Shown piece by piece: positions 1 to 64,000 of a DNA stretch of 64,000 bases. The stretch is taken from assembly GCA_039028615.1 (NCBI GenBank), contig JBCCHT010000015.1, positions 64,001-128,000 on the forward strand, in the 5' to 3' direction. The translations under genes were made by a program, and so were the position numbers. The notes beneath the pieces were generated by a model. The model had not been told where the DNA came from and did no database searches. It saw only the letters and a list, made by a program, of their open reading frames with translations. How positions within the stretch are numbered: position 1 is the stretch's first letter; every line of letters starts with the position of its first letter. The DNA comes from Myxococcota bacterium (GTDB lineage: Bacteria > Myxococcota_A > Polyangia > Nannocystales > Nannocystaceae).

Positions 1-22
1 ATGTTGCCGTAGTCGTTCATCT

Positions 23-973
23 TCATTGGTTCATGCCTTCGTTCAGTTCGCAGCCGCCGTCGGCTCGCAGTACGTGCCGCACGGTGGTCAAGGGCTCGCC
101 GTCGGGAGCCACGAGGGGAGGTTCTAGGGAGGGCCGGTAGGCCACGGGCTCATTGCCGATGCACGCCGAGACGGTGAACTCGGGCGGCACGTAGTGCCGG
201 ATCGCCATGCCGTTGATCTCCTGGAAGTAGGCCGTGGTGTTTTCGGGGCCGACCGGGTTGGGCTTGGGGAGGTACGCGTCGGCCACCGCGGCCAGCTCGA
301 GCTCGGCGGGCATCACCACGCCCTCGTTCTCGACCGGATACATGATCTCGCCCACGGTGGCGGTGTGGGCCAGGCCCAGGCAGTGCCCGATCTCGTGAAT
401 GAACACGGCTCGCTCTTGTTCGTGGCTCCGCGTGCCATCGAAGACCCGCGTGGAGATGACCGCCGTGGTGTGCACGATGGCGGCGTCGGAGGGCCGAAAC
501 GTCACGTCGCAGGTACCGAGCACGCTGCCATCGAACCCCGTGCACGAGCTCGGATTGCCGACCCCGAGGGCTTCACAGTCGGAGTCGGCCACGGTGATCC
601 AGTTTCGCGGCGATGCGGGGTAGCTGCGGAGGTCTCGCTCGGCGCTCACCTGGTCGGTGGCCAGCCCGATTTGCCACACCGCGAGAGCTTCCTGGGCCAT
701 CGCGGTGAGGTCTGGGTCGCCATCGCACTCGATCGGCCCCCCGCTGTCGTCCTCGGCGGCGTCGTCGTTCGAAGTGGAGGTCGTCGTGCCTTCGTCGAGC
801 CCGTCCGTCTCGCCCGAGGGCCCGCCACCGGTCGCCTCTGCGTCATCGGTGTTCGCCGTCGTGGGCGAGCCCGTGTCTCCGCTGGCACCTTGCCCGTCGC
901 CTGCCTCGTCCGAGGGGCTGCAGGCCCACAGCCAGGGCACGAACAACGCGGCCTCAGCCCACGGGCGGAACAC
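23..973 (-). CDS. Lipoprotein zinc metalloprotease, matrixin/M10-like metzincin
   Basis: HEIGHCLGLAH (HExxHxxGxxH) plus Met-turn IMYP; N-terminal LWAC lipobox-like sequence then an acidic G/T/D linker. Confidence 0.85.
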   Translation of the reverse strand: MFRPWAEAALFVPWLWACSPSDEAGDGQGASGDTGSPTTANTDDAEATGGGPSGETDGLDEGTTTSTSNDDAAEDDSGGPIECDGDPDLTAMAQEALAVWQIGLATDQVSAERDLRSYPASPRNWITVADSDCEALGVGNPSSCTGFDGSVLGTCDVTFRPSDAAIVHTTAVISTRVFDGTRSHEQERAVFIHEIGHCLGLAHTATVGEIMYPVENEGVVMPAELELAAVADAYLPKPNPVGPENTTAYFQEINGMAIRHYVPPEFTVSACIGNEPVAYRPSLEPPLVAPDGEPLTTVRHVLRADGGCELNEGMNQ

Positions 974-2648
974 AGAGCCCTCCGTTTTCTTCGATCTGTG
1001 CCTGGGTCCGGAAGGTGTTCAAGGTCTGCCAGTGCGGCTGCTCGAACTGAGGGATGCGCCCATCTTCGAGCACGTTGGTCACGTGGTACGTGTGCTGGTT
1101 CCAGATACGCCGCGCGGGGATCCAGCGGTCGTCTGCGTCGCCGAAGACCTGCAGGGTGGGGTAGTCCTGGCCGATGACCGGGTCCGACTCCGAGGTGAAG
1201 ATGATCTCCGCCGAGCCATCATTGTCCACGTCGGCGACGACGGGATACTCGATATAGGTCGGGCTGCGACGGGGCAGCTGCATCAGCTCCTGCCCCTGGT
1301 CGCCGAACACGAAGATCGAGTCTTCGTCGCCGTACATGGCCTCGGCCCGACCATCACCGAGGAAGTCGAAGGCGGTGCTCGAGGCGACCCCGCTCAGATC
1401 GGAGACCGGGGTCTGCCACATGATGTCGAGGTTGGCCTCGTACGCCCCGTAGGTGTCCGCAGTGCTGATGACGAACTCGGGCACGCCGTCGCCATCGAGG
1501 TCGTGCACGGCCGAGGCTCGGTTCCACGTGTTGGGGGAAAATCCCTTGGGGTCGGGGACCGGCTTTTGGTCGACGAAGATCGGCGTGCCGTCGGCCTCGT
1601 ACATCGACAGGCCGTCGTGCTGGCGAGAGATGAGGATCTCGGGCTCACCGTCGGCGTCGAAATCGGCGACGGAAGGAAAGCCGCTGCTGTCGCCCCCGAG
1701 GCTCACTCGCTGGATGCCCTCGTGGTCCCAGATGCGACGACCACCCACGATCTCCAGGTCGCCGTCGCCGTCGAGGTCCACGACAGTCACGGCCAGATCG
1801 ATGGACCAGTGCCAGTTGCCGAACGAGCCGTCGCCGGGGGCGATGTTGATGAGCTGCCCTTCATGGTCATAGATCATCGGTCCGAGGACGATCTCGACAT
1901 CTCCATCGTTGTCGAGGTCGGCCAGCGCAATCGCCTTGATGGCGACGGGAGGCAGGTCGTTGCCGAGCTCCGTGCCCTCGGGAAAGGTCTCGGCGAATTT
2001 GATGCTGCCGTCGTGCTCCCACGCGACGAGCTGCCAGGTGTCCATGTCCTCTCCGCCCGGGAGCACGCGAGACCCCACGATCTCCACGAACCCGTCGCCG
2101 TCGATGTCGCCCAGGGCCGGGGTGAACGCGGAGCCCACGTAGTCCTCGGAGCGCCAGTGCACCGCTCCGCTCGCGCCGTCGATCACGAACAGGTGCCCCC
2201 GCGAGCGGTTGACGTTGGTGCCCCGGCTCACCACGACGATGTCCGGGGTGTCGCACAGGTCGATGACCCCGTTGCCGTCGTCATCGGTCAGGTTGGCCAC
2301 GAGGGGCGTGACCACGCTGCCACCGTCCGCGGCGTCGGTGGGGGACCATGCCCACTCCAGCACCGGGTCAAAGCTGTCCGCTGGCGCCTCGTCCTCGCAG
2401 TCGATGACGCCATTGAGCCCGTCGTTGACCGAGCACTGATCCAGGTTGGGCGGGTTGTTCGAGATGTCTAATTTTTGCGTACCACTATGACCTGATTCGT
2501 CGATGCCATCCGAGTTGGCTCCGGTGTCGGTCGACTGCATCCCGGCACTGGTGGCTTCGGTAGCCTGCCCTACGTCGACGTCGAGGTTGCCGCACGAGCT
2601 CATCGAAAGCACGACGACGAAGCCCAACCATTGGGGTCGATAGTCCAT
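954..2648 (-). CDS. FG-GAP/VCBS repeat lipoprotein (Ca-binding beta-propeller)
   Basis: Repeated DxDGDG motifs (DIDGDG, DLDNDG, DLDGDG, DFDADG, DVDNDG); lipobox MSSC; C-terminal RIWNQHTYHVTNV. Confidence 0.85.
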   Translation of the reverse strand: MDYRPQWLGFVVVLSMSSCGNLDVDVGQATEATSAGMQSTDTGANSDGIDESGHSGTQKLDISNNPPNLDQCSVNDGLNGVIDCEDEAPADSFDPVLEWAWSPTDAADGGSVVTPLVANLTDDDGNGVIDLCDTPDIVVVSRGTNVNRSRGHLFVIDGASGAVHWRSEDYVGSAFTPALGDIDGDGFVEIVGSRVLPGGEDMDTWQLVAWEHDGSIKFAETFPEGTELGNDLPPVAIKAIALADLDNDGDVEIVLGPMIYDHEGQLINIAPGDGSFGNWHWSIDLAVTVVDLDGDGDLEIVGGRRIWDHEGIQRVSLGGDSSGFPSVADFDADGEPEILISRQHDGLSMYEADGTPIFVDQKPVPDPKGFSPNTWNRASAVHDLDGDGVPEFVISTADTYGAYEANLDIMWQTPVSDLSGVASSTAFDFLGDGRAEAMYGDEDSIFVFGDQGQELMQLPRRSPTYIEYPVVADVDNDGSAEIIFTSESDPVIGQDYPTLQVFGDADDRWIPARRIWNQHTYHVTNVLEDGRIPQFEQPHWQTLNTFRTQAQIEENGGLCVPPVG

Positions 2649-2788
2649 GCTCGGGCAGAGGCAGCCGAGGCGAGAAACCAGTCACACGAAATGTTCGATC
2701 GATCGCGATCGAGATTTCATTGATTAGTTTTTGCGTAGTCGTGCCACTACCTTCACGGGCCTTCCTAGTCGTCGGTCCGAGTTGCACG

Positions 2789-3412
2789 ATGAACTCGAGT
2801 GTCGCCATGGCAGCCGTCGCGCTCGAGGCGCGAGACCCGAGCGGGTTGGCCACGCTCACGCGTGACGCGATGCGTGGCGACCGTAGGAGTCTCGAGCGGT
2901 TGTTGCCCCGGCTGACGCGGCGAATGCTTCGAACGGCGCATGGCGTTCTGGGCCGGCGAGAAGACGCCGAGGATGTCACGCAGGAGGCGTTGGTGGTGGT
3001 GGCGAGAACCTTGGGAGAGCTTCGACAGCCCGATGCGGTGGCGGCCTATGCCGATCGAATCGTGCTGCGCTTGGCCTTGCGCCTACGCCAGCGGCGGGCG
3101 CAAACCGAAACCCGAACGGAGTCCATCGACGTCGACGGCAAGGCGGTCCAGCTGGCGGCGATCGAGCCGCGGGGTGACGAGGAGCTGGTCTTGCGACAGA
3201 AGATCGAACGAGCCCTGGCGCTGCTCGATCGACTGCCGTCGGCCCAGGCCGAGGTCATCTTGATGCGCTTCGTCGAGGGCTACACGGCGGCCGAGGTCGC
3301 AGCCGCGGAGGGCGTCTCCGTGCATACCGTCAATAGCCGCGTAAGGCTCGCAAAACAGCGATTAGAGCGCTTTTTGTCCGCGGCGAAGTTGCGTGGCGAG
3401 GAGACACCATGA
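2789..3412 (+). CDS. ECF RNA polymerase sigma factor
   Basis: Region 2 EDAEDVTQEALV; region 4 LDRLPSAQAEVILMRFVEGYTAAEVA...TVNSRVRLAK; start at 2789 or 2807. Confidence 0.9.
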   Translation: MNSSVAMAAVALEARDPSGLATLTRDAMRGDRRSLERLLPRLTRRMLRTAHGVLGRREDAEDVTQEALVVVARTLGELRQPDAVAAYADRIVLRLALRLRQRRAQTETRTESIDVDGKAVQLAAIEPRGDEELVLRQKIERALALLDRLPSAQAEVILMRFVEGYTAAEVAAAEGVSVHTVNSRVRLAKQRLERFLSAAKLRGEETP

Positions 3413-4254
3413 CCGCCGAATACGACTCGCTCGATGCTCTGTTGGAGGATGCTCGGTCCGCGGCCCATGCCCTGGGAACGCGGGCGATGGTGCGCGAAGC
3501 CTTCGTCGATCGGGCGATGGAACGAGCCTTGGAGGCGGTGTCCGGGGGGCGTGTGGACGGCCCGGGGGGCGGCGGCCGAACGTCGTGGTGGGTCGGCACG
3601 ACCGTGGTCGGAGCCGTGCTCGCGGCGACATCGATCGCCTTCGTAGGCGAAGGCACTGCGGATTCTGCCCATCGAGCCGAGCCGAGCCGGGGAGTGGAAG
3701 TCGAGCGACGGAACGATGTCGAGATCGCCTTCGACGCTCCGAGTGGCTTCGTCCCCCCACACTCGACGAAAGTGATGACGGCTGCCCCCACCCGCGAAAC
3801 TGCCGACGTGGCCGAGCCGATTGATGTCGTCGCGCATCCCAAGCCAACCCCGTTGACGAGCAGGTCCGTAAAAAGTGCGGAGGTGCTGTTTCGCGATGGC
3901 AATCGCGCCCGGAGAACGGGAGCGTTCCGTAGTGCACGGTCGCTGTATCGACAGTTGGTGCAGAGGTTTCCGCGTTCGCGGCAAGCGTCCATGGCTCGCA
4001 TCACCTTGGGGCGTCTTGAACTCGAGCAGTTCGGGCGGCCACGCGCTGCGTTGGCTCAATACGACGCCTATCTCGCGTCTGCGGGTCCGCGACCATTGGC
4101 GGGAGAGGCGTTGGTCGGCCGCGCCCGTGCGTACCGACGCTTGGGTCAGACCCAACGCGAGATCGAAGCGTGGACCCGACTGATCGATTCGTTCCCCGAC
4201 TCGGCTCATGTGTCGCGGGCGAACCAGCGCCTCGAATCGCTGCAGCATCGATGA
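3409..4254 (+). CDS. Putative membrane-anchored anti-sigma factor with C-terminal TPR domain
   Basis: ATGA overlap with the sigma gene; one hydrophobic segment (WWVGTTVVGAVLAATSIAFVG); Pro/Thr linker; TPR-like helices (YRQLVQRFPRS, LIDSFPDS). Confidence 0.7.
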   Translation: MTAEYDSLDALLEDARSAAHALGTRAMVREAFVDRAMERALEAVSGGRVDGPGGGGRTSWWVGTTVVGAVLAATSIAFVGEGTADSAHRAEPSRGVEVERRNDVEIAFDAPSGFVPPHSTKVMTAAPTRETADVAEPIDVVAHPKPTPLTSRSVKSAEVLFRDGNRARRTGAFRSARSLYRQLVQRFPRSRQASMARITLGRLELEQFGRPRAALAQYDAYLASAGPRPLAGEALVGRARAYRRLGQTQREIEAWTRLIDSFPDSAHVSRANQRLESLQHR

Positions 4255-4270
4255 GTTATGATCGTGAGCA

Positions 4271-5437
4271 GTGGTTGGCGTGCTGTCAGCCGTGCTCGCG
4301 TTGGGAAGCGTCGCGGCCTCCATTGGTTTGTCGCCCATGTCCGATACCGAACAGGTGCGGGCACCGGATGCGCGCCGGCGCCTCCCCATCGTGATCGCAG
4401 CGTCCGGTCGTTCGCCAGAGTCGATGTCGGTGGTCTTGCGCGAATATTTGCATGGCCTCGGCGTCGAGGTCGAGCTACGGGCCGAGGACGGCTTTGCCCT
4501 CGAGTCGGTCGTGAACCCACCGCCCGACCCGGAGCACGCCGTGGCCCGGGTGTGGGTTCGGATCGAGCGAGCCCGGGCTTCCGTATTCATCGTCGATAGC
4601 GATTGGCAGCGCATCTTCATTCGTCACGTGCCGCTCGAGTCCGGCTTCGACGAAGTCGCGCAAGAGCAGCTCGCCACGATCGTGCATGCCAGCGTGGAGT
4701 CTCTACTGGCGGGTGGTGAGATCGGCGTGCACCGTCAGCGGGCCGCCGCGACGCTGGGGATACCGCTGGCCCGCGAACGGGAACCGGGCCCGGAACCCGA
4801 GGCGGTCGCTACACCGCCGGAGGAGCCTGCCGTCTTCGAGGAGCCCACCATCGCTGGGGCGAAACATCGTCCGCTCGGTGTGGATCTCGCGGTGGGGTAC
4901 GGAGTGACCTTGTGGTCCATGCGACTCGCTCCTTCTTCGGGTCCACGCCTCGATGCGCGCCTTCGAATTCGTTCTCCGTCGCGACCGAAGCTCGATGGCT
5001 TGGTGGGGTTGCGAGGCAGCTATGCGACACCGCTGAGGGCCAGCAACGAGGCGCTCGAGGTGCGGATGCAATCGGTCGACGCACGGGCGGCCGGAGGAAT
5101 GTGGTGGGCACCGCGGCCTCGCTTCGCCGCTCGGATGGAACTCGACGTTGGTATGACGAGCAACCATGCCGTGTCGCGGGCGGTCGGGCCCGATGCCGTC
5201 GCCGCCCGTGACGACTGGCATTTCCTGCCAGCGTCCGGCGTGGAGCTCGGGCTCGCGTGGCGTGTCGCTCCGTCGCTGTGGTTGGGGGCGGCGGCACGGG
5301 TGGACGGCACATGGGTCGGCATCCGATATCGGGTGAGCGACACGGGCGACGTGCTCTTCGCACCATGGCGGGTCCGGCCCGGCGTGGTGTTGGAGCTGCG
5401 CTGGAGCCCGCTGGGCACGAGGCGGGCAGAGCCCTAG
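4271..5437 (+). CDS. Exported protein, N-terminal domain + Pro-rich linker + putative beta-barrel-like C-terminus
   Basis: Signal-like N-terminus; C-terminal half has alternating amphipathic strands ending GVVLELRW. Confidence 0.55.
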   Translation: MVGVLSAVLALGSVAASIGLSPMSDTEQVRAPDARRRLPIVIAASGRSPESMSVVLREYLHGLGVEVELRAEDGFALESVVNPPPDPEHAVARVWVRIERARASVFIVDSDWQRIFIRHVPLESGFDEVAQEQLATIVHASVESLLAGGEIGVHRQRAAATLGIPLAREREPGPEPEAVATPPEEPAVFEEPTIAGAKHRPLGVDLAVGYGVTLWSMRLAPSSGPRLDARLRIRSPSRPKLDGLVGLRGSYATPLRASNEALEVRMQSVDARAAGGMWWAPRPRFAARMELDVGMTSNHAVSRAVGPDAVAARDDWHFLPASGVELGLAWRVAPSLWLGAAARVDGTWVGIRYRVSDTGDVLFAPWRVRPGVVLELRWSPLGTRRAEP

Positions 5438-5509
5438 TGCGCTCGTGCGGCGGGCTAACCCCACTGACGTGTCGATGTACGAAGCAGGGCGCCCCAGTCG
5501 GTTCGCCGC

Positions 5510-6553
5510 CTATGGCATAGGAGGCAGGCCCGTCGCATCCAACCACGGCGCGGCCATGTTCAGGCACCCAAAGTCGAGGGGGAGCTGGCCCAGCATCGTC
5601 AGCGAACCGTCGTCCTCGATGCGCCTCAGCTCGTTGTCCGAGGCGCACGCGTACACCCGGCCCGTGGAGCCGTGGTACTCGAACGCGACCTGAGCAAAGT
5701 CGAACGCGAGCGCCTGGACGAGCGACGGAGCGCCCGTCGTCGTGTCGATCTCGTAGAGCGAGTCGGAGGCGATGTCGAGGGCGAGGAGCTGAGACGTATC
5801 CTCGTTCAAGGTCAATCCCACTGCGTTCCAGTCTTCGCCGATCGGACCGACGACCGTGCCGACACCGGTGTCTGCGTCGATGCGCAAGACCGAATCCGTA
5901 TCGGCATCGATACCGAACAGATCGTTGCCTTCGTCGGGAGCAATCGCGTAGACGTCGGCGAAACCGAAGTCTCCGACCAGCGTCGCTTCGCACGATGGCA
6001 GCGCCAGCTCCCATAGCTCGTCGCCCGTGGAAAAGAACAGACGATCGTCGCGAGAGAAGGTGGAGGAGAAGATGAAGGTGTCGATCGCGCCCCCGGTCGC
6101 AGCGTTCGTGACCGTGCAAAAGTCGAGAGCGGCCGCGGTTTCGATGTCGAACTGGACGACGTGGGTGTTGCCCATGCTGTTGTCGAGGGCCACCATCCAC
6201 GGCGGGGCCATCGGCTCGGGTTCTCCCGAGCTGGAGTCCGAGCTGGAGTCCGAGCTGGTGTCGTCGGTCATGTCCCCAGACGTGGTTCCCGACCCGGTGT
6301 CGCCATCGGAGCCGCTGCTTTCGTCTACGGTCGATGCCGTGGTGTCCAGATCCACCTCGCCGCTGGAGCTCGCCGCATCGGTGGTTCCGGGGGTCGGGAT
6401 GGGGTCATCCGTCGAGCTGGATCCGGGGGACCCACTGGTACTGCTGCCATCGTCGTTCTGAGGCGTGGAAGGATCGGTGCAGGCCAGTAGCGTGGAGGAG
6501 ACCGCGACGAGAAAGCACAATGCTCCGTGGCGGGTGAGGTGTGAAGTCTGCAT
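5510..6553 (-). CDS. Lipoprotein with S/T/D-rich linker and putative beta-propeller domain
   Basis: LLAC lipobox; low-complexity linker; repeated blade-like motifs (LRIDADTG, LYEIDTTTG); start trimmed to ATG 6553. Confidence 0.7.
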   Translation of the reverse strand: MQTSHLTRHGALCFLVAVSSTLLACTDPSTPQNDDGSSTSGSPGSSSTDDPIPTPGTTDAASSSGEVDLDTTASTVDESSGSDGDTGSGTTSGDMTDDTSSDSSSDSSSGEPEPMAPPWMVALDNSMGNTHVVQFDIETAAALDFCTVTNAATGGAIDTFIFSSTFSRDDRLFFSTGDELWELALPSCEATLVGDFGFADVYAIAPDEGNDLFGIDADTDSVLRIDADTGVGTVVGPIGEDWNAVGLTLNEDTSQLLALDIASDSLYEIDTTTGAPSLVQALAFDFAQVAFEYHGSTGRVYACASDNELRRIEDDGSLTMLGQLPLDFGCLNMAAPWLDATGLPPMP

Positions 6554-6686
6554 GGCTCCCGGGTGGTCAGGGAAGCGGCGCGGGCGATCACCGAAAGTCG
6601 ATGTCGCGGTATTTCGCGCTCGTTGGGCCTCCGCGGTGGCCCGCAATGACCTCGAACGGCACCAGACCACCTGCTAAGGAATCACC

Positions 6687-7523
6687 ATGGCTCCCACTCC
6701 GCTTCGATTCACCCAAGCCGAGCACTACTCGACGAACATCGAAGAGCAGTCGGCCCTGACTTCGATGGCCCCGCACGCGAACGTATTGTTCACCATCGCC
6801 GACGACTCGAACGCGGTGTGGTCGATCGAGCCGCCTGCGGACGCTGGCGGTGCGCTGCGAGTCGAGCGATTGAGCCCGGAGCGGGGCGTCCTCGATGGGC
6901 TGGAGGGGGCGACCTACGACCCCGAAGCGAGGACCTTGCGCGTCGTCACCGAGGATCCGCGGCAGCTGTGGGAACTCGAGGTGAGCCGGGACGGAGAGGC
7001 ACTGAAGGTCTCGGAGCCCGTGCGGCTGGGAACCCTCGAGCTACCGCTCACGGGGAGCGAGGAGCTGCGGCGGAACAAGGGGTGGGAGGGCATCACGACC
7101 ATGCCGGCGTCGCTGAGCCCCGATGGCGCCCCGTATCTGATCGCCGTCAACGAGGACTCGCCCCGTCGGGTCGCGCTGTTCGAGCTGAAGACGCTCACGC
7201 CATCCGGGTTCGCCGATCTCCCCGACGGCGCGGAGGCGCACCTATCCGATCTCTCCGACTGCGCGGTGGGTCCGACCGGAACCGTCTTCATCGTCTCCGA
7301 CCAGGGCGAGTCGTTCGGCGAGTTCGAGCTCACGAAGGACGACACTGCTGCGGGCGGGTGGTCTCTGACGTTGCTGGAGGTCACCGAGATCGCGGATCCG
7401 AGGCCCGAGGCTGAACGAAGGCGAAGGCTCAAAGCCGAGGGAATCGCATTCGACCTGCACGGTGACCTGTGGGTCGCTTGCGAGCGCGGGAAGGGGCTGC
7501 TGGTTCGCTTCGCCCGCCAGTAG
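6687..7523 (+). CDS. SdiA-regulated/YjiK-like beta-propeller protein
   Basis: Motifs LEGATY, NKGWEGIT, DLSD, AEGIAFD; strong RBS TAAGGA upstream. Confidence 0.7.
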   Translation: MAPTPLRFTQAEHYSTNIEEQSALTSMAPHANVLFTIADDSNAVWSIEPPADAGGALRVERLSPERGVLDGLEGATYDPEARTLRVVTEDPRQLWELEVSRDGEALKVSEPVRLGTLELPLTGSEELRRNKGWEGITTMPASLSPDGAPYLIAVNEDSPRRVALFELKTLTPSGFADLPDGAEAHLSDLSDCAVGPTGTVFIVSDQGESFGEFELTKDDTAAGGWSLTLLEVTEIADPRPEAERRRRLKAEGIAFDLHGDLWVACERGKGLLVRFARQ

Positions 7524-7666
7524 AAGTCACGAGTCGTCGTTTCTGCGCCCCGATTGCGACGAATCGGAGCTGCGCTCGGTTTTTCGTGATCCGCCCCCCA
7601 TGTACGGGGACCCCCCAGTATGAGCACGAGAACCCGACGCCGTCTTCGGGGGAGATGGAGGGCGCC

Positions 7667-8152
7667 ATGATTGAGGACCGAGAATACGACCGAGACACGA
7701 CCACCGCCGAGGAAGCGGAGTTGATCCGCGGATCCATGCAGAAAATCGAGGCAGGAATCATCCAGTGGACCGAGATCCCGAGGCACACTCGCTACAGCCT
7801 CGGCCTCGTGTCGCAGGGCCTCGAGCGGCAGACGCAGGACATGGAGCTGTTCACGATGATCATCGACCTGCGCCGAGCGACCATGCCGACCGCCGTCATT
7901 CGTCAGGCGATTCGGGAGGCCATCTTCTCTCGCGATCGCTTGCTCCACACCGCGGTCTTCACCGGCCGCAACAGCGTGCTGAACGTCGTCGCCCGGCTGA
8001 TCATGTCGCAGACGATCTGCAATCGCTATTCCGTCCATCGCCACCGGGACGAGGCGCTGAACGTCGCGCGGCAGAAGCTCGCCATGGGCATGCCGCCCGT
8101 CCAAGAGGACTCGCTGATTCACTGGCGCCGAGTCGGCGACGCGCGCTTCTGA
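7667..8152 (+). CDS. STAS/SEC14-like small protein
   Basis: GGAGG RBS before ATG 7667; IIDLRRATMP...AVFTG...EAL pattern resembles myxobacterial STAS/SEC14 proteins. Confidence 0.5.
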   Translation: MIEDREYDRDTTTAEEAELIRGSMQKIEAGIIQWTEIPRHTRYSLGLVSQGLERQTQDMELFTMIIDLRRATMPTAVIRQAIREAIFSRDRLLHTAVFTGRNSVLNVVARLIMSQTICNRYSVHRHRDEALNVARQKLAMGMPPVQEDSLIHWRRVGDARF

Positions 8153-8417
8153 TGGGGTGGGCGCTTGGGCTTCGAGTCGCTTGGGGGAGCGGCTCGACAC
8201 GCAGGCCAACGGGGTTGGGGCCCCGGACTCGACGCGTGGTTGGTCGAGTCCTGGGCCCTCGCCAATTTGGAAGAGTGGTCGTCGTCAGAAAAGTGACTTC
8301 GATGCAATCCGCTCGGACACCTTGTGGACCCATGTTGGTGGGTCGCCGTTGCGCCGGGTCGCCGGAGCTTTCCGCGGACGCGTTGCGCCCAGCGGCGGGC
8401 CCCAAGGATGGATGGAA

Positions 8418-9815
8418 ATGATGAACGCTCTCCGATTTGCTCCTCTGCTCGTTGGCGCAACGGGCTTCCTCTTCGCCTCGTCGGCCCAAGCGGCCTATCA
8501 GTCCATCGTGGTCGACACCACGGCGGACACCTTCGACCCCGACGGCTGTATCGACCGGGATCCGGGCAACTGCTCGTTGCGGTCTGCTGTGCACCAAGCC
8601 AACCAGACGCCGGAGTGGGATGAAATCGTCCTACCCACGGGGACCTACGTGATAGATAACCCGGTTGAGGGGGTGATTGATGTCTCGGCCCCGATTCACT
8701 TCAAGGGCGATGGTCCAAACGCGAGCACCGTCGAGTTTCACCTCCCGGGGGTCGTCGGGATCCAAGCCACGGGTGCCAACACGTACCTGGTCTTCGCATC
8801 GATGGCTCTCGAAGGGGCTGCTCCGGACGCGGGCGCTGTGTATGGCGACCATATTCAGTATCTGTATCTATACGACGCCGCGGTGCGAGATTTCGACTAT
8901 CAGTCCATGATCGTCGGGATCGAAGGAGGCAGCCTGCTGCTGCAAGAATTCGATGCTACAGACAACGTCTCCGATGATTTCGGATCAATGGCGATCTACG
9001 GCGAAGCGGAGCCCGGTCCCAATAGCTACGTGTGGGCCGAGGATCTGTTCATCTCGGACAACCACGGGGCGGACGGAGGATCGATTGTGCACGTGGACTA
9101 CGCCGAGAAGTGGTTCGATCGGGCCGAGATTGCACACAATGATGCGGGGAGGGCCATCGTAGAGTTCCATGGCGGCGGCCTCGGGTTTGAATCACCGAAA
9201 ATCTACAACCTCTACTTCCATCATAATTCGTCGCATGCAGGATTGCGCTTCATTGATCCCCACGCGGGTGGCTATCTCCAGAAGTCGGCGTTCACACACA
9301 ACAGTATGGCCTTTGGCACCATCAAGGTCGAGAATGACTTGCTGTCGATATCTCATAGTACGTTCGCGTTCAACAACGCCATGACCGGGTCCGCAATTAG
9401 TGCGGTCGACGGGGGAAGAGTCTTTGCTTTCGACTTGACTGTTACCGACAATCCCGCGATTTTCGGTACCTTTCACGCAGAGCCGGGTAGCGAGATCAAT
9501 ATGCAAGCCGACGCGGTCGAACCTTCGCTGGGATCTGATATCTGTGCGGGAGGCGGTACTTTCGTTTCGTACGGAGCGAACGCGTTCGTCGGTGACGCGA
9601 CCTGTCCTGGCCACGCGACGGACATCCTCACCAACGACCTCATGCTGCAGCCGCTCGATCAATACGGCGGGTTCAGTCCGTCACGCTTGCCGATGCCTGG
9701 CAGTCCGCTCATCGATGCGTCGACGTTCTGGTGGGGCAACGAGGATCAACGGGGTTTTCCCCGGGAGACGCCGTTCGATGTTGGCGCCGTGGAGTGTCAG
9801 CCGGGGGAGTGCTGA
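8418..9815 (+). CDS. Secreted CSLREA / beta-helix / choice-of-anchor Q protein
   Basis: Signal peptide ending AQA; CSLRSAVHQAN; Asn-rich beta-helix-like repeats; C-terminal PGSPLIDA...DQRGFPR...DVGAVE. Confidence 0.85.
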   Translation: MMNALRFAPLLVGATGFLFASSAQAAYQSIVVDTTADTFDPDGCIDRDPGNCSLRSAVHQANQTPEWDEIVLPTGTYVIDNPVEGVIDVSAPIHFKGDGPNASTVEFHLPGVVGIQATGANTYLVFASMALEGAAPDAGAVYGDHIQYLYLYDAAVRDFDYQSMIVGIEGGSLLLQEFDATDNVSDDFGSMAIYGEAEPGPNSYVWAEDLFISDNHGADGGSIVHVDYAEKWFDRAEIAHNDAGRAIVEFHGGGLGFESPKIYNLYFHHNSSHAGLRFIDPHAGGYLQKSAFTHNSMAFGTIKVENDLLSISHSTFAFNNAMTGSAISAVDGGRVFAFDLTVTDNPAIFGTFHAEPGSEINMQADAVEPSLGSDICAGGGTFVSYGANAFVGDATCPGHATDILTNDLMLQPLDQYGGFSPSRLPMPGSPLIDASTFWWGNEDQRGFPRETPFDVGAVECQPGEC

Positions 9816-10214
9816 CGGAAGTCGAAGCCAAGAGGAGGGCCGCGCGATGGGTCGACCTCGGGGAGTTTCTTCGTGGTCACCGCGCGCGGTCGCGCGCGGT
9901 CCCTGTGTCTTGGATCGACTGGGGCTGCGTGTCTGCGGAAAACACGCGGTCCGGTGTTGACCAGGGCGGAAACGCTGGTTGCTCGTGCTCCGAGCGAAGC
10001 CGTTGGGCCCAGAATCACCACTGAGTGCAGAATCCGGGCATTTGCTGACCATGAGAGATTGCGCTCCTTGACAGGTCCTACATACCCCTTCATGTAGCTG
10101 GCGAGCAGCGAAGAGGTCCGTGCGGCCTTCGAGTCCCTCTCCCTGCTGAACACAACAATCACGGGTTCACTGCATCGCGCCGGTCTCCAAACTACGGCGC
10201 GGGGAGAAGAAACC

Positions 10215-11204
10215 ATGATTCGCGTGTCTCACGTCGTTGCCGCCCTTTCCCTTTCGATCGCCGCTTCCGCTTGCTCGAACGAGCCCGTCGGACGCGATGC
10301 GGATGCCGTCGACTTCGACCGCTCCGCCAGCTCTGCGCTGGTGGACTACGGCATCCTGAACCTGGTCAACGACCCGACCACCGACGAGGCGTTCCTCGAC
10401 TTGGTGGTCCCGCTCGACGCGCGGTCGGCCTTCGAGATCATCGCGCACCGCAACGGCGAGGACGGCCTGCCCGGCACCGCCGACGACAACACGTTCGACC
10501 ACATTCGAGAGCTCGACGAGGTGTACTGGGTCGGCCCGGTCGCGATGTCGCTGCTCGAGTCCTACGTGATCGACAACGACCTGGTGCCGCACGCGGACGA
10601 CCTGCTCGGCACCTACGACGGCGTGGAGCTGACCTACGGCGAGGCCATCGACACCCTGGCGCTCGCCAACACGGCGACCGAGGACGAGCTCGACTACGAC
10701 GTGCCCCTCGATCGTCGCGCGGTCGACAGCATCCTCGACGCCCGTCCGATCGAGTCGATGGAGGAGCTGGCCGAGCTGTACTGGGTCGGACCTGTCGGGA
10801 TGAACCGCATGGTGCAGTACGCCCTGCCCACGCCGCCCGCCAACTCGTGGTCCGAGCAGTTCAGCCACGACCAACAGTTCCAGATCCCCGACGGTTGGGG
10901 TGGCTTGTGGACTCAGGTCGAGGTCGTGGGCGCGCCGGCCGAGGCCGATGTGCTCGTCGTGGAAATCGATGTGGAGCATGACGACCTGTCGCAGGTGAAG
11001 GCCAAGCTCACGGCGCCCAACGGCTCGTACATGTACCTGTGGGTGCACGAGGCCTCGCCCGAGACCATCATCGACCTGCCGCCCGAGTTCCAGTACGGCG
11101 ACGACGCCAACGGGACCTGGAGCCTCACCCTTTGGGACACCGTGGCCGGAACGCAGGGCTCGCTGCAGGGCTGGTCCATGACCGTCTCCACGCCGGGCGC
11201 CTGA
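10215..11204 (+). CDS. Lipoprotein with two ComEA/HhH-like repeats and a proprotein convertase P-like domain
   Basis: ASAC lipobox; duplicated unit ending ELDEVYWVGP / ELAELYWVGP; C-terminal IDVEH...LTAPNG...ANGTWSLTLWD...GSLQGWS. Confidence 0.75.
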   Translation: MIRVSHVVAALSLSIAASACSNEPVGRDADAVDFDRSASSALVDYGILNLVNDPTTDEAFLDLVVPLDARSAFEIIAHRNGEDGLPGTADDNTFDHIRELDEVYWVGPVAMSLLESYVIDNDLVPHADDLLGTYDGVELTYGEAIDTLALANTATEDELDYDVPLDRRAVDSILDARPIESMEELAELYWVGPVGMNRMVQYALPTPPANSWSEQFSHDQQFQIPDGWGGLWTQVEVVGAPAEADVLVVEIDVEHDDLSQVKAKLTAPNGSYMYLWVHEASPETIIDLPPEFQYGDDANGTWSLTLWDTVAGTQGSLQGWSMTVSTPGA

Positions 11205-11227
11205 GCCATCCTCGGGATCCGAACCGC

Positions 11228-11266
11228 GATGCCCCCGTCGAAGCCGTCGCTTCGGCCGGGGGCATC
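11228..11266. terminator. GC-rich hairpin between convergent genes
   Basis: GATGCCCCCGTCGAAGC-cgtc-GCTTCGGCCGGGGGCATC, long stem with one bulge; no U-tract. Confidence 0.6.
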
Positions 11267-12311
11267 ATTGCGTGGCGTCGGTTGGTTTCGCGGTCTCGCG
11301 GCGGACTCGCATTCGCTCGAACCGGCTCGCGATGACGCCCCCGTCGCCGGTGATCGGGTTGTCGCGGAGCTCGACTCGCATGGAGTTCGTCTCGCGATGC
11401 TCGAGCAGGATGCCGCGGCGGACGTCGATGCGCATCGTGCCATCCAACCGCAGATCCGAATCCGCCATGATGGTCTTCATCATGAGCGTGGGCACCATAA
11501 CCCCCTCACCGCTAAACGCAGCCTGTAGCTCGCCGTCTTCGCTGGACTTGACCTCGTAGGTGACTTCGTAGCGAACGGTGGAGTCGAATAGCGACGGAAA
11601 CTCGTGGCTGTGGATCCAGCGTGAGCCTGTGGTCGCGGGCTCGTCGGGCAGCAGCGGACGAATACCCCGGGCCACGAGGCGGGGCGCCTGGAGCTCGAGA
11701 TCCGAGGCGAGTTGATCTCGCGCACGCTGCAGGTCCTCCGTCGACATCGTGGGCGCCAGCGTTTCGAAGCGCGCGAGGACCTCCGCGTGGCGGGCTTCGG
11801 TGTCGTGCACTCGTTCCACGGTGCCGAGCGGCGTCATCGTCATCTCGAGGGGGACGTCGATGAACGACATCTCCCGGGCTGCGTCGGGGGTGAGCGGTGC
11901 CGTCGGTGCTTGGCCGCTGCGAAACACGACATGGCCACCCTCGCGCCGGACCTCGTACTGGTAGTGCACGACGGTGGTCTTCAGCCGGATTTGCTCCGCC
12001 GCGACGTCGACGACCTCGAAGCGCTCGGTCTTTGTCGTGATGACCGAAGGCTGCGTCGGATCGGAGGTGCCCTTGGGGTGCTCGAGGATGAACATGTGCT
12101 CGGTGACGTCCTCCTCCCAGCGGTCACCGGGCTCGAGCCGCCAACGCAGCGTTCGAGCGGGCTCCGGCTCGGGCGTAGGCTCGGCCGACGCGACAACGGT
12201 CCCAGAGGGGTTCTCGGACGGGGTCTCACGGGAGGTCCCGCTCTGGTTGGGCGCACACGCCATCACCAGCAGCAGTGCCATCGGCCCGATTCCACGAACG
12301 TCTTTCGCCAT
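11265..12311 (-). CDS. Hypothetical lipoprotein (DUF6263-like)
   Basis: VMAC lipobox; LRWRLEPGDRW...LPDEPATTGSRW...G-x-MRIDVRRG pattern; start trimmed. Confidence 0.55.
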   Translation of the reverse strand: MAKDVRGIGPMALLLVMACAPNQSGTSRETPSENPSGTVVASAEPTPEPEPARTLRWRLEPGDRWEEDVTEHMFILEHPKGTSDPTQPSVITTKTERFEVVDVAAEQIRLKTTVVHYQYEVRREGGHVVFRSGQAPTAPLTPDAAREMSFIDVPLEMTMTPLGTVERVHDTEARHAEVLARFETLAPTMSTEDLQRARDQLASDLELQAPRLVARGIRPLLPDEPATTGSRWIHSHEFPSLFDSTVRYEVTYEVKSSEDGELQAAFSGEGVMVPTLMMKTIMADSDLRLDGTMRIDVRRGILLEHRETNSMRVELRDNPITGDGGVIASRFERMRVRRETAKPTDATQ

Positions 12312-12669
12312 GGTGCTCGGGGAATGATCGGCCACCGCGCTCCGGTTGTCGACGGGGCGCCGTAGCTTCGGGCCTCCGAGCGTCGGGAATTTCTCACCGT
12401 CGCGGTCGTCGTTCACGTTCAGGGCTTACATCGTTCCCGCTGAAGTTCCGACTCGTTTTGATTCTCGGGTAGTGCCGGCCTCCTTGGGGTGAGGTGGGCG
12501 CTCGTTGTTTGCTTCCGATCGGAGGTCTAGATTGCTTTTCTGGACATCGGGGGGCGGTTTGGAACGAGACGAGAGTCGGGACGATCCTGGCGACGGATTG
12601 GCCGCTGTGGCCGCGAGGCGGGCGGAGGTACGGACGGTCGCCGAGTCTCACGGAGGTTCCGAGTCCGTC

Positions 12670-15612
12670 ATGGCATCGAGCCACTCGTTCGAGTTGGGGC
12701 GCTATGTGGTGATGGGCACCTTGGGGCGCGGGGGCATGGGGGTGGTGTTCAAGGCCTTCGATTCGACCCTCGATCGTCTCGTCGCGCTCAAGGTCCTACA
12801 CCGTGAAGTCGATGAGATGCATACATCTCGCTTGCGGCGAGAGGCTCAGGCGATGGCGAAGCTGTCGCATCCCAACGTGGTGCAGGTGTACGAGGTCGGC
12901 GAGGCGGATGGGCAGACCTTCGTCGCGATGGAGATGGTCGCGGGACAGAGGCTCGACGAGTGGATGCGCCAACATCCGCGGCCCCAGTGGCGTGCATGCG
13001 TCGATGTGTTCTCGGCTCTGGGGGCCGGGTTGGCCGCAGCGCACGAGCAGGGCCTCGTTCACCGCGACTTCAAGCCGGGCAATGCCATCATCGACGACGA
13101 CGGTCGGCCGCGCGTGCTCGACTTCGGCTTGGCGCGCCACAGAGACGAACTCACGGAGGACGGCACGGTCGAATCGGCGCGAACGCGTGAGCAGGAGGGC
13201 GGGCCGCTCGAAGCATCGCTGACCAGGACGGGGACGATACTCGGGACGCCCGCCTATATGCCGCCCGAGCAAATGAGCGGTGCGCTGACGGATGCTCGCA
13301 GCGACCAGTTCAGCTTTTGTGTCGCGCTGTACGAGGCGCTCTACGGGCAGCGGCCGTATCCGGGCGACACGTTGGCGGCGCTGAAGGTGTCGCTGCAGGG
13401 GGGAATGAGCGACCCGGCGCCGCGAGGGAGCGCCGTGCCTGCCTCGCTACGGACGGTGGTGCTGCGGGGTCTGGCGATTGCACCCGAGGAACGCTGGCCC
13501 TCGATGGAGGCGTTGCTGGAGCAGCTGCGTGACCTTGCGACGCCTCGCAGGAGACGAGGGGCAGCTCTGGCGGTCGTCGTGGGGATGGCCGCGGTCGGAG
13601 CGGGACTGGAATTGCCGCGCTACGCTGAATGGAGCGAGCGCTGCACGGGGGCGCGAGCGCAGCTGGACGGCATCTGGGATGACGCCCGGCGGCAGCAAGT
13701 CGAGGCCGCCGTCTTGGGCACGAACCTTCCGTACGCCGCGGACACCTGGAAGCGAGTGGAGCCGCGGCTCGACGACTACGCCCAGACGTGGGCTGCCAGG
13801 CACACGGAGGCGTGCGAGATGACCCGGCTTCGTGGGGAGCAGACCGAAGAGGCGATGAGCTTGCGCATGGCCTGCCTTCGGACCCGTCGCACGGCGCTCG
13901 ATGCCGCGGTGACGGTGCTCGTCCAGGCCGACGACACGGCGGTGCGCAATGCGGTGAAGCTGACCTCGGGGCTGCCCGAGCTCCATTACTGCGACGACCT
14001 GGACGCCCTGGAACGGCAACGACAACGCGTCCCACCCCCCGAGGACCCGCAGGTGGCCGAGGAGGTGGAAGGGGAGCGCGAGCGGCTCGCCGAGATCGAA
14101 GCCATGTATGTCGCGGGGCTATTTGCAGCCGCGTTGGAGGAGGTCGAGCGCGTCGTGACTCGAGCCGAGGCCTTGGGATACGGGCCGCTGCTGGCGGAGG
14201 CGAGGGGCAAGCGAGGGCAGCTGAGAGAAGCCAATGGGCTGTACGTCGAGGCGGAGAAGGAGCTGACCGAGGCCTACACGCTGGCCGTGGAGCACGACCA
14301 CGAGACGGTGCAGCTGTCGTCGGCGAGTCTGTTGGTGTTCTTGGTCGGCACTCGATTGCAGCGCCCTGCACCGGGGCGGCAGTGGTCCCGGGTCGCGCAG
14401 CCATTGGCGGTGCGCATCGGTGAGCCTCGAGGCGTGGCGACGAGCTGGGGAAACCTGGGGCTCCTACTCACCAGCCAAGGAGAGTACGACGAGGCACAGA
14501 AGGCTCATGCAAACGCTCTGGCCACCATGGAAGACGCCCTGGGCGCGGAGCATTTCGCGGTGGCCAGACACTCGAACAACATGGGCACGGTGTTCGACTT
14601 CAAAGGGGAGTTCGAGCAGGCCCAGGCGGCGCACGAGCGGACGCTACGGATCCTCGAAGCCGCGCTGGGGCCCGCTCATCCCGATGTGGCCGGCAGCTGC
14701 AACAACCTGGGGATCGTGCTGTGGAGCCGAGGGCGATACGAGGAGGCGAGGAGCACGTTCGAGCGAGCGCTCCGCATATTGGAGAAGGCGTTGGGAAGGG
14801 ATCATCCCGTCGTCGCTCAGACGCTGAACAACCTGGGCATCGCGCTCGAGAGTCAAGGGCGCTACGGGGAGGCCCAGCGTGCGTATGAGCGTGCACTGCG
14901 GGTCTTGGAGAACGCGCTCGGCCCGGACCACCCGGTCGTGGCCAGGAGCTGGGACAACCTGGGCAACGTGCTCACGAGCCAGGGGCAATACAAAGAGGCC
15001 AGCGAATCTCACGAGCGAGCGCTGCGGATCCGCGAGACGGCGCAGGGGGCCGAGCATCCCGAGGTCGCCAATAGTTGGAACAACTTGGGGGTCGCGCTCT
15101 CGAACCAGGGAAAGTACGAAGAAGCGAAAGACGCCCTCCAGCGAGCGCGAGACCTATGGCAAGAGGCGCTGGGCCCCGATCATCCCGATGTGTCCAATAG
15201 CTGGGACAACCTCGGCACGGTCCTGCGGAAGCAAGGGGAGCACGAGGAGGCGAAGGCGGCCTTTGCAGAGGCGCTCGCGATCCGTGACAAGGCCTTGGGC
15301 CCCGAGCATCCCGAGGTTGCTGCGACACTCGTCGGGCTCGCTACCGTCGCGCTGGAGCAGGACGACTTCGATGCGGCCCGAGCGTACGGCGAGCGTGCCG
15401 TGTCGATTCGTGAACGAGGGGAGGTGGGCCCCGAAGAACTCGCGGAGGCACGCTTGGTGCTCGCTCGCGCGTTGTGGAGTGAACCCGGACAGCGCGATCG
15501 CGCCAGGAGGTTGGCCGAGCAGGCGCGAAGCGGGTTCGCCGAAGCTGGAGCGGGGCAACGAGAGGGCCTGGCTGAGGCCGAACAATGGTTGGCGAAGCAC
15601 CACGAGCACTAG
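12670..15612 (+). CDS. Ser/Thr protein kinase with TM segment and TPR repeats
   Basis: LGRGGMGVV, VALK, HRDFKPGN, DFGLA, GTPAYMPPE; TM segment; about seven 42-aa repeats (LGPDHP-VA-S-NNLG); true start may be upstream (ORF opens at 12505). Confidence 0.95.
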   Translation: MASSHSFELGRYVVMGTLGRGGMGVVFKAFDSTLDRLVALKVLHREVDEMHTSRLRREAQAMAKLSHPNVVQVYEVGEADGQTFVAMEMVAGQRLDEWMRQHPRPQWRACVDVFSALGAGLAAAHEQGLVHRDFKPGNAIIDDDGRPRVLDFGLARHRDELTEDGTVESARTREQEGGPLEASLTRTGTILGTPAYMPPEQMSGALTDARSDQFSFCVALYEALYGQRPYPGDTLAALKVSLQGGMSDPAPRGSAVPASLRTVVLRGLAIAPEERWPSMEALLEQLRDLATPRRRRGAALAVVVGMAAVGAGLELPRYAEWSERCTGARAQLDGIWDDARRQQVEAAVLGTNLPYAADTWKRVEPRLDDYAQTWAARHTEACEMTRLRGEQTEEAMSLRMACLRTRRTALDAAVTVLVQADDTAVRNAVKLTSGLPELHYCDDLDALERQRQRVPPPEDPQVAEEVEGERERLAEIEAMYVAGLFAAALEEVERVVTRAEALGYGPLLAEARGKRGQLREANGLYVEAEKELTEAYTLAVEHDHETVQLSSASLLVFLVGTRLQRPAPGRQWSRVAQPLAVRIGEPRGVATSWGNLGLLLTSQGEYDEAQKAHANALATMEDALGAEHFAVARHSNNMGTVFDFKGEFEQAQAAHERTLRILEAALGPAHPDVAGSCNNLGIVLWSRGRYEEARSTFERALRILEKALGRDHPVVAQTLNNLGIALESQGRYGEAQRAYERALRVLENALGPDHPVVARSWDNLGNVLTSQGQYKEASESHERALRIRETAQGAEHPEVANSWNNLGVALSNQGKYEEAKDALQRARDLWQEALGPDHPDVSNSWDNLGTVLRKQGEHEEAKAAFAEALAIRDKALGPEHPEVAATLVGLATVALEQDDFDAARAYGERAVSIRERGEVGPEELAEARLVLARALWSEPGQRDRARRLAEQARSGFAEAGAGQREGLAEAEQWLAKHHEH

Positions 15613-15731
15613 CGGTCTGGCGAACGGGTGCTTGCTCATCGGGGCGCAGCCGGTCCATCGCGACGCAATCCTGAAGGTTGAGAGCCTGGGTGGCGAGACT
15701 CTGGTGCTTCGAGCGCGTACTCTGGAGCCCG

Positions 15732-16184
15732 ATGCTCGTTCGACGCTACTCGCTCCTGATCTCGTTCGTCGTGTCCACCCTCGCCGCCCCGGGATGCGCG
15801 AGGTCGGTGCGACCCATCCAGCCTCCGAGCGGGCTGACGGATGTCCTTCGGCAGGGCAAAGCGGTACCGCACGAGGCCTTCGTCGAGCTGGTGCGAGAGG
15901 GAATCGAGTCGGCGACCTGGGTCATCGAGCGGGACGAGGTCGAGCGAACGGGCGGTCGGATTTCGCATACGACGATGTGGATTCACCGGGTCCGCGACGA
16001 GACTCGGGTCGATGTCCGCGTCGATGTACGCGACGGCATGTACGGGTTGATCATCACCGCGAGTAAGGGGCTTCCCCGCAACGATGCTGACTGGGTGGTG
16101 CTCCTCGACGAGTCCATTCGCGATGCGCTCGGTATCGACTACTCCGAGTCTGGAGATGCGATGGCGGTCGATTGGTCGCCCTGA
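15732..16184 (+). CDS. Small hypothetical lipoprotein
   Basis: Hydrophobic N-terminus ending APGC; GGAG upstream; plausible codon usage. Confidence 0.55.
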   Translation: MLVRRYSLLISFVVSTLAAPGCARSVRPIQPPSGLTDVLRQGKAVPHEAFVELVREGIESATWVIERDEVERTGGRISHTTMWIHRVRDETRVDVRVDVRDGMYGLIITASKGLPRNDADWVVLLDESIRDALGIDYSESGDAMAVDWSP

Positions 16185-16314
16185 AGTCGCCGCGGGCGCG
16201 TCGGAATGAACCGATCCTGCGGCTCTTGCAGCTCGGCCGCGATCGGTAGAATTCGAGAGTCGTCATCGCTGGGTTTTCGGGCGGCGCATGTCTCGATGCG
16301 CGTATGCTCTCGGC

Positions 16315-17292
16315 ATGACATTACGTAGCGTGCTCGCGGTTTCTGTCTTGCTCGTCGCCGCTTGTGGCGATGATGCCTCCAGTTCCGATCCTATTGCTGA
16401 TGGTGAGTCGGGGGCCGCGACCACGGACTCGGGAATGACGACGTCTTCGGATTCCCCGGCAACGGGAACCGATGACGAGGGAGCAGACGCTACGGGGGGC
16501 TCCGCAGAATCAGCGAGCACAGAGGACCCGCCGGGCGATATGGCCCCCTCTGCCGGGTGCGGTACGCCCACTCGCGATGCCGGGACGGTCGAGCTGACTA
16601 TCGACGCAGGCGGGGCCAATCGCCAGGTCTTCGTCATGATTCCTCCGGGCTATGACCCCGAGCAGCCGTATCCCATCGTCTACAACTGGCATGGTCTGGG
16701 TGGTGATGCGCAGCAGTCGACGACGTGGTTGGGGGTGCCCCATGCATCCGCTGGCGAGGCCATCTTGGTGTATCCGCAGGGGGAGGGCGGGAGCTATGAG
16801 CCTGCGAATCAGTGGGACCTGGCGTATCCCGACATCGCGGCGTACATGGGGGACAACTACTGCGTCGACGAGAATCGAATCTACTCGATCAGCTACTCCG
16901 GGGGAGGTGCACTGAATGTCTATCTCGCGTGTATCTACGATGACTTCGCGGCGGGGGTGAAAGTGTCCAACCTCAATGGTTGGCCGACGGATGAAGAACT
17001 CATCGCGGGCGGCAACCCGCCCTGCTTCCACAACCCGTTCATGTTCATCTACAACGAGAACGACGGGAACTTCGACTGGCAGGGGGCGGCGGACGAAATC
17101 TTGCTGTACTCGGGTTGCTCGGCCGAAGGCGGAGAGGCGAGCATGTTTGGTGCGAATGACTGCCTGCACTACACCGACTGCACCGACGGCCCGGCACGGG
17201 TGTGCACCTACGACAGCCCGGGGGACCCCCATGCATGGCTGAACGAGCACCAGGACGCGATCTGGGACTTCCTGGCGCCGATCTCCAAGTAG
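16315..17292 (+). CDS. Lipoprotein alpha/beta-hydrolase (PHB depolymerase/feruloyl esterase-like)
   Basis: VAAC lipobox; PPGYDP..PYPIVYNWHG; YCVDENRIY; nucleophile elbow SYSGGG; C-terminal HAW. Confidence 0.8.
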   Translation: MTLRSVLAVSVLLVAACGDDASSSDPIADGESGAATTDSGMTTSSDSPATGTDDEGADATGGSAESASTEDPPGDMAPSAGCGTPTRDAGTVELTIDAGGANRQVFVMIPPGYDPEQPYPIVYNWHGLGGDAQQSTTWLGVPHASAGEAILVYPQGEGGSYEPANQWDLAYPDIAAYMGDNYCVDENRIYSISYSGGGALNVYLACIYDDFAAGVKVSNLNGWPTDEELIAGGNPPCFHNPFMFIYNENDGNFDWQGAADEILLYSGCSAEGGEASMFGANDCLHYTDCTDGPARVCTYDSPGDPHAWLNEHQDAIWDFLAPISK

Positions 17293-17321
17293 CGCGGGCG
17301 GTCGGTCGCGCTCCGGCTCGC

Positions 17322-17990
17322 TCAGCCTTCGACCCAGGCAGGCGTGCTGGGCTGGATGCGATAGCGTCGCCGCAGGGCGTCTATGGGCTCGTCCCAGAGG
17401 TCTTCCCACTGCACGAGCAGCAGTGGCTCCGCCTGGCGACCGCTGTCGTACGCCTCGCGTAGGGCGTGGCGGAGGGCGGCCCAGCGCGCCTCGAGCACCA
17501 TGTGCTTGACGGAGCCGAACAAGACCACGAGGGCGGAGATGGGGAGGCGGAGGTGACCGAGCACAAAGGCGTGGACGAGCACCTCTTCGTGGCCTCGTGT
17601 GCCCAGGCCGAGCAGGACATGCCAGATGTCGTGGACCTGCCGGTAGCGTCGAATGAGGTACCGAACGTCGGGATCGTCGACGTGGTCGGCCGGCGTGTCA
17701 TCGAGGAACATCTCGAGGCGATGGGCATCGAGGTGTCGGGCGTACGCACCACCGAGGGTCTCGGCCGGTAGCGTGCGCAAGAGCTGGATATCCACGTGGG
17801 GCGGGGTGAGCTGCGGGCGCTTTGCGAGCATGTCCGGCTCGCGTCCGTGGGCGCGAAGGTCCTGCAGCAGAGCGGTGAAGCGACCGCGACTGGTGATCTC
17901 CGCGACGCGGTGGATCTTCGTCGTGCGCCTGGAGTCTCGCAGCACGGCGATCGTGTAGCGGACTACGAGCCACCATTCGCGCATCGTCAT
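17322..17990 (-). CDS. Coq4-family protein
   Basis: LRTLPAETLGGAY and RYRQVHDIWHVLLG...EE metal-binding motif (HDxxH...E); ends WEDLWDEPIDALR. Confidence 0.85.
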   Translation of the reverse strand: MTMREWWLVVRYTIAVLRDSRRTTKIHRVAEITSRGRFTALLQDLRAHGREPDMLAKRPQLTPPHVDIQLLRTLPAETLGGAYARHLDAHRLEMFLDDTPADHVDDPDVRYLIRRYRQVHDIWHVLLGLGTRGHEEVLVHAFVLGHLRLPISALVVLFGSVKHMVLEARWAALRHALREAYDSGRQAEPLLLVQWEDLWDEPIDALRRRYRIQPSTPAWVEG

Positions 17991-18144
17991 CGCGAAGCCA
18001 GTCTGCTGGCTCGCGACGGCGGGAGCAAGGGAGCGGGCCGTTGGAGTCCGCCGGACGACGATTGAAGGGCTCGAGCCCGCGAGTGGCTGCATCGGCGGCA
18101 GCCTCGCGGGGCGCTGAACCGTGTCGGTATGGCGTTCGCCTGCG

Positions 18145-20613
18145 CTAGAGGCAGTCCGGCACTTCGAACCAGTGCTCGGGCTCGTTGCGTCCGCGGTCGG
18201 CGATGAACAGGTGAATGTCGTAGGTCTCCCCCGGGGTGAGCCCGAGATCGTCGAGCTCGACGATGGTCCGGGAGACGCCGTGGAAGGGGCCGCCCAGCTC
18301 GATCTCGACCATCTGGTGATCGACGAAGAGCCAGGCATCGGCGCCGCTGCCGATGCGGATGCGCTGGCCCGGCTGGTAGGTGAACGTCGAGTCGGCCTCG
18401 ATGGTGTACCCGCGGTTGACGTCGGGATAGTCCTCGAGCCCGTAGCCGAACTCGGTCGGGACGGCGGGCGCGGTATGACCCGAGACCGGGAAGGTCATGA
18501 GCATGGCGGTGCCGTCGCGAGTCTCGTGCACGATGGGAAGCACGTCGTTGGGCACGACCTGGTTGGCCCCGGGTGTGTCGCGGAACCACTGGTCGAAGCG
18601 GGTGCTGGTGGTGAAGGGCGGTGTGTCCTCGGGCCATGCGAGCACTGGTTTCCAGGCACTGCCGTCGAACACCAGATCGGGCTCGAGCACGCCCGCGAGC
18701 TGACCCCACGCCATCTGGCGCACGGGGTCGTCGTCGGGGAGGGCGGACACGGTATCGATCATGGGCTGGAAATCGGGGAAGCTCGCCTCGAAGTCGCGGA
18801 CGCGAACGTTGACGTTCGAACAGGCGGGCTTGGGCACGATTTCCAGCTGCGCCTCACCGGGCGTCGGCCCGTGGAAGGTCAGCCAGGGCTTGTTGTGCAG
18901 CGACCCCTTGAGGGGCCAATCGCCCTGGTAGCTGCCGCTCCACTGGATTTCGTTGGGGCCGTCGAGGTCGACGACATCGGTGATGTCGATCTCCCAGACC
19001 TCGGCCGTCCACCCCGGGCACCAGTTGCTGCGATCGAAGTACCAGGTTCCCCATTGGTTGGGCGTGACGCCCTGATCGACCCGTGCGGCGCAGTCCCAGG
19101 AGCTCATCTGCACCCAGTCGTGGTCGAAGGTCTGCCCGTTGATGTGCACGTGCTGACCCAAGGTGCAGAACTCGGCGCAGGTGCCATTGCCACCTCCACC
19201 ATGGCCAGTGGCGTGGGTCTTCATGGTGACCCGGGTCGTGCCCGGCGGCGGGGTGAAGCGGTAGTGGGGGAGGCGCTCGGAGTACGCCTCGTCGAAGCGA
19301 CTGCCGGCGAACAGGGCGAGGTGCACCGCATCGCGGGGGTCTTCGGCCTCGTCCTCGTCGAGGTCGTAGAGCCGCACCTGGATGTTGGCCTGCAGGTCAC
19401 CGTTTTCGGCACCCACCCAATTGACGCGCATCGGGATGTCACCGCCGACGCGCAGGTGCGGCAGGATGTGGCTGATGTCTTGCGTCCAGCGACCGCCCGT
19501 GGCGTAGCCGCTGATGATCTTGAAGAAGGTCTCGACGGCGCCGGTCTCGGTGAGGCAGTCGGGCACGCCTTCGCATAAAGAGACCAAGATGCCGCGCTCG
19601 CCTGAGCAGTTCACCGCGTCCCCGGGAAAGTCCCCGCAGTCCTCGACCACCACCAGCTCGGCGTGATCGAAGCGTGCCATCTCCTCGGCCGAAGGGAAGG
19701 GCACGGTGACGACCCCCGTGAGCTCGGCCGCGTTGGTGGTGGTCTCGTTTTCCCAGCTCGACTCGATGATGGTGACGATCTCGAGGCCATCGCCCAGTTC
19801 GGCCTCTTGAGAGGCAAAGCGCTGGTCGAGGCGCGCTTCGTAGTTGTAGTAGCGGGCTGCATATCGGGCGTGGGTGATCTGAGCCGTCCACGTCCCGTCG
19901 CCGGTGAGCACGGCCCCTGAACCACCGTTCCTGAGGCGCTGATACTGATCGATGCCGAAGAAGTCGGCCCCCGGAGCTTCGGTGTCGAGGTAGGCGAGCA
20001 GAGGCACCGAGGCCCCCGACTGCGCGACATAGCGAAAGCGCAGCGACCACTGCTCCACCGCTTCGGGACCCAGCTGCTCGAGGTAGCTCTCGACCCGGGC
20101 TGCGATTGCATTGACTTGTTCGAGGGCCACGTCGTCGCCCGCCATCGAGTAGATGATGTAGCGGGTGTTGGGGTCGGCATCGTCGATGAGGGCTTCGATG
20201 CTCTGGCCGTCGAAGGCGGCCTGGTAGGGAATGAGGGCGGTGGCGTCGCAGCCGGTCCAGTCCTGCGACAGCGAGTAGGGACCTCGTAGGGTCTCGAAAT
20301 CGGCATCGGGGAGGAGGCCGTCGATGGCGAATTCGGTGGCGGAGTCGTCGAAGGGCTTGATGTCGAAGCCCAACGCCTCGCAGTCGGCGTCGACTGGATC
20401 GCCGCCGGTAGTGCCTCCGGTCTCGTCGGCGCTGCCCGTGGTTTCGGCGGCGTCCCCCGTGGTGCTGGTCTCGGGTTCGGCCCCGGTGCTTTCTGGGCCT
20501 CCGGTGGACGTCGTGCCGCCGCCCATCGTGACCTCGTCGTCTCCGCAGCCGCTCGAGGCGGCCAGCGACAGAGACAAGAGCACGGCAGTGGAAGCGATCC
20601 GCGTGGACATCAT
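18145..20613 (-). CDS. Lipoprotein: peptide-N-glycosidase F-like domain fused to a degenerate fibro-slime (PA14) domain
   Basis: SSGC lipobox; TGHG...CAEFC...NQWGTWYFDRSNWCPG; then VRDF...PDFQ...FDQWFRD...IHLFIADR. Confidence 0.8.
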   Translation of the reverse strand: MMSTRIASTAVLLSLSLAASSGCGDDEVTMGGGTTSTGGPESTGAEPETSTTGDAAETTGSADETGGTTGGDPVDADCEALGFDIKPFDDSATEFAIDGLLPDADFETLRGPYSLSQDWTGCDATALIPYQAAFDGQSIEALIDDADPNTRYIIYSMAGDDVALEQVNAIAARVESYLEQLGPEAVEQWSLRFRYVAQSGASVPLLAYLDTEAPGADFFGIDQYQRLRNGGSGAVLTGDGTWTAQITHARYAARYYNYEARLDQRFASQEAELGDGLEIVTIIESSWENETTTNAAELTGVVTVPFPSAEEMARFDHAELVVVEDCGDFPGDAVNCSGERGILVSLCEGVPDCLTETGAVETFFKIISGYATGGRWTQDISHILPHLRVGGDIPMRVNWVGAENGDLQANIQVRLYDLDEDEAEDPRDAVHLALFAGSRFDEAYSERLPHYRFTPPPGTTRVTMKTHATGHGGGGNGTCAEFCTLGQHVHINGQTFDHDWVQMSSWDCAARVDQGVTPNQWGTWYFDRSNWCPGWTAEVWEIDITDVVDLDGPNEIQWSGSYQGDWPLKGSLHNKPWLTFHGPTPGEAQLEIVPKPACSNVNVRVRDFEASFPDFQPMIDTVSALPDDDPVRQMAWGQLAGVLEPDLVFDGSAWKPVLAWPEDTPPFTTSTRFDQWFRDTPGANQVVPNDVLPIVHETRDGTAMLMTFPVSGHTAPAVPTEFGYGLEDYPDVNRGYTIEADSTFTYQPGQRIRIGSGADAWLFVDHQMVEIELGGPFHGVSRTIVELDDLGLTPGETYDIHLFIADRGRNEPEHWFEVPDCL

Positions 20614-20931
20614 ATGAGCAACTCCATGTGTGCAGAATCTGCGTTCTGCCCTAGTTCGATGAAGTGACACTATCATAGTTGATGATCGCCCGGCAGGTAC
20701 GAATCGATCGGTAGGACTCGTTCCTCAGTGTCATATTTATTTACTGATGATTAATTAGACAGTGGGTGCGCCGTGCGTCGATCCGTCATTGGGGGGATAC
20801 GACCTCGCGGCTGCCGATTCTGCCGGCGAAAACGGCATGGGGGAGGCACTGGTGGATGGGGGCAGGACTGCGTGTTCGTGTCTACTACCGCCCCCACGAC
20901 ATCGGGTGGATGTCCAGATAGGATTGGTGAC

Positions 20932-21519
20932 ATGATGCGTTCTCTCGCCGTCACGATAGCCGCTGTTCTTTCGATCTCGTGCACCTCGGACGAGGGCAGC
21001 GGTGACGGGGAGGCCATGGGCACGCTCGACGATGGGTCCATGGACGACGACGCGGATGCCGGCGCCGACGCAGGGGCCATGCTGTCCTGTGAAGAGGTGA
21101 CCTTGGCGCCTCTGGACGAAGACCCGGATCAGGGGTTCATCGATGTGACCGACTTCTGCCTGGAGGAGATCAATCGATATCGTGCGATGGAGGGGCTGGA
21201 GCCGTTTACGATCCAGGAGGACGCCCGGTGTTGCTCAGCCCTCGAAGCTCGCCAGGCTTGGTTGGACGGAACCCACCACAATGGGGACTATTGTGACTGG
21301 CGGGCTCAAGGAGCGGCGGGCGGCGGGCGCAACCCCAACGGCGACGCGCGAAAGTCCATGGAGTGGGTCCCACGGCTATTCTACCAGGAGAAGGGCGACA
21401 CCTTCGAAGAGTCGGGCGGGCACTACCAGGCGATGATGCGGCCGGAGCCGCGGCCCATCGCCTGTGGATGGTACGGCCACGACCGAGACAACCATCGAGT
21501 GGTCGTCAACTACTGGTAG
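20932..21519 (+). CDS. CAP/SCP domain lipoprotein
   Basis: SISC lipobox; INRYRAMEGLEP, GTHH, GGHYQAMM...IACG. Confidence 0.75.
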   Translation: MMRSLAVTIAAVLSISCTSDEGSGDGEAMGTLDDGSMDDDADAGADAGAMLSCEEVTLAPLDEDPDQGFIDVTDFCLEEINRYRAMEGLEPFTIQEDARCCSALEARQAWLDGTHHNGDYCDWRAQGAAGGGRNPNGDARKSMEWVPRLFYQEKGDTFEESGGHYQAMMRPEPRPIACGWYGHDRDNHRVVVNYW

Positions 21520-21543
21520 CGTGCCCGAAGGGCGACCGACGGC

Positions 21544-22866
21544 CTACCCGAGGAGCCCGGGAAGGCCGCCCGTGCCGTGCCCCGTATAGCCGAACTCGTC
21601 GATCTCGACTCCGGCCATGTTGGCGATGGAGACCAGCAGCTTGGTGTGCGCGTCGTCGTCTCCGTCGACGGTCTCGCGGTAGTCCAGCGATCGACCGGTG
21701 ACCAGCTGGCCTCCGGCCCGCCCTGCGAGCATGAACGGCATGTCGAAGTGGCCGTGGCGGTTGCCATCGTTGATGTCGCTACCGAAAAAGACGATGGTGT
21801 CGTCGAGGAGGCTTCCGCTACCGCTGGGCATCGCCGCCAGCTGCTGGATGAGGTAGACGAACTGCTCACAGTAGAAGTGGCGGAAGGCGATGAAGTCTCG
21901 CGCCAGCTGGCCCTCGAGGTCGGTGCCGTAGTGCGATGACTGATGATGATTAGTTGCCTCCGAGGCCCCGACCCCGGGGATCGTTATGGGACTGACCGGC
22001 TTGGAGAACATCAACGAGGCGACATTGGTCAGCCCGCACGACAGGGCCAAGACCGTCAGGTCCATCTGCAGCTTGGCTACGGTGGCGAACTGATCGTTGC
22101 GTTCCCAAGTCTTGGGGTAATTGTCGTTTTCATCGATGACGAACCCCTCGGTATTCCACACGATCTCGTCGCACGAGCTGGTGAAGTCGCCCTTGATCTG
22201 GGCCTCGACCTCCCGGAGCGAGTCGAGGTGGATGTCGAGCTTCTCGCGCTCGGTACCCCCGAGGGTGGTGCGCAGTCGCAGGAGGTCGTCGATGGATCGG
22301 TCGATGACGCTCTCCGAGCGGATCTGCGCCCAGTCGGGGCCCGGGTCGGGAAGGTCGGCGTCCTGGAGATCGCCAAAGAGGCGGTCGAACGCGCTGAGGG
22401 GGTTGTCATCGGGCATCACGCTCTGGCCTTGGCCGATATACGAGATGCTCCCCGCCCAGTTCTTGAAGTTGGCGGCGACCCCCAGGCCTACCGTCTTGTG
22501 CGGCACACCCTTGCCCAGGTGATCGCCGAGGAAGATGTCGAGGGAGACGTCGTTGTTGCCGGTCAGGAGCTTCGCGACGCCGCCTTCGTGGGTTCCTTCC
22601 CCGCCGTACATGGTGAGGCCGCGGACGAACACCAGGTCGTCCACGATGGGCTCGAGGGGGGCACTCATCTCGGGGAGGGTGAAGTCGGTCACGCCTCCTT
22701 GGGGGTGCCACAGGTCGCTGATCACACCGTCGGGGGTGTAGACGAACAGCACCTTGACGTCGCCGGGGGCAGCGACGGCATTGCGACCAAGCGAGAGTGC
22801 GAATGGAGAGGCGACCCCGGCGGCGCCGAGCATCTTCAGGAACGAACGTCGTGTCTTGATCAACAT
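21544..22866 (-). CDS. DUF1552 family protein (Tat signal)
   Basis: TRRSFLK Tat motif; YTPDG, P.SAFDRLF, EREKLDIHLDSLREVE, LLDDT, MLAGRAGG; adjacent to DUF1592 partner. Confidence 0.9.
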   Translation of the reverse strand: MLIKTRRSFLKMLGAAGVASPFALSLGRNAVAAPGDVKVLFVYTPDGVISDLWHPQGGVTDFTLPEMSAPLEPIVDDLVFVRGLTMYGGEGTHEGGVAKLLTGNNDVSLDIFLGDHLGKGVPHKTVGLGVAANFKNWAGSISYIGQGQSVMPDDNPLSAFDRLFGDLQDADLPDPGPDWAQIRSESVIDRSIDDLLRLRTTLGGTEREKLDIHLDSLREVEAQIKGDFTSSCDEIVWNTEGFVIDENDNYPKTWERNDQFATVAKLQMDLTVLALSCGLTNVASLMFSKPVSPITIPGVGASEATNHHQSSHYGTDLEGQLARDFIAFRHFYCEQFVYLIQQLAAMPSGSGSLLDDTIVFFGSDINDGNRHGHFDMPFMLAGRAGGQLVTGRSLDYRETVDGDDDAHTKLLVSIANMAGVEIDEFGYTGHGTGGLPGLLG

Positions 22867-22870
22867 GGGT

Positions 22871-24535
22871 CTACTCCGTTCGAATCACGAAGGCATCGAG
22901 GAGAACGCGCTCGACGAACATCTCGCGCAGGTTGCCGCCATTGGCCGCGAGGCCCTCGTTGAGGGCGTCGATGGTGCATTGGTCTTCGGGGGTCACCGTG
23001 CGACCGCTCGTGAACCGCACGTAGTTCTCGACCACGCACGACGCCGTCGTGGGAGAGGCCGCGAGCACCTGTGCGAGCTCGTGGGGGCCGTCGAAGGGGA
23101 TGGGATCGGCCCCTGGCTCGAGGCTCGCCACTTCGCCCGAGGCGTCGATGGGGAGGTCGTTCTCCATGGCCCGGAACGCACCCACGCCGTCGTAGGACTC
23201 GAGCCCGAAGCCCACCGGATCGATGAGCAAGTGGCAGCCTCTGCACGCGGGATCGACCGAGTGCTGGCCGAATCGCTCGCGGGTGGTCGCGTCCGGATCG
23301 AGCTCGGGCGGGACGACATCCACGTCGGGCGGGGGAGGGGGCGGTGGCTGACAGAGCAGGTGATCCCGAACGAAGAGCCCCCGCAGCACGGGCGACGACT
23401 CGTTGGGGTGGGCATGGCTCGCGAGCACGCTGCCCATCATCAACAACCCACCACGTTCGGGGCCCGCGTCCACGCGCACCGGGACGCTCGAGCCAGGGGT
23501 GGGGAGCCCATAAAACTCCGCCAGGGTGTCGTCGACGAACACGTAGTCGGCCAGGAGTAGCTCTTCGACCGTCCCGGCACCCTCGTAGAGCACATGCTCG
23601 ACGAACGCCCGCTGTTCGGCCGCCATCGACTCGCGGATCTCCGGGGTGAAGTCGGGGTACAGCTGCTCGTCCTTGTTGACGTGCAGAAGCGGGCCGGTCC
23701 CGAGCCATTGCGTGAAGAACACGCTCAGCTGGGCCCGACCGCGGGGATGCTCGATGAGCCGTCGGGCGTGGGCTTCGATGCCGTCGGCCGAGTCGAGCTC
23801 TCCCGAGGCCGCGGCGTCGAACAGCTCGTTGTCCGGCATGGTGCCCCACAGCCCGTACGACAATGCCGAGGCCGTCTCGTAGGACGTCAGTCGGTAGAGC
23901 CCGTCGTCGCCGATCGGCTCACCGACTTCGGAGCGATACAGGAACTGGGGCGAGACCAGCATGGAGCGCAGGACCAATCGGACGCCCTCGTAGAAGTCGC
24001 CGTCGGTCCTCGCGGGGTCGAACAGCTCGAGGTAGAGATCGACCTCTTCGTCGGCCATCGGCCGCCGCATTGCCCGAGCACCCAGCGTCTCGATGAACAT
24101 GCGCGCGCAGTCGGGGTCGGCGGGCATGCAGCCGACCAGCGTGGCCCCGACTTGATCGACGGCGATGTCGGCCACCTCGCTCGCCAGCTCCATGTAGGCG
24201 TCCACGTGCCGCGCCGTGACCACGGCCGACGCATCGTTGTCGTAGTGCTCGATGGTCGCTTCGAGCGGGATGAGGTCGATCGGCGGCGGGGCGATGCCCA
24301 GCAGATCGGCCACGGTGGCCTCGTACTCTCGGCGCGTGAGCAGCCGAAGCATCCGCGGACCCGGTGCTCCTTGTTCGCACGCGAGCTCTCCGGCGGTCCC
24401 TCCGTCGCCCGACTCTTCTTCGCCATCTCCCCCTTCGGCCGCCGGGTCGAAACCGTCGATGCCTTTCCGACAGCCACCACCCATCGTCGCGAGCACCACC
24501 ATCGCGATTGCCGTCTTCCCAACTTCCATCGCCAT
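22871..24535 (-). CDS. DUF1587/DUF1595/DUF1592/DUF1588/DUF1585 domain lipoprotein
   Basis: RLLTRREYEATVADL, SPQFLYRSE, LSYGLWGTMPD, SSPVLRG, CRGCH..IDPVGFGLE.YDGVG. Confidence 0.9.
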   Translation of the reverse strand: MAMEVGKTAIAMVVLATMGGGCRKGIDGFDPAAEGGDGEEESGDGGTAGELACEQGAPGPRMLRLLTRREYEATVADLLGIAPPPIDLIPLEATIEHYDNDASAVVTARHVDAYMELASEVADIAVDQVGATLVGCMPADPDCARMFIETLGARAMRRPMADEEVDLYLELFDPARTDGDFYEGVRLVLRSMLVSPQFLYRSEVGEPIGDDGLYRLTSYETASALSYGLWGTMPDNELFDAAASGELDSADGIEAHARRLIEHPRGRAQLSVFFTQWLGTGPLLHVNKDEQLYPDFTPEIRESMAAEQRAFVEHVLYEGAGTVEELLLADYVFVDDTLAEFYGLPTPGSSVPVRVDAGPERGGLLMMGSVLASHAHPNESSPVLRGLFVRDHLLCQPPPPPPPDVDVVPPELDPDATTRERFGQHSVDPACRGCHLLIDPVGFGLESYDGVGAFRAMENDLPIDASGEVASLEPGADPIPFDGPHELAQVLAASPTTASCVVENYVRFTSGRTVTPEDQCTIDALNEGLAANGGNLREMFVERVLLDAFVIRTE

Positions 24536-24757
24536 GCAGATGCTGCGGCATCGATGAATTGATGAATTTATTTTCGCGGGGCGTAGAGCGTTGTTCTGAA
24601 CACTAAAACCACGATGTGCCAGTCGTCATACTCAGTTCCGGTCTGCGAATATTGCCGAAAATCTACCGAGTTTCGCGACTCCTCGCATACGACCGTACAG
24701 GTGGCACATTCGCGATTGAAGCGTTCGTGATCGAGCTGCTCTGGCCGTCGTTTCGTG

Positions 24758-24827
24758 GGGCTCAGCCCCCAGCGGCGGGGGCTTGCACACGCTCTTGCCG
24801 AGTCGTCGTCACGGTTGGGCTACGCTG
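24758..24827. repeat. 70-bp direct repeat, left copy
   Basis: GGGCTCAGCCCCCAGCGGCGGGGGCTTGCACACGCTCTTGCCGAGTCGTCGTCACGGTTGGGCTACGCTG, identical to 26962-27031. Confidence 0.97.
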
Positions 24828-24981
24828 AGTTCATGAGCGTGTCGGAAGTGAACCCCGACGTTTCCGCTGGACTCGACTCTTCGTAAGCCAGTCCGAGCGC
24901 GAGCCTCGGCTCCTCCGTTTTCCGTTGTAGGAATCGAGGAGCTTCAGCCAGTGGACGCCGCCCAGACGGCGGTGCATTGAG

Positions 24982-25926
24982 TTAGGGCCGTGACGTCAGC
25001 AGACGAGCGATAATCGAGGTGACGCCCGGGTATCGGAAATGCAGGACTCCCAACGCATCGCGATTCCCGTCCACGATCCCGTACAACATGTCGGCGAAAC
25101 CACTGGCGTCGGAGGTTGCGATTCGTTGGCACACCGCGGCGATCGTCGCTCTGAACTCGATCACGAGCTCGTTGTGTTCGGTGACCATATGCTCCACCGC
25201 CTGGTCCTCCGTCCATCCGTTCTCGCGTTGATAGGTGTGGACGAGGTTGAGGTCGTGCTCTGCATCCCCACCATCTCGGTCACGGACCAGTGAACCGAGG
25301 TCGTTGGCCAAGCACACGAGATCAACCACCTGCCGGCGGCATCGAGCGACGTCATCGCCCGTGAGCGAGTCGGCGTCGAGGGCCATCGTCATCATCCACA
25401 GGTCGATGTACGGCTCGATGAAAACGGTCTGTCGCCGGAAGTCCCAGTGCTCAGTCACGTTGAGAGCTTCTTGGCGGCTGCTTGGCTCCGCTCGTCGAAA
25501 CTCGAGGTAGTCGTGGAAGTTGCGAGTGAATGAATCGCGAACAATCCTCGGCGCTTGCGCGACTTCATCGGTTTCGGCGAGCCATGCTCGTAGCGGTGCG
25601 GTCAACGGACCCACCGACCACAGCTCATCGGCCGTGGTGAGGTCGGGTAGCTCTTCCGGTTCCGCGTCATCGATGCAGAAGAACAGGAGGCAAAAGCGTG
25701 CCGCGACATCTAGTTGGTGCGCGTTTGCGGTGGTCGGGCAGCACAAGTGCGCGTAGACACTGGCGACGACGACGGCGCGAACGTGCGGGGTATCTAACGT
25801 GGAGTCCCCGAACAGTTTCTTTTGCACCGCCCAAGAGGACGTCCGCATTGCAAGCGAATCGACCTCGGGCGTGTGCAAAACGGATTGAAACTCGTTAACC
25901 CGTGAACGAATCGCGTCGGGATTCAC
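24982..25926 (-). CDS. Class I terpene synthase family protein
   Basis: Asp-rich FCIDDAEPEE, RRQTV sensor Arg, NSE-type NDLGSLVRD, NLV, C-terminal RY; GTG start overlaps the upstream stop (GTGA). Confidence 0.85.
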   Translation of the reverse strand: MNPDAIRSRVNEFQSVLHTPEVDSLAMRTSSWAVQKKLFGDSTLDTPHVRAVVVASVYAHLCCPTTANAHQLDVAARFCLLFFCIDDAEPEELPDLTTADELWSVGPLTAPLRAWLAETDEVAQAPRIVRDSFTRNFHDYLEFRRAEPSSRQEALNVTEHWDFRRQTVFIEPYIDLWMMTMALDADSLTGDDVARCRRQVVDLVCLANDLGSLVRDRDGGDAEHDLNLVHTYQRENGWTEDQAVEHMVTEHNELVIEFRATIAAVCQRIATSDASGFADMLYGIVDGNRDALGVLHFRYPGVTSIIARLLTSRP

Positions 25927-26345
25927 TCCAGGCCCTGAACCTGTTCCGCGATCTTCGTCAGCGCTTCGCTCGTGGTCTGAGAATCGCTGATGTGCGTCAC
26001 GGCGGCTTCCAGCTCGGACCACGGGAAAGGCTTCACGTCGGCTCCCAGCCACGACAGTGCTGTAAGCACGCCTCGAGTCATCCTGTGGTCCGACACGACG
26101 GCCGTGGTGATCCCATGTCCGCGGAACGTGTCGGCAGCGGTTTTTCGCTGGGTGGCGTCGATGGTGGCCGCGCCGATGACCAGAGCAAACAACCGCTTGA
26201 TCTTCTGTGACTGCAAAGCTTCGATGAACGGGTCCCACGACTCCAAAGGGATTTTGTCGCCCTGAGTGCGAGTCACCGTCACCATCACGTTGTCTACGAT
26301 TTCCCACTGGTGGGGCTCAGACGAGCTGTACGTGATCCTGCTCAT
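25923..26345 (-). CDS. STAS/SEC14-like small protein
   Basis: IDATQRK...AVVSD..TRGVLTALSWLG..VKPF motif typical of myxobacterial STAS/SEC14 proteins; start trimmed to ATG 26345. Confidence 0.7.
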   Translation of the reverse strand: MSRITYSSSEPHQWEIVDNVMVTVTRTQGDKIPLESWDPFIEALQSQKIKRLFALVIGAATIDATQRKTAADTFRGHGITTAVVSDHRMTRGVLTALSWLGADVKPFPWSELEAAVTHISDSQTTSEALTKIAEQVQGLE

Positions 26346-26961
26346 TTTCGTTGGGCGCCTGGTCGGATGCGCCAGCTGACGGGAACGATACCAAAGTCCG
26401 TCTCGTCTGGGCACGACACCTCAGCCTGCGTGGGGTGAACCCGCAGGGCCCCTTGCATCGCGATGCACGATAGCTGGTCGCAAGCACGGTCGGTCCCGCC
26501 GAGAAAACGACCGGATGCTGGGCTGCGATACTGTCTGGGCACGTGGATCGAGACCATGCCTCTGGCCGCGTCGGCTCCTTAGCCGGCTCTGGGGAAGCGT
26601 TGGCAGTGGGTGTATCCGTGCCGTTGATCACCGAGCTCGGGTCCGGTTGTTTCAGGATAGGCCGGCAGCAGTGTTGCGTGTCCTGGGCGCGATGCGCGTC
26701 CAATCGGCTGCCAGCGGCCATCTGGGCACGTATCGCTGCCAGATTGTGATGTTTCATCGACGAATTCCCGAAAACGGGCGCGATTTTGAGGCGCCTATCG
26801 AGATCGCACGGGTGCGGTTCCCGTGAGCAAGCGAGGGGATCCCCTGCGCAGCTCGGAGCATCCTGCTCGGGTGTGTTCATTCGCAAACTGCCACCCGGTG
26901 GTTCTTGTCAACAAATACGAAGCTGCAGTTCGTGGGGCCTGAGCTTTGCTCATGTTCTCGA

Positions 26962-27031
26962 GGGCTCAGCCCCCAGCGGCGGGGGCTTGCACACGCTCTT
27001 GCCGAGTCGTCGTCACGGTTGGGCTACGCTG
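26962..27031. repeat. 70-bp direct repeat, right copy
   Basis: Base-for-base match to 24758-24827. Confidence 0.97.
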
Positions 27032-27161
27032 GTGGGGACGGAGGCGCCCGCCCGTTGCCGACTCGGTTGCCCCCCGTCGGAGTACTCCATTGCCCGGTGA
27101 GTCGAGCCGAGTTCCTTGTCCCGCGTGCCGTGGTTCCGAGGCCGAGCGCAGCTGGACGGGC

Positions 27162-28553
27162 GTGACCGAAGTCGACACCTTCGACATCGAGCTCGGGGCT
27201 CACACCGAGTACCACTTTCGTGAGTCCTGCCCCGCGTGCGGCTGGGCGCGGGAGGACGTCACACGTAGCCCTCCGGCGCACTGGCGAAAGCTGCAAAACC
27301 CCGAAGATCGGCTCTGGCACCACGGTTACGACGCGTTCGTGAAGAGCAGTGGGTTCCTCGAAGTCGAGGCCCGAGCAACGTCGCCGAGGCAGTGGGAGCG
27401 GCCCGCTCGCGATGACGTCTGCGCGTTGTTGCTGCGCCGCTTGGAGCACGACGCGTCGACTCCCGTCGCCGTGGAGTTCGAGACGGAGCGCGGCGTCTTC
27501 GAGTTCAGGCTTCGCCCCCTCGAGCTGGCGCGGGGAGTGGCCTCGCTGCGACTGCAGCTCGAGGAGGTCGATGTGGCACGGGCTTCGCTCGGAGACGAGA
27601 AGGACTCGGTCGTGGAGGTACGGACGCATGCGGGCCACCGCGTGGCCCATGTCGCGGCGGGCCGGGAGACCTTCGCGGTGACGCCGGCCGAGACTTGGTT
27701 CGGTGCCATCGATGCGATGTGGAACGAGCAGGTGCACTGGCGGACCACCAAGATCTACGACCACCTGTCGCCCAAGCTCGGTGAGGTCTATGCCGCGATG
27801 ACGGCCGGTCTCGGACGCACGCTCGGGCCACCCGCGCGGCACTCCGTCGAGCCGTTGGAGCTGATTGCCGAGCTGGCACCCGAGGTCGCGAGCGAGCTGC
27901 GGGGCACGAAGGGCCTCGGGGTGGATGGCGGCTTGCTGTGGCTCGGCCCGAAGCCCGTCGGCTCGCTGCCCTTTGCCGACCGCATGGCGCGTTGGCAGAT
28001 CGATGTCGAGCAGCACGAGGCGGCGGACGTGTTCTTCCTCGAGGCTCGGCCCGGGCGGTTGTTCCTGCAGTCGGCGGTGCGCGGCCGGTTCACGCTGTTC
28101 GAGGAATCGTGGTCGGCGGCTCACCCCCTCGGCGTCGGCGAGCGGCTCGCGTTTGCGTGGAGAAACCGCGGACACTTCGTCGACGGTCTGCGGCTGGTCC
28201 AGGGCCAGTTCGGCCCGGCCCAACGCGTGCGGGTTCCGAGCGACGCGGGGCTTTGCTTGCACTCGGTTCGCGCGAGGCAGCTCCAACCGATCGTGATCCC
28301 ACCGACCAACGGCATCGTCCTCGGCCGAGCCCCACACGCCCCCTTGTCGGTCGAGCACGAGATCCTGGGCAAGCGGCAGAGTGAGTTTGCCGTCGACGCT
28401 GGTGGATGGCGCGTCCGTGATGCCGGCAGCCCGTCGGGCACCCGACTCAACGGCGACGAACTCCGCGGCTGGTCCGAGCCGCTGTGCGTCGGCGACGAGG
28501 TCATGTGTGGAGGACTGTGCCTGGTCGTCCTGGACGAGACGGGAGAGCCGTGA
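27162..28553 (+). CDS. Protein with N-terminal CxxC and C-terminal FHA domain
   Basis: IVLGR...WRVRDAGSPSGTRLNG...LCVGDEV (FHA-like; canonical SxxH appears as GKRQ); CPACG near N-terminus; start uncertain. Confidence 0.65.
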   Translation: MTEVDTFDIELGAHTEYHFRESCPACGWAREDVTRSPPAHWRKLQNPEDRLWHHGYDAFVKSSGFLEVEARATSPRQWERPARDDVCALLLRRLEHDASTPVAVEFETERGVFEFRLRPLELARGVASLRLQLEEVDVARASLGDEKDSVVEVRTHAGHRVAHVAAGRETFAVTPAETWFGAIDAMWNEQVHWRTTKIYDHLSPKLGEVYAAMTAGLGRTLGPPARHSVEPLELIAELAPEVASELRGTKGLGVDGGLLWLGPKPVGSLPFADRMARWQIDVEQHEAADVFFLEARPGRLFLQSAVRGRFTLFEESWSAAHPLGVGERLAFAWRNRGHFVDGLRLVQGQFGPAQRVRVPSDAGLCLHSVRARQLQPIVIPPTNGIVLGRAPHAPLSVEHEILGKRQSEFAVDAGGWRVRDAGSPSGTRLNGDELRGWSEPLCVGDEVMCGGLCLVVLDETGEP

Positions 28554-28623
28554 GTGAGACCGCCCGGGCCTTCCGTATTGCCGGCGCTGCGTTCGGGTAG
28601 CCAAGCGGCTATCCTCTCGCCCC

Positions 28624-29367
28624 ATGCGGGGTCCGCTGCTCGCGTGCATCGTCGGAGGTCTGCTCGGGTTCGCGGCGTGCCTGGTGGACCTCGAGGACGG
28701 CATCGCGTGCGGCGACGGCTTCACGGACCGGGATGCGGGCGAGGACTGTGATCCCGGCGACCCGGCGGGATTCGTCGGCCTGTGTGGCGGGCAGGGGGGC
28801 AGCTGCAACCCCGACACCTGCCAGGAGGAGTGCTGTGGCGACCAGGCCGTCAACGGCACCGAGGAGTGCGACGGCATCGACCTCGGATTCGTGGGCCCCG
28901 GAGGCGACCCCATGGGCGGCGACAGCTGTGTCGGCCTGCTGATCCCGGGGACCCAGGTGGCGTTCACCAGCGGGCGCGCCGATTGCCGGGCCGATTGCCG
29001 CTACGACCTGAGCGAGTGCTCGCTGTGCGGCAACGGCCGGCTCGATCCCGAGTTCCCCTCGGGTAGCGGGACGAACGTACCGGCCGAGGTCTGCGACGGT
29101 GATGCCTTCGATGAGGCTCAGCTGTCGGCGCAGTGTCGTCAGGTCTGCCCCGCGCCCGCGGGTGTCACCTTGGAGTGTGCCTTCGAGTGTGCGGGCTGCC
29201 GCCTCATCGAGCTGCAGGAGCCGGCCCAGTGCTGCATCCGCGCGGGCAGCCCGATCTCGGGCTCGTCGTTGCCGTGCTGTTGCCAGCTCGACCCCGATGG
29301 CTGCGACGAGCCGGGGTTGTCCTCGAGCGGCGACCCGCAGTGCCCGGGCGTCAAACAGGCACCCTGA
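28624..29367 (+). CDS. Cysteine-rich lipoprotein (myxobacterial Cys-rich repeat type)
   Basis: FAAC lipobox; CGDG...EDCD, CGD...EECDG, CGNG...EVCDG. Confidence 0.8.
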   Translation: MRGPLLACIVGGLLGFAACLVDLEDGIACGDGFTDRDAGEDCDPGDPAGFVGLCGGQGGSCNPDTCQEECCGDQAVNGTEECDGIDLGFVGPGGDPMGGDSCVGLLIPGTQVAFTSGRADCRADCRYDLSECSLCGNGRLDPEFPSGSGTNVPAEVCDGDAFDEAQLSAQCRQVCPAPAGVTLECAFECAGCRLIELQEPAQCCIRAGSPISGSSLPCCCQLDPDGCDEPGLSSSGDPQCPGVKQAP

Positions 29368-29448
29368 CCACACGGCGAGCCGCCCGATGCCCGCGGATCC
29401 GTGAGGACCGACGAGCACCGGGCAGATGCGATTTCAGGTGTCCGTGCG

Positions 29449-30645
29449 CTACCAGCAGCGCATGTAGTTGTGACCGGACTGCGAGAAGCGGTGGCAGGCG
29501 GTGCCGCCGTCCTGCGGGGTCAGGTTGATGCCGTTGATCATCAAGCGGGTCTCGATCCACTCGATCTTGTCCTCGGTGGCGGCCCACCACATCGTGTCAC
29601 CCGGGTAGCCGCAGTAGGGGCTGCCCAGCACGATCTGCGAGGCCATGCCGCCTACGAGGTCGTAGCTGACGTTGTGGGAGCCGCGGTTGAGCCGGGCGGG
29701 GCCGCCCGAGTCCTGCTTGCAGATGCGAGCGCCACCCTGCAACACGTCGTCGGTGAAGTAGCGGGTATAGGCGGAGTTGACCGTGCCGTGGCCGTAGCGG
29801 AGCACGCCCGCGCCGCTGCCATCGTGGGCCGCGATGCCCCAGCCGAGGAAGATGATGTTGTCGCCGCCGTCGATGCCGGAGGTCAGCACGCGGAGGGTAT
29901 CGGCGCCCGCGTCGACGCCCGCTACGGCGGTGTCGAAGACCATCAGGCCGATGTCGTCGCCGGGGTCGCCCACGCCGGTGTAGTCGATGTGGCGATAGAA
30001 GGTGGCGTTCTTGGTCACGAAGTTCTGCACCGAGCCGTTTTCCTCGCGCCGCAGGGCGAAGGAACGGTAGCCCGGCTGGAAGCAGTGGGCCGCGGTGAGC
30101 ACCACGCGGGGGTGGATCATCGTGCCGGAGCAGCCACTGCTCGAGCCGGCGTTGTACTTGATGCGCACGACGGCGTCGTTGTTCGACTCGCCATCGGCTT
30201 CTCCGATCTTGTCGACCTGATCGGCCCCGGGCTCCTCGGGGTACAGCTCGCGCACGGGCTCGGGGGTGGTGGCCGCGACCTCGGCCTCGTAGTCTCGCCG
30301 CAGCCGCTGGTACTCGCGGGCGTCGTCGCAGGTCTCGACCGCCTGCAGCCCGGAGAACTCGCGCCAGTCGGTATCCTCGTCGAGCTCGTCGTTCATGCGG
30401 TCGACGAGGTAGTGCTCGGTGCGCTGATCGATCTCGCCGTCGGCCAGCTCGGCCTGCCACACGGCGCAGATGGTCATGTCGCCCTCGAGGTAGGGGTAGT
30501 CGCCGTCCAGTAGCTCGTACTCGGGCTCGTGCTCGGTCTGCAGCTGGGCGGGGTCGTCGGTGGGCTCCTCGGCACAGCCTCCCAGCAGGATGGAGAGGCC
30601 GAGCGCGGCGGTCGAGGAGCGTACGAGTCGTGAGTATCGAAGCAT
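29449..30645 (-). CDS. Trypsin-like (S1) serine protease lipoprotein
   Basis: CSGTMI..VLTAAHC, DIGL, CKQDSGGP catalytic triad; LGGC lipobox. Confidence 0.92.
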   Translation of the reverse strand: MLRYSRLVRSSTAALGLSILLGGCAEEPTDDPAQLQTEHEPEYELLDGDYPYLEGDMTICAVWQAELADGEIDQRTEHYLVDRMNDELDEDTDWREFSGLQAVETCDDAREYQRLRRDYEAEVAATTPEPVRELYPEEPGADQVDKIGEADGESNNDAVVRIKYNAGSSSGCSGTMIHPRVVLTAAHCFQPGYRSFALRREENGSVQNFVTKNATFYRHIDYTGVGDPGDDIGLMVFDTAVAGVDAGADTLRVLTSGIDGGDNIIFLGWGIAAHDGSGAGVLRYGHGTVNSAYTRYFTDDVLQGGARICKQDSGGPARLNRGSHNVSYDLVGGMASQIVLGSPYCGYPGDTMWWAATEDKIEWIETRLMINGINLTPQDGGTACHRFSQSGHNYMRCW

Positions 30646-30818
30646 TTTGGGGGTCTCCGTAGTGGGTGTCCGATGATTCCGTTCCCCCCGAGGCGCGGCC
30701 GGATCATCGTTTTGTGTACTTTTTTCGGGATTGGATTTTGGGCGGTTTCCCCGACGGAGCGGGGCTGGGCGGCTACGCTGCTTCCGGGTGAGGGGGGTCG
30801 CTTGCAGGGGTCGATCGG

Positions 30819-31856
30819 GTGCATCAGGCTCACGAACTCGCTGCCGTGTCTCTGCTGCTCCTCACCGCCATCGCCCTGCGCCTCGGGCTCGGGCCTTCGC
30901 CGTCCTCGGATGCGGTGGTCCCGGAGCTCGGGTTGCAGTGGAGTGCGCCGACCGAGTGCCCGGATGCCGCGGCGGTGCGGGGATTCGTCGCCGACTACGT
31001 CGAGCAGGGCGTGCCGCTCCGGAAGCTGGAGGCCGAGGCTTCGGTCGAGACCGATGGGCAGCGCTTCTCCTTGAGCCTGCGTTTCGACGGGCAGCAGCGA
31101 CAGCTCGACGCGGCGGCCTGTGATGATCTTGCCCGTGCTGCGTCGGTGATCCTGTCGCTGGCTCTCGTGCCGCGAGAGGCGGACGAGCCGGCGCCACCGG
31201 TTGCACCCCCGAAGCCGGAGCTCGCCGTCGAGCCCCCGCCGGAGCCGGTGGTACCGACGCCGGCTCCCACGCCCAACCCGCCGGTCACGGTGCCGCGTCC
31301 CGTGCCTCCGCGAGTGCAGGGCTTCATTCGGCCGGACGCTGCGATCGGGGTCGGCATCACCCCGACGCTCACTACGGCCCGTCTCGCGGCGGGGGTGGCC
31401 TGGCCGCAGGCGCGGGTGGAGCTGTCCGGGACCTTCTGGGCTCCGTCGGATGCACCGGACGCTCGCGCCGACGGCTCGCAGACGTTGGTCACGATGGGCT
31501 CCGTGAACGCCCACGGGTGCGGGGTGGCCCGCGCGGGGGCGCTGGAGTTCCCGCTGTGTGCGGGGGTGAGCGTGGGAGCGGTGCGCGTGGACGACCCCGG
31601 CACGAGCCCGAGCACGACGACCCATCGCTTGTGGGCAGGCGCGACCGCGTCGGTGGCCCTGGTCTGGCGCTTCCGTCCGAATGTCGGGCTCTATGTGGGC
31701 CCGGAGATGACGCTGGCCCTCACTCGGCCTTCGGTTGCCCTCCAGCCCACGCCGTCGACCTACCAAACGGGTCCCATTGCCGTCCGCGGGGCGTTTGGGC
31801 TCGAATTTCATTTTCCTTCATGGGCGGAGCCGTCGGCGGGAAATAGGGGACGGTGA
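30819..31856 (+). CDS. Exported protein: WxAPxECP N-domain + Pro-rich linker + putative beta-barrel-like C-terminus
   Basis: Signal-like N-terminus; WSAPTECPD...CDDLARA; amphipathic strands ending GLEFHF; overlaps ECF sigma start. Confidence 0.65.
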   Translation: MHQAHELAAVSLLLLTAIALRLGLGPSPSSDAVVPELGLQWSAPTECPDAAAVRGFVADYVEQGVPLRKLEAEASVETDGQRFSLSLRFDGQQRQLDAAACDDLARAASVILSLALVPREADEPAPPVAPPKPELAVEPPPEPVVPTPAPTPNPPVTVPRPVPPRVQGFIRPDAAIGVGITPTLTTARLAAGVAWPQARVELSGTFWAPSDAPDARADGSQTLVTMGSVNAHGCGVARAGALEFPLCAGVSVGAVRVDDPGTSPSTTTHRLWAGATASVALVWRFRPNVGLYVGPEMTLALTRPSVALQPTPSTYQTGPIAVRGAFGLEFHFPSWAEPSAGNRGR

Positions 31857-32401
31857 CCTCCGCCGCCGAGACCTCTGCGCCCGCCGGACTGGTGCTCGAG
31901 GACCTGTATCGCGACCAGATGGAGCTGGCCTGGCGAACGGCGCGCTATCTCGGCGTGCCCGCAGCGGACGCGGAGGACGTGGTGCACGAGGTGTTCATCG
32001 TGGTTCAGCGGCGGCTCGCCGACTACGACCCCGCCTATTCGGTGCGCAGCTGGATCGCGGGCATCACTCGTCGAGTGGTCATGCACTACCACCGCAGCCG
32101 CACGCGAAGTGAACGAAGGATCGCGCGCGTGGAGACCCCGGTGCAGACGTCGACGTCTCCCGACGAGGCGGTCTCCCACAACGAGGCGGCGGCGTTTCTC
32201 GAGTCGTTCATCGCCGGGCTGCCCACCGACAAGCGGGAGGCCTTCGTACTCGGTGAGCTCGAGGGGCTCAGTGCTCCCGAGATCGCCCACATCGTGGGGC
32301 ACAACGTCAACACGGTCTACTCTCGGCTGAGGTCTGCGCGGCAGGCCTTCCAGGCGAGCGTCGATCGCCTCGAAGCAGTGCGGAGGCGTGAGGGTGGATG
32401 A
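31853..32401 (+). CDS. ECF RNA polymerase sigma factor
   Basis: DAEDVVHEVF...RSWIAGI; LPTDKREAFVLGELEGLSAPEIA...NTVYSRL. Confidence 0.93.
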   Translation: MTSAAETSAPAGLVLEDLYRDQMELAWRTARYLGVPAADAEDVVHEVFIVVQRRLADYDPAYSVRSWIAGITRRVVMHYHRSRTRSERRIARVETPVQTSTSPDEAVSHNEAAAFLESFIAGLPTDKREAFVLGELEGLSAPEIAHIVGHNVNTVYSRLRSARQAFQASVDRLEAVRRREGG

Positions 32402-33125
32402 GCTGAAGACCAACGCCCAGGCGCTCCTCGAGCGTGCCAAGCCCGGTTTCGCTCCGTCGACCGAGCAGCTCGAGTGCGTTCGAAAGAGGCTCTCGGCCGA
32501 GCCTCCTCCACCGCCTCCGAAGGCGGCCAACTGGGCTTGGTATGCGGGCGCGTTGGTGCTCGCGGGCCTGCTCGCGGGCGGGGTTGCGGTGAGTCGCACG
32601 GGAGGGGGAGACGCCACGGCGGCGGCTGTCGAGGCCTCGCCCGTGTCCGTTGCAGTCGAACCCGAACGTCGGGAGGTCGCGGAGGAGCCCGCTCCCGTGC
32701 CCGCTCCCGCGACCGTGGTGCCGGCCGAGCCTCCGCGTGCTCCGAGGTCCGAGGCCACGCCCGAAGCCCCGCCGAGCGGGCCCTCGCCCAAGATCCAATC
32801 GTCGACGCCCGGCCGGTCGTCGTCGCGCCGAGCGTCGAAGGCTCCGGCCACCGACACCTTCGCGGCGCAGCTGGAGCTGATCATCGCCGCTCGCAAAGCG
32901 CTGGAAGCTCGAGCATTCCCCACCGCTCGCAAGACCGCCAAGCGCTACCTCGATCGCTTCGACGGCGGGTCCTTCGACGAGGAGGCCGAGGTCCTGCACC
33001 TGTTGGCGAGCTGCGGCATCGAGCGCACCGACGCCGTCACGGCACGCGCGCGGGTCTACGTCAAGAGCCACGACAGCCGCTTCGCTCGGCGAGTTCGCAT
33101 CGCGTGCCTCGAGCCTTCGCGCTGA
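32394..33125 (+). CDS. Putative membrane-anchored anti-sigma factor with TPR-like C-terminus
   Basis: Overlaps sigma gene; TM segment WAWYAGALVLAGLLAGGV; Pro-rich linker; ELIIAARKAL...YLDRFDGGSFDEE; start at 32388 or 32394. Confidence 0.7.
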   Translation: MDELKTNAQALLERAKPGFAPSTEQLECVRKRLSAEPPPPPPKAANWAWYAGALVLAGLLAGGVAVSRTGGGDATAAAVEASPVSVAVEPERREVAEEPAPVPAPATVVPAEPPRAPRSEATPEAPPSGPSPKIQSSTPGRSSSRRASKAPATDTFAAQLELIIAARKALEARAFPTARKTAKRYLDRFDGGSFDEEAEVLHLLASCGIERTDAVTARARVYVKSHDSRFARRVRIACLEPSR

Positions 33126-33182
33126 CGCGAACTTTGGTCCACGGATGACGACGTCCGCGGGCAATACGAAGCACGATCGAAT

Positions 33183-33809
33183 ATGCCACTCGTTGCTTCT
33201 GGATCGCTGTCCATCGTGTTGCTCGGTTTTTCTCCACCTCCAACCGCGACCGCGGAGCGAGAGCCTCAGCCCTGGCCCGTGACCCTGGAGTCGGGCGTCC
33301 AGGCCCTCGGCTTTTCGCCCGCGCCTGCCAACCCGACCGCCGCCATCGGCACCGAGGTCCGCGTGCTTCGACGCCGGGTCTACGACCTCCATATCGGGCT
33401 CGCCGTTGGTGGTTTTCACCATGCTCGGTTCGCCCGCGGCGGCTTCGTCGATGCCACGATCGGGCAGCGCTGGACCGCTCCCTTTGGTCTGTTCGGCGAA
33501 TTCGACGTCGTCGCGGGAGGGCAAGCGACCGCCATTCCCGTGCGGATCCATCGGGTGGGAGACGATGGGCGCCTGCAGCCGTCTCGTGCTCCCGTTCGCC
33601 CGGCGGCACGCGTCGGGCTCGGGCTCGGGCTCGGCTTCGATCTCGGCCGGGTCTGTTCGGCCCCGGTACGGCTCTTCGTTCGCTATCGCCAGCTCGCCTG
33701 GACCCCGTTCATGCTCGGCAATGGGCTGCCCGCGATGGGCATCGCTTCGTTGACCGGTGGAATTGCCGTGGAGTTTGGAACATGGATGCGCGCTCGTCGT
33801 TCTCGATGA
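33183..33809 (+). CDS. Hypothetical exported, outer-membrane-like protein
   Basis: Gly/aromatic amphipathic strands; ATGA coupling to the downstream hydrolase. Confidence 0.5.
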   Translation: MPLVASGSLSIVLLGFSPPPTATAEREPQPWPVTLESGVQALGFSPAPANPTAAIGTEVRVLRRRVYDLHIGLAVGGFHHARFARGGFVDATIGQRWTAPFGLFGEFDVVAGGQATAIPVRIHRVGDDGRLQPSRAPVRPAARVGLGLGLGFDLGRVCSAPVRLFVRYRQLAWTPFMLGNGLPAMGIASLTGGIAVEFGTWMRARRSR

Positions 33810-34990
33810 TTCGTTGGGGACTGTTGACCGCGGGGCTCATGGCCTCCGGCTGTGTGCTCGAGGAAGACGCATCGGGTGAGCCGCCGCTGTGCGTCGAAGG
33901 GAGCCCTCGGCTTCCTCCCTCCACAGGCCACCCCCAGGCCGACGCGTTCCAGCAGGCGCTGGAGTCGGCCGTGGATGCGGGCTTGCCCGGGGTGTCGATG
34001 GCGATCCGGGACCGCGATGGTGTGTGGGAAGGGGCCGCAGGCTTCGCCGACCTCGATCGCGGCACGCCCATGGAGCCTTGTCACCGCACCCGCATCGCGA
34101 GCGTGACCAAGACCTTCGTGGCCGCCACGGTGCTGCGATTGGTCGACCAGGGCCGGCTCGGCCTCGACGACACGCTGGGCGAGCGATTGCCGCAACGCAG
34201 CCAGCGGGTGGCCCATGCCGACCAGATCACCGTGCGGCAGCTGCTGAGCCATACCAGCGGGGTCTACAACTTCCTCGACGTCCCGCTGGTGCTCGAGCTT
34301 TTCAACCGCCCCGACCGGACCTGGACGGTGCAGGAGTGCTTCGAGCAGGCGGCTGATCGCGATTCCGACTTCGCCCCGGGCACGGGCTGGTCCTACTCGA
34401 ATACCAACTACATCTTGCTGGGCTGGATCATCGAGGCGGTGACCGGCCTCCCGCACGAGCAGGTCATGCACGACGAGTTCTTCGAGCCGTTGGAGCTGTA
34501 CCAGACCTCGTATCGGGTCGACGATTTCGACGTGTCCGGGGTCGTGCACGGGTACTTCGACCTGTTCGGGGACCAAGCGCTCGTGGACTCGACCGACTCA
34601 TACGCGAACCTCTGCATCGGCCCCGACGGAGGCATGATCTCCAGTGCACACGACATGCTGGTGTTCTTCGATCATCTGTTCGGCGAGGAGGACCTGCTTT
34701 CGTCCGAAGCCCTGTCGCAGATGCTGCCCTTCGCCCCGACGGGCGAACCCGACTTCCCGACCTACGGCCTCGGCATCGAGACCTGGGGGGAGGGCGAGCG
34801 CCTGGCCTACGGGCACGGCGGCCACGAGTTCGGCTACCGGACGTTCGCGTACCATTTCCCGGCGCAGGACCTGACCTTCGTGGTGTGGTTCAACGCGTCG
34901 AGCTTGCTGCCGGGCGACGACAACATCGCGGCCACGATCAACGCGCAGCGGGACCACCTCCGCGACCTGGCGCTGGGCCTCGCGGAGTGA
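33806..34990 (+). CDS. Serine hydrolase, beta-lactamase/D-Ala-D-Ala carboxypeptidase (S12) family lipoprotein
   Basis: IASVTK (SxxK), LLSHTSG, YSNTNY (YxN), GHGG; ASGC lipobox. Confidence 0.92.
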   Translation: MIRWGLLTAGLMASGCVLEEDASGEPPLCVEGSPRLPPSTGHPQADAFQQALESAVDAGLPGVSMAIRDRDGVWEGAAGFADLDRGTPMEPCHRTRIASVTKTFVAATVLRLVDQGRLGLDDTLGERLPQRSQRVAHADQITVRQLLSHTSGVYNFLDVPLVLELFNRPDRTWTVQECFEQAADRDSDFAPGTGWSYSNTNYILLGWIIEAVTGLPHEQVMHDEFFEPLELYQTSYRVDDFDVSGVVHGYFDLFGDQALVDSTDSYANLCIGPDGGMISSAHDMLVFFDHLFGEEDLLSSEALSQMLPFAPTGEPDFPTYGLGIETWGEGERLAYGHGGHEFGYRTFAYHFPAQDLTFVVWFNASSLLPGDDNIAATINAQRDHLRDLALGLAE

Positions 34991-35167
34991 GCCCGACGCG
35001 TGTTCCCGGAGGCCGACGAGGAGATTCCTACTATTTCGAATCTCGCGTGCCGCATTCTCCCCTGGTCCAGCGGGCCGCCGAGGCGATGCCCCCGAGGGGA
35101 TCACCGCGAAAACATCTCGGCGGTTCCCTCTAGTGCGCACCCTTGCCGCCAGCCGATCCTGGACGGA

Positions 35168-36010
35168 ATGAAATCGATCAGACTCGAACGTGGAACCAAC
35201 GCCCGGCCTGCTCACCCAACGTGGACTCGATTCTTCGGTGCATCACTGGCGCTGCTCGTCGCGGGCGGCTGTGCGGTGGTGCAGCCCGGAGAAGTCGGCG
35301 TCAAATCGAAGTGGGGCAAGCTGGACGAGAAGGTCCATACGCCCGGGTTGGTCGGTCTCAACCGCATCAGCAGTCGCCTCTATCGCGTCCCTACGCAGAC
35401 GGTGAACCGGGAGGTCCAGCTCAACCTGCCGTCGAAGGAGGGGCTGAACGTCAGCGCCGAGATTTCCATCCTCTATCACATTCAAGCCGAGCGAGCGCCC
35501 GACGTCATCCGCGACGTGGGGCTCGACTATGAAGAGGTCCTCATCCTCAGCGTGTTTCGATCCGCCTCGGCCGACATCTGTGCGCGCTTTTTCGCCAAGG
35601 ACATGCACTCGGGCAAGCGCGCGGAGATTGAGGCGGAGATCCAAAAGCAGATGGGCGAGCAGCTCGCCGAGCGCGGCTTCGTGATCGAGGCGGTGCTGCT
35701 CAAGAGCATCCGGCTGCCCCCGGGGCTGTACACCGCCATCGAAGACAAGCTCGAGGCGGAGCAGGAGGCGCAGCGCATGCAGTTCGTACTCCAGCGAGAA
35801 CAGCGAGAGGCGGAGCGCAAGACCATCGAGGCCCAAGGCGTCCGGGATGCGCAGAAGGTGCTGGCCGACGGTTTGAGCGAGGAGATCATCCGCTGGCGGA
35901 GCCTCGAGGTGCTCCAGGAACTCGCCAGCTCACCGAACGCCAAGCTCATCGTGACCGATGGATCCGCGCCGGTCTTCTTCAATGAGGACGTGGGCGGTAC
36001 CCCGCCCTAG
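35168..36010 (+). CDS. SPFH/prohibitin family protein
   Basis: VVQPGEVGV, PSKEGLNV, AIEDKLEAEQEA coiled coil, ASSPNAK. Confidence 0.9.
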   Translation: MKSIRLERGTNARPAHPTWTRFFGASLALLVAGGCAVVQPGEVGVKSKWGKLDEKVHTPGLVGLNRISSRLYRVPTQTVNREVQLNLPSKEGLNVSAEISILYHIQAERAPDVIRDVGLDYEEVLILSVFRSASADICARFFAKDMHSGKRAEIEAEIQKQMGEQLAERGFVIEAVLLKSIRLPPGLYTAIEDKLEAEQEAQRMQFVLQREQREAERKTIEAQGVRDAQKVLADGLSEEIIRWRSLEVLQELASSPNAKLIVTDGSAPVFFNEDVGGTPP

Positions 36011-36031
36011 ACGCGGCCGAAACAAAGACGA

Positions 36032-36065
36032 ACGCCGCCATCCCGGCCACGCGGGATGGCGGCGT
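36032..36065. terminator. Perfect 14-bp hairpin between convergent genes
   Basis: ACGCCGCCATCCCG-gccacg-CGGGATGGCGGCGT. Confidence 0.7.
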
Positions 36066-36080
36066 CGAGAACACAAAGGG

Positions 36081-37805
36081 CTACTTGCCCCCGTAGGCGC
36101 AGATGCTGAAGTCGTCGCCGTCCCAGCAGGCACGGTCGGTGGCCGAGCGCTTGGCCTCGCCCCAGCGGGAAGAGATGCCGTCTTTGGTCAGCCCGCGCAC
36201 TTCGGCGACGCCGGGCTCCGCGATGGACACCATCAGCGGGTTGGCACCGAAGAAATCGGGCTCACCGACGGGGGTGATGCTGAAGCTCCCCGTGCCACCG
36301 TCGGGCTTGAAGGTGCACCGTCCGTCGTAGGACTCGCTGCCGGAGGTGACCAGGCAGCGGGCATTCCCACCGCCGGTCGGAGCGGGCGCGGCCGAGCCCC
36401 CGCTGCCGATGAGCCGCTGATCGGCGCGGTCGAGCGACTCGTAGGTCTTCGCCGCGCCTCCGTCGACCACGAACATCCCGCCGGAGCGAACCTCGACCGT
36501 CCGGGCGTTGCCGAGGTCGAGTCGTCGGCAGCCGACCTCGGGATCGGTGCGGCACACCACCAGGCGAGCGCTTCGTTGCATGCCGCTGCCGCTGTCCTCG
36601 AGTCCGGTGACCAGCACGGCGAGCTCGTGGCCGGGCTTGCCATCGAGATCCATGGCCCAGCTGGCGACGGGCTCGTGGACGCGCTTGACGCTCATGCCTT
36701 CGATGGCGACCTCGCGGACCCGAGCGACGCCGTGCCACCCGGACATCTTCTGGATCATGATCCCCGAGACCCCGTCGTCGGCCAATGCCCCCGTGCGGTG
36801 CTTGATGACGCCGGCGTGGTCGACGAAGTCCTCGCTGCTCGACTCTTCGGCGATGTCACCGTCGTCGCCGCAGTCCTCCATGTATTCGTCGGTGCCGAGC
36901 ACTTCCCCCGCTTCGTCGGCGCCGATTTGCTTGCCCCAGCGGCGGCCGAGGTCGGCACACTGGCTCGCCCAGCCGCACGGCGGCGGGAGGCTGCTGGTGC
37001 GGTCGCAGTCGTAGGCGTCGAGGCCCGCGAGGGGCTTGGCCGACGGAGCGGGCGTGGAGTCGACGTTGTACGCACGGCCGGAGTCGGCCGGGGCGGGGGT
37101 CAGGCGAATGGTGAGCAGGGCGCCCGCAGCCGAGCCGGCCGGAGTCCCTCCACCGACCGCCGGGGCCGTGGGGCGAGGGCCGACCTTGATGCGAACGGTG
37201 ACCGGGCAGCCCGAGCCCAGCGTGGCCTTGGCCACGAGGCGCTCGCCGTCGCGGTTGGCGGTCGCGCTGAAGTTGCCGCGGCAGTTGTCGAAGCCGGACA
37301 CGCGACCTTCGAACTGGAAGCTGTCGGGGCCGCCCGACAGCGTGCCGTTGAAGCCGTTGTCGGGGTTGAGCTTGGTTCCGGGGGCGCTCACCTTCCACTT
37401 GCCGTCACCATCGGCGGTGACCTTGCAACGGCGGTTATAGGACCCCGTGCTGTCGCGGAACGAGCAGCCGAAGGTGCCCGCCGCGAGGGCAGGAGGCTCG
37501 GCTGCGGGTGTCGGCGTGATCGGATCGGCTGCCGTGGGAGGGTCGTCTGCCGCGACCGCTCCGCCATCTCCCGCGGGCGCCGGTTTGTCGGCGGCGTCTT
37601 TGGTGGCGGCGTCGCTCTTGGTCTCGCCGCCCTTGGCTTCGCCGCCCTTGGCGTCGCTCTTGGTCGCGTCCTTGTCCTTCGCTTCCTTCTTGGCGGTGTC
37701 CTTGGAAGACGCGTCGTCTTTTTTGTCGGAGTCACAGGCGAACGTGGTGAGACCGAGGACCACGGCGAGTCCCATCCATCGTCCTGAATTCGGGCGGCGC
37801 TTCAT
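36081..37805 (-). CDS. Multidomain hypothetical lipoprotein
   Basis: TFAC lipobox; K/D/A-rich then Pro-rich linkers separating several small Cys-containing domains. Confidence 0.7.
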   Translation of the reverse strand: MKRRPNSGRWMGLAVVLGLTTFACDSDKKDDASSKDTAKKEAKDKDATKSDAKGGEAKGGETKSDAATKDAADKPAPAGDGGAVAADDPPTAADPITPTPAAEPPALAAGTFGCSFRDSTGSYNRRCKVTADGDGKWKVSAPGTKLNPDNGFNGTLSGGPDSFQFEGRVSGFDNCRGNFSATANRDGERLVAKATLGSGCPVTVRIKVGPRPTAPAVGGGTPAGSAAGALLTIRLTPAPADSGRAYNVDSTPAPSAKPLAGLDAYDCDRTSSLPPPCGWASQCADLGRRWGKQIGADEAGEVLGTDEYMEDCGDDGDIAEESSSEDFVDHAGVIKHRTGALADDGVSGIMIQKMSGWHGVARVREVAIEGMSVKRVHEPVASWAMDLDGKPGHELAVLVTGLEDSGSGMQRSARLVVCRTDPEVGCRRLDLGNARTVEVRSGGMFVVDGGAAKTYESLDRADQRLIGSGGSAAPAPTGGGNARCLVTSGSESYDGRCTFKPDGGTGSFSITPVGEPDFFGANPLMVSIAEPGVAEVRGLTKDGISSRWGEAKRSATDRACWDGDDFSICAYGGK

Positions 37806-37952
37806 TCGCCCACGATACCGTCCGACCGGCCGATCAGAACTACGGAATCCCCGGACATCCGACGTCGACAATTGTGCCGTTGGGGGAATCGAACCGGGGC
37901 ATGAGGTCACCCGTCAGAGTGAAGCGGCGCAGGCCGCAATGTCCCCAAAGAG

Positions 37953-39266
37953 ATGACAACTATGTTTACTTCCTTGCGTCCCCAGTTTTCCTTCTTGCTC
38001 TGTCTGGCGGTGGTCGGATGTGCGACCGAGTCTCCACCCGATTCGGGGGTCGACGAGGGCGGCAGCGATCCGTCCTCGGGGGGTGTCCCGACCGAGGAGG
38101 ACACCGACACCGATCCGACCGGCGAGGGCCCGACCGCGGACGGTGACACCGACGATGCGGACACCGACGACGGTGACACCGACGATGGCGAAACCGATGG
38201 GTGTGACACCGAGGGCTGCGAGGTCGAGGGCTACGAGTGCCTGAGCGCCTTGGCCTACGACGGTGGGCTCCTCGCTACCGCCAACCGCAGCGCCCTGTGC
38301 CCGGACTGCGGCGAGCACGGAGCCTCGCAAGGGGTGTTGCTCGCCGTCGACCCCCAAAGTGGCGAGCGAACCGAGCTCGGCGTCGCAGCGGTCAAGCAGA
38401 CGTTCGAGATGCTCGCCATCGCCCCCGACGGCGGGCTCGTGGTGGGAGGCTCGACCTTCTTGCCCGACTCGCTGAGCTACGACCCGCTGCTGCAGAAGTA
38501 CACCGCCGACGGTGCGCTCTCATGGACCTCTCCGTCGACCTTCGGCGTGGCCGACTTCGCCATTCGAGGCGACGAGATCCTGGTGGTCAGCGGCCACGGC
38601 ACGGCCGACCTCACCGTGGTCTCGGGTGAAGACGGCTCGATCCTCGAGCAGCTCGAGGGGGGCGTGGGCCGTACGCAGAGCATTGCGGTCGACGACGGCG
38701 GCAACGTGTATGTGGCCGGTGACGCGGTGGAGATCGTCGACGGAAAGACGGTCGCGGAGGAGTCGTTCGTGCGCAAGTACGACGCCGAGCTCCAGCTGGA
38801 ATGGGAACAGTTCGCGCCCCCTTCGCTGGAGGGGGCCGGGCTCGCTGCGCCCGCACTGGTCGTCGACGAAGACGGCGGGGTCATCGTGGCGATTCGGCAG
38901 AGCCCCGAGGAAGGACCCTCCACCCTCGCGTTCCGCAAGTACGACGATGCGGGCACCGAGCAGTGGGTGAGCACGCTGGAGATCGGAGACCCGGCGAAAG
39001 AGGCCACGCACTACCTGTTCGGTCTGCATGCGCGGCCGGGTGGGGGACTGGTCGCGATCGGTCAGACCGGAGGCCGCGACGACTCTGCCTTCACCGTCGC
39101 ATACGACGGCGGCGGAGTACCGCTGTGGTCCGACGTGCAGGCGCACGCCGACCTCTCGCACGAAATCAACGAGGGCCTCGTGATCGCCTCCGACACCGTG
39201 TTCGTGGCCGGTTGTGCCCGCGGCGAGCCGGACGACCTGGCCTGGCTGCTGGAGTTCGAGCCGTAG
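37953..39266 (+). CDS. Beta-propeller lipoprotein (SBBP-like)
   Basis: VVGC lipobox; D/T/G linker; repeats IAVDDGGNVYVAG, KYTADG..SW, KYDDAG.EQW. Confidence 0.75.
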   Translation: MTTMFTSLRPQFSFLLCLAVVGCATESPPDSGVDEGGSDPSSGGVPTEEDTDTDPTGEGPTADGDTDDADTDDGDTDDGETDGCDTEGCEVEGYECLSALAYDGGLLATANRSALCPDCGEHGASQGVLLAVDPQSGERTELGVAAVKQTFEMLAIAPDGGLVVGGSTFLPDSLSYDPLLQKYTADGALSWTSPSTFGVADFAIRGDEILVVSGHGTADLTVVSGEDGSILEQLEGGVGRTQSIAVDDGGNVYVAGDAVEIVDGKTVAEESFVRKYDAELQLEWEQFAPPSLEGAGLAAPALVVDEDGGVIVAIRQSPEEGPSTLAFRKYDDAGTEQWVSTLEIGDPAKEATHYLFGLHARPGGGLVAIGQTGGRDDSAFTVAYDGGGVPLWSDVQAHADLSHEINEGLVIASDTVFVAGCARGEPDDLAWLLEFEP

Positions 39267-39329
39267 TCGTTTTCGGCTACCGTAGGGGGGTGCGCTCGGT
39301 CGAGGGCCGGGCGCGTTCCTCGTTTCGCC

Positions 39330-39575
39330 ATGAAAGCCGTCTGCGCCCGCTGCTTCCGCCCGGTGTCCGTCGCCGACGATCGACTCGAGGAAGCCACCGC
39401 AGGCCGTCGGATGACGACGGTCTACTGCAGCGACACGTTCGCGTTTCCGGCGATTGTTCTCCGCGGCGTGGAGCTGAACTGCTCCTACTGCGGCGTCGGG
39501 CAGGCGTTCGCGGTGGACGACGATGATGCCCCTCGGCTGAGGCGCACCTTCGAGGCCGAACCGGACGAGGACTGA
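39330..39575 (+). CDS. Small putative zinc-ribbon protein
   Basis: 81 aa with CARC and CSYCG; fills the gap between two clear genes with GC3-rich codons. Confidence 0.55.
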   Translation: MKAVCARCFRPVSVADDRLEEATAGRRMTTVYCSDTFAFPAIVLRGVELNCSYCGVGQAFAVDDDDAPRLRRTFEAEPDED

Positions 39576-39599
39576 AGGCCGGCCGGATCGGCGCGGGCC

Positions 39600-40886
39600 T
39601 CAGCCGGCGACCCATTCGCAGAGGCGGTCGATCGCGGTGGTGACCCGTGCGCAGTGCTGGCGCAGGAATGTCTCGTCGACGGTCGCGTCCTTGGGCATCC
39701 CCGCGAGGCCATCGAGGGCCGCGCCGCCGTCGAAGTCGACGTAGGCGAGGCGGGCGGTCAGCTCGGCGGGCTCGCGCCCGAAGAAGGACCCGGGCAGGAT
39801 GGCGACCCCCGTGTGCTCGAGCAGCTGCTCGCACAGGGCCGCGCTGTTCGTGATGCCCCGGCTCGCCAGCGCCTCGGTGTGCGCACTGAAGTCGGGGAAC
39901 AGGTAGAAGCCGCCCTCCGGCTCGCTGAGGCTCAGGCCCGCATCCGTCATGCGTCGGTGACACCACCGGCCCAACGCACCCAGGATGCGGCGGGATCGGG
40001 CGAGGTACTCGTCGATCTCGTCGCTCCCCTCGAAGGCCGTCACCGCGGCGTGCTGGATGGGCGCGCTGGTGGAGGTGTAGGTCTCGCTGGCCGCGGCCGC
40101 CATCGCATCGAGCAGCCACCGCATGGACGGCGGGAACAGGAAGGTGCCCAGTCGCCACCCACCCGCGCCGCACCACTTGCTCAGCCCCGAGCTGATGATC
40201 GTGCCCTCGGGGTAGAAGCGAGCGATCGAGACGTGTTGGCCCTCGTGGTGCAACTCGCCGTAGATCTCATCGGAGAGCAAGACCACCCGGTGCTCGGCTG
40301 CGACCTTGGCCAGCGCCTCGAGCTCCTCGGGCCGATGCGTGGCTCCCGTGGGATTCGACGGATAGTTGAGGATGAGGATCCGCGGGCGGCCGGGGTCCTG
40401 CTCGCACAGCCGTGCCAGCTCGGTCGCACCCAGGCGCCAACCGTTTTCGGGCCGCGTGGGCACCAGCCTGACCTGACGACCGATGATCTTGGCTTGCGGG
40501 GCATACGAGACCCACGCCGGGGTGGGGATGACCAGGTCGCCGTAGAACACCAGTTGCAACAGGAACATCAGCTCCTTGCTGCCGGGCCCGATGAGCACGT
40601 CGTCGCCCGTGCGCACCAGGCCATCGTGGCGTTGGTGGTACTCGGCCACCGCCTCGCGCAGCCGGGCGAGGCCCTTGACCGGCAGATAGTCCTTCTCGTG
40701 GGCGTGCTGCCGCAGCGCTTCGACGACGGGCTCGGCCACCGGGAACGGGGATTGACCCAGGCCCAGCTTGAAGACCTCGCGCCCGGCGGCCATGAGATCG
40801 TTGCAGTGCTCGTTGATCGCGACGGTCGCCGAGGCCGGCATGCCGCGTACGTTGAGGTTCAGGTTGATCTGCGGCTTGGCGTCCAC
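39600..40886 (-). CDS. PLP-dependent aminotransferase class I/II (aspartate aminotransferase-like)
   Basis: NYPSNPTG, SDEIY, SGLSKW..GGWRLG (PLP lysine), GGFYLF. Confidence 0.93.
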   Translation of the reverse strand: MDAKPQINLNLNVRGMPASATVAINEHCNDLMAAGREVFKLGLGQSPFPVAEPVVEALRQHAHEKDYLPVKGLARLREAVAEYHQRHDGLVRTGDDVLIGPGSKELMFLLQLVFYGDLVIPTPAWVSYAPQAKIIGRQVRLVPTRPENGWRLGATELARLCEQDPGRPRILILNYPSNPTGATHRPEELEALAKVAAEHRVVLLSDEIYGELHHEGQHVSIARFYPEGTIISSGLSKWCGAGGWRLGTFLFPPSMRWLLDAMAAAASETYTSTSAPIQHAAVTAFEGSDEIDEYLARSRRILGALGRWCHRRMTDAGLSLSEPEGGFYLFPDFSAHTEALASRGITNSAALCEQLLEHTGVAILPGSFFGREPAELTARLAYVDFDGGAALDGLAGMPKDATVDETFLRQHCARVTTAIDRLCEWVAG

Positions 40887-40967
40887 GGTTGTGATCGAGC
40901 ATAGGTCGGTTTGGCCGTCTTGGCTCGTCGCTCGTGGCCCGGGGCGGGTGGGTGTAGCCTCGGCGGC

Positions 40968-42275
40968 ATGCGAACGTCGGTGATCGTCGGGGCCCTGTGC
41001 ACTATCGCGATGGTCGGCTGCGCATCACCGTGCGCACGCGTGAAGCAAGCGCATGCCGACATCACCCAGCGCCGCGAGCCGAATGCGGCCGGCGATCACC
41101 TGCGGCTGTCGGTGCCGCTGGCCCTGGTCAATCAGGTCATTCGTCGAGAGCTTCGCGGGGTGCCGCGGGCGAGATTGCCGCTGCCGACCATCGGGGGCGT
41201 CTCGCTCGGGACCGCGAGCGTGGGCGTGGATGCGGTGTCGGTGGTGCCCGCAGCGGCGGACGAGGTCTCGTTCGTGGCCGACGTCTCGGTGCGCTCGGGC
41301 AACAAGACGCTGCTGCCCGTGCGAGTGTCGGCCCGGGTGCGCCCGCGGCTCGACCCGGGCACGGGCACGGTGGTCGTGGCGCTCGACAAAAAGGGGCTGG
41401 TGGCCATGGACGCCAAGCTGGGGCGGGGTGGGGCGCGACCGCTGGTCGACGCGCTGTGGGGGCGTCTGCCGCCCGCCGCCCGCATGCTGACCTCCAAGGG
41501 CGACGTGGCGCAGCTGGCCGAGCCGGCTGCCAACGAGCTGTTGCGCCGGGCCACCGACCTGGTCGAGCGCGAGCTGCTCGACGACCTGGGCAAGGTCGCG
41601 CGGGTCGAGCTGGACTTGCCGCCCATTCCCGTCGACGCGCTGCGGGTGCGCTCGACCCCCGAAGACCTCGTCGTGGGCGTGCATACGCCGCTGCCCTCGC
41701 GGGGAGCGATTGCGGCGTCCGCCCCCCGTTCCACGCCGAAGCACCAGGTCGAGCTGGTCATTCACGGGGCGGCCGCGGTCGAGCTGGTCAACGACGCGAT
41801 GAGCCGCGGCGACGTGCCGCAGCGCTTCGGGCTGGACGGCGCCGCCGATGCCCAGGGCCCGCTGGAGGCCCACCTGGGCTGGGACAGCGCCGCGGCCAAG
41901 CCCCTGACGGTGCACGCATTCCTGCTCGATCCTCAGGCCGCCGGGCGTCCCGCCAAGGACTGCGCCCACGTTCGGCTCGGAGCCACCCCCGCCGTGAGCG
42001 CGCAGGGAGGCCGGCTGGTGCTCGGCACGAGCGATGCGAAGGTCGAAGACGTCGAGGGCTCGGCCGCGGTGAAGGCCGGCCTGTTCTTCGGCGGGGTCAG
42101 CCGCCGCAGCTTCGAGCACGTGGAGACGATCGCGGCCGACACCGAGTTCGAACTGGGACAGCAGAGCCTGCGCACGGAGCTACAGAGCGCCCAGCTCCAG
42201 GGCGATCGCCTGGTCATGGGGCTGACGCTCGCACCCGCCAAGGCGCGCCGCGTCACGCGTCGGCGCGGCCGCTAG
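40968..42275 (+). CDS. Hypothetical lipoprotein
   Basis: MVGC lipobox; long ORF with strong GC3 bias; two-part alpha/beta pattern loosely reminiscent of TULIP/BPI folds. Confidence 0.65.
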   Translation: MRTSVIVGALCTIAMVGCASPCARVKQAHADITQRREPNAAGDHLRLSVPLALVNQVIRRELRGVPRARLPLPTIGGVSLGTASVGVDAVSVVPAAADEVSFVADVSVRSGNKTLLPVRVSARVRPRLDPGTGTVVVALDKKGLVAMDAKLGRGGARPLVDALWGRLPPAARMLTSKGDVAQLAEPAANELLRRATDLVERELLDDLGKVARVELDLPPIPVDALRVRSTPEDLVVGVHTPLPSRGAIAASAPRSTPKHQVELVIHGAAAVELVNDAMSRGDVPQRFGLDGAADAQGPLEAHLGWDSAAAKPLTVHAFLLDPQAAGRPAKDCAHVRLGATPAVSAQGGRLVLGTSDAKVEDVEGSAAVKAGLFFGGVSRRSFEHVETIAADTEFELGQQSLRTELQSAQLQGDRLVMGLTLAPAKARRVTRRRGR

Positions 42276-43312
42276 CCGACCGGGTTCGGCACGAAGCAGC
42301 GAATGTTGGTCTCGATGCGGAAGTTCGACTCGCTCGTCTGCCGCTCGGCGTGGAAGATGTCCATCTCGTAGAAGCCCCCCGGCGTGATGCCCAGCGCCGC
42401 CGCCTGAGCGTCGAAGTCGACGGTGCCCTCGAGCGCCTCGTGCAGGCCGCCCATGTCGAGCGCCAGGGCGCCGTTGACGAAGATCCACAGGTCGTCGTCG
42501 CCGCGGAAGGTGAAGACCTGCCCCGCCTCGTACTCGAACAGGACGTGCACCTCGGTGGTGAAGTGGAAGTTGTGGTCCAAGCCGGGGCTGTTCCCGAAGC
42601 CCATGTCGTCGAGCGGGAAGAAGGCGTTGCTGTCGTAGACGTAGACGCCGGAGCCGGGCACGTCCTCGTCGAAGTCGAGCTCGATCTCGAACTCCATGTT
42701 CACGCCGTCGACGGTGTTGAACCATTGGTTGAACGACGTGGTGCTCTCGACCTCGTAGGTGGGCGGGTCGAAGGTCCACGGCTGGCACGTACCGACGTTG
42801 CAGATGCCGCTCTTGGCGGGCCAGCATCCGGCGCCCGAGACCACCCGTTGTTGTCGTCCCACGCCTTGCCGCACCGCGGGGCCTCCCTCGGCCACGTCGG
42901 GCTCGCCCGCGTAGAACACCGGCTTGCGGTCGGCCCCCAAGGCGGACTCGACGAGGCCGCAGCCGACGTCGTTCCAGCCCATGTAGACCTCGCCCTCGTG
43001 CACCACGCCGCGGGCCGAGACCTCGAAGTCGGTGTGGCCGCTGGCTTCACCGCCGCCTCGGAAATCTCGGAACGTGACGGGCAGGGTCGAGTCGCAGGTG
43101 TCGGGCAGGCCGCCGAAGTCGAGCTTGGCTCCTGTCTCGTCCTCTTCCTCGTCGTCGGCACCGGAGTCGGCCGTGGTGCCCCCGGAGATCCCGGTGCCCC
43201 CCACCGTCACTCCATTGGAGGTCATCTGCTCGAACCCGTTGCCGGTACTGCCGACCGTGCACCCCGAGAGCGCCAATGCCGCAACTGCTACTCGAACCGT
43301 CCCCTCATGCAT
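42272..43312 (-). CDS. Fibro-slime (PA14) domain lipoprotein
   Basis: FRDF...HTDFE, FNQWF, FFPLD, HNFHFTTE, FRGDDDLWIFVNG, DMGGLH, FHAER; LSGC lipobox. Confidence 0.93.
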   Translation of the reverse strand: MHEGTVRVAVAALALSGCTVGSTGNGFEQMTSNGVTVGGTGISGGTTADSGADDEEEDETGAKLDFGGLPDTCDSTLPVTFRDFRGGGEASGHTDFEVSARGVVHEGEVYMGWNDVGCGLVESALGADRKPVFYAGEPDVAEGGPAVRQGVGRQQRVVSGAGCWPAKSGICNVGTCQPWTFDPPTYEVESTTSFNQWFNTVDGVNMEFEIELDFDEDVPGSGVYVYDSNAFFPLDDMGFGNSPGLDHNFHFTTEVHVLFEYEAGQVFTFRGDDDLWIFVNGALALDMGGLHEALEGTVDFDAQAAALGITPGGFYEMDIFHAERQTSESNFRIETNIRCFVPNPVG

Positions 43313-43466
43313 CAAGAGCTTGGTGGGCCCCAGGGCCTCCAGCCGATGAAATTTTCGTCGCTCGGCGAGGAAAGGACACCTGGGGCCGTGAAAAAGGGGG
43401 CCGGGGGACCCTACTTCTCGTGCGAGCCGGTCCCCGCGGCGCAGACGACTCGTGGTGGGGCCTGGC

Positions 43467-46268
43467 CTATTCTTCGCCGCCGATGCCCGGGTCGGAGGCG
43501 TCGATCGACCACTGCCAGTTGTCGAGCAGGACCACCGAGTCCCACAGGCTGTCGCCCGTGTCCCAGATCGTAAAGCGAATCTCCATGACCTCGCCCGGCG
43601 TCACGTTGCCCGACATGTTCAGCCAGCCCGTGCCGCCGCCGACGTCGTCGTTGCCAGCACACGCCGCGGCCGCGTCATCGAAGCCGGTACCGACCAAGCC
43701 GGTTTCACCCGTGCACCCCGCATAGTTGGCGATGGGGCCCAGGGCACAGCCGGTCTCGCCGTTGTCGCACTCGGTGAACAGGCCCGGCGCCGCCGAGACC
43801 AGGTTCACGCCCACCGGCCACTGGTTCGCGCCGTCGTCGTAGATCGCGATGTTCGAGTCGGGCGGGTTGCCCGGGTCCGTGGAGTCGACCAACGTGACGA
43901 AGAAGTCGTTGAAGGGCGTGCACACGTACTCGGGGTACTCGGCGGACATGAAGTACATGTCCACGGAGAACGAGTTGGCGTTGGTCGGCACGCGGATGCG
44001 GATGCGGAGCATCGCCGAGTCGAACGCGGTGGTGTTGGCCGGGACCGCACATCCGGGCGCGTTGGGGAAATTGCCGCCGTTGGCCGCGAGCCAGCCCGCG
44101 GGGGCGCCCACGTCCGAAGCCGCGCCCATATCGTTGCCCGCCTCCCAGCCACCGTGGGCAGGGTTGGCCTGGCCGGGCGCCGCGGCGAATCCGGTCGACA
44201 ACACCGAGAAGTTCGTGCCCCTCTGCGGCGTATTGAAGGGGCCGAACAGGGGCCGGATGGAACGGGAGTTGACGTTCGGGGCCCCGGTGTCGTCGGCCAG
44301 CCACAGGTCGGCATCGATGACGCCCCAGATCTGCTGGTCGATGGGCGGCGCCTCGGTGGTGAACTGACACAGGTCGATCGCGCGGGCGTAGTCGAGCGGA
44401 TCGTTGCTGTTGCTCGCGAGCCCGGCCCCGCACAGGGGCACGGAGTTGTCGATGAGCCCGTCGCAGTCGTCGTCGACCATGTTGTCGGGGTCTTCGAACG
44501 CGCCCGGGTTCACGATGCCCGGGTCCGCACAGTTGGGCCCGGCCGTGTCGCAGCAGTCGTTGTCGCAGACGCCGTAGCCGTCACCGTCGTCGTCGGTGTT
44601 GTCGTCGACGACGCCGTCGCAGTTCTCGTCGATGCCGTTGCCACAGACCTCGGTCTCCGGGAACGTGGTCTGCGTGCAGACGAGCACGCCACCGGTGCAG
44701 AACTCGTAGCCCGTGCCGCAGGGGCCGTCGAGGCCCGTGTCGCATTCGCCGGAGCCCAGGTCGCCCTCGTCGGGGAAGCCGTCGCAGTCGTCGTCCAGGC
44801 CGTTGCAGACCTCGGGCGACGAGGGGGTGTTGGGCTCGCACACGATGACGCCGCCGGAGCAGGTCAAGGTGCCGGGGCTGCACACGCCGGGCAGGCCGGT
44901 CACGCACGGGGCCCCGCCGCCCGGGTTGCCCTCGTCGGGGACGCCGTCGCAGTTGTTGTCGAGGCCGTCGCAGGTCTCGGCGCTCGGGAACACGGTCTGA
45001 TCGCAGGTGAGTCCGCCGCCGGAGCAGGTCTCGACTCCGGTGCCGCACACGCCCATCAGGCCGGTGGCACAGGCTCCGCCGCCCTCGGGGTCGCCGTCGT
45101 CGGGGACGCCGTCGCAGTCGTTGTCGAGGCCGTCGCACAGCTCTGCGCTCGCCCCCTCGTCGCCCTGGCACACGATGCCACCGCCCACGCACGCCTCGGT
45201 GCCGGCCGAGCACACGCCGAGAAGACCGGTGTCGCAGGCACCACCGCCGCCCGGGTTGCCGTCGTCGGGGACGCCGTCGCAGTCGTCGTCGGCTCCGTTG
45301 CAGATCTCGGCTCCGGGCACGAAGTTGGCCTCGCACACGATCGCGCCGCCCGTGCACATCTCGGTACCGGGGCCGCATACGCCCTCGAGGCCCGTGTCAC
45401 AGGCCGCGCCGCCGCCCGGATTGCCGTCGTCCACGAAGCCGTTGCAGTCGTCGTCGATGTCGTTGCACGACTCCACGCCGACCGCGATGTCCTGCTCGCA
45501 GCTGAGCGCTCCGCCGATGCAGGCCTCCGTGCCGGCACTGCACGCGCCCTCCAAGCCGGTGTCACACGCTCCGCCGCCCTCCGGGTCCCCCTCGTCGTCG
45601 GTCCCGTCGCAGTTGTTGTCCAGCCCGTCGCACAGCTCGGCCTCCGGCGTTACGTCGCCGACGCACTCGCCCCATTGTCCTTCCACGCAGGTCTGCGTGC
45701 CCTGGGCGCACAGGCCCACGCCGACGCGCAGCGGGTCGCCCGTGTAGCAATCCTGGACTTCGTCGTTGATGCAGTCGCAGTCTTCGTCGACCTCGCCGTC
45801 GCAGTCGTCGTCGGTGCCGTCGCAGGTCTCGCCCTCGGGGTTGGGTTCACCCGGCTCGCACTCGACGGGCATGCCGTCGATGCACGTCGACGTAATGACC
45901 TCGCAGACGCCGACGCCACACGTGACTTCTTCGTCGAGGCCTTCGTCCGCCACCCCGTCGCAGTTGTCGTCCTCGCCGTTGCAGACCTCGGGCTCGTCCG
46001 AGCATCCCGCGTCACCGGAGCCGTCGTCGGCGCCGGTGGAGCCCGAGTCGCCGCCGCCGTCACCGACGCCGGTTCCATCGGCTTGGTCGTCGCCCGTGCC
46101 GCCGGTGCTGCTGCCAGTGGCGGGACTGGTGGGTGCACCCGTCGTGCCCGGCGTCGGATTGCCGAAGGGGTTCTCGACGACGTCGTCGGACCCGGGGCAG
46201 CCAGTCGCGGAGATGAGCAGGCCCAGAGCAGTGATCGGAAACGTAAAGCGAACTGGACCAAGCATCAT
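43467..46268 (-). CDS. Large Cys-rich lipoprotein with about 10 MopE-like repeats and a choice-of-anchor L-like domain
   Basis: Repeats E-x-C-[DN]-G-x-D-[DN]-[DN]-C-D-G; C-terminal VLSTG...SAEYPEYVC..FNDFF...IWDTGD..WDSVVLLD. Confidence 0.88.
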   Translation of the reverse strand: MMLGPVRFTFPITALGLLISATGCPGSDDVVENPFGNPTPGTTGAPTSPATGSSTGGTGDDQADGTGVGDGGGDSGSTGADDGSGDAGCSDEPEVCNGEDDNCDGVADEGLDEEVTCGVGVCEVITSTCIDGMPVECEPGEPNPEGETCDGTDDDCDGEVDEDCDCINDEVQDCYTGDPLRVGVGLCAQGTQTCVEGQWGECVGDVTPEAELCDGLDNNCDGTDDEGDPEGGGACDTGLEGACSAGTEACIGGALSCEQDIAVGVESCNDIDDDCNGFVDDGNPGGGAACDTGLEGVCGPGTEMCTGGAIVCEANFVPGAEICNGADDDCDGVPDDGNPGGGGACDTGLLGVCSAGTEACVGGGIVCQGDEGASAELCDGLDNDCDGVPDDGDPEGGGACATGLMGVCGTGVETCSGGGLTCDQTVFPSAETCDGLDNNCDGVPDEGNPGGGAPCVTGLPGVCSPGTLTCSGGVIVCEPNTPSSPEVCNGLDDDCDGFPDEGDLGSGECDTGLDGPCGTGYEFCTGGVLVCTQTTFPETEVCGNGIDENCDGVVDDNTDDDGDGYGVCDNDCCDTAGPNCADPGIVNPGAFEDPDNMVDDDCDGLIDNSVPLCGAGLASNSNDPLDYARAIDLCQFTTEAPPIDQQIWGVIDADLWLADDTGAPNVNSRSIRPLFGPFNTPQRGTNFSVLSTGFAAAPGQANPAHGGWEAGNDMGAASDVGAPAGWLAANGGNFPNAPGCAVPANTTAFDSAMLRIRIRVPTNANSFSVDMYFMSAEYPEYVCTPFNDFFVTLVDSTDPGNPPDSNIAIYDDGANQWPVGVNLVSAAPGLFTECDNGETGCALGPIANYAGCTGETGLVGTGFDDAAAACAGNDDVGGGTGWLNMSGNVTPGEVMEIRFTIWDTGDSLWDSVVLLDNWQWSIDASDPGIGGEE

Positions 46269-46489
46269 GGGGCCAATTGTCGCCCGTTCATTGACCAATT
46301 GTCATCAGGGACAGGCCCCACACGTGCCAGGCCCAATGGTGATCCGAGTGGGCCGACGTCGATATGTTTGGGTTATTTGTGGCCTTTGTACGGCGTTTTT
46401 GTTCGACCGCGTGTCTGCTGGTGTAGGTCGATCTGCGTTGCGGAGCATGGAGCCTCGCCCAAGATCCGCAACGCGACCGCGCGGCTGCG

Positions 46490-48226
46490 CTACGGCATGG
46501 TCTCGGACGTGTACACGTAGTGCACCAGCGAGTTCTGATTGCAGTGCGGCACGTCGGAGGTCTCCGGGTCGAGCACGGCATCGGGCACGTATGACCACGT
46601 CACGCGTCCGGGCCCCATCGGAATCATCTCGTTGACCTCGCCCCAGCCCACGCCCGGGACTTCCGTGGCTTCGGTCAGCGGGTTGCCCTCGCCGTCGATC
46701 TCCATCAGCCAGTAGCTCCACGGAATGCGGAGGCTGTTGTTGCGCTCGGACCCCTCGAGCCCATCGCTGACGCGCAGCCCGGAGCCCCATCCCAGCAGGT
46801 AGCGGTCTCCACCCAGAGGCGCGAGCTGAGGCCAGGAGAAGAACGAGTCGTCGTCTCCAGCGACCCACGTGATGTCGCCCTCCGATTGTCCGTCGGCGTC
46901 GAAGCGCAACAACCCGAGCTGCGTGGGAATCGTGTCGTCGTAGCCTCCGACGATCGGATCGGGCTCACCCACGATGAGCGACAAGAAACCACCGCCCGGT
47001 CGCGCCACCAGGGGCCCGGCGCCGCCCTTGAGCCACAGCGCGCTGTAGCGCGATGCGTAGTGCACCTCGGTGTCCTCGTTGTCGTCCTCCATGCGGAACG
47101 AGATCGTGACCCGGTCGCTGTGCCCGTCGTCGCTGAAGTCGGTGCTGCAGGCCATCGCGTACTGCTGCGTGGTCGGGTCGTAGGCCGGCCGGTTGTGGAT
47201 CGTGTGGCCCGTCGCGCACGCCCACGTCCACCCCCGATTGGTGAAGGTGTAGTCGCTGCGATCGAGGATCATGAACGAGTCGGCCTCGTGGCAATCCGTG
47301 CCTTCGCCCACCGTGGCCTTGAGCGCGATACCGTAGGTCCCGTCGTTCTCGCCGTAGCGCAGGTAGTTCTGGCCGAACTCCCAGCTGCCGATCGACTTGT
47401 GCACGATGACGTCGACGGGCGGCTGCGACAGGTCGCCGTCGGGCCACTCGTAGAGCCACATGTGCTCGTTCATCTTCGGCGGCATGGTGCCGCACGTGTT
47501 CTCGTTGGTGAGCCAGTCCTCGGCGGGATGGCCCGCGATGGCATCGTAGTCCGCGCCTTCCGTCGTATTGGGCGTGCGACACAAGACGGCCACCGTCGAG
47601 CAGTCCTCCGCCGCCGCGATGCCGTGCATCGAGCGGCACTCGGGGAAGTGATGGCTCTGCTCGACCTCCAGCGCGCCCGTCTCGGGATTGAAGGTGGTGA
47701 CCGTCAGCCCGCCCGTGGTGACGTCGGGTCCTTCTTCTGCCTCCTCGCCCACGGTGTACGACGAGAACACGCGCCGCGGCTCGCCCGGGGGCTTGCACGA
47801 CGCGAAGTACATGCGTCGGGGCGCGTGCCCGTCTTGGTAGTTCTGGAACGGCGCCAGCAGTCGGATCGTCCAGTCCCACTCGCACGCGATGGGGCCTCCG
47901 CCCGGAAGATCGTCTTGCACCGTCACCGAGATGCCCGGCATCCACGGCTCGTCCGCGCCTCCGCTGCTGTCGCCGTCGTCGACCGAGCCGCCCGAAGGCG
48001 AGTCTCCCGACGCATCGGCGCCACTCGTGCCCGGGCCGTCGTCGGTGGCCGAGCCAGCCGTAGGGGACGAGCCTCCGTCCGTCGCCGAGCCGCTCCCGCC
48101 GTCGGCCACTCCGCTGCCGTCACCCGCCGGGGTTCCGCAGCCCAGCGCACCCGACATTGCCAGCGCGGCCATCCAGCGAACCCGTATTGTCCCTGCACCC
48201 GTTTCGATCGTCTCCACCACGTTCAC
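46490..48226 (-). CDS. Hypothetical lipoprotein
   Basis: ALGC lipobox; G/S/D linker; ~480-aa globular region; start uncertain (48172 to 48226). Confidence 0.7.
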   Translation of the reverse strand: MNVVETIETGAGTIRVRWMAALAMSGALGCGTPAGDGSGVADGGSGSATDGGSSPTAGSATDDGPGTSGADASGDSPSGGSVDDGDSSGGADEPWMPGISVTVQDDLPGGGPIACEWDWTIRLLAPFQNYQDGHAPRRMYFASCKPPGEPRRVFSSYTVGEEAEEGPDVTTGGLTVTTFNPETGALEVEQSHHFPECRSMHGIAAAEDCSTVAVLCRTPNTTEGADYDAIAGHPAEDWLTNENTCGTMPPKMNEHMWLYEWPDGDLSQPPVDVIVHKSIGSWEFGQNYLRYGENDGTYGIALKATVGEGTDCHEADSFMILDRSDYTFTNRGWTWACATGHTIHNRPAYDPTTQQYAMACSTDFSDDGHSDRVTISFRMEDDNEDTEVHYASRYSALWLKGGAGPLVARPGGGFLSLIVGEPDPIVGGYDDTIPTQLGLLRFDADGQSEGDITWVAGDDDSFFSWPQLAPLGGDRYLLGWGSGLRVSDGLEGSERNNSLRIPWSYWLMEIDGEGNPLTEATEVPGVGWGEVNEMIPMGPGRVTWSYVPDAVLDPETSDVPHCNQNSLVHYVYTSETMP

Positions 48227-48565
48227 TCCAATCTCCACAACCGACGAGCACGGCACGCATGGGGCTTTGGGCCCCCGTCGGGGCGAACCGCCCACAACCG
48301 AATTCGGCTACCCGTGCAGTATGCCCATCACCCACGGGGGGCGTGGTCATGGGCTGGCACAATGGATGAAAAAAACGAGACTGCTTCGAAGTTCCAACAG
48401 GGTTGATGCGAGCGGCGTAGCTACCCGCACCATCACTACGGCTCGAAGGTTGGAGCATGCGAAATTGGCATGAGTGGACGGGAGCGGTCGTGTGGGGGGT
48501 GTATGCCCCGGTGGCGCTATGAAGGAACGGTCAACGAACGAGTGGCGGAGTCGGGGAGTCGTCGA

Positions 48566-49744
48566 TCACGGCGGAGGCTCGCCGTTCATGTACGCTCGAA
48601 TCTGGTTCACCTGGTTCGTACCCCACTCCGTCTTTCCATCATTACTGTTGAGCGCCCACAAAAACGCCATCGGGTAGTTGCTGCGTTGTTCGAGGAACTC
48701 GAGCCGATGGTACAGGTAACGGTTTCGATTGCCCTCGGTGGGCCGGCAGTCGCCCCAGGCTTCGCGGGGGTCGGGAACGTCCGTCGCAAACTCGCCGATC
48801 ATGCACGGGCGGAAGGGCAGGCGGTCATAGGCCGGCAGGCGGGAGGGCAACGAGTACCCGGGGTAGTGGTGAAACTGGTGCCAGTACTGGCCGCGTCGCG
48901 ACGCAGTTTGCAGCAGCCTTCTCAGTGGGGCGCTGATCCAGCTCGGGTTGTGGCTCAAAAAACCGATGGTCGAGCGAAAGTTCAGGCCGTGAATGCGATA
49001 GAGCGCCGCCCGGATGAAGCGAGACATGTCGTCGGGGCTGACGTGATCATGCCTGATTGCCCAGTCGGGCTCGTTGATGACTTCCCACGCGAAGATCGCA
49101 TCGCGGACTCTTCGAGAGGCATGCAACAGCGGAGTCAGGGTTGCGTCCAAGAACGGGTTGATGAAGCGCCCGCTGCCGTCGGGGCCGAAGATCAACTCAC
49201 CGCGACCTTGGCTGGTGGTGCCATCGCCTCTTTCATTGAGTTCCTTGAACCACTCGAAGCTGATGAGCGAGGGGATGATCTTCATCTCGGCGCTGATGCA
49301 CGCTTGGCACAGGCCGACGAAGTCTTCGATGAAATCGGCGTGGAGAGGGGGCGGCGCCACGCCTGGCTTCAACACGAGGCGACGTGTCAGGAGGCCCGTG
49401 GCCGTGGCGTGGGGATGCCAGTCGACCTGCGGATAGTTGATCCCGTCGGCGAGGATCCAAAACCGGATGACGGAGATCCCGAGTTGTCGCAGTTGTTGAA
49501 GCTTGGCGTGCACCGACGACCAATCGCGCGGCACGGGATGACGGGTCGCGGACCACCAGGGGGTCGGCCCGACGCCGAAGTCCCATCCGCAGCGACTGCT
49601 CGTCACAGATCCACCGCCCGAGACGGCCCGAGTGCCATTCCCCGTCCAGGGGTAGTTCACGCCGAGGACGAAGCGGGGACACACCGAGTTGCTGGTGCCG
49701 TCACCGTCGTCCGAAGGCGCGACATTGCAAACTTCGTCAACCAT
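48566..49744 (-). CDS. Clan GH-A (GH5-like) glycoside hydrolase, no signal peptide
   Basis: GVNYPW, IRFWILADG, AWEVINEPD (acid/base), QFHHY, IGEF (nucleophile). Confidence 0.8.
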   Translation of the reverse strand: MVDEVCNVAPSDDGDGTSNSVCPRFVLGVNYPWTGNGTRAVSGGGSVTSSRCGWDFGVGPTPWWSATRHPVPRDWSSVHAKLQQLRQLGISVIRFWILADGINYPQVDWHPHATATGLLTRRLVLKPGVAPPPLHADFIEDFVGLCQACISAEMKIIPSLISFEWFKELNERGDGTTSQGRGELIFGPDGSGRFINPFLDATLTPLLHASRRVRDAIFAWEVINEPDWAIRHDHVSPDDMSRFIRAALYRIHGLNFRSTIGFLSHNPSWISAPLRRLLQTASRRGQYWHQFHHYPGYSLPSRLPAYDRLPFRPCMIGEFATDVPDPREAWGDCRPTEGNRNRYLYHRLEFLEQRSNYPMAFLWALNSNDGKTEWGTNQVNQIRAYMNGEPPP

Positions 49745-49761
49745 CGACGTTCTCCCGAGCC

Positions 49762-50436
49762 TCAGACCCCATGCGCACTCTCCAGTTCGGCCACCGTCTC
49801 GTCATCGAGCTCGCCGGTCTCCGAAAGCTCGCGGTCCCTCTGAAACCGCTGCAGCGCCGCGCTGATCTCCTCGGGTTCCATGTCGTCGTAGGGCCGCAGG
49901 TGGTAGCCGAGGTTTCGCAGTCGCGACATGGCGCCCTTGGGTTTCGTGGCGGGGTCGAGATGTCCGATCCGCAGGCGCATCGTCTGGCCATCCCCCTGCG
50001 GGTCACCCCGTAGCCACAGCGTCAGCTCGCCCGCGTCGACACCCGCCGGGACCCAGTGCTCGAGCATGCCGCCCTCCGGGATGGTGCCTTCGTACTCGGC
50101 GGGGTCGACCCGCAGGCGATAGCGCTTGCCTTCGATGCTGATGGGTCCGTCGTCGCGGAGCTTCAGCCGCAGCATGGTCGCCGGAGTCCCCAGTACGAAG
50201 TGGTGGACCTTGCCGGTCGCGCACCGATGCTCTTGCCCCCGATGCCGAACGACGCCGTCGCTGGTCTCCGCCAGCTCGACTTGGTCGTCGGGGTTGAGCA
50301 CCAGAGGATTGGGGCGGTCCTCCTTCAGCTGCGCATTCCCGGACTCCTCTCGCACGGCCCGCCAATCCGCCCGCCCGTGGGCAAGTGCGACGGACTGCAA
50401 GGTCTCGCCCTCCCGGACTTGGTGACTAGCTCCCAT
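49762..50436 (-). CDS. LysM-like + TTR-like + peptidoglycan-binding (PG_binding_1) protein
   Basis: HQVREGETLQSVA...NPLVLNP.D; C-terminal RLRNLGY...ALQRFQRDRELSETGELDDET. Confidence 0.85.
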   Translation of the reverse strand: MGASHQVREGETLQSVALAHGRADWRAVREESGNAQLKEDRPNPLVLNPDDQVELAETSDGVVRHRGQEHRCATGKVHHFVLGTPATMLRLKLRDDGPISIEGKRYRLRVDPAEYEGTIPEGGMLEHWVPAGVDAGELTLWLRGDPQGDGQTMRLRIGHLDPATKPKGAMSRLRNLGYHLRPYDDMEPEEISAALQRFQRDRELSETGELDDETVAELESAHGV

Positions 50437-50442
50437 GCTCGT

Positions 50443-51042
50443 CTACGCTCCAGTCTGCTGCCATGGGTCCTGCATCTCTTCCAGCGGCACATCGGGAAAA
50501 CGAATGCGAGTGATGCCCGCGGTGATGTCGTCGTGTCGTGCCCGACCCGCGGAATCGGTGGTGCCGGTAATTCGCTCGCCGTCGGACAGGGTCAGCTCGT
50601 AGGTCTCGCCGCTTCGGGGGGTGCCGTCGCGGTGGGTGAGCACGAGCTCGATCCAGTCCAGGGGTTGCTCGGCGGGTGTGTCGTCGATCGGCTCGGTCGA
50701 CTCCACCCGCGGGAGGGTCGCGTGGCGGGCATACGGCGCCTCGAACAAGCGCAGCGGCGAGATGCCGCGGAACGCCTCGTCGCGAATCCATGCGATCCAC
50801 CCCCGCTCGTCGTCGGCATCGGGGCAGGGGTGGGTCTTCGGGAGCAGCTGCCGCAGGTGTGACGCGAACCGGCGAGGCTTGTGGCGAAAGGCGGCCTCGA
50901 GGATCTCGATGGCCTCGAACGCCTCGTCGATGCGCGTCCAGGCGGAAGGAGCATCGACGGTGGAAGGCCGCGGGGCGAGCACGAAGCGGCGCCCGAGGTG
51001 CTGGAACGAGAAGGCGTCGCGCCCGACTAGGGATTGGAACAC
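50443..51042 (-). CDS. Hypothetical protein with C-terminal transthyretin/prealbumin-like domain
   Basis: WIELVL...GTP...YELTLSDG...GTTDSAGRA...IRFP; GGAGG RBS upstream of GTG. Confidence 0.65.
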   Translation of the reverse strand: MFQSLVGRDAFSFQHLGRRFVLAPRPSTVDAPSAWTRIDEAFEAIEILEAAFRHKPRRFASHLRQLLPKTHPCPDADDERGWIAWIRDEAFRGISPLRLFEAPYARHATLPRVESTEPIDDTPAEQPLDWIELVLTHRDGTPRSGETYELTLSDGERITGTTDSAGRARHDDITAGITRIRFPDVPLEEMQDPWQQTGA

Positions 51043-51226
51043 TCGGCATCCTCCCCGTGGCCTGGACGCCGACCCACCGATGCACTTCGCACTGCGTGAA
51101 GACTATGCCACGGCGCGGAAAAAACGCACAATGCAGGACGGGCGCAAACGCCCCTGGAGACCGCTTTTCGAGCGTCTGTGGCGATCGGTGATCGAAACTC
51201 GAGCGACGCGGTCTACCCCAGAGCCC

Positions 51227-52201
51227 ATGAGCAACGTCGACGACCCCTTCGTGCACGAGCGCGGCTTCCTGACCCTGGGGGGCAGTGAGACCTACCTGTT
51301 GTTTCTCCAGGGCTTCGCGCTGCAGGACTTCTGTGCCTTCGAGTTGTTCGACGATGCACAGGCCTTCGCCGACTTCGAGCAGGGGTTCCTGCGGCCCACG
51401 GCGGACGCGGCCCTCGAGCACGGGATGGGCTTGGTGCTCGACTGCCTGGTGTGGCGCGCGAGTCCGGACTGGGTCGTGCGCCGCGGTCATGCGCTCGCGG
51501 AGCTGGGTGCGATCAACACCAACGCCGTGGCGCGCATGCGTGACTTCGCCGAGCGATGGCGATCCGATCGGGGCGAAGCCGCCGCCGACCTGCCGATACG
51601 ACTCATCGGCGAGATCGGTCCGCGGGGCGACGGGTATGCCCTCGATCCGGGGGCGCGCCTCGATGTCGAGCAGGCGGCGGCGTATCACCGCCCGCAGATC
51701 GAAGCGCTGGCGTCGGCGGGAGTGCATGCCATCGGGGCGCTGACCATGACCAGCGTGGAAGAGGCGGTGGGTATCGTCCGAACGGCGGCCGAGCTCGGCA
51801 TGCCCGTATTCGCGTCGCCGACCGTGGAGACCGACGGCACGCTGCCCGACGGATCGACGCTCGGCGAGTTCATCGAGCGTGTGGACGAGGCCACCGATGC
51901 GGCGCCGTTGATGTACCAGGTCAACTGCGCGCACCCGACCCACTTGGCGCCGACGCTCCACGCTGCCAGCGGCGTTCGACCGCGGTGGCTGTCGCGGATT
52001 CAGGCATTTCGTGCGAACGCGTCGAGGCTCAGTCACGCGGAACTCGACGAGTCGGAGACGCTCGATGCGGGCGATGCCGTGGACCTGGCCGCCCGGGTGG
52101 CCAAGATGCGCGAGGACTTCGATCTACGGATCGTCGGCGGATGTTGCGGCACGGATGCGACGCACATGGCCGCCATCGCCTCGGCGTGCCACGGGGGCTG
52201 A
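51227..52201 (+). CDS. Homocysteine S-methyltransferase family protein
   Basis: IGPRGDGY, VNCAHP and GGCCGT zinc ligands; start trimmed from the long ORF. Confidence 0.9.
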   Translation: MSNVDDPFVHERGFLTLGGSETYLLFLQGFALQDFCAFELFDDAQAFADFEQGFLRPTADAALEHGMGLVLDCLVWRASPDWVVRRGHALAELGAINTNAVARMRDFAERWRSDRGEAAADLPIRLIGEIGPRGDGYALDPGARLDVEQAAAYHRPQIEALASAGVHAIGALTMTSVEEAVGIVRTAAELGMPVFASPTVETDGTLPDGSTLGEFIERVDEATDAAPLMYQVNCAHPTHLAPTLHAASGVRPRWLSRIQAFRANASRLSHAELDESETLDAGDAVDLAARVAKMREDFDLRIVGGCCGTDATHMAAIASACHGG

Positions 52202-52219
52202 GCACGCACGGGTCGAGCC

Positions 52220-52657
52220 TCAGCGGAGCGCGTCCCGGACCTGCATGAGGATGCGCCCCAGCATGTTCTTGCCGTGCCCGTCGCCGCCGTCGCCCCAGTA
52301 GTCGTCGTTGGCGGTGTGCTCCACGAGCTTGGCCTCGCCCGTGCTCAGCAGAAGCGCCCGCAGGTCGGCGTGCTGGCGGAACTTGGCCTCCACCGCCGTT
52401 CGCATCACGGAGACCTTCACCGACTCCCAGTCGCGTCGGAGTTTTCGCTTGCGGTCGCGCCCGCGCCGAGCCGCCTCCATCGGGGTCTTGGCCTTGCGGA
52501 CGTCGGCGCGGTCGCGCTCCGACTCGAATTTCTGCGCCTGGAAGTAGTGCTCCGAGGTTGGCCAGGTCTTCTTGCCCACCTTGATGGGAAACTGCGCGAA
52601 GTTGGACAGCTCGCCGTAGTCGTCGGCGACGCTGTAGAAGCGGATGACCTCGGTCAT
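52220..52657 (-). CDS. ybiA: NADAR family N-glycosidase (YbiA-like)
   Basis: LSNF, WPTSEHYFQAQKF, DWESVK..VM, KFRQH, LLLSTG, DDYWG, GKNMLGRILM. Confidence 0.95.
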   Translation of the reverse strand: MTEVIRFYSVADDYGELSNFAQFPIKVGKKTWPTSEHYFQAQKFESERDRADVRKAKTPMEAARRGRDRKRKLRRDWESVKVSVMRTAVEAKFRQHADLRALLLSTGEAKLVEHTANDDYWGDGGDGHGKNMLGRILMQVRDALR

Positions 52658-54636
52658 GCGGTCGTCCCCGAGGGCAGCAGCAGGTCGCTGCGGCTGATGG
52701 TGTAGGTCAGGCGCGGGTAGACGAAGTCCACCTCCCGGTTCTCGCGACCCCGCAGCCGATGGAATTCGCGGCGCTCGTCCTCGGTGGCCAGGGTCAGCGG
52801 CTCACCCGAGTCGAATGCCATGCCGTCGTCGTGCGGGCGCACGAACGTCGCCGACGTGCGGAAGGTGAGACCCAGCCATTGGTTGTCGGGCGGGTTGTGG
52901 GACCGGTCGAGCACGATCTTGTGCTTGAACCTCCGGTTGGTGTCGAGGGAGAACACCACCACGTGGTTGTGGAGCAGCGGCACCTGGAAGGTCTCGCCAT
53001 CCTCGGGATCTTTGGAGGTGATGACCAAGGCGCGTGGCGGAGTCGCCTGCGCCGGGTCTCGGTAGCAGGAGAACACCGCGATCGACGAGCCCGGAGCGAG
53101 GTCCTGGGCCTGGTCGGAGTGCATGCCCATCTTGGCGTAGGCGTTGCCGTAGAGCTCGAACAGGGCGTTGTTCAGGCGCGAGCGCAGCGACGCGAAGTCC
53201 TCGATCTGGCGGGCGAGACGGGCGTGTGCGGGCGAGAAACACTGCGCCGCGATGCCGTACTTGGTGGTGGTGCGCACGATGGGCACGCTGCGGTGGTCGG
53301 GCTCGACGAGGACTGCACCTTGCCGACCCTTGGTCACGTCCTCGAGGCGAACCGAGGCGAGCAGGGCATCGAAGGGGTTGCCGTCCAGCGGGAGCTCGTA
53401 GCGCCGAAACTCGTCCCTCGCGTGATATCGAGGCTGCACGTAGTCGCCCTTGTTCATGCTGAAGGGAAATCGCTGGCCGTAGTCCACGACGGCGTCGGTG
53501 CGGTTTTCCTCGGCGTAGACCGTGCGCAGAGCCGCCATCCCTTCGGTGGTCGGGGGCGCCAGCTCGATGCGAACCTCGCCGTCGTCGATGAACGTCGTGC
53601 CGGCTTCGTGCACTGCGAAGCGGTTCGAACAGCGGACGACGTAGCCCAGGCGCGTGGGGAGCATCGCGGCATCGAGCTGCGAGGGCCGGACCTCGTGGGT
53701 GTACAGCCGGTTGGTGGACAGCGGCATGAGGAACACCGAGCCGGGATACAAGGTGACGGAAAACTGCGGCGGCAGGGTGCAGCCGGACTGCTGCGCCACC
53801 GTGGCCTTGAGTCGAAACTGGAGCCGGGTCAGCCCGCTGGTGCGCTTGCGCCCGTAGTCGAAGGGGTCGGCCGCCAGGGGCTCGAGGTGGTCGAGGCCGT
53901 CGTAGAACGTGCAAAACGCCATGATCGCGTCTGGGGGCATGTCCTTGGTCTTGTCCGCGTGTCCCTTGATCTTCGCCTTGGTCTGCTTGGTCGTCTCCGT
54001 GGCGGGGGTGTTGCAGTAGATCTGCGCCAGCACGTGATTGAGGGGCGCCGCCTCGGCGAACACCCGGGCGGCCTCCTGGTTGAGGGCGTCGACGATGTGT
54101 CGGTCGTGAGCACGGAAGTTCTCCGTCGGCCCGGAGAAGTTGCTGGAGCAGCGGAGCAGCCGAAAATGGAGCGCATCGCCGCGGGGCTTCACCGGAGTCA
54201 GGTAGATGCCCGTGCGGTGAGCCTTGCCCGGCTTGGTGGACTCGGTCAGCGACTGAAACTCGTGCTCCTGTTGGATGCGTCGAAAGTAGTTGCGGCGGGG
54301 ATCGAAGAAGCGGCGATAGAGCACGCCCATCCCGTGCACGCGTATGGGTACGCGGCCAGGGTCGATCGTCGGCCAAGGGAGGCCAGACTCACCGTCGTGG
54401 TGCGCGGGGTCTTCGATGATCGAAACGCGATCGGCCACGGCGAGGTCTCGTTCGAGCCCGCGAGCCAACGCCGAGTCACCGCACAGGTACACCGTCTTGC
54501 CGGAGACGTCGGGGCACGGCATGCCGGCGTCGAGGGGGACCACGGTGCCGCAGAAGTCCTGAGCCAGCAGAGAGTCGCGAACCTCACCCAGTACGAGCAG
54601 GATGTTCGTCGATTCGTCGATGCGGGCCTCGGTCAT
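52654..54636 (-). CDS. Tandem AlkB-like 2OG-Fe(II) dioxygenase (two domains)
   Basis: Domain 1 NHVLAQIY...HADK...YTHEV...RLGYVVR; domain 2 NNALFELY...HSDQ...FKHKI...WLGLTFR; stop overlaps the NADAR start (ATGA). Confidence 0.75.
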   Translation of the reverse strand: MTEARIDESTNILLVLGEVRDSLLAQDFCGTVVPLDAGMPCPDVSGKTVYLCGDSALARGLERDLAVADRVSIIEDPAHHDGESGLPWPTIDPGRVPIRVHGMGVLYRRFFDPRRNYFRRIQQEHEFQSLTESTKPGKAHRTGIYLTPVKPRGDALHFRLLRCSSNFSGPTENFRAHDRHIVDALNQEAARVFAEAAPLNHVLAQIYCNTPATETTKQTKAKIKGHADKTKDMPPDAIMAFCTFYDGLDHLEPLAADPFDYGRKRTSGLTRLQFRLKATVAQQSGCTLPPQFSVTLYPGSVFLMPLSTNRLYTHEVRPSQLDAAMLPTRLGYVVRCSNRFAVHEAGTTFIDDGEVRIELAPPTTEGMAALRTVYAEENRTDAVVDYGQRFPFSMNKGDYVQPRYHARDEFRRYELPLDGNPFDALLASVRLEDVTKGRQGAVLVEPDHRSVPIVRTTTKYGIAAQCFSPAHARLARQIEDFASLRSRLNNALFELYGNAYAKMGMHSDQAQDLAPGSSIAVFSCYRDPAQATPPRALVITSKDPEDGETFQVPLLHNHVVVFSLDTNRRFKHKIVLDRSHNPPDNQWLGLTFRTSATFVRPHDDGMAFDSGEPLTLATEDERREFHRLRGRENREVDFVYPRLTYTISRSDLLLPSGTTA

Positions 54637-54917
54637 GATTGTGGTTCCTCGAACGAGCAGTATACGCGAGGGGAGGAAGTGACTGTTCCTCCCCAAACGA
54701 GGCCTGAGGGGGCCATGGCTGCCTTCATGGGTGGGCGTTGATGCTTTGCGTTGGTTTTACAATTGGGTCGATCGGCGCGGTCTTTGGCGGTTTGGGTGCT
54801 CCGCCTGCGAGGCTGGATGCCGAATTTTCATCCGTGTGCTCGTCGACGACGACTCGAAGCAGTGACACCACGCCCGATCGCGAGCTGCTTCGCGATCGCG
54901 GATGGTACCCATGAACG

Positions 54918-55472
54918 ATGGGTAAGCATGACATCGGCCGCGGGGTGTTCCTTCGGCAGCTAGCGGGGTTCGCATCACTGGCATCGGTCGCACCGACCGT
55001 GATCGGCTGTGGCGACGACGAGGGATCCGACACCACGGACGGTGGGGGGACGGGAACGACGACGACGACCGAGCCCGGCAGCAGCGGCAACGGAGGCGGC
55101 GGCGAGAGCGGCACGACGGCGGGGGCGGGTGGCTCGAGCAGCGGCGGAGCGCCCGGCACGACCACGGGTGAGGACGGGTCCACGGGCTCGGCCGAGGACA
55201 CGACGGCGGGGAGCGACGAAGGGGCCCAGGCCTGTCCGAACGAGGTCGTCGCCAGCATCGTCAGCGACCCGGAGCACTCGCTGGTGATCCCGCCCGCCGA
55301 CATCGAAGCCGGGGTGGAGCAGAGCTACGACATCCAGGGGATCGCCGGTCACCCCCACACCGTGGTCGTGACCGCCGCCCACTTCGAGCAGCTTCGCGCG
55401 GGCAAGTCGGTGACGCTGACCTCGAGCGTCGATGCCAACCACGATCACGACGACGTCGTGCTCATGTGCTGA
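54918..55472 (+). CDS. His-motif lipoprotein, putative metal-binding
   Basis: VIGC lipobox; G/T/S linker; C-domain HSL...GHPH...HDH and terminal Cys. Confidence 0.7.
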   Translation: MGKHDIGRGVFLRQLAGFASLASVAPTVIGCGDDEGSDTTDGGGTGTTTTTEPGSSGNGGGGESGTTAGAGGSSSGGAPGTTTGEDGSTGSAEDTTAGSDEGAQACPNEVVASIVSDPEHSLVIPPADIEAGVEQSYDIQGIAGHPHTVVVTAAHFEQLRAGKSVTLTSSVDANHDHDDVVLMC

Positions 55473-55584
55473 AGCCCCGTAACGGCCATCCAAGGCGCTC
55501 TACGACGCCATGGGAGGGCTCGATCCCGCCTCGGCTTCGTGGGTATCATTGCGTCGTGCAGGTCCATCGCACCGGGAAGCGCCC

Positions 55585-57186
55585 GTGACGAGCACCGATG
55601 AGGCGCTCCCGACGGGTGACTCCACCACGATGAGCCCGCCCAACGAGGGCCACGTACCGCCCGCGAGGACGATGCTCGTGCTCACCGTGCTCGCGCACCC
55701 GAGCGCCGAGCGGGTGGGAGACTGGACGCGAGCCACCGCGGAGCTGTCGAGGTCCACCCCCGACTTCGAATCTCCGACGGGTGCCGCTCCGCGACCGCTG
55801 GGGGATCGCTACCTGAGCCGCAAGCCGGTCGCCATCGTCCGCGATGCTCACGGTGGCGTCTCGATCAGCCCCGGCGAGGGCAAGGCGTGGGTGGAGGTGA
55901 ACGCCGAGCGCATCACCCAGCGCACCCGCTTCGGCGTCGAGCAGCTGCGACGGGGAGTGGTACTGTGCCTGCGCGGGCGGGTGACGCTGCTGCTGCACTA
56001 TGTGGCGCCGCGTCAGGCGGGCGAGGGTATCGACGACCTCGGGCTCGTCGGTACGAGTGCCGAGATGACGGCCGTACGGGAGCAGATCACGGCGGCATCC
56101 CTCGTCGACTCGCCCGTACTCGTCACCGGAGAGTCGGGCGCGGGCAAGCAACTGGTCGCACGGGCGATCCACCGGGCGGGGCCGCGGTCGGACAAGCACT
56201 ACGCCACCATCAACATGGCGACGCTGTCTGCGACCCATGCCGCCTCGGAGCTGTTCGGCCACACATCGGGAGCCTTCGAGGGAGCCGAACGGGCGCACGA
56301 CGGTGGTTTCGTTCGGGCCGACGGCGGGACGCTGCTGGTGGACGAGGTCTCACAGACCCCGCTGGAGACCCAGGCGCAGCTCCTTCGCGCGCTCGAGACG
56401 GGCGCCGTTCGGCCCCTGGGGGCGCCCGGAGATCGTCGGGTGGATGTCCGGGTGATCGTGTCCACCGATGTCGACCTCGAGCAGAGGGTCGACGATGGCT
56501 CGTTTCGCCGGGCGTTGCTGCATCGGGTGGCGGGGTTTCAGATTCGCGTGCCCGCGCTCCGACAGCGGCGGGACGACATCGGCTCGCTGGTGCTCCACTT
56601 TGCGCGCACGGAGCTGACCAAGCTGGGCCTGACCCGCTACATCGACGAGCCTGATCCCGAGCGCGCGTGGCTGTCGGCTACCGTCGTCGCTCGCCTGGCC
56701 ATGCACGACTGGCCGGGGAACGTGCGAGAGCTGGGCAATGTGGTGCGCCAGCTGGTGGTGAGCGGTCGCGACCAGCCGACGATCCGGGGCGGCGAGGAAC
56801 TCGATGCCCTGCTCGGGGCGTCCACGGCCGCACCGAGCCGCGGGGAGCCCTCGGGCGAGCCCATCGACGTCGGTGGGTATGCCCAGGGGAGCCGGGGAGG
56901 GATTCGCCATCCCACCGAGGTCAGCGAGGACGAACTCGTGGCTGCGATGCGGGCGAACCAGTGGCGCCTGGCCCCGACCGCGCGGGCGCTGAACCTGTCG
57001 CGGACCTCGCTGTATCGGCTCATCGAGCAGTCGAATCGGATCCGCCGGGCGACGACCATCACCGCCGACGAGGCCACCGCGGTGCTGGAGGCCTCGGGGG
57101 GCAACGTGGTCGCGGCGGCCGAGAAGCTCGAGGTCTCCACGCGGGCGCTGACCTTGCGGCTGCGCTCGCTCGACCTACTTCCGTGA
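55585..57186 (+). CDS. Sigma-54 enhancer-binding-type AAA+ regulator with FHA-like N-terminus and tandem HTH
   Basis: GESGAGK, SELFGH.SGAFEGA, LLVDEV, WPGNVREL; two Fis-like HTH segments; start uncertain. Confidence 0.9.
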   Translation: MTSTDEALPTGDSTTMSPPNEGHVPPARTMLVLTVLAHPSAERVGDWTRATAELSRSTPDFESPTGAAPRPLGDRYLSRKPVAIVRDAHGGVSISPGEGKAWVEVNAERITQRTRFGVEQLRRGVVLCLRGRVTLLLHYVAPRQAGEGIDDLGLVGTSAEMTAVREQITAASLVDSPVLVTGESGAGKQLVARAIHRAGPRSDKHYATINMATLSATHAASELFGHTSGAFEGAERAHDGGFVRADGGTLLVDEVSQTPLETQAQLLRALETGAVRPLGAPGDRRVDVRVIVSTDVDLEQRVDDGSFRRALLHRVAGFQIRVPALRQRRDDIGSLVLHFARTELTKLGLTRYIDEPDPERAWLSATVVARLAMHDWPGNVRELGNVVRQLVVSGRDQPTIRGGEELDALLGASTAAPSRGEPSGEPIDVGGYAQGSRGGIRHPTEVSEDELVAAMRANQWRLAPTARALNLSRTSLYRLIEQSNRIRRATTITADEATAVLEASGGNVVAAAEKLEVSTRALTLRLRSLDLLP

Positions 57187-60168
57187 TTTCTCCCAGTCGT
57201 CGAGCTGGCGGAGGAACTCCTCCATGTTCTCTTTCTCGAATCCGGTGCGGGCTTCGTCGGCGAGGCTCTGCGCACGCGCCCGGTCACCGCCGCTGCCCCA
57301 CAACGCCTTGGCCAGGATGAAGCATGCGAGGCCGAGCCCGCCCGGCGATGCCTTGCCCCCGCGGCGAAGGGCGACCGCACGCTCGGCGAGCGGCAACGCC
57401 TCGGCGAAGTGCTCTTGCACGATGGCCGCTTCGGCTGCGCCCACCAGGGGGTAGGCGAGGCTGGGGTGGTCGGGGCCCAGCGCGGCCTCTCGAATCTTCA
57501 GCTCGCGTTCGTGCAGGGCTTGGGCCCCGGCGTAGTCTTCGAGGTGGTAGCGCACCATGGCCAGGCTGCCCATGGTGGCGCCCACGGCCACATGCTTTGC
57601 CCCGAGCTTCTTCTTGCGGATCTCGAGCGCACGCTCGAGTGAGGCCTGGGCTTTGGGGAGATCGGGCAGCTCGCTGTACACGATGCCGAGGTTGTGGAGC
57701 GAAGCGGCCAGGTCGGGATGTTCGGGGCCCAGGACTTCTTCTTGGGTGCGGATCGCCCGGTTCAGCAGGTCGCGCGCGCCCTCCATGTCGCCCGTGCGGA
57801 TGTGGACGCCCGCGAGGTTGATCAGGTTGCCCGCGACCTTGGGGTGCCGTGAGCCCAGGGCCTCTTCGAGAATGGGAATGGCCCGCTCGAGCAATGCCCG
57901 GCTCTCCTCGTATTCCCCGAGGTCGGTGAGCACCATCGCCATGTCCCCCATGGTGATTGCGAACTCGGGATCGTTGGCGCCGAGCTCCTTCTCGCGCATC
58001 ACCAGCGCGCGTTCGAAGAGCGCCCGTGCCTCCTGTAGATCGCCCGCCGCCCAACGCACGCTGCCGCGGTTGCGCAGACCATCGATTCGGCGCGGGCCTC
58101 CGAGGTCAGGCATCATCGCCCGCACCGCCTCGGCATGCTGGGACCAACGCTCGGCGTCGGCATGACGGCGCTGACGAATGCCGACGGTGATGACGAGGAT
58201 CTCCGCCGTGTCTGCGGCCAGCTCGAGCGCGCCGACCTTGACCGCCTCGAAGTAGGTCTGCTCCAGCGCGATCTCGGCTTCGGCGTAGTCGCCGTTGGCG
58301 TTGATCAGGCCCCCGACCACCGCCCGGCTCTGCGCGACGAGGGGGGTCCACCCGATGGACTCCGCGCTGGCCAATGCCGGTTTGGCGACCTCGAGCCCGT
58401 CTTGGTAGGCGCCGACGCGGCGCAGCGCGCTCGCATGGGCGAGCTGGCGGCGAACCTCTTCGATCTGGGACGTCTTGCCGGAAGGAGGCGGAGGCAGCCG
58501 GCCGAGTCGATCGGCGTCTCCGCACTTGTGCGGCGAGGGCAATCCCGAGGCGGCACTCACCGCTCGCTGCACTGCGCCCGCGTCGCCCCGGCCGAGGGCA
58601 GTCGCCAGCGCATCGAGGCCCATGCGCTGCTCGTCGAGGCACGAGACGGCAAGAGCGTAGGTCTCCGAGTCCAAGGTCTCGTCGACGTTGGCGCTGCGGC
58701 ACACGCCCGTGCGGACCTGCGCCCAGTTGTCGGCGTAGGTGTCCAGCCACGGCAGCGCCTTGTCGGCGGCTTCTTCGGCGTTGGCCTGCCCGCCCTCCAG
58801 AAAACTGTCTCGCAGCGTCGCGGAGCGCTGGGAGTCCCAGACCTCTTCGATGCTCGCGCCGTCGCTGTCGCAGGCCGCGGCGGTGCGGGTGCGATCGAGC
58901 CACTGGACGCCGAGCACGGCTGCTCCGGCGATGGCGACGAACCCGACGGCGACCAGCGTCTTCATGCGTCGCGCTCGCGACGAGCCGCGGCGCAGCAGGC
59001 CGAGCAGCGACTCCATGTCCGCGTAGCGCTGCGCGGGATCGAGTGCCAGCCCCCGTTCGCAGGCGCGGCGAAGCCACGGCGCGACCCGGGCATTGGACGG
59101 TGGCTCGACGATCGATCCCTCCATGGTCGCGAGCAGGCGGCTGGCGGGCGTATCCCCGCCGAAGGGGCGGGTGCCGTAGAGCCCTTGCCACAGGGTCACG
59201 CAGAAGCTGAAGACGTCGGTGCGGGCATCGATGGAGCCGCCCTTGAGCTGCTCCGGCGCCATATAGCCCGGGGTCCCCAGGATCGCCCCGTCGCGGGTCA
59301 GCGCCGCGAAGGTGTCCACGGAGGGATCGCCGACGTCGATGCGCGTCTCGGTATCCTGGGAGTGCGGCTCACGAGCGAGGCCGAAGTCGACCACGCGCAC
59401 TCGGCCTTCATCGTCGACCATCACGTTGTCGGGCTTGAAATCGCGATGGACGATGCCTTTGTCGTGTGCGGCCGCGAGCCCTTCGCCCGCGTCGATGAGC
59501 ACGTGCAGCACTTCGCTGGTGGTGCGCTCTCGCTGTTCCAGCCACGCGCGCAGCGTCTGCCCCTCGACGAACTCCATCGCCAGGTACACCGCGTCACCGA
59601 ACAGGCCCACGTCGTACACACCCACCACGTTGGGATGGGAGAGCCGGGCGAGGGCCTGGGCTTCACGGAGCAGCCGCGATCGGTGCACGCCGCCGGGCTC
59701 GTCCTTGCCATCGCGCAGGAGCTTGAGGGCCACCCGGCGATTGAGCTCCGGATCGTAGGCGCGGTAGACGACGCCCATGCCCCCCGCGCCGATGCGGTCG
59801 ACGGTGACGTAGCGCCCGACGTGGGCGCCCGGGGGGAGCTGATCGGTGGTGTCCTGCTCGGCGCTTCGCTCCACGACGATCTCGGTGGGGAGCTCGCCCG
59901 TCTCCTCGTCGTCTGGTTCGTCGCCGGTCACCGGTGGGGTCTGGGCCCGATTCTCGCTTCGAATCGCGCCCCGGATGCCGTCACCCGCCGAACTCTCCAG
60001 CGTGTCGCCTTTGGAGGCCCATTGCAGGGGAGCGCCGCCGGCCGGTGACGGGGGCGCCCCGCTCGAGCCGGGGCCACGCAGTCGCTCGACGAGCCCGAGC
60101 AGCCGCTCCACGACGGAGCGATGCCGATGGGGTTGTTCGGGTTGGCGATTCGTCGGGGGCTCGACCAT
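57175..60168 (-). CDS. Ser/Thr protein kinase with TM segment and TPR repeats
   Basis: IGAGGMGVV, VALK, HRDFKPDN, DFGLA, GTPGYMAPE; TM segment; 42-aa LGPEHP-type repeats. Confidence 0.95.
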   Translation of the reverse strand: MVEPPTNRQPEQPHRHRSVVERLLGLVERLRGPGSSGAPPSPAGGAPLQWASKGDTLESSAGDGIRGAIRSENRAQTPPVTGDEPDDEETGELPTEIVVERSAEQDTTDQLPPGAHVGRYVTVDRIGAGGMGVVYRAYDPELNRRVALKLLRDGKDEPGGVHRSRLLREAQALARLSHPNVVGVYDVGLFGDAVYLAMEFVEGQTLRAWLEQRERTTSEVLHVLIDAGEGLAAAHDKGIVHRDFKPDNVMVDDEGRVRVVDFGLAREPHSQDTETRIDVGDPSVDTFAALTRDGAILGTPGYMAPEQLKGGSIDARTDVFSFCVTLWQGLYGTRPFGGDTPASRLLATMEGSIVEPPSNARVAPWLRRACERGLALDPAQRYADMESLLGLLRRGSSRARRMKTLVAVGFVAIAGAAVLGVQWLDRTRTAAACDSDGASIEEVWDSQRSATLRDSFLEGGQANAEEAADKALPWLDTYADNWAQVRTGVCRSANVDETLDSETYALAVSCLDEQRMGLDALATALGRGDAGAVQRAVSAASGLPSPHKCGDADRLGRLPPPPSGKTSQIEEVRRQLAHASALRRVGAYQDGLEVAKPALASAESIGWTPLVAQSRAVVGGLINANGDYAEAEIALEQTYFEAVKVGALELAADTAEILVITVGIRQRRHADAERWSQHAEAVRAMMPDLGGPRRIDGLRNRGSVRWAAGDLQEARALFERALVMREKELGANDPEFAITMGDMAMVLTDLGEYEESRALLERAIPILEEALGSRHPKVAGNLINLAGVHIRTGDMEGARDLLNRAIRTQEEVLGPEHPDLAASLHNLGIVYSELPDLPKAQASLERALEIRKKKLGAKHVAVGATMGSLAMVRYHLEDYAGAQALHERELKIREAALGPDHPSLAYPLVGAAEAAIVQEHFAEALPLAERAVALRRGGKASPGGLGLACFILAKALWGSGGDRARAQSLADEARTGFEKENMEEFLRQLDDWEKSRK

Positions 60169-60274
60169 GGCGACCTAATCGACTCTACGAGAAGGTAATG
60201 CATTGCGGTCGCGCGTCGACCTACGACGGGGACATTTTCGACGAGCCGTCGCCCTTTTGGATGCTCGGCTCGGT

Positions 60275-60313
60275 GTCCCGAACCGTCCGAACCGTCCGGA
60301 CTGTCCACACGGT
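60275..60313. repeat. Short 9-bp tandem array in a divergent promoter region
   Basis: CCGAACCGT CCGAACCGT CCGGACTGT CCACACGGT at 60278-60313, preceded by GTC. Confidence 0.7.
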
Positions 60314-60412
60314 CGGATCGGACGATAAGGACGGTTTGCGTCACGTCGCGACGGCCGACAACGGCCGTTGTTGGCCGTGCGAACGAGCTTTCGCTGGCTA
60401 GTCTTCAGCTCG

Positions 60413-61678
60413 ATGGTTCTTGCGACACGCACATGGAACCTGGCTCTCGTCGCTTGTCTAAGTCTCGCTTGCGGGTACGACGAGGGATTCGACCAGGACG
60501 ACGGGGCTGCTGGCACGACCGACGACGGTGGTGACGAAGGGGCCGACACGACGGGTGAAGACGGTGCCGACGACGGAGTCCCGGCGGGCTGCTCGGTGCC
60601 GGCGATGGCCTGCCCCGACGACCGACCGGAGCTCGGCGCGGCTGGTGAGTATCGGGTCGATGCATTCAGCACCGAGTGGACCTGGGACGATGAGTGCGAG
60701 GCGTCCGTCGGCACTCCGGTCTATGTCGAGGTCCCCGCCGATACGGTGAGCCTCAGCGCAGCGATCGACGCGGGGGCCACGGAGACCGCCTTCGGCTACG
60801 TCGGCAATGGTGACCGGGTGTTCGTGGACATGACCGCGGACGGCGTGACCTCGTTCTATCAGGCCCCCCTCAAGCACGGCCCCACCGCCGTCTCGACCTT
60901 CGTCCTCCCGAGCAGCGACGACACGTACCCCGAGGCGGGATGCCTGGCGTTGCTGCCGGTCGCGCTCGACGATCTCTCGGGCGAGACTAGCCAGGTCCAC
61001 CTGGTGTCGCGGCGCTACGACGGAGACGGGTCCCTGGGGGTCAACCTCGTGGTGGTCGATGGGGCTCAGATCGACCAGGCCGATCTCGATGCCGCGACGC
61101 AGGTCATGGTCGACCTGTACTCCAACAACGACGCGGCGGCGATTGGCGACGTCGTGCGGGTCGACATCACCACCGACGCCGGGCCCTTCATCGAGGCCGA
61201 AGGCGAGGACGTCGAGGCCTTGCGTGCCTCGATGGCGGGTGCTGACCACAACCGCATGAACCTGTTCTTCATCAGCGATTTCACCGATGAACCAGGGACG
61301 CTGGGCATCGCCGCGGGCATTCCCGGACCCAACGGAGTCCACGGGACGGTCGCATCGGGCGTGGTCATGGCTCTCGATGCTCACCTGGACGAAGGCGGCT
61401 CGCTCGACGCCACCTTGCTCGGCGAGACGATGGCCCACGAGATGGGGCACCAGATGGGGCTGCCCCACACCAGCGAGGCCGACGGCAGCGATCACGATCT
61501 GGCCGGCGACACCCCGCAGTGCACGATCGACATGGATGCCGACGGGGACGGGCAGCTGTCCGCCGAGGAGTGCCCGGATGGACTGAACGTCATGTTCTGG
61601 ACCGCGGGTGATCAGTCCCAGCAGGAAATGTCGAGCATCCAATCCGACATCATCTTCTTCAGCCCCGTCACTCTGTGA
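60413..61678 (+). CDS. Lipoprotein zinc metalloprotease (metzincin, M43/M10-like)
   Basis: AHEMGHQMGLPH, Met-turn NVMF, EF-hand-like DADGDGQLSAEE; SLAC lipobox. Confidence 0.85.
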   Translation: MVLATRTWNLALVACLSLACGYDEGFDQDDGAAGTTDDGGDEGADTTGEDGADDGVPAGCSVPAMACPDDRPELGAAGEYRVDAFSTEWTWDDECEASVGTPVYVEVPADTVSLSAAIDAGATETAFGYVGNGDRVFVDMTADGVTSFYQAPLKHGPTAVSTFVLPSSDDTYPEAGCLALLPVALDDLSGETSQVHLVSRRYDGDGSLGVNLVVVDGAQIDQADLDAATQVMVDLYSNNDAAAIGDVVRVDITTDAGPFIEAEGEDVEALRASMAGADHNRMNLFFISDFTDEPGTLGIAAGIPGPNGVHGTVASGVVMALDAHLDEGGSLDATLLGETMAHEMGHQMGLPHTSEADGSDHDLAGDTPQCTIDMDADGDGQLSAEECPDGLNVMFWTAGDQSQQEMSSIQSDIIFFSPVTL

Positions 61679-61689
61679 GGACCAGCTTC

Positions 61690-62334
61690 ATGCAACCACG
61701 CATCTTCATCATCGCTCTCGGTATGGGTCTGTGCCTCACCGGCTGCGAGAAACAAAACGCACCCCAGCCCCCCGAGGCGACCGCGCCGCGTACGTCGGAG
61801 GCGAGCCCGTCTCCCGACGCGAAGGCTCCGGCCGACGCCACCGTAGCGGACGCGCAGGCGGCCGCCGAAGAGATTCGGCCCCTGTTGCTGGCGCATCACC
61901 AAGACGACCTGCCGAGCCGCACCACCCTCGACGCCCACCCGGGTGCGCCCGAGGGCCTGCGCTGGCTGGCCAACAACGACGGCACGATGATCGTCAAGGT
62001 TCGCGCGCTCTTGCTGCTGCAGCTGTATCCCGACGAGTCGAGCGAGCAAGTGGTGCTCGCGCTGGCCAGCGACCCGGCGCAGCATCGCAAGCTGCGGGCT
62101 GCGGCCGTGACCGCGCTTTCCGGGTGGGACCTGAGCGAGCGGCAGGACCTCCGGGAGGTCGCACTCGCGGCGGTGCAGAGCACGGACGTATCCGTGGCCG
62201 TCGCGGGGGCACAGGCCCTGACCGACGTGACGCCCGCTCGCGTCGCTCTCCAAGCTCAGCTCGACGGCGGCGAGCTCCACCCCACGGTGGCCAAGGCCGT
62301 TCGCAAGTCACTCGGTACGACGGAGGTGAAATGA
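61690..62334 (+). CDS. HEAT-repeat-like lipoprotein
   Basis: LTGC lipobox; helical repeats VKVRALLLL, LRAAAVTAL, VAVAGAQAL. Confidence 0.7.
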   Translation: MQPRIFIIALGMGLCLTGCEKQNAPQPPEATAPRTSEASPSPDAKAPADATVADAQAAAEEIRPLLLAHHQDDLPSRTTLDAHPGAPEGLRWLANNDGTMIVKVRALLLLQLYPDESSEQVVLALASDPAQHRKLRAAAVTALSGWDLSERQDLREVALAAVQSTDVSVAVAGAQALTDVTPARVALQAQLDGGELHPTVAKAVRKSLGTTEVK

Positions 62335-63281
62335 TGTTCTCGGCAATCAAACCATGGCACGCCCTCGCGGCGAGTACTGCTCTGTTCGCAATCGGCTGCG
62401 ACTCCAAGGCCAAGGCCAAGGAGACGGCAAAGACCGAGGCCACCACGAAGAAGGTGGAGGCGAAGAAAACCGACGCCAAGAAGGGCGACGCCAAAGCAGC
62501 GGTCGCCGCCAAGACGGAGGATGCCAAGAAGAAGTCGCTCGTGGCCGCGGCGGTGCCCTCGGCCAATGCGAAAGCGGACGGTGGCAAGAAGAAGAAGGGG
62601 TTCCTGGGCGGCAACGGCGAGCCCTGCGACACCGAGCTCGAGTGGTACGACGACGAGCACCACGATGGGGATGCCAACTGGGACGACGCGGAACACTTCG
62701 GCTGGGGTGATTTCGACGAAGACGAGGAGTTCGACGACGAGGGCGAGGAGGAGTTCGACGACCACGAGGACGAAGAATTCGACGATCACGAGGAAGAGGA
62801 GTTCGACGACGAAGAAGAACAAGAGCCCGAGTCGGGCAAGAAGGCAGCCGCCGCGGGTGGAAAAATGCGCCAGCGGACCAAGGAGGAATCCGTCGACAAA
62901 GTCGCGCTGAGTGCCCCGGTGAAGCAATTCACCATCAAGTGCGTTCCGGGGGCCGACGCGGACTATCGCTCGAATCGCACTCGGGTCACGTTGAACCTTC
63001 AGGGCGGCGCGTTGGGCTTCGTTGCGACGCCCGTGCGGACCTTCTCCGGCTATGGCGGCGAGGGGGACCGGTGCGCGGACTATCGCAAGACGCTCACGTC
63101 GTCGCAGTACCTCAAGGGCACCATCACGAATCGCAAGGTCCGGTACTTCCGGCCGTGGGACGGCAAGTGCCACACCTGGGTGAACACCGAGGTCGGTCTC
63201 GACATCGATGACGTCGACTTCACGCTGTGGGGCGTGTCGCGGACCGACCCCGTCGACGCCGAGGACGACGACTGCCGCTAG
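62331..63281 (+). CDS. Lipoprotein with Lys/Ala-rich and acidic repeat tracts
   Basis: GGAGG RBS and ATGA overlap; AIGC lipobox; K/A-rich block, (FDDxExEE)n block, Cys-containing C-domain. Confidence 0.75.
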   Translation: MMFSAIKPWHALAASTALFAIGCDSKAKAKETAKTEATTKKVEAKKTDAKKGDAKAAVAAKTEDAKKKSLVAAAVPSANAKADGGKKKKGFLGGNGEPCDTELEWYDDEHHDGDANWDDAEHFGWGDFDEDEEFDDEGEEEFDDHEDEEFDDHEEEEFDDEEEQEPESGKKAAAAGGKMRQRTKEESVDKVALSAPVKQFTIKCVPGADADYRSNRTRVTLNLQGGALGFVATPVRTFSGYGGEGDRCADYRKTLTSSQYLKGTITNRKVRYFRPWDGKCHTWVNTEVGLDIDDVDFTLWGVSRTDPVDAEDDDCR

Positions 63282-63320
63282 CACTTCGACACACTCCACC
63301 ACCACAAGCGGGTCAATCCA

Positions 63321-64000
63321 TTGTCCTCCTCACGCACCGTGCTTCACCTCCTCGTTTTCATTCTCGTCGCCTGCACGCCGTGGTCGCTCGCGCAGGCATT
63401 CGGGCCCCCCGGTTCGGATGCCGCGATGGACGACGCGGGCGACGAGGAGGACCCCGACGACGGGGGCTTCGACGACCGTGACGACGAACCCGAAGACGGG
63501 TTCGATGATGAGCCCGACGACGGGTTCGATGGCGAGCCCGACGAGGGGCAGGAGGAGGGGCTGCCGGACGAGGGCTCGAGCGACGGTGACGACGTCGAGC
63601 CCGAGCCTGCGGGCGATGAGCCTCCGCCCGCGGACGACCCGCCCGGGCCCGCGGCGGATGGCTTCGCCTACCCACCCGAGGCGCTCGCGCTGCTTCCCGT
63701 CGAGGTCCTCGACGAGCTGCCTCGGGCCATCACCGCATTTTTGCGGCCGGCGGATTACCAGGCGCTCAAGGAGGCCTGCCCGCAGCCCGACCTCGCGGAC
63801 ACGATCGCGTGCCTCGAGACCCCCGAGGTCAGCGCGCTGCTGGATACGCTCAACACCCGGTCCGTGGTCGCGTCGATGTTGACCTACATGGATCAGGACC
63901 TGCCGAACCGGATGGCGCCCGAGCAGCTCGATGCGTTGGCGGCCGGCTGCGACAAAGAAGGCGGCACGTGGGCGGAGTGCGCCTTCACCAAGGGCCTCGA
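63321..64000 (+). CDS. Partial exported acidic protein, truncated by window end
   Basis: Open frame from TTG 63321 / GTG 63339 (VLHLLVFILVACTPW...DDGFDD...) with no stop before 64000; missing from the ORF track because it is incomplete. Confidence 0.7.
   Translation, partial: MSSSRTVLHLLVFILVACTPWSLAQAFGPPGSDAAMDDAGDEEDPDDGGFDDRDDEPEDGFDDEPDDGFDGEPDEGQEEGLPDEGSSDGDDVEPEPAGDEPPPADDPPGPAADGFAYPPEALALLPVEVLDELPRAITAFLRPADYQALKEACPQPDLADTIACLETPEVSALLDTLNTRSVVASMLTYMDQDLPNRMAPEQLDALAAGCDKEGGTWAECAFTKGL

Follow-up and report, generated by a model that had tools for sequence, protein, structure and literature searches.

How did a two-gene unit with a terpene-synthase-like gene come to lie between two perfect copies of a 70-bp sequence? 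The unit belongs to the genome labelled G000 (12.27 Mb, 68% GC, 94 contigs, 96.7% complete), of which the stretch analyzed here, hereafter called the window, covers 64 kb (G000:C15:64001-128000). Protein similarities place this genome, by inference, in the Myxococcota. The features of the locus are given below in window coordinates; unitigs and depths are those of run X1, described further on.

22871..24535, minus strand: left neighbour, a DUF1592/1588/1595/1587/1585 gene, then DUF1552; a 74%-identical paralogue lies on contig C2
24758..24827, plus strand: left copy of the 70-bp direct repeat (likely target duplication), 71% GC; X1 unitig break points at 24787 and 24798
24828..26961, no strand: insert, 2134 bp, GC 0.608; one unitig, 24798-26991, at depth 14.3
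24982..25926, minus strand: class I terpene-synthase-like gene, 314 aa, GC3 0.72 (Pfam PF19086, E 9e-17)
25923..26345, minus strand: SpoIIAA-like/STAS-fold protein, 140 aa, of an unnamed myxobacterial family (ESM Atlas)
26346..26961, no strand: upstream region, 616 bp, with three exact copies of a 10-mer at 26406, 26534 and 26721
26925..26934, plus strand: 10-nt copy of the junction between left flank and repeat, 27 nt short of the right copy (uncorrected p of 0.03 in one of 12 tests)
26962..27031, plus strand: right copy of the 70-bp direct repeat; collapsed 70-bp unitig, depth 25.8
27162..28553, plus strand: right neighbour, 463 aa, with a weak FHA domain at the C-terminus; searches gave no full-length homologue

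The repeat and the DNA that it encloses

The two copies are identical at 70 of 70 positions and start 2204 bp apart, as an earlier note on this DNA had stated, and their ends are sharp: identity drops to 28% and 20% in the flanks (ungapped, over 40 bp). That note had called both copies non-coding, which needs qualifying for the right one: the recorded FHA protein starts at 27162, but the copy lies inside an open frame that runs into the FHA gene. The 7-bp stem that it had pointed out does exist (with a 6-bp spacer), but such stems occur in about 5% of random genomic 70-mers, and in folding the repeat does not surpass its shuffles (z 0.42 / -0.45). We could not uphold the reading of TACGCT as a -10 hexamer at the end of each copy: the motif stops one base short of the end and has no -35 partner, and a sigma-70 scan returned 0 sites. 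By contrast with these signals, the statement that the target is not a tRNA agrees with our scan, which found 0 tRNA or tmRNA genes in the window; a single Rfam match (E 0.11, chance level) falls outside the repeat.

The repeat appears to be confined to this site. A blastn search of G000 with the 70-mer returned these two copies, the next-best match having an E-value of 0.041, which bears out the earlier view that it is not a dispersed REP or MITE. Among 72 relatives, no match was better than E 0.002, and a 361-bp query gave 7 short matches (E 0.003-0.01) that we take as chance. An exact 22-mer of the repeat was found 0 times in JGI metagenomes and an exact 20-mer 0 times in GTDB genomes, a set from which the genome itself and very close ones were possibly left out. 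With only two copies in G000 and a fold at the level of shuffles, REP/BIME identity was rejected. Integron attC sites are defined by RYYYAAC and GTTRRRY boxes that close a long imperfect hairpin; the repeat contains a GTTRRRY match but lacks both a RYYYAAC on the same strand and a long hairpin, and this identity was rejected too. The same holds for a composite MITE or non-autonomous transposon, the match between the ends having a p of 0.08 and no further copy of the islet or of its ends being present in G000.

Between the copies lie exactly one two-gene unit and its 616 bp of upstream DNA, as the earlier note had it. It had also described the enclosed DNA as richer in A/T than the flanks, which is correct for the 2 kb on either side (GC 0.608 in the insert, 0.659 on the left, 0.698 on the right) but fails close to the left copy, where 222 bp have a GC of 0.52, lower still; GC therefore marks the right boundary only. 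The repeat itself (71% GC) is close to the host DNA on its right (72%) and unlike the insert. By composition, the insert looks foreign: just 0.8% of 24,179 windows of the same size in G000 have an equally low GC, and its 6-mer usage is atypical, with a likelihood among the lowest 1% for 2000 random stretches. Pfam gave no recombinase or transposase match in it, in line with the earlier note; homologues of R and M genes were absent by Pfam, NCBIfam and PADLOC, and a six-frame tblastn search on G000 detected no protein remnants in its non-coding parts. The three upstream 10-mers are candidate operator sites, as judged from their sequence (any such triple occurs in 1/3000 shuffles and in 94/5000 random genomic stretches). 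The 10-nt junction copy may be what is left of a longer duplication that carries a 27-nt indel.

The copy state of the unit was assessed from the contigs of run X1, a marine metagenome that is the probable source run of G000, so that depth is not independent of the assembly. These contigs are split at the repeat: the left flank runs to 24787 at depth 12.7, the 70-bp piece has a depth of 25.8, the insert 14.3, and the right flank, from 27002, 16.4. Since the breaks fall exactly at the repeat, all four repeat junctions exist, and depth in X1 fits a single integrated copy. The next contigs outward have a depth of about 17, and a minority of empty sites may accordingly be present. Runs X2 and X3 yielded only short unrelated pieces. 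The idea of an excisable or amplifiable unit survives in its passive form: excision or amplification through the 70-bp repeats is plausible by precedent (PMC5426353), but X1 depth gives no sign of amplification.

We consider it highly unlikely that the arrangement is an assembly artefact, i.e. that the chromosome has a single copy of the repeat and that the assembler unrolled a separate circle of 2204 bp into it. In favour of an artefact, the graph at word size 31 is a loop (flank, 70-bp node, 2194-bp node, flank), which is unphasable, and X1, being possibly G000's own source, offers evidence in the form of contigs. However, the insert depth lies between those of the two flanks and the repeat node has the depth that goes with one integrated copy; moreover, the unit has no replication gene, and 70 bp is less than the usual length of short reads.

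The cargo and its relatives

Class I terpene synthases carry the motifs DDxxD/E and NSE/DTE (PMC10563020). The 314-aa protein is predicted, by Pfam and by structure modelling, to adopt the alpha-helical class I fold: its AlphaFold2 model has a pLDDT of 88.7, and the top Foldseek matches of this model are bacterial class I terpene synthases, with a TM of about 0.7 and 15-21% identity. The protein keeps an NSE-type motif (NDLGSLVRD) and the RY pair, but its first metal motif reads DDAEP, without the last acidic residue of DDxxD/E. To place this residue in context, an alignment of 53 rows (the 7 first matches plus those top-ranked representatives, from 122 in all, whose length exceeds 240 aa) was inspected by eye: D or E occupies the fifth position in 5/53, whereas NDxxS is present in 53/53 and RY in 52/53. 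As the acidic residue is missing in 48 of the 53 clade members, its lack is a clade trait and not decay. We therefore describe the gene as 'terpene-synthase-like', not as a canonical enzyme, DDxxD/E being incomplete. The clade is divergent and apparently unassayed.

Compared with the PF19086 synthases (1,8-cineole synthase 5nx7, linalool/nerolidol synthase 5nx5, 1-epi-cubenol synthase 9hqb and pentalenene synthase), the predicted fold is the same, at the TM given above. The NSE-type motif and the C-terminal RY are common to this protein and known bacterial class I terpene synthases; what sets it apart from them is the low identity, the altered first motif and a coupled STAS-fold gene.

The stop of that gene overlaps the start of the terpene-synthase-like gene (GTGA). 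Its 140-aa product has no match in Pfam, NCBIfam or PADLOC; in the ESM Atlas it matched unnamed Myxococcota clusters (0.93-0.94), DUF7793 (TM 0.67) and SpoIIAA-like (TM 0.60). The family has 10 members in G000. A profile of the terpene-synthase clade located 11 other loci in 10/72 relatives, and at 6 of these 11 a member of the 140-aa family adjoins the synthase (in 4 cases upstream and co-directional, in 2 convergent); the training set of the profile used included 3 of these 6 paired loci. The cargo is predicted to encode a Mg-dependent terpene cyclase of an uncharacterised clade together with a STAS-fold partner. Note that locus searches confirmed terpene-synthase relatives in 0/93 metagenome stretches and 1/44 genome stretches.

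None of the 11 other clade loci is flanked by an exact repeat longer than 18 bp within up to 6 kb, 5 of the 11 having less than 3 kb on one side. In the closest genome relative (G001, 54% identity), the two genes follow each other in the same order, in other surroundings and again without repeats. Since none of these related loci carries such repeats, the repeat is likely part of the target and not of the cassette. The target site was found in none of 60 and none of 72 relatives: the 5.8-kb locus DNA, compared with the 60, hit DUF1592 homologues for the most part and gave no substantial match outside that gene, and the DNA upstream of three DUF1592 homologues shows no likeness to the repeat. 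As for the FHA protein, the FHA domain alone was matched in 3/5 congeners, and the protein came out as itself alone among 8000 scored candidates. With the target absent from relatives and the FHA protein lacking a full-length homologue, the derivation of the repeat from the target rests on composition and on analogy with two further islets in G000; on these grounds the repeat is likely a duplicated chromosomal target.

Sister islets in the same genome

A census of G000 covered exact direct repeats with a length of at least 18 bp and a distance of 0.4-60 kb, each paired with its nearest previous copy only. It gave 915 pairs, 401 of them sharp-ended; among the latter, 398 measure 18-28 bp, none 29-44 bp, and three are of 45, 53 and 70 bp. 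The enclosed DNA is at least 4 GC points below the flanks for 3/3 of the long sharp repeats as against 6/398 of the short ones.

The 45-bp repeat, on C11, encloses 4.3 kb of 54% GC with genes for a metallophosphoesterase, an ORC-CDC6-like ATPase and a CARF-like protein, and spans the region in which two convergent genes, for a peptidase and an SNF2 protein, have their stops. In the congeners G003 and G004 both host genes are adjacent, with no insert; in G001 and G005 another gene lies between them, without repeats, and in G002 they are on separate contigs. This insert has a depth of 14.4, against 19-22 in its flanks (partial absence or bias). The 53-bp repeat, on C2, encloses 1.7 kb of 60% GC with a single FGE-sulfatase-domain gene, homologues of which are located elsewhere in 4/5 congeners; it spans the stop codons of convergent host genes. 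G000 has three inserts, probably recent, with unrelated cargo: the terpene unit, a defence-like triad and an FGE-domain protein.

Pfam detected no recombinase or transposase in any of the three. Neither the three repeats nor the inner ends of the three inserts share significant sequence (lowest p 0.018 over 3 repeat pairs and 0.21 over 12 end pairs). A 13/14 match between the inner right end of the terpene insert and the start of the C2 repeat was set aside, the pattern occurring 5 times in the genome (for the C15 and C2 repeats, p 0.09), as was a CTNAG motif at some junctions, which had been noticed post hoc. The C11 islet has a 12-nt analogue of the junction copy (p 0.006, uncorrected, 12 tests). 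Two more low-GC regions, on C20 and C5, have perfect cores of 56 and 85 bp within longer, partly diverged duplications and were not counted as sharp-ended; the one on C20 holds a truncated IS.

Origin of the islet and comparison with known systems

The reading that we favour, with a probability of about 0.6, is a single, likely recent insertion with long target duplication, produced by break repair or by a replication template switch and without a site-specific recombinase. The two-gene unit would have been inserted once between the divergent DUF1592 and FHA genes, the incoming DNA being captured while a staggered break was repaired or during a template switch; in the latter case, re-entry into the chromosome 70 bp behind the exit point would copy the target to both sides. 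If the duplication was made by the capture event, its length and sequence would be set by that event and not by the cargo. The unit itself would be devoid of mobility sequences; between the copies, recombination by the host or slippage could then passively remove it or multiply it in tandem. Because the repeats are unrelated, host-derived and of variable length, the cargo unrelated and the ends not shared, capture with target copying fits better than site-specific recombination. G000 has a Ku gene. Several observations count against the favoured reading: the 10-nt junction copy fits a single crossover at least as well, the cargo here has no nuclease whereas the published explanation invokes breakage of DNA by the cargo (PMC2853133), and there are 10 tyrosine-recombinase domain matches elsewhere in G000.

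The main rival is a Campbell-type single crossover: a non-replicating circle carrying the cargo and a copy of the target would have integrated by homologous recombination, which duplicates the shared segment. An identity of 70 bp would be enough for low-level homologous recombination. The junction copy inside the right end mildly favours this route, as if the homology of the circle ran further, with an indel, and the longer, partly diverged duplications around the C20 and C5 regions point the same way. We nevertheless regard it as unlikely: cargo and target copy would first have to be brought together on one circle by a separate event, the ends are sharp apart from this copy, and the C11 junction copy adjoins its own repeat copy, not the far one. 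Rather improbable, too, is that the repeats are the attL and attR of a non-autonomous element whose recombinase is supplied in trans. Perfect direct repeats at both ends and the inverted repeat within them are what such an element would show, and the 10 phage-integrase domain matches make a trans-acting integrase possible; none of these integrases could be linked to the 70-bp repeat. However, the repeat is otherwise absent from G000, the 72 relatives, JGI metagenomes and GTDB genomes, no tRNA, tmRNA or credible Rfam match is at hand, the stem is at chance level, and the three unrelated repeats of the three islets would call for as many enzymes. In addition, the microcin H47 island of E. coli, first read in this way (PMC3191183), needed none of 16 host site-specific recombinases (PMC5426353). 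A dedicated att site, or the earlier note's cassette mobilized in trans, is not supported here: the repeat is host-like, unique to its site and unstructured, and the sister islets have unrelated repeats and no shared ends.

Transposition in trans, by an IS transposase that acts on short insert ends and makes long, variable duplications, could also be envisaged. IS1634, IS1549 and IS1182 make duplications of this kind. The inner ends match at 10/12 positions in inverted orientation, and C20 contains a truncated, below-cut-off IS1182-like transposase match; yet the resemblance of the ends falls short of significance (exact core of 7 nt, p 0.08) and has no counterpart in the sister islets. Moreover, G000 gave no IS1634 match and the islet does not contain the end motif of the IS on C20, all of which makes this route very unlikely. 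IS1630 likewise makes long, variable duplications (PMC2853133). Finally, a tandem duplication might have arisen locally first, with replacement or capture between its copies as a later step. This process, the second route drawn in PMC3457768, would leave the same end product but requires two events at each of three loci, with copies that are still identical, and we give it almost no weight.

A broader reading is put forward tentatively, as possible but doubtful: a host-encoded, cargo-independent capture route in this lineage (e.g. Ku-dependent or replication-coupled) might place foreign blocks at gene boundaries with 45-70-bp duplications, the cargo here being an active cyclase without a canonical DDxxD/E, helped or regulated by its STAS-fold partner. 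Two of the three inserts have no nuclease-like gene, so that, if this host route were real, long target duplication would be independent of any restriction enzyme carried by the insert. The known footprint around a biosynthetic cargo free of nuclease genes, together with two sister events, suggests a general host route for gene gain, and the three perfect-repeat loci in one genome are places at which to count empty sites and circles.

CIMEs and att-flanked satellite islands have direct repeats at both ends and no integrase of their own, and depend on tyrosine or serine recombinases. The islet likewise has end repeats and no integrase of its own, but differs in that it lacks a tRNA or other known target, any remnant of an integrase and a sibling element with the same repeat. 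Its sequence gives no evidence of an att-based element, neither an att shared with an integrase element nor a known target having been found. A likeness is also offered by the microcin H47 island (PMC3191183 and PMC5426353), which also has secondary-metabolism cargo between direct repeats and no recombinase of its own. That island measures 13 kb and has extensive imperfect repeats; its target occurs widely within the species, and PCR demonstrated excision of the island. The repeats of the terpene islet are perfect, 70 bp long and unique, and its excision is a possibility suggested by precedent.

Insertion with long target duplication is known for restriction genes and for DNAs of other kinds (Furuta, Abe and Kobayashi 2010, PMC2853133; Lim et al. 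2012, PMC3457768; see also Nobusato 2000, cited through PMC2853133). According to PMC2853133, the published cases have mostly restriction-modification cargo, DNA breakage by the cargo has been suggested as the cause, and many of the duplications span stop codons. We found no literature on long target duplication in myxobacteria or on the present terpene-synthase clade in a search that left most subscription papers outside. The earlier note had considered 70 bp far longer than a normal target-site duplication; this length lies within the class, which is described with duplications longer than 30 bp (PMC2853133). The terpene islet resembles this class in its size (2134 bp, the class being below 20 kb), its 70-bp duplication, its uniqueness in the genome and its GC-atypical insert, and there is no integrase or transposase here either; the sister islets, like many published cases, duplicate stop-codon regions. 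It differs in its cargo, a terpene-synthase unit and not restriction-modification genes, and, with no R or M genes, it is outside the restriction-modification subclass of Furuta 2010. It also differs in its target, which lies between divergent genes, and in that the empty junction is known from the sister 45-bp islet (G003, G004), not from the terpene locus. The footprint itself is known, and this locus is one more instance of it, in an uncultured genome.

Flanks and cargo of the 70-bp-repeat islet

The islet carrying the terpene-synthase-like and STAS-like genes lies between a DUF1592 gene and an FHA-domain gene. When a hypothetical empty site was built by fusing window 24604-24827 to 27032-28553, a + strand frame that begins near 24604 reached the FHA gene without a stop, so this gene might possess a 5' extension that is interrupted by the insert. 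Two features of the flank and the cargo are as follows:

21544-24535: DUF1552/DUF1592 operon; its paralogue on contig C2 aligns over 3 kb at 76% nucleotide identity
26406, 26534 and 26721: one 10-mer, present without mismatch at all three positions ahead of the STAS-like gene

The C2 paralogue is one of about 20 members of the operon's family in this genome. As for the 10-mer, it occurs 32 times genome-wide and clusters solely upstream of the STAS-like gene, where the three copies are candidate operator sites; they are not present at the orthologous locus of the congener G001. The STAS-like partner at that locus (L024:1875-2297) looks strongly divergent and is possibly in decay. In the clade of the terpene-synthase-like protein (window 24982-25926; P0002-P0056), which has 51 representatives with E values of 1e-10 or lower, the DDxxD/E motif mostly lacks its last acidic residue, but NDxxS and RY are retained.

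Sister islets on C11 and C2

L034:4553-8954 (C11:181552-185953): 4.3 kb, 54% GC, with a 45-bp target duplication at an SNF2/peptidase junction
L033:4282-6055 (C2:226281-228054): 1.7 kb, 60% GC, one gene (FGE-sulfatase domain), with a 53-bp duplication

The C11 islet carries genes for a metallophosphoesterase, an ORC-CDC6-like ATPase (PF24389) and a CARF-like protein, a candidate defence triad. Its site is without insert in the congeners G003 and G004, and in G004 the SNF2 tail seems to be present as a second, diverged copy, perhaps a scar. The C2 duplication spans the stops of two convergent genes, and the insert starts right at the stop codon of the cargo gene.

Other low-GC regions and repeats

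L036:4047-8711 (C20): low-GC region; perfect core 56 bp
L035 (C5:277163-287696): low-GC region; perfect core 85 bp

Both regions sit between duplications that hold these cores but are longer and in part diverged. A further, unrelated family of dispersed repeats, with about 50 copies, is found on contigs C18, C40, C42, C47, C50 and C53, commonly in arrays (spacing about 320-500 bp) and often close to contig ends. The C20 region contains a truncated IS transposase; at C5, the duplicated segment is the 3' part of a gene, and an integrase fragment lies about 2 kb from the region.

Follow-up and report, generated by a model that had tools for sequence, protein, structure and literature searches.

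Genes at the locus

The window (the whole 64,000-nucleotide stretch of DNA analysed here) carries a dioxygenase gene whose product has two AlkB-like parts, A and B, followed by a gene for a NADAR protein (Table 1). The initial annotation had described an open reading frame of about 660 amino acids, the stop codon of which overlaps the NADAR start, and both points were confirmed: the frame encodes 660 amino acids on the minus strand, and the junction (GC-ATGA-CC) is one in which stop and start share 4 nt. The overlap makes local co-translation of the two genes likely in this one genome. An alternative TTG start, 60 nt upstream of the ATG, would give a protein of 680 amino acids; homologues align from residues 1-3 of the protein that starts at the ATG.

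Table 1. Features of the dioxygenase-NADAR locus, in window coordinates.
Feature	Position	Strand	Remark
A-B dioxygenase gene, 660 aa	52654..54636	minus	ORF from ATG 54636 to stop 52654
N-terminal alpha/beta domain of A, residues 1-104	54325..54636	minus	A only
Domain A, residues 105-405	53422..54324	minus	lid and double-stranded beta-helix
HAD motif of A, H226-A-D228	53953..53961	minus	
Domain B, residues 406-660	52657..53421	minus	same fold as A
Codon E494	53155..53157	minus	aligned with Asn of ABH2 N159-R-Y161
HSD motif of B, H506-S-D508	53113..53121	minus	
Codon W587	52876..52878	minus	first position of RxxxxxR
ATGA overlap, dioxygenase stop / NADAR start	52654..52657	minus	junction read
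YbiA-type NADAR gene, 145 aa	52220..52657	minus	local neighbour, outside conserved unit
Homocysteine S-methyltransferase-family gene	51173..52201	plus	convergent, directly downstream of NADAR; start position provisional

The convergent methyltransferase gene lies 19 nt from the NADAR end, which leaves no space there for a toxin gene. As originally reported, no DarT or riboflavin gene was present among the seven flanking ORFs scanned. The GTP cyclohydrolase II matches of the genome sit on contigs other than that of the locus. The G+C content of the locus equals that of the window, and searches around the locus for insertion footprints, promoters and terminators gave repeats and matches at chance level only.

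Two AlkB-fold halves from an old duplication

The 660-residue protein arose when an AlkB-fold domain was duplicated long ago. The internal duplication had been proposed in the initial annotation and was borne out by self-alignment, in which the local score of one half against the other was 76, compared to 34.2 ± 5.3 (maximum 55) for shuffled sequences, none of the 1000 scoring as high. The local alignment of A with B showed 24% identity over 209 columns, and family profiles built for the two halves matched with a probability of 99.1 (E 5.8e-19, 250 columns). All of the motif positions given earlier were also correct, including HAD, HSD, TNR (residues 308 and 566), EENR (376), RENR (631), RLGYVVR (329) and WLGLTFR (587). 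The Pfam profile PF13532 scored 33.3 bits in B, above the cut-off of 31.2, and 23.1 bits in A, under it; the dioxygenase had no family match in NCBIfam. No longer fusion (1156-3300 aa) was apparent among 7984 candidates.

The halves are unequal, which refines the earlier description: A (residues 1-405) has approximately 100 additional N-terminal residues relative to B (residues 406-660). The N-terminal domain has a generic Rossmann/receiver-like shape, with TM scores of 0.56-0.60 to unrelated alpha/beta domains, beneath the bar for a family name.

Predicted models and structure matches agreed with the double-stranded beta-helix of the AlkB type anticipated for both halves. The model of the whole protein had a pLDDT of 91.0, and its best structural matches were ALKBH2 and ALKBH3 (Z 15.9, rmsd 2.8, 184 and 176 residues aligned), followed by FTO (Z 14.7) and AlkB (Z 13.9), with all other 2-oxoglutarate oxygenases below. 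In a protein fused in the opposite order (B-A), the A part matched ABH2 from residue 55 to 258 of the chain, with Z 17.7 and an rmsd of 3.1 for 190 aligned residues, and the B part matched AlkB from residue 18 to 213, with Z 16.3 and an rmsd of 3.0 for 169 aligned residues; these ranges indicate that the lid region is present in both domains. Overall, the predicted models of A matched ALKBH2/3 with Z scores of 15.9-17.7 over chain residues 53-258. A constant A-B interface is no more than putative, as the model of the A-B fusion reached a pTM of 0.92, that of a B-A fusion 0.75 and the Atlas model 0.76. The prediction of a complex of a viral A and B pair, run without alignments, scored 0.00, which speaks neither for nor against an interface. 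With a median pI of 6.4, both domains are close to neutrality and neither is strongly basic.

Predicted active sites of A and B

Judged by its aligned residues, domain A keeps a complete Fe/2-oxoglutarate site. The predicted metal triad (H226, D228 and H314) was present in 347, 348 and 347 of 351 rows, and the predicted co-substrate site (Q205, Y207, R329 and R335) in 348, 347, 347 and 347. A Gln (Q205) takes the place of the Asn of the 2-oxoglutarate-binding N-x-Y motif. With a lidded fold, an HxD...H triad, N/Q-x-Y and RxxxxxR, domain A has the features that define the AlkB family. Its predicted substrate pocket includes K229, K231, R141 and R162. Each of these residues, like those of the triad and the co-substrate site, occurs in 97-99% of the 351 rows, the remainder being mostly gaps.

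PMC12795828 describes the roles of N159, Y161, R248, R254, F124, Y122 and E175 in ABH2. The positions of F124 and E175 were mapped by sequence alignment through a bacterial YTYS-type homologue rather than by coordinates, and on this mapping neither A nor B keeps the base-stacking aromatic of ALKBH2: S164 in A and T457 in B stand at the F124 position. An Arg stands at the Y122 position, and HxD is followed by K229-T230 in A and Q509-A510 in B, the acidic reader (E175) being absent. Both domains thus fall outside the residue pattern of ALKBH2/AlkB-type m1A/m3C dealkylases, namely an aromatic at F124 together with an acidic residue at E175. The exchange of the stacking aromatic and the acidic reader for small or basic residues suggests that the lesion is not of the 1-methyladenine/3-methylcytosine type. 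The loss of the stacking aromatic is equally compatible with a small-molecule substrate.

Domain B shares the fold and the HxD...H triad, with H506, D508 and H572 found in 236, 236 and 233 of 237 rows, and its sequence around HxD resembles ABH2 (E 2.4e-4). R593 is retained in essentially every sequence. The 2-oxoglutarate-binding Asn and the first Arg of RxxxxxR are missing from B. The initial annotation had recognised the Trp at the latter position (WLGLTFR versus RLGYVVR), which is correct, and a second co-substrate change relative to A can now be added, Glu494 versus Gln205. Glu was found at residue 494 in 236 of the 237 rows and Trp at residue 587 in 233, the other four being gaps; both residues were also present in all 120 further stand-alone B proteins. 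The co-substrate pocket of B is altered identically in more than 350 sequences while the metal ligands are retained. Glu494 and Trp587 would occupy the co-substrate pocket, which makes B likely to be independent of 2-oxoglutarate.

Pairing and distribution of A and B

The conserved unit is A+B, not AlkB-NADAR. Four arrangements of the pair were observed: fused A-B, fused B-A, an overlapping operon and, in giant viruses, convergent genes. Among the best 80 of at least 586 genome loci, 28 were fused and 52 split, and B-A fusions made up 13 of 152 distant proteins. Within the phylum, A was present in four of 301 genomes with B adjoining in all four; within the genus Streptomyces, a full A was present in 20 of 251 genomes, B adjoined it in the same 20, and B was never found alone. 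Thirteen of 72 family relatives had a strong B, each with A beside it, and none of the five genomes of the own genus had A-B. On viral contigs with A, B lay on the opposite strand in nine of 11, and all nine viral B loci were on those contigs. The exceptions were a viral A with no B within 8 kb (L009), a lone A fragment (G585) and a lone, broken B fragment (G306).

Bacteria, protists (dinoflagellates and cryptophytes) and giant viruses all carry the pair, with sequence identities of 40-60%. Its split bacterial form (approximately 405 + 256 aa) is found in cultured Streptomyces and cyanobacteria. In trees built by a quick method, with SH-aLRT support only, A formed one clade (99), B formed one clade (95), and the two were sisters (95). 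The trees part virus-like from cellular sequences, without fixing a donor or a direction of transfer; the labels 'virus-like' and 'eukaryote' are guesses for some proteins, and L012 and L013 are fused loci. Literature searches gave no paper on the A+B pair; Iyer et al. 2009 (Cell Cycle 8:1698) may list these clades.

The NADAR gene and other neighbours

The second gene was correctly assigned to the NADAR family, and profiles and a structure-database match place it in the YbiA type (PF08719, 140.1 bits; TIGR02464, 153.4 versus a cut-off of 73.7; YbiA 2B3W, matched across residues 4-144 with E 2e-60). The anti-phage NADAR model NF053876 scored 106.6, under its cut-off of 240.

A survey of adjacency, which the initial annotation had named as a refuting test of a dedicated AlkB-NADAR module, found NADAR at none of 209 related loci; 175 of these were evaluable, having at least 450 bases beyond the end of B. 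The same search recovered the NADAR of the window and a 29%-identical paralogue as a control. In the reverse direction, A or B was within 1.5 kb of none of 29 related family NADAR loci, and the neighbours of these 29 genes included no repair or riboflavin partner. The 209 loci without NADAR include the tree neighbour L012 and the 73%-identical L206, the latter with 4 kb of sequence downstream. A conserved AlkB-NADAR module was rejected on these counts. Seven of the 13 relatives with A-B also carry this NADAR, always far off or on another contig, and A-B and NADAR are both missing from all five same-genus genomes. NADAR is likely a local recruit beside A-B. Of the combined AlkB and NADAR interpretation, the AlkB fold and the YbiA-type NADAR thus stood; the conserved two-enzyme module was not supported, and no sign of a role in defence or toxin immunity was seen.

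A toxin-antitoxin role (DarT1-NADAR or YbiA-YarT) drew no support from the locus: the operon has no ADP-ribosyltransferase, and NADAR is flanked by the dioxygenase and the convergent methyltransferase. A genome-wide search for DarT gave no PF14487 match, and the control genomes gave none either.

No recurring functional partner was found among 80 upstream and 77 downstream genes at the best 80 of at least 586 loci, the sole recurrence being synteny within close Streptomyces. A short endonuclease V abuts A+B at two loci, lying upstream in one and, with an ATGA overlap, downstream in the other. Because the latter occupies the slot of NADAR with the same overlap, a loose idea of repair neighbours survives. 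An upstream scan with SOS-type box motifs showed no enrichment of SOS or RecA-type promoter motifs in 151 regions.

The toxin immunity or phage conflict suggested earlier drew no backing from the dioxygenase, which had neither a PADLOC nor a phage match and no conserved neighbours. PADLOC likewise gave none for five flanking ORFs, and NADAR alone matched PDC-M42C (E 9e-14). There were no matches in 50,697 phage records, and the only plasmid-collection matches were three records, all multi-megabase actinomycete replicons.

Proposed function

The reading that we prefer, at a little short of an even chance, is that A and B are inherited together as what is likely one two-part enzyme acting on a damaged or modified DNA or RNA nucleotide, NADAR being a likely local recruit. 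A would act on the adduct by hydroxylation, as a conventional Fe(II)/2-oxoglutarate oxygenase. B would bind a metal and a similar substrate, though not 2-oxoglutarate in the usual way, and may perform a second, 2-oxoglutarate-independent step on the product of A or on a sister lesion. The lesion would be other than the cationic 1-methyladenine or 3-methylcytosine of AlkB and ALKBH2, an anionic or carbonyl-rich adduct fitting better. The lid with its invariant Arg, the retention in giant viruses and the endonuclease V at two loci point toward nucleic acid.

It is unlikely, but deserves weight, that A and B catalyse two successive steps on a small molecule in free form, such as a modified base, nucleoside, nucleotide or other anionic metabolite, with the AlkB fold serving catabolism, salvage or detoxification, not polymer repair. 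The residues at the F124 and Y122 positions and the Lys following HxD in A would suit such a substrate, as would the near-neutral pI and the lack of an SOS box; members of the sister clade carry a fused amidohydrolase of the isochorismatase family, and scattered catabolic neighbours include urease subunits (two loci), an amidohydrolase, an amidase and a xanthine-dehydrogenase-type protein. These neighbours are, however, single cases in variable Streptomyces regions, the conserved transporter, regulator or pathway gene that a catabolic cluster would predict is lacking, and the nearest solved structures are all nucleic-acid enzymes.

A more specific form of the nucleotide reading, to which we give a rather low probability, would make the pair the first obligate two-part AlkB system, in which A hydroxylates an anionic nucleic-acid adduct, a 2-oxoglutarate-free B completes the reaction, and the slot for NADAR or endonuclease V is interchangeable. 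Examples of such an adduct would be a carboxyalkyl or a phosphoribosyl remnant, recognised through Arg162, Lys229 and Lys231; in B, the side chain of Glu494 would supply a carboxylate ligand from within the protein, with Trp587 shutting the pocket. If true, bacteria, dinoflagellates, cryptophytes and giant viruses would share a repair or de-modification chemistry that is new.

Alternatively, B could lack catalysis of its own and serve as a metal-binding reader or scaffold, positioning the substrate for A within a heterodimer much as the inactive member of a pseudo-enzyme pair does, for instance the second beta-helix domain of OGFOD1/Tpa1. The loss of two co-substrate ligands, the strict one-to-one pairing with fusion in both orders, and the confident inter-domain packing of the A-B model are consistent with this, but the packing is less certain in the B-A fusion, and near-universal H506, D508, H572 and R593 would not be expected of a dead domain, which makes a scaffold quite improbable.

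We consider it very improbable that the pair adds or removes a base modification in virus-host or bacterium-phage conflict rather than repairing damage. PMC7824862 proposes mark-resetting for sporadic phage AlkB proteins, which would agree with such a role, and the patchy spread (4/301, 20/251 and 0/5 in the own genus) is typical of exchanged genes. Giant-virus contigs carry the pair, one locus adjoins a restriction-modification methylase and another a type I restriction subunit; against this stand the PADLOC, phage and plasmid-collection results and the lack of any methylase, glycosyltransferase or defence gene recurring among the neighbours.

Least probable of all is the original proposal of a dioxygenase and NADAR dedicated to reversing base adducts, for which speak the ATGA overlap, the absence of both genes from the same-genus genomes (they may have arrived together) and the removal of ADP-ribose from G and C in vitro by YbiA-type NADARs (PMC11125620 and PMC12945103), and against which stand the two adjacency surveys and the seven relatives with a distant NADAR.

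Comparison with known systems

The NADAR of the window resembles E. coli YbiA (2B3W, TIGR02464) and differs from the NADAR of the myxobacterial YbiA-YarT and DarT1-NADAR pairs in that no ADP-ribosyltransferase follows it; the link to NADAR does not generalise beyond the window genome. OGFOD1/Tpa1 likewise has two beta-helix domains per chain, but belongs to the prolyl-hydroxylase clade, its whole-chain superposition on A-B fails (rmsd 23 Å), and A-B has a metal triad in both domains.

For B, the algal TET homologue CMD1 offers a possible analogy only: it is described in PMC11831678 as a His-His-Asp nucleic-acid dioxygenase in which ascorbate replaces 2-oxoglutarate, and it is a single domain of the TET/JBP clade.

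The isochorismatase-fused AlkB-like domain of fungi and some myxobacteria (PF00857 + PF13532) has NHALIQ.Y, HADKT, TNR..H and the EN..D tail in common with the pair, matches the B profile (E 1.8e-16), has TM scores of 0.57-0.58 and is sister to A+B in the tree, subject to a long-branch warning. It differs in being one domain with a canonical Gln/Tyr and RxxxxxR, joined to a cysteine hydrolase.

FTO was the third-best structural match, reached Z 16.2 in the B-A-fusion comparison, which extended to its C-terminal part, and, among the named proteins, came closest to A in a language-model comparison (score 0.95). Unlike A-B, FTO has only one catalytic domain, followed by a helical C-terminal domain, and the PDB sequence searches gave no FTO match for A-B.

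To our knowledge, the AlkB enzymes characterised so far have one catalytic domain each and consume 2-oxoglutarate. A+B resembles ALKBH2, ALKBH3 and AlkB in the lid and beta-helix fold (Z 14-18), in the HxD...H triad of both domains and in the full N/Q-x-Y and RxxxxxR site of A. It differs in being an obligate paralogue pair, in the Glu/Trp of the B co-substrate site, in Ser/Thr at F124 and Arg at Y122, in the Lys-Thr or Gln-Ala following HxD (acidic in the known enzymes), in having an alpha/beta domain added at the N-terminus and a helix at the C-terminus that bears an EN..Y..S.N/S..D tail, and in an identity of only 12-21%. The database labels of these proteins, 'AlkB' or 'hypothetical', conceal the difference. 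A and B are paralogues of one old duplication that have kept together whether the genes were fused in either order, split or inverted. This conserved pairing, together with the rebuilt pocket of B, points to a chemistry not described for the known enzymes, and the split bacterial form makes the pair readily testable.

Gene Arrangement and Internal Duplication

The 660-aa AlkB-like protein and the NADAR protein are encoded by minus-strand reading frames that overlap by ATGA (table below). All of the motifs named in the initial annotation were found where it had placed them. The internal duplication was borne out: the alignment of the two halves (A, residues 1–405; B, residues 406–660) scored 76, compared with 34.2 ± 5.3 in shuffles (0/1000 as high), and their family profiles aligned to each other with a probability of 99.1 across 250 columns. 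Both halves matched Pfam PF13532, with B over the cut-off and A under it. The ~100 additional N-terminal residues of A form a small alpha/beta domain, for which structure comparison gave no nameable family. The observation as a whole was thus confirmed. Its interpretation, a two-enzyme module reversing base adducts, was supported in part; the AlkB fold was upheld, whereas a conserved coupling to NADAR was not.

Features of the window and of related loci
Feature	Location	Strand	Basis or position
660-aa ORF (A-B protein)	54636-52654	minus	ORF reading
145-aa ORF (NADAR)	52657-52220	minus	ORF reading, NADAR match E 1e-40
Three co-directional ORFs	window 48566-51042	minus	ORF reading, Pfam
Short (~175 aa) endonuclease V-like gene	L033:3116-3640	+	Upstream of A-B pair
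Short (~175 aa) endonuclease V-like gene	L236:about 5925-6460	+	Downstream of A-B pair, ATGA overlap

Predicted Fold and Active Sites

The AlphaFold2 model of the 660-aa protein (pLDDT 91.0) was compared with 48,161 representative chains. The best matches were ALKBH2 and ALKBH3 (Z 15.9, rmsd 2.8), followed in order by FTO (14.7), AlkB (13.9), ALKBH6, 5 and 7, and the Foldseek result was in accord with this ranking. Modelling of a naturally occurring B-A fusion (pLDDT 91.7) allowed the domains to be matched separately, A to ABH2 (ALKBH2) residues 55-258 (Z 17.7) and B to AlkB residues 18-213 (Z 16.3); as the matches span these ranges, the lid is predicted to be present in both. The AlkB-like fold proposed for both halves therefore stands, on predicted models. 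A possible packing of A against B is supported by the pTM of the A-B fusion model (0.92), and less by those of the B-A fusion and Atlas models (0.75 and 0.76).

In ABH2, the iron ligands are H171/D173/H236, 2-oxoglutarate is held by N159, Y161, R248, T252 and R254, F124 stacks on the flipped base, and Y122 and E175 read the base (PMC12795828, in part). By fold and motifs, A qualifies as an AlkB-family dioxygenase; Q205, Y207, H226, D228, H314, R329 and R335 are kept in 347-348 of 351 rows. B keeps Y496, H506, D508, H572, T591 and R593. Glu494, which lines up with the Asn of ABH2's N-R-Y, is present in 236/237 rows and W587 in 233/237 (the remainder being gaps), and each was found in 120/120 further stand-alone B proteins. 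We infer that B probably binds metal, but would not bind 2-oxoglutarate in the usual way; at the co-substrate site, B departs from the AlkB family.

In lid loop 2, aligned by anchoring on the following Trp/Phe, an invariant Arg (R162 in A, R455 in B) takes the position of ABH2 Y122, and Ser/Thr that of F124 in both domains, the mapping being by sequence alignment via a bacterial homologue rather than by coordinates. The residues after HxD are Lys-Thr-Lys in A and Gln-Ala in B. Neither domain appears to have the ALKBH2 pocket, and these residues suggest one unlike that of the m1A/m3C dealkylases, and basic in A.

Conservation of the Pair

Of 7997 candidates from a word search, 2194 proved to be relatives. 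Identity was 55-100% in the 120 of these that were listed (query included), every one a fused A-B protein; they included Nannocystis, Pseudonocardia, cyanobacteria, the dinoflagellates Polarella and Biecheleria, and a cluster that contains Rhodomonas. A profile search returned 1536 clusters at 50% identity, and the 152 proteins examined, which come without genomic context, comprised 109 with A only, 28 A-B, 13 B-A and 2 with B only. At least 586 genome loci exist; in the 80 best of them, A and B formed a single fused gene at 28 and two overlapping genes at 52, the overlap being 17 nt at 41 of the 52. As this set was ranked by score, unranked samples were scanned with separate A and B profiles. 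A was present in 4/301 genomes of the phylum sample, with B adjacent in all four. In the Streptomyces genus sample (the genus of genome G370), full A was present in 20/251 genomes, with B adjacent in the same 20; an A fragment was seen in one genome and B alone in none.

Eleven IMG/VR contigs carried A, five labelled giant-virus MAGs and five others 155-439 kb long. B lay on the opposite strand in nine (two of them identical at the A/B locus), seven tail to tail and two with one or two intervening genes; the B-side scan returned just these nine. Of the remaining two, one was cut by the contig end and one (L009:8001-8999) had no B within 8 kb. The conserved unit is an AlkB-clade module whose two members are obligately paired, the active site of the second being remodelled.

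Degraded copies were also noted: an A fragment alone (G585:C1), a B fragment interrupted by a stop codon (G306:C31), and, in Nannocystis exedens, an A whose reading frame is broken (L026). A bin labelled Bifidobacterium breve (L036) is likely mis-binned; its fused gene clusters with myxobacterial ones in the tree.

In a tree made by a quick method, which carries a long-branch warning, A and B came out as two sister clades; an isochorismatase-fused AlkB-like domain branched next, and the YTYS-type AlkB proteins of bacteria lay outside. Together with the architectures seen, this indicates one old duplication, after which the two stayed linked while being fused (as A-B or B-A), split or inverted.

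The NADAR Neighbour

Both NADAR proteins of the window's own genome were searched against all 209 related A/B loci (11 viral, 80 genome with 8-kb flanks, 17 phylum and family, 21 Streptomyces-genus and 80 metagenome, some genomes being present in two subsets). No NADAR was found at any of them, 175 having at least 450 bases beyond B; this includes the nearest relatives with context, L012 (tree sister) and L206 (73% identical). The search recovered the window's own gene and its 29%-identical paralogue, and was thus judged sensitive enough. YbiA-type NADAR was present in 27/72 family relatives, and A or B lay within 1.5 kb of it at 0/29 loci; 7 of the 13 family relatives with A-B also had YbiA-type NADAR, far apart every time. 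The proposal that homologues adjoin NADAR in a conserved two-enzyme module consequently fell, and the coupling is local. Tandem NADAR genes were noted in three family relatives (L159, L162, L163).

Judged by sequence, the window's NADAR is an ordinary YbiA, matching YbiA structure 2B3W (E 2e-60) and scoring above the TIGR02464 cut-off and far under that of the anti-phage model NF053876. Proteins of the YbiA type strip ADP-ribose from G and C in vitro, and in myxobacteria some of them serve as the antitoxin of a downstream YarT (PMC11125620 and PMC12945103, each in part). In the window, the gene after NADAR is a convergent methyltransferase 19 nt off, so no toxin gene lies directly downstream.

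Genomic Neighbourhood

No neighbour besides the pair itself recurred among the related loci. A short endonuclease V adjoined the pair in 2/209, in one case with the same ATGA overlap as the window's NADAR, and a 49%-identical copy lies on another contig of the window's own genome (C3:398180-398671). The A-B and NADAR genes sit in a variable region: window 48500-57200 had a syntenic counterpart in 0/5 same-genus genomes, which matched only a sigma-54 activator domain and short pieces. The three co-directional ORFs at 48566-51042 encode a 199-aa unknown protein, a 224-aa protein that contains a peptidoglycan-binding domain, and one of 392 aa, glycoside hydrolase-like by reading, without a Pfam match. 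No SOS-type motif was enriched in 151 upstream regions of related loci. At 14/259 loci, several duplicates, GGTGATATCYTGCCNCCATG stands directly at the start codon of myxobacterial A-B genes (including L019, L021, L023, L034, L189 and L201), and resembles an extended -10 box, which would suggest a leaderless start; it is absent from the window.

Proposed Mechanism and Alternatives

Our leading reading, held at just under even confidence, is that A would oxidise a non-classical adduct carried by DNA, RNA or a nucleotide, with a second, 2-oxoglutarate-independent step falling to B. A nucleic-acid substrate is favoured by the AlkB clade, the retained lid, the retention of the pair by giant viruses, and the independent recruitment of lesion-removing neighbours (endonuclease V, NADAR). 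Counted against it were the lack of an enriched SOS-type motif, the near-neutral pI of A and B, the loss of the stacking aromatic and the fusion of the sister clade to an amidohydrolase. That the pair forms a small-molecule pathway is the strongest alternative, at slightly under half the weight of the leading reading. B, with its metal-ligand residues kept and E494 and W587 in its co-substrate site, could instead be a non-catalytic subunit, which we consider unlikely. A conflict-related modification is improbable; the pair occurs in viral contigs, and phage records gave no match to A/B. Neither PADLOC nor NCBIfam has a family for the dioxygenase. Slightly less probable still is a dedicated AlkB-NADAR system, the gene overlap being set against the absence of NADAR from related loci.

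Comparison with Known Systems

A full-text literature search, mostly of papers outside subscription, found none on the A+B pair. Neither isochorismatase nor NADAR nor any member locus tag turned up in one supplement of PMC4738411, PMC10598087 discusses NCLDV PF13532 proteins with no mention of the pair in the portion consulted, and the word AlkB does not occur in PMC9503650. The pair is an uncharacterised AlkB-clade module. B might prove to work independently of 2-oxoglutarate and on a new lesion class, a prospect we regard as doubtful.

The isochorismatase-AlkB fusion of myxobacterial relatives (L098, L118-L121), sister to A+B, corresponds in bacteria to the isochorismatase-AlkB proteins of fungi; in L098 and L118, it is adjoined by a gene that is glutathione S-transferase-like by reading. 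For dropping the usual use of 2-oxoglutarate, as suggested for B, CMD1 offers a precedent (PMC11831678, in part).
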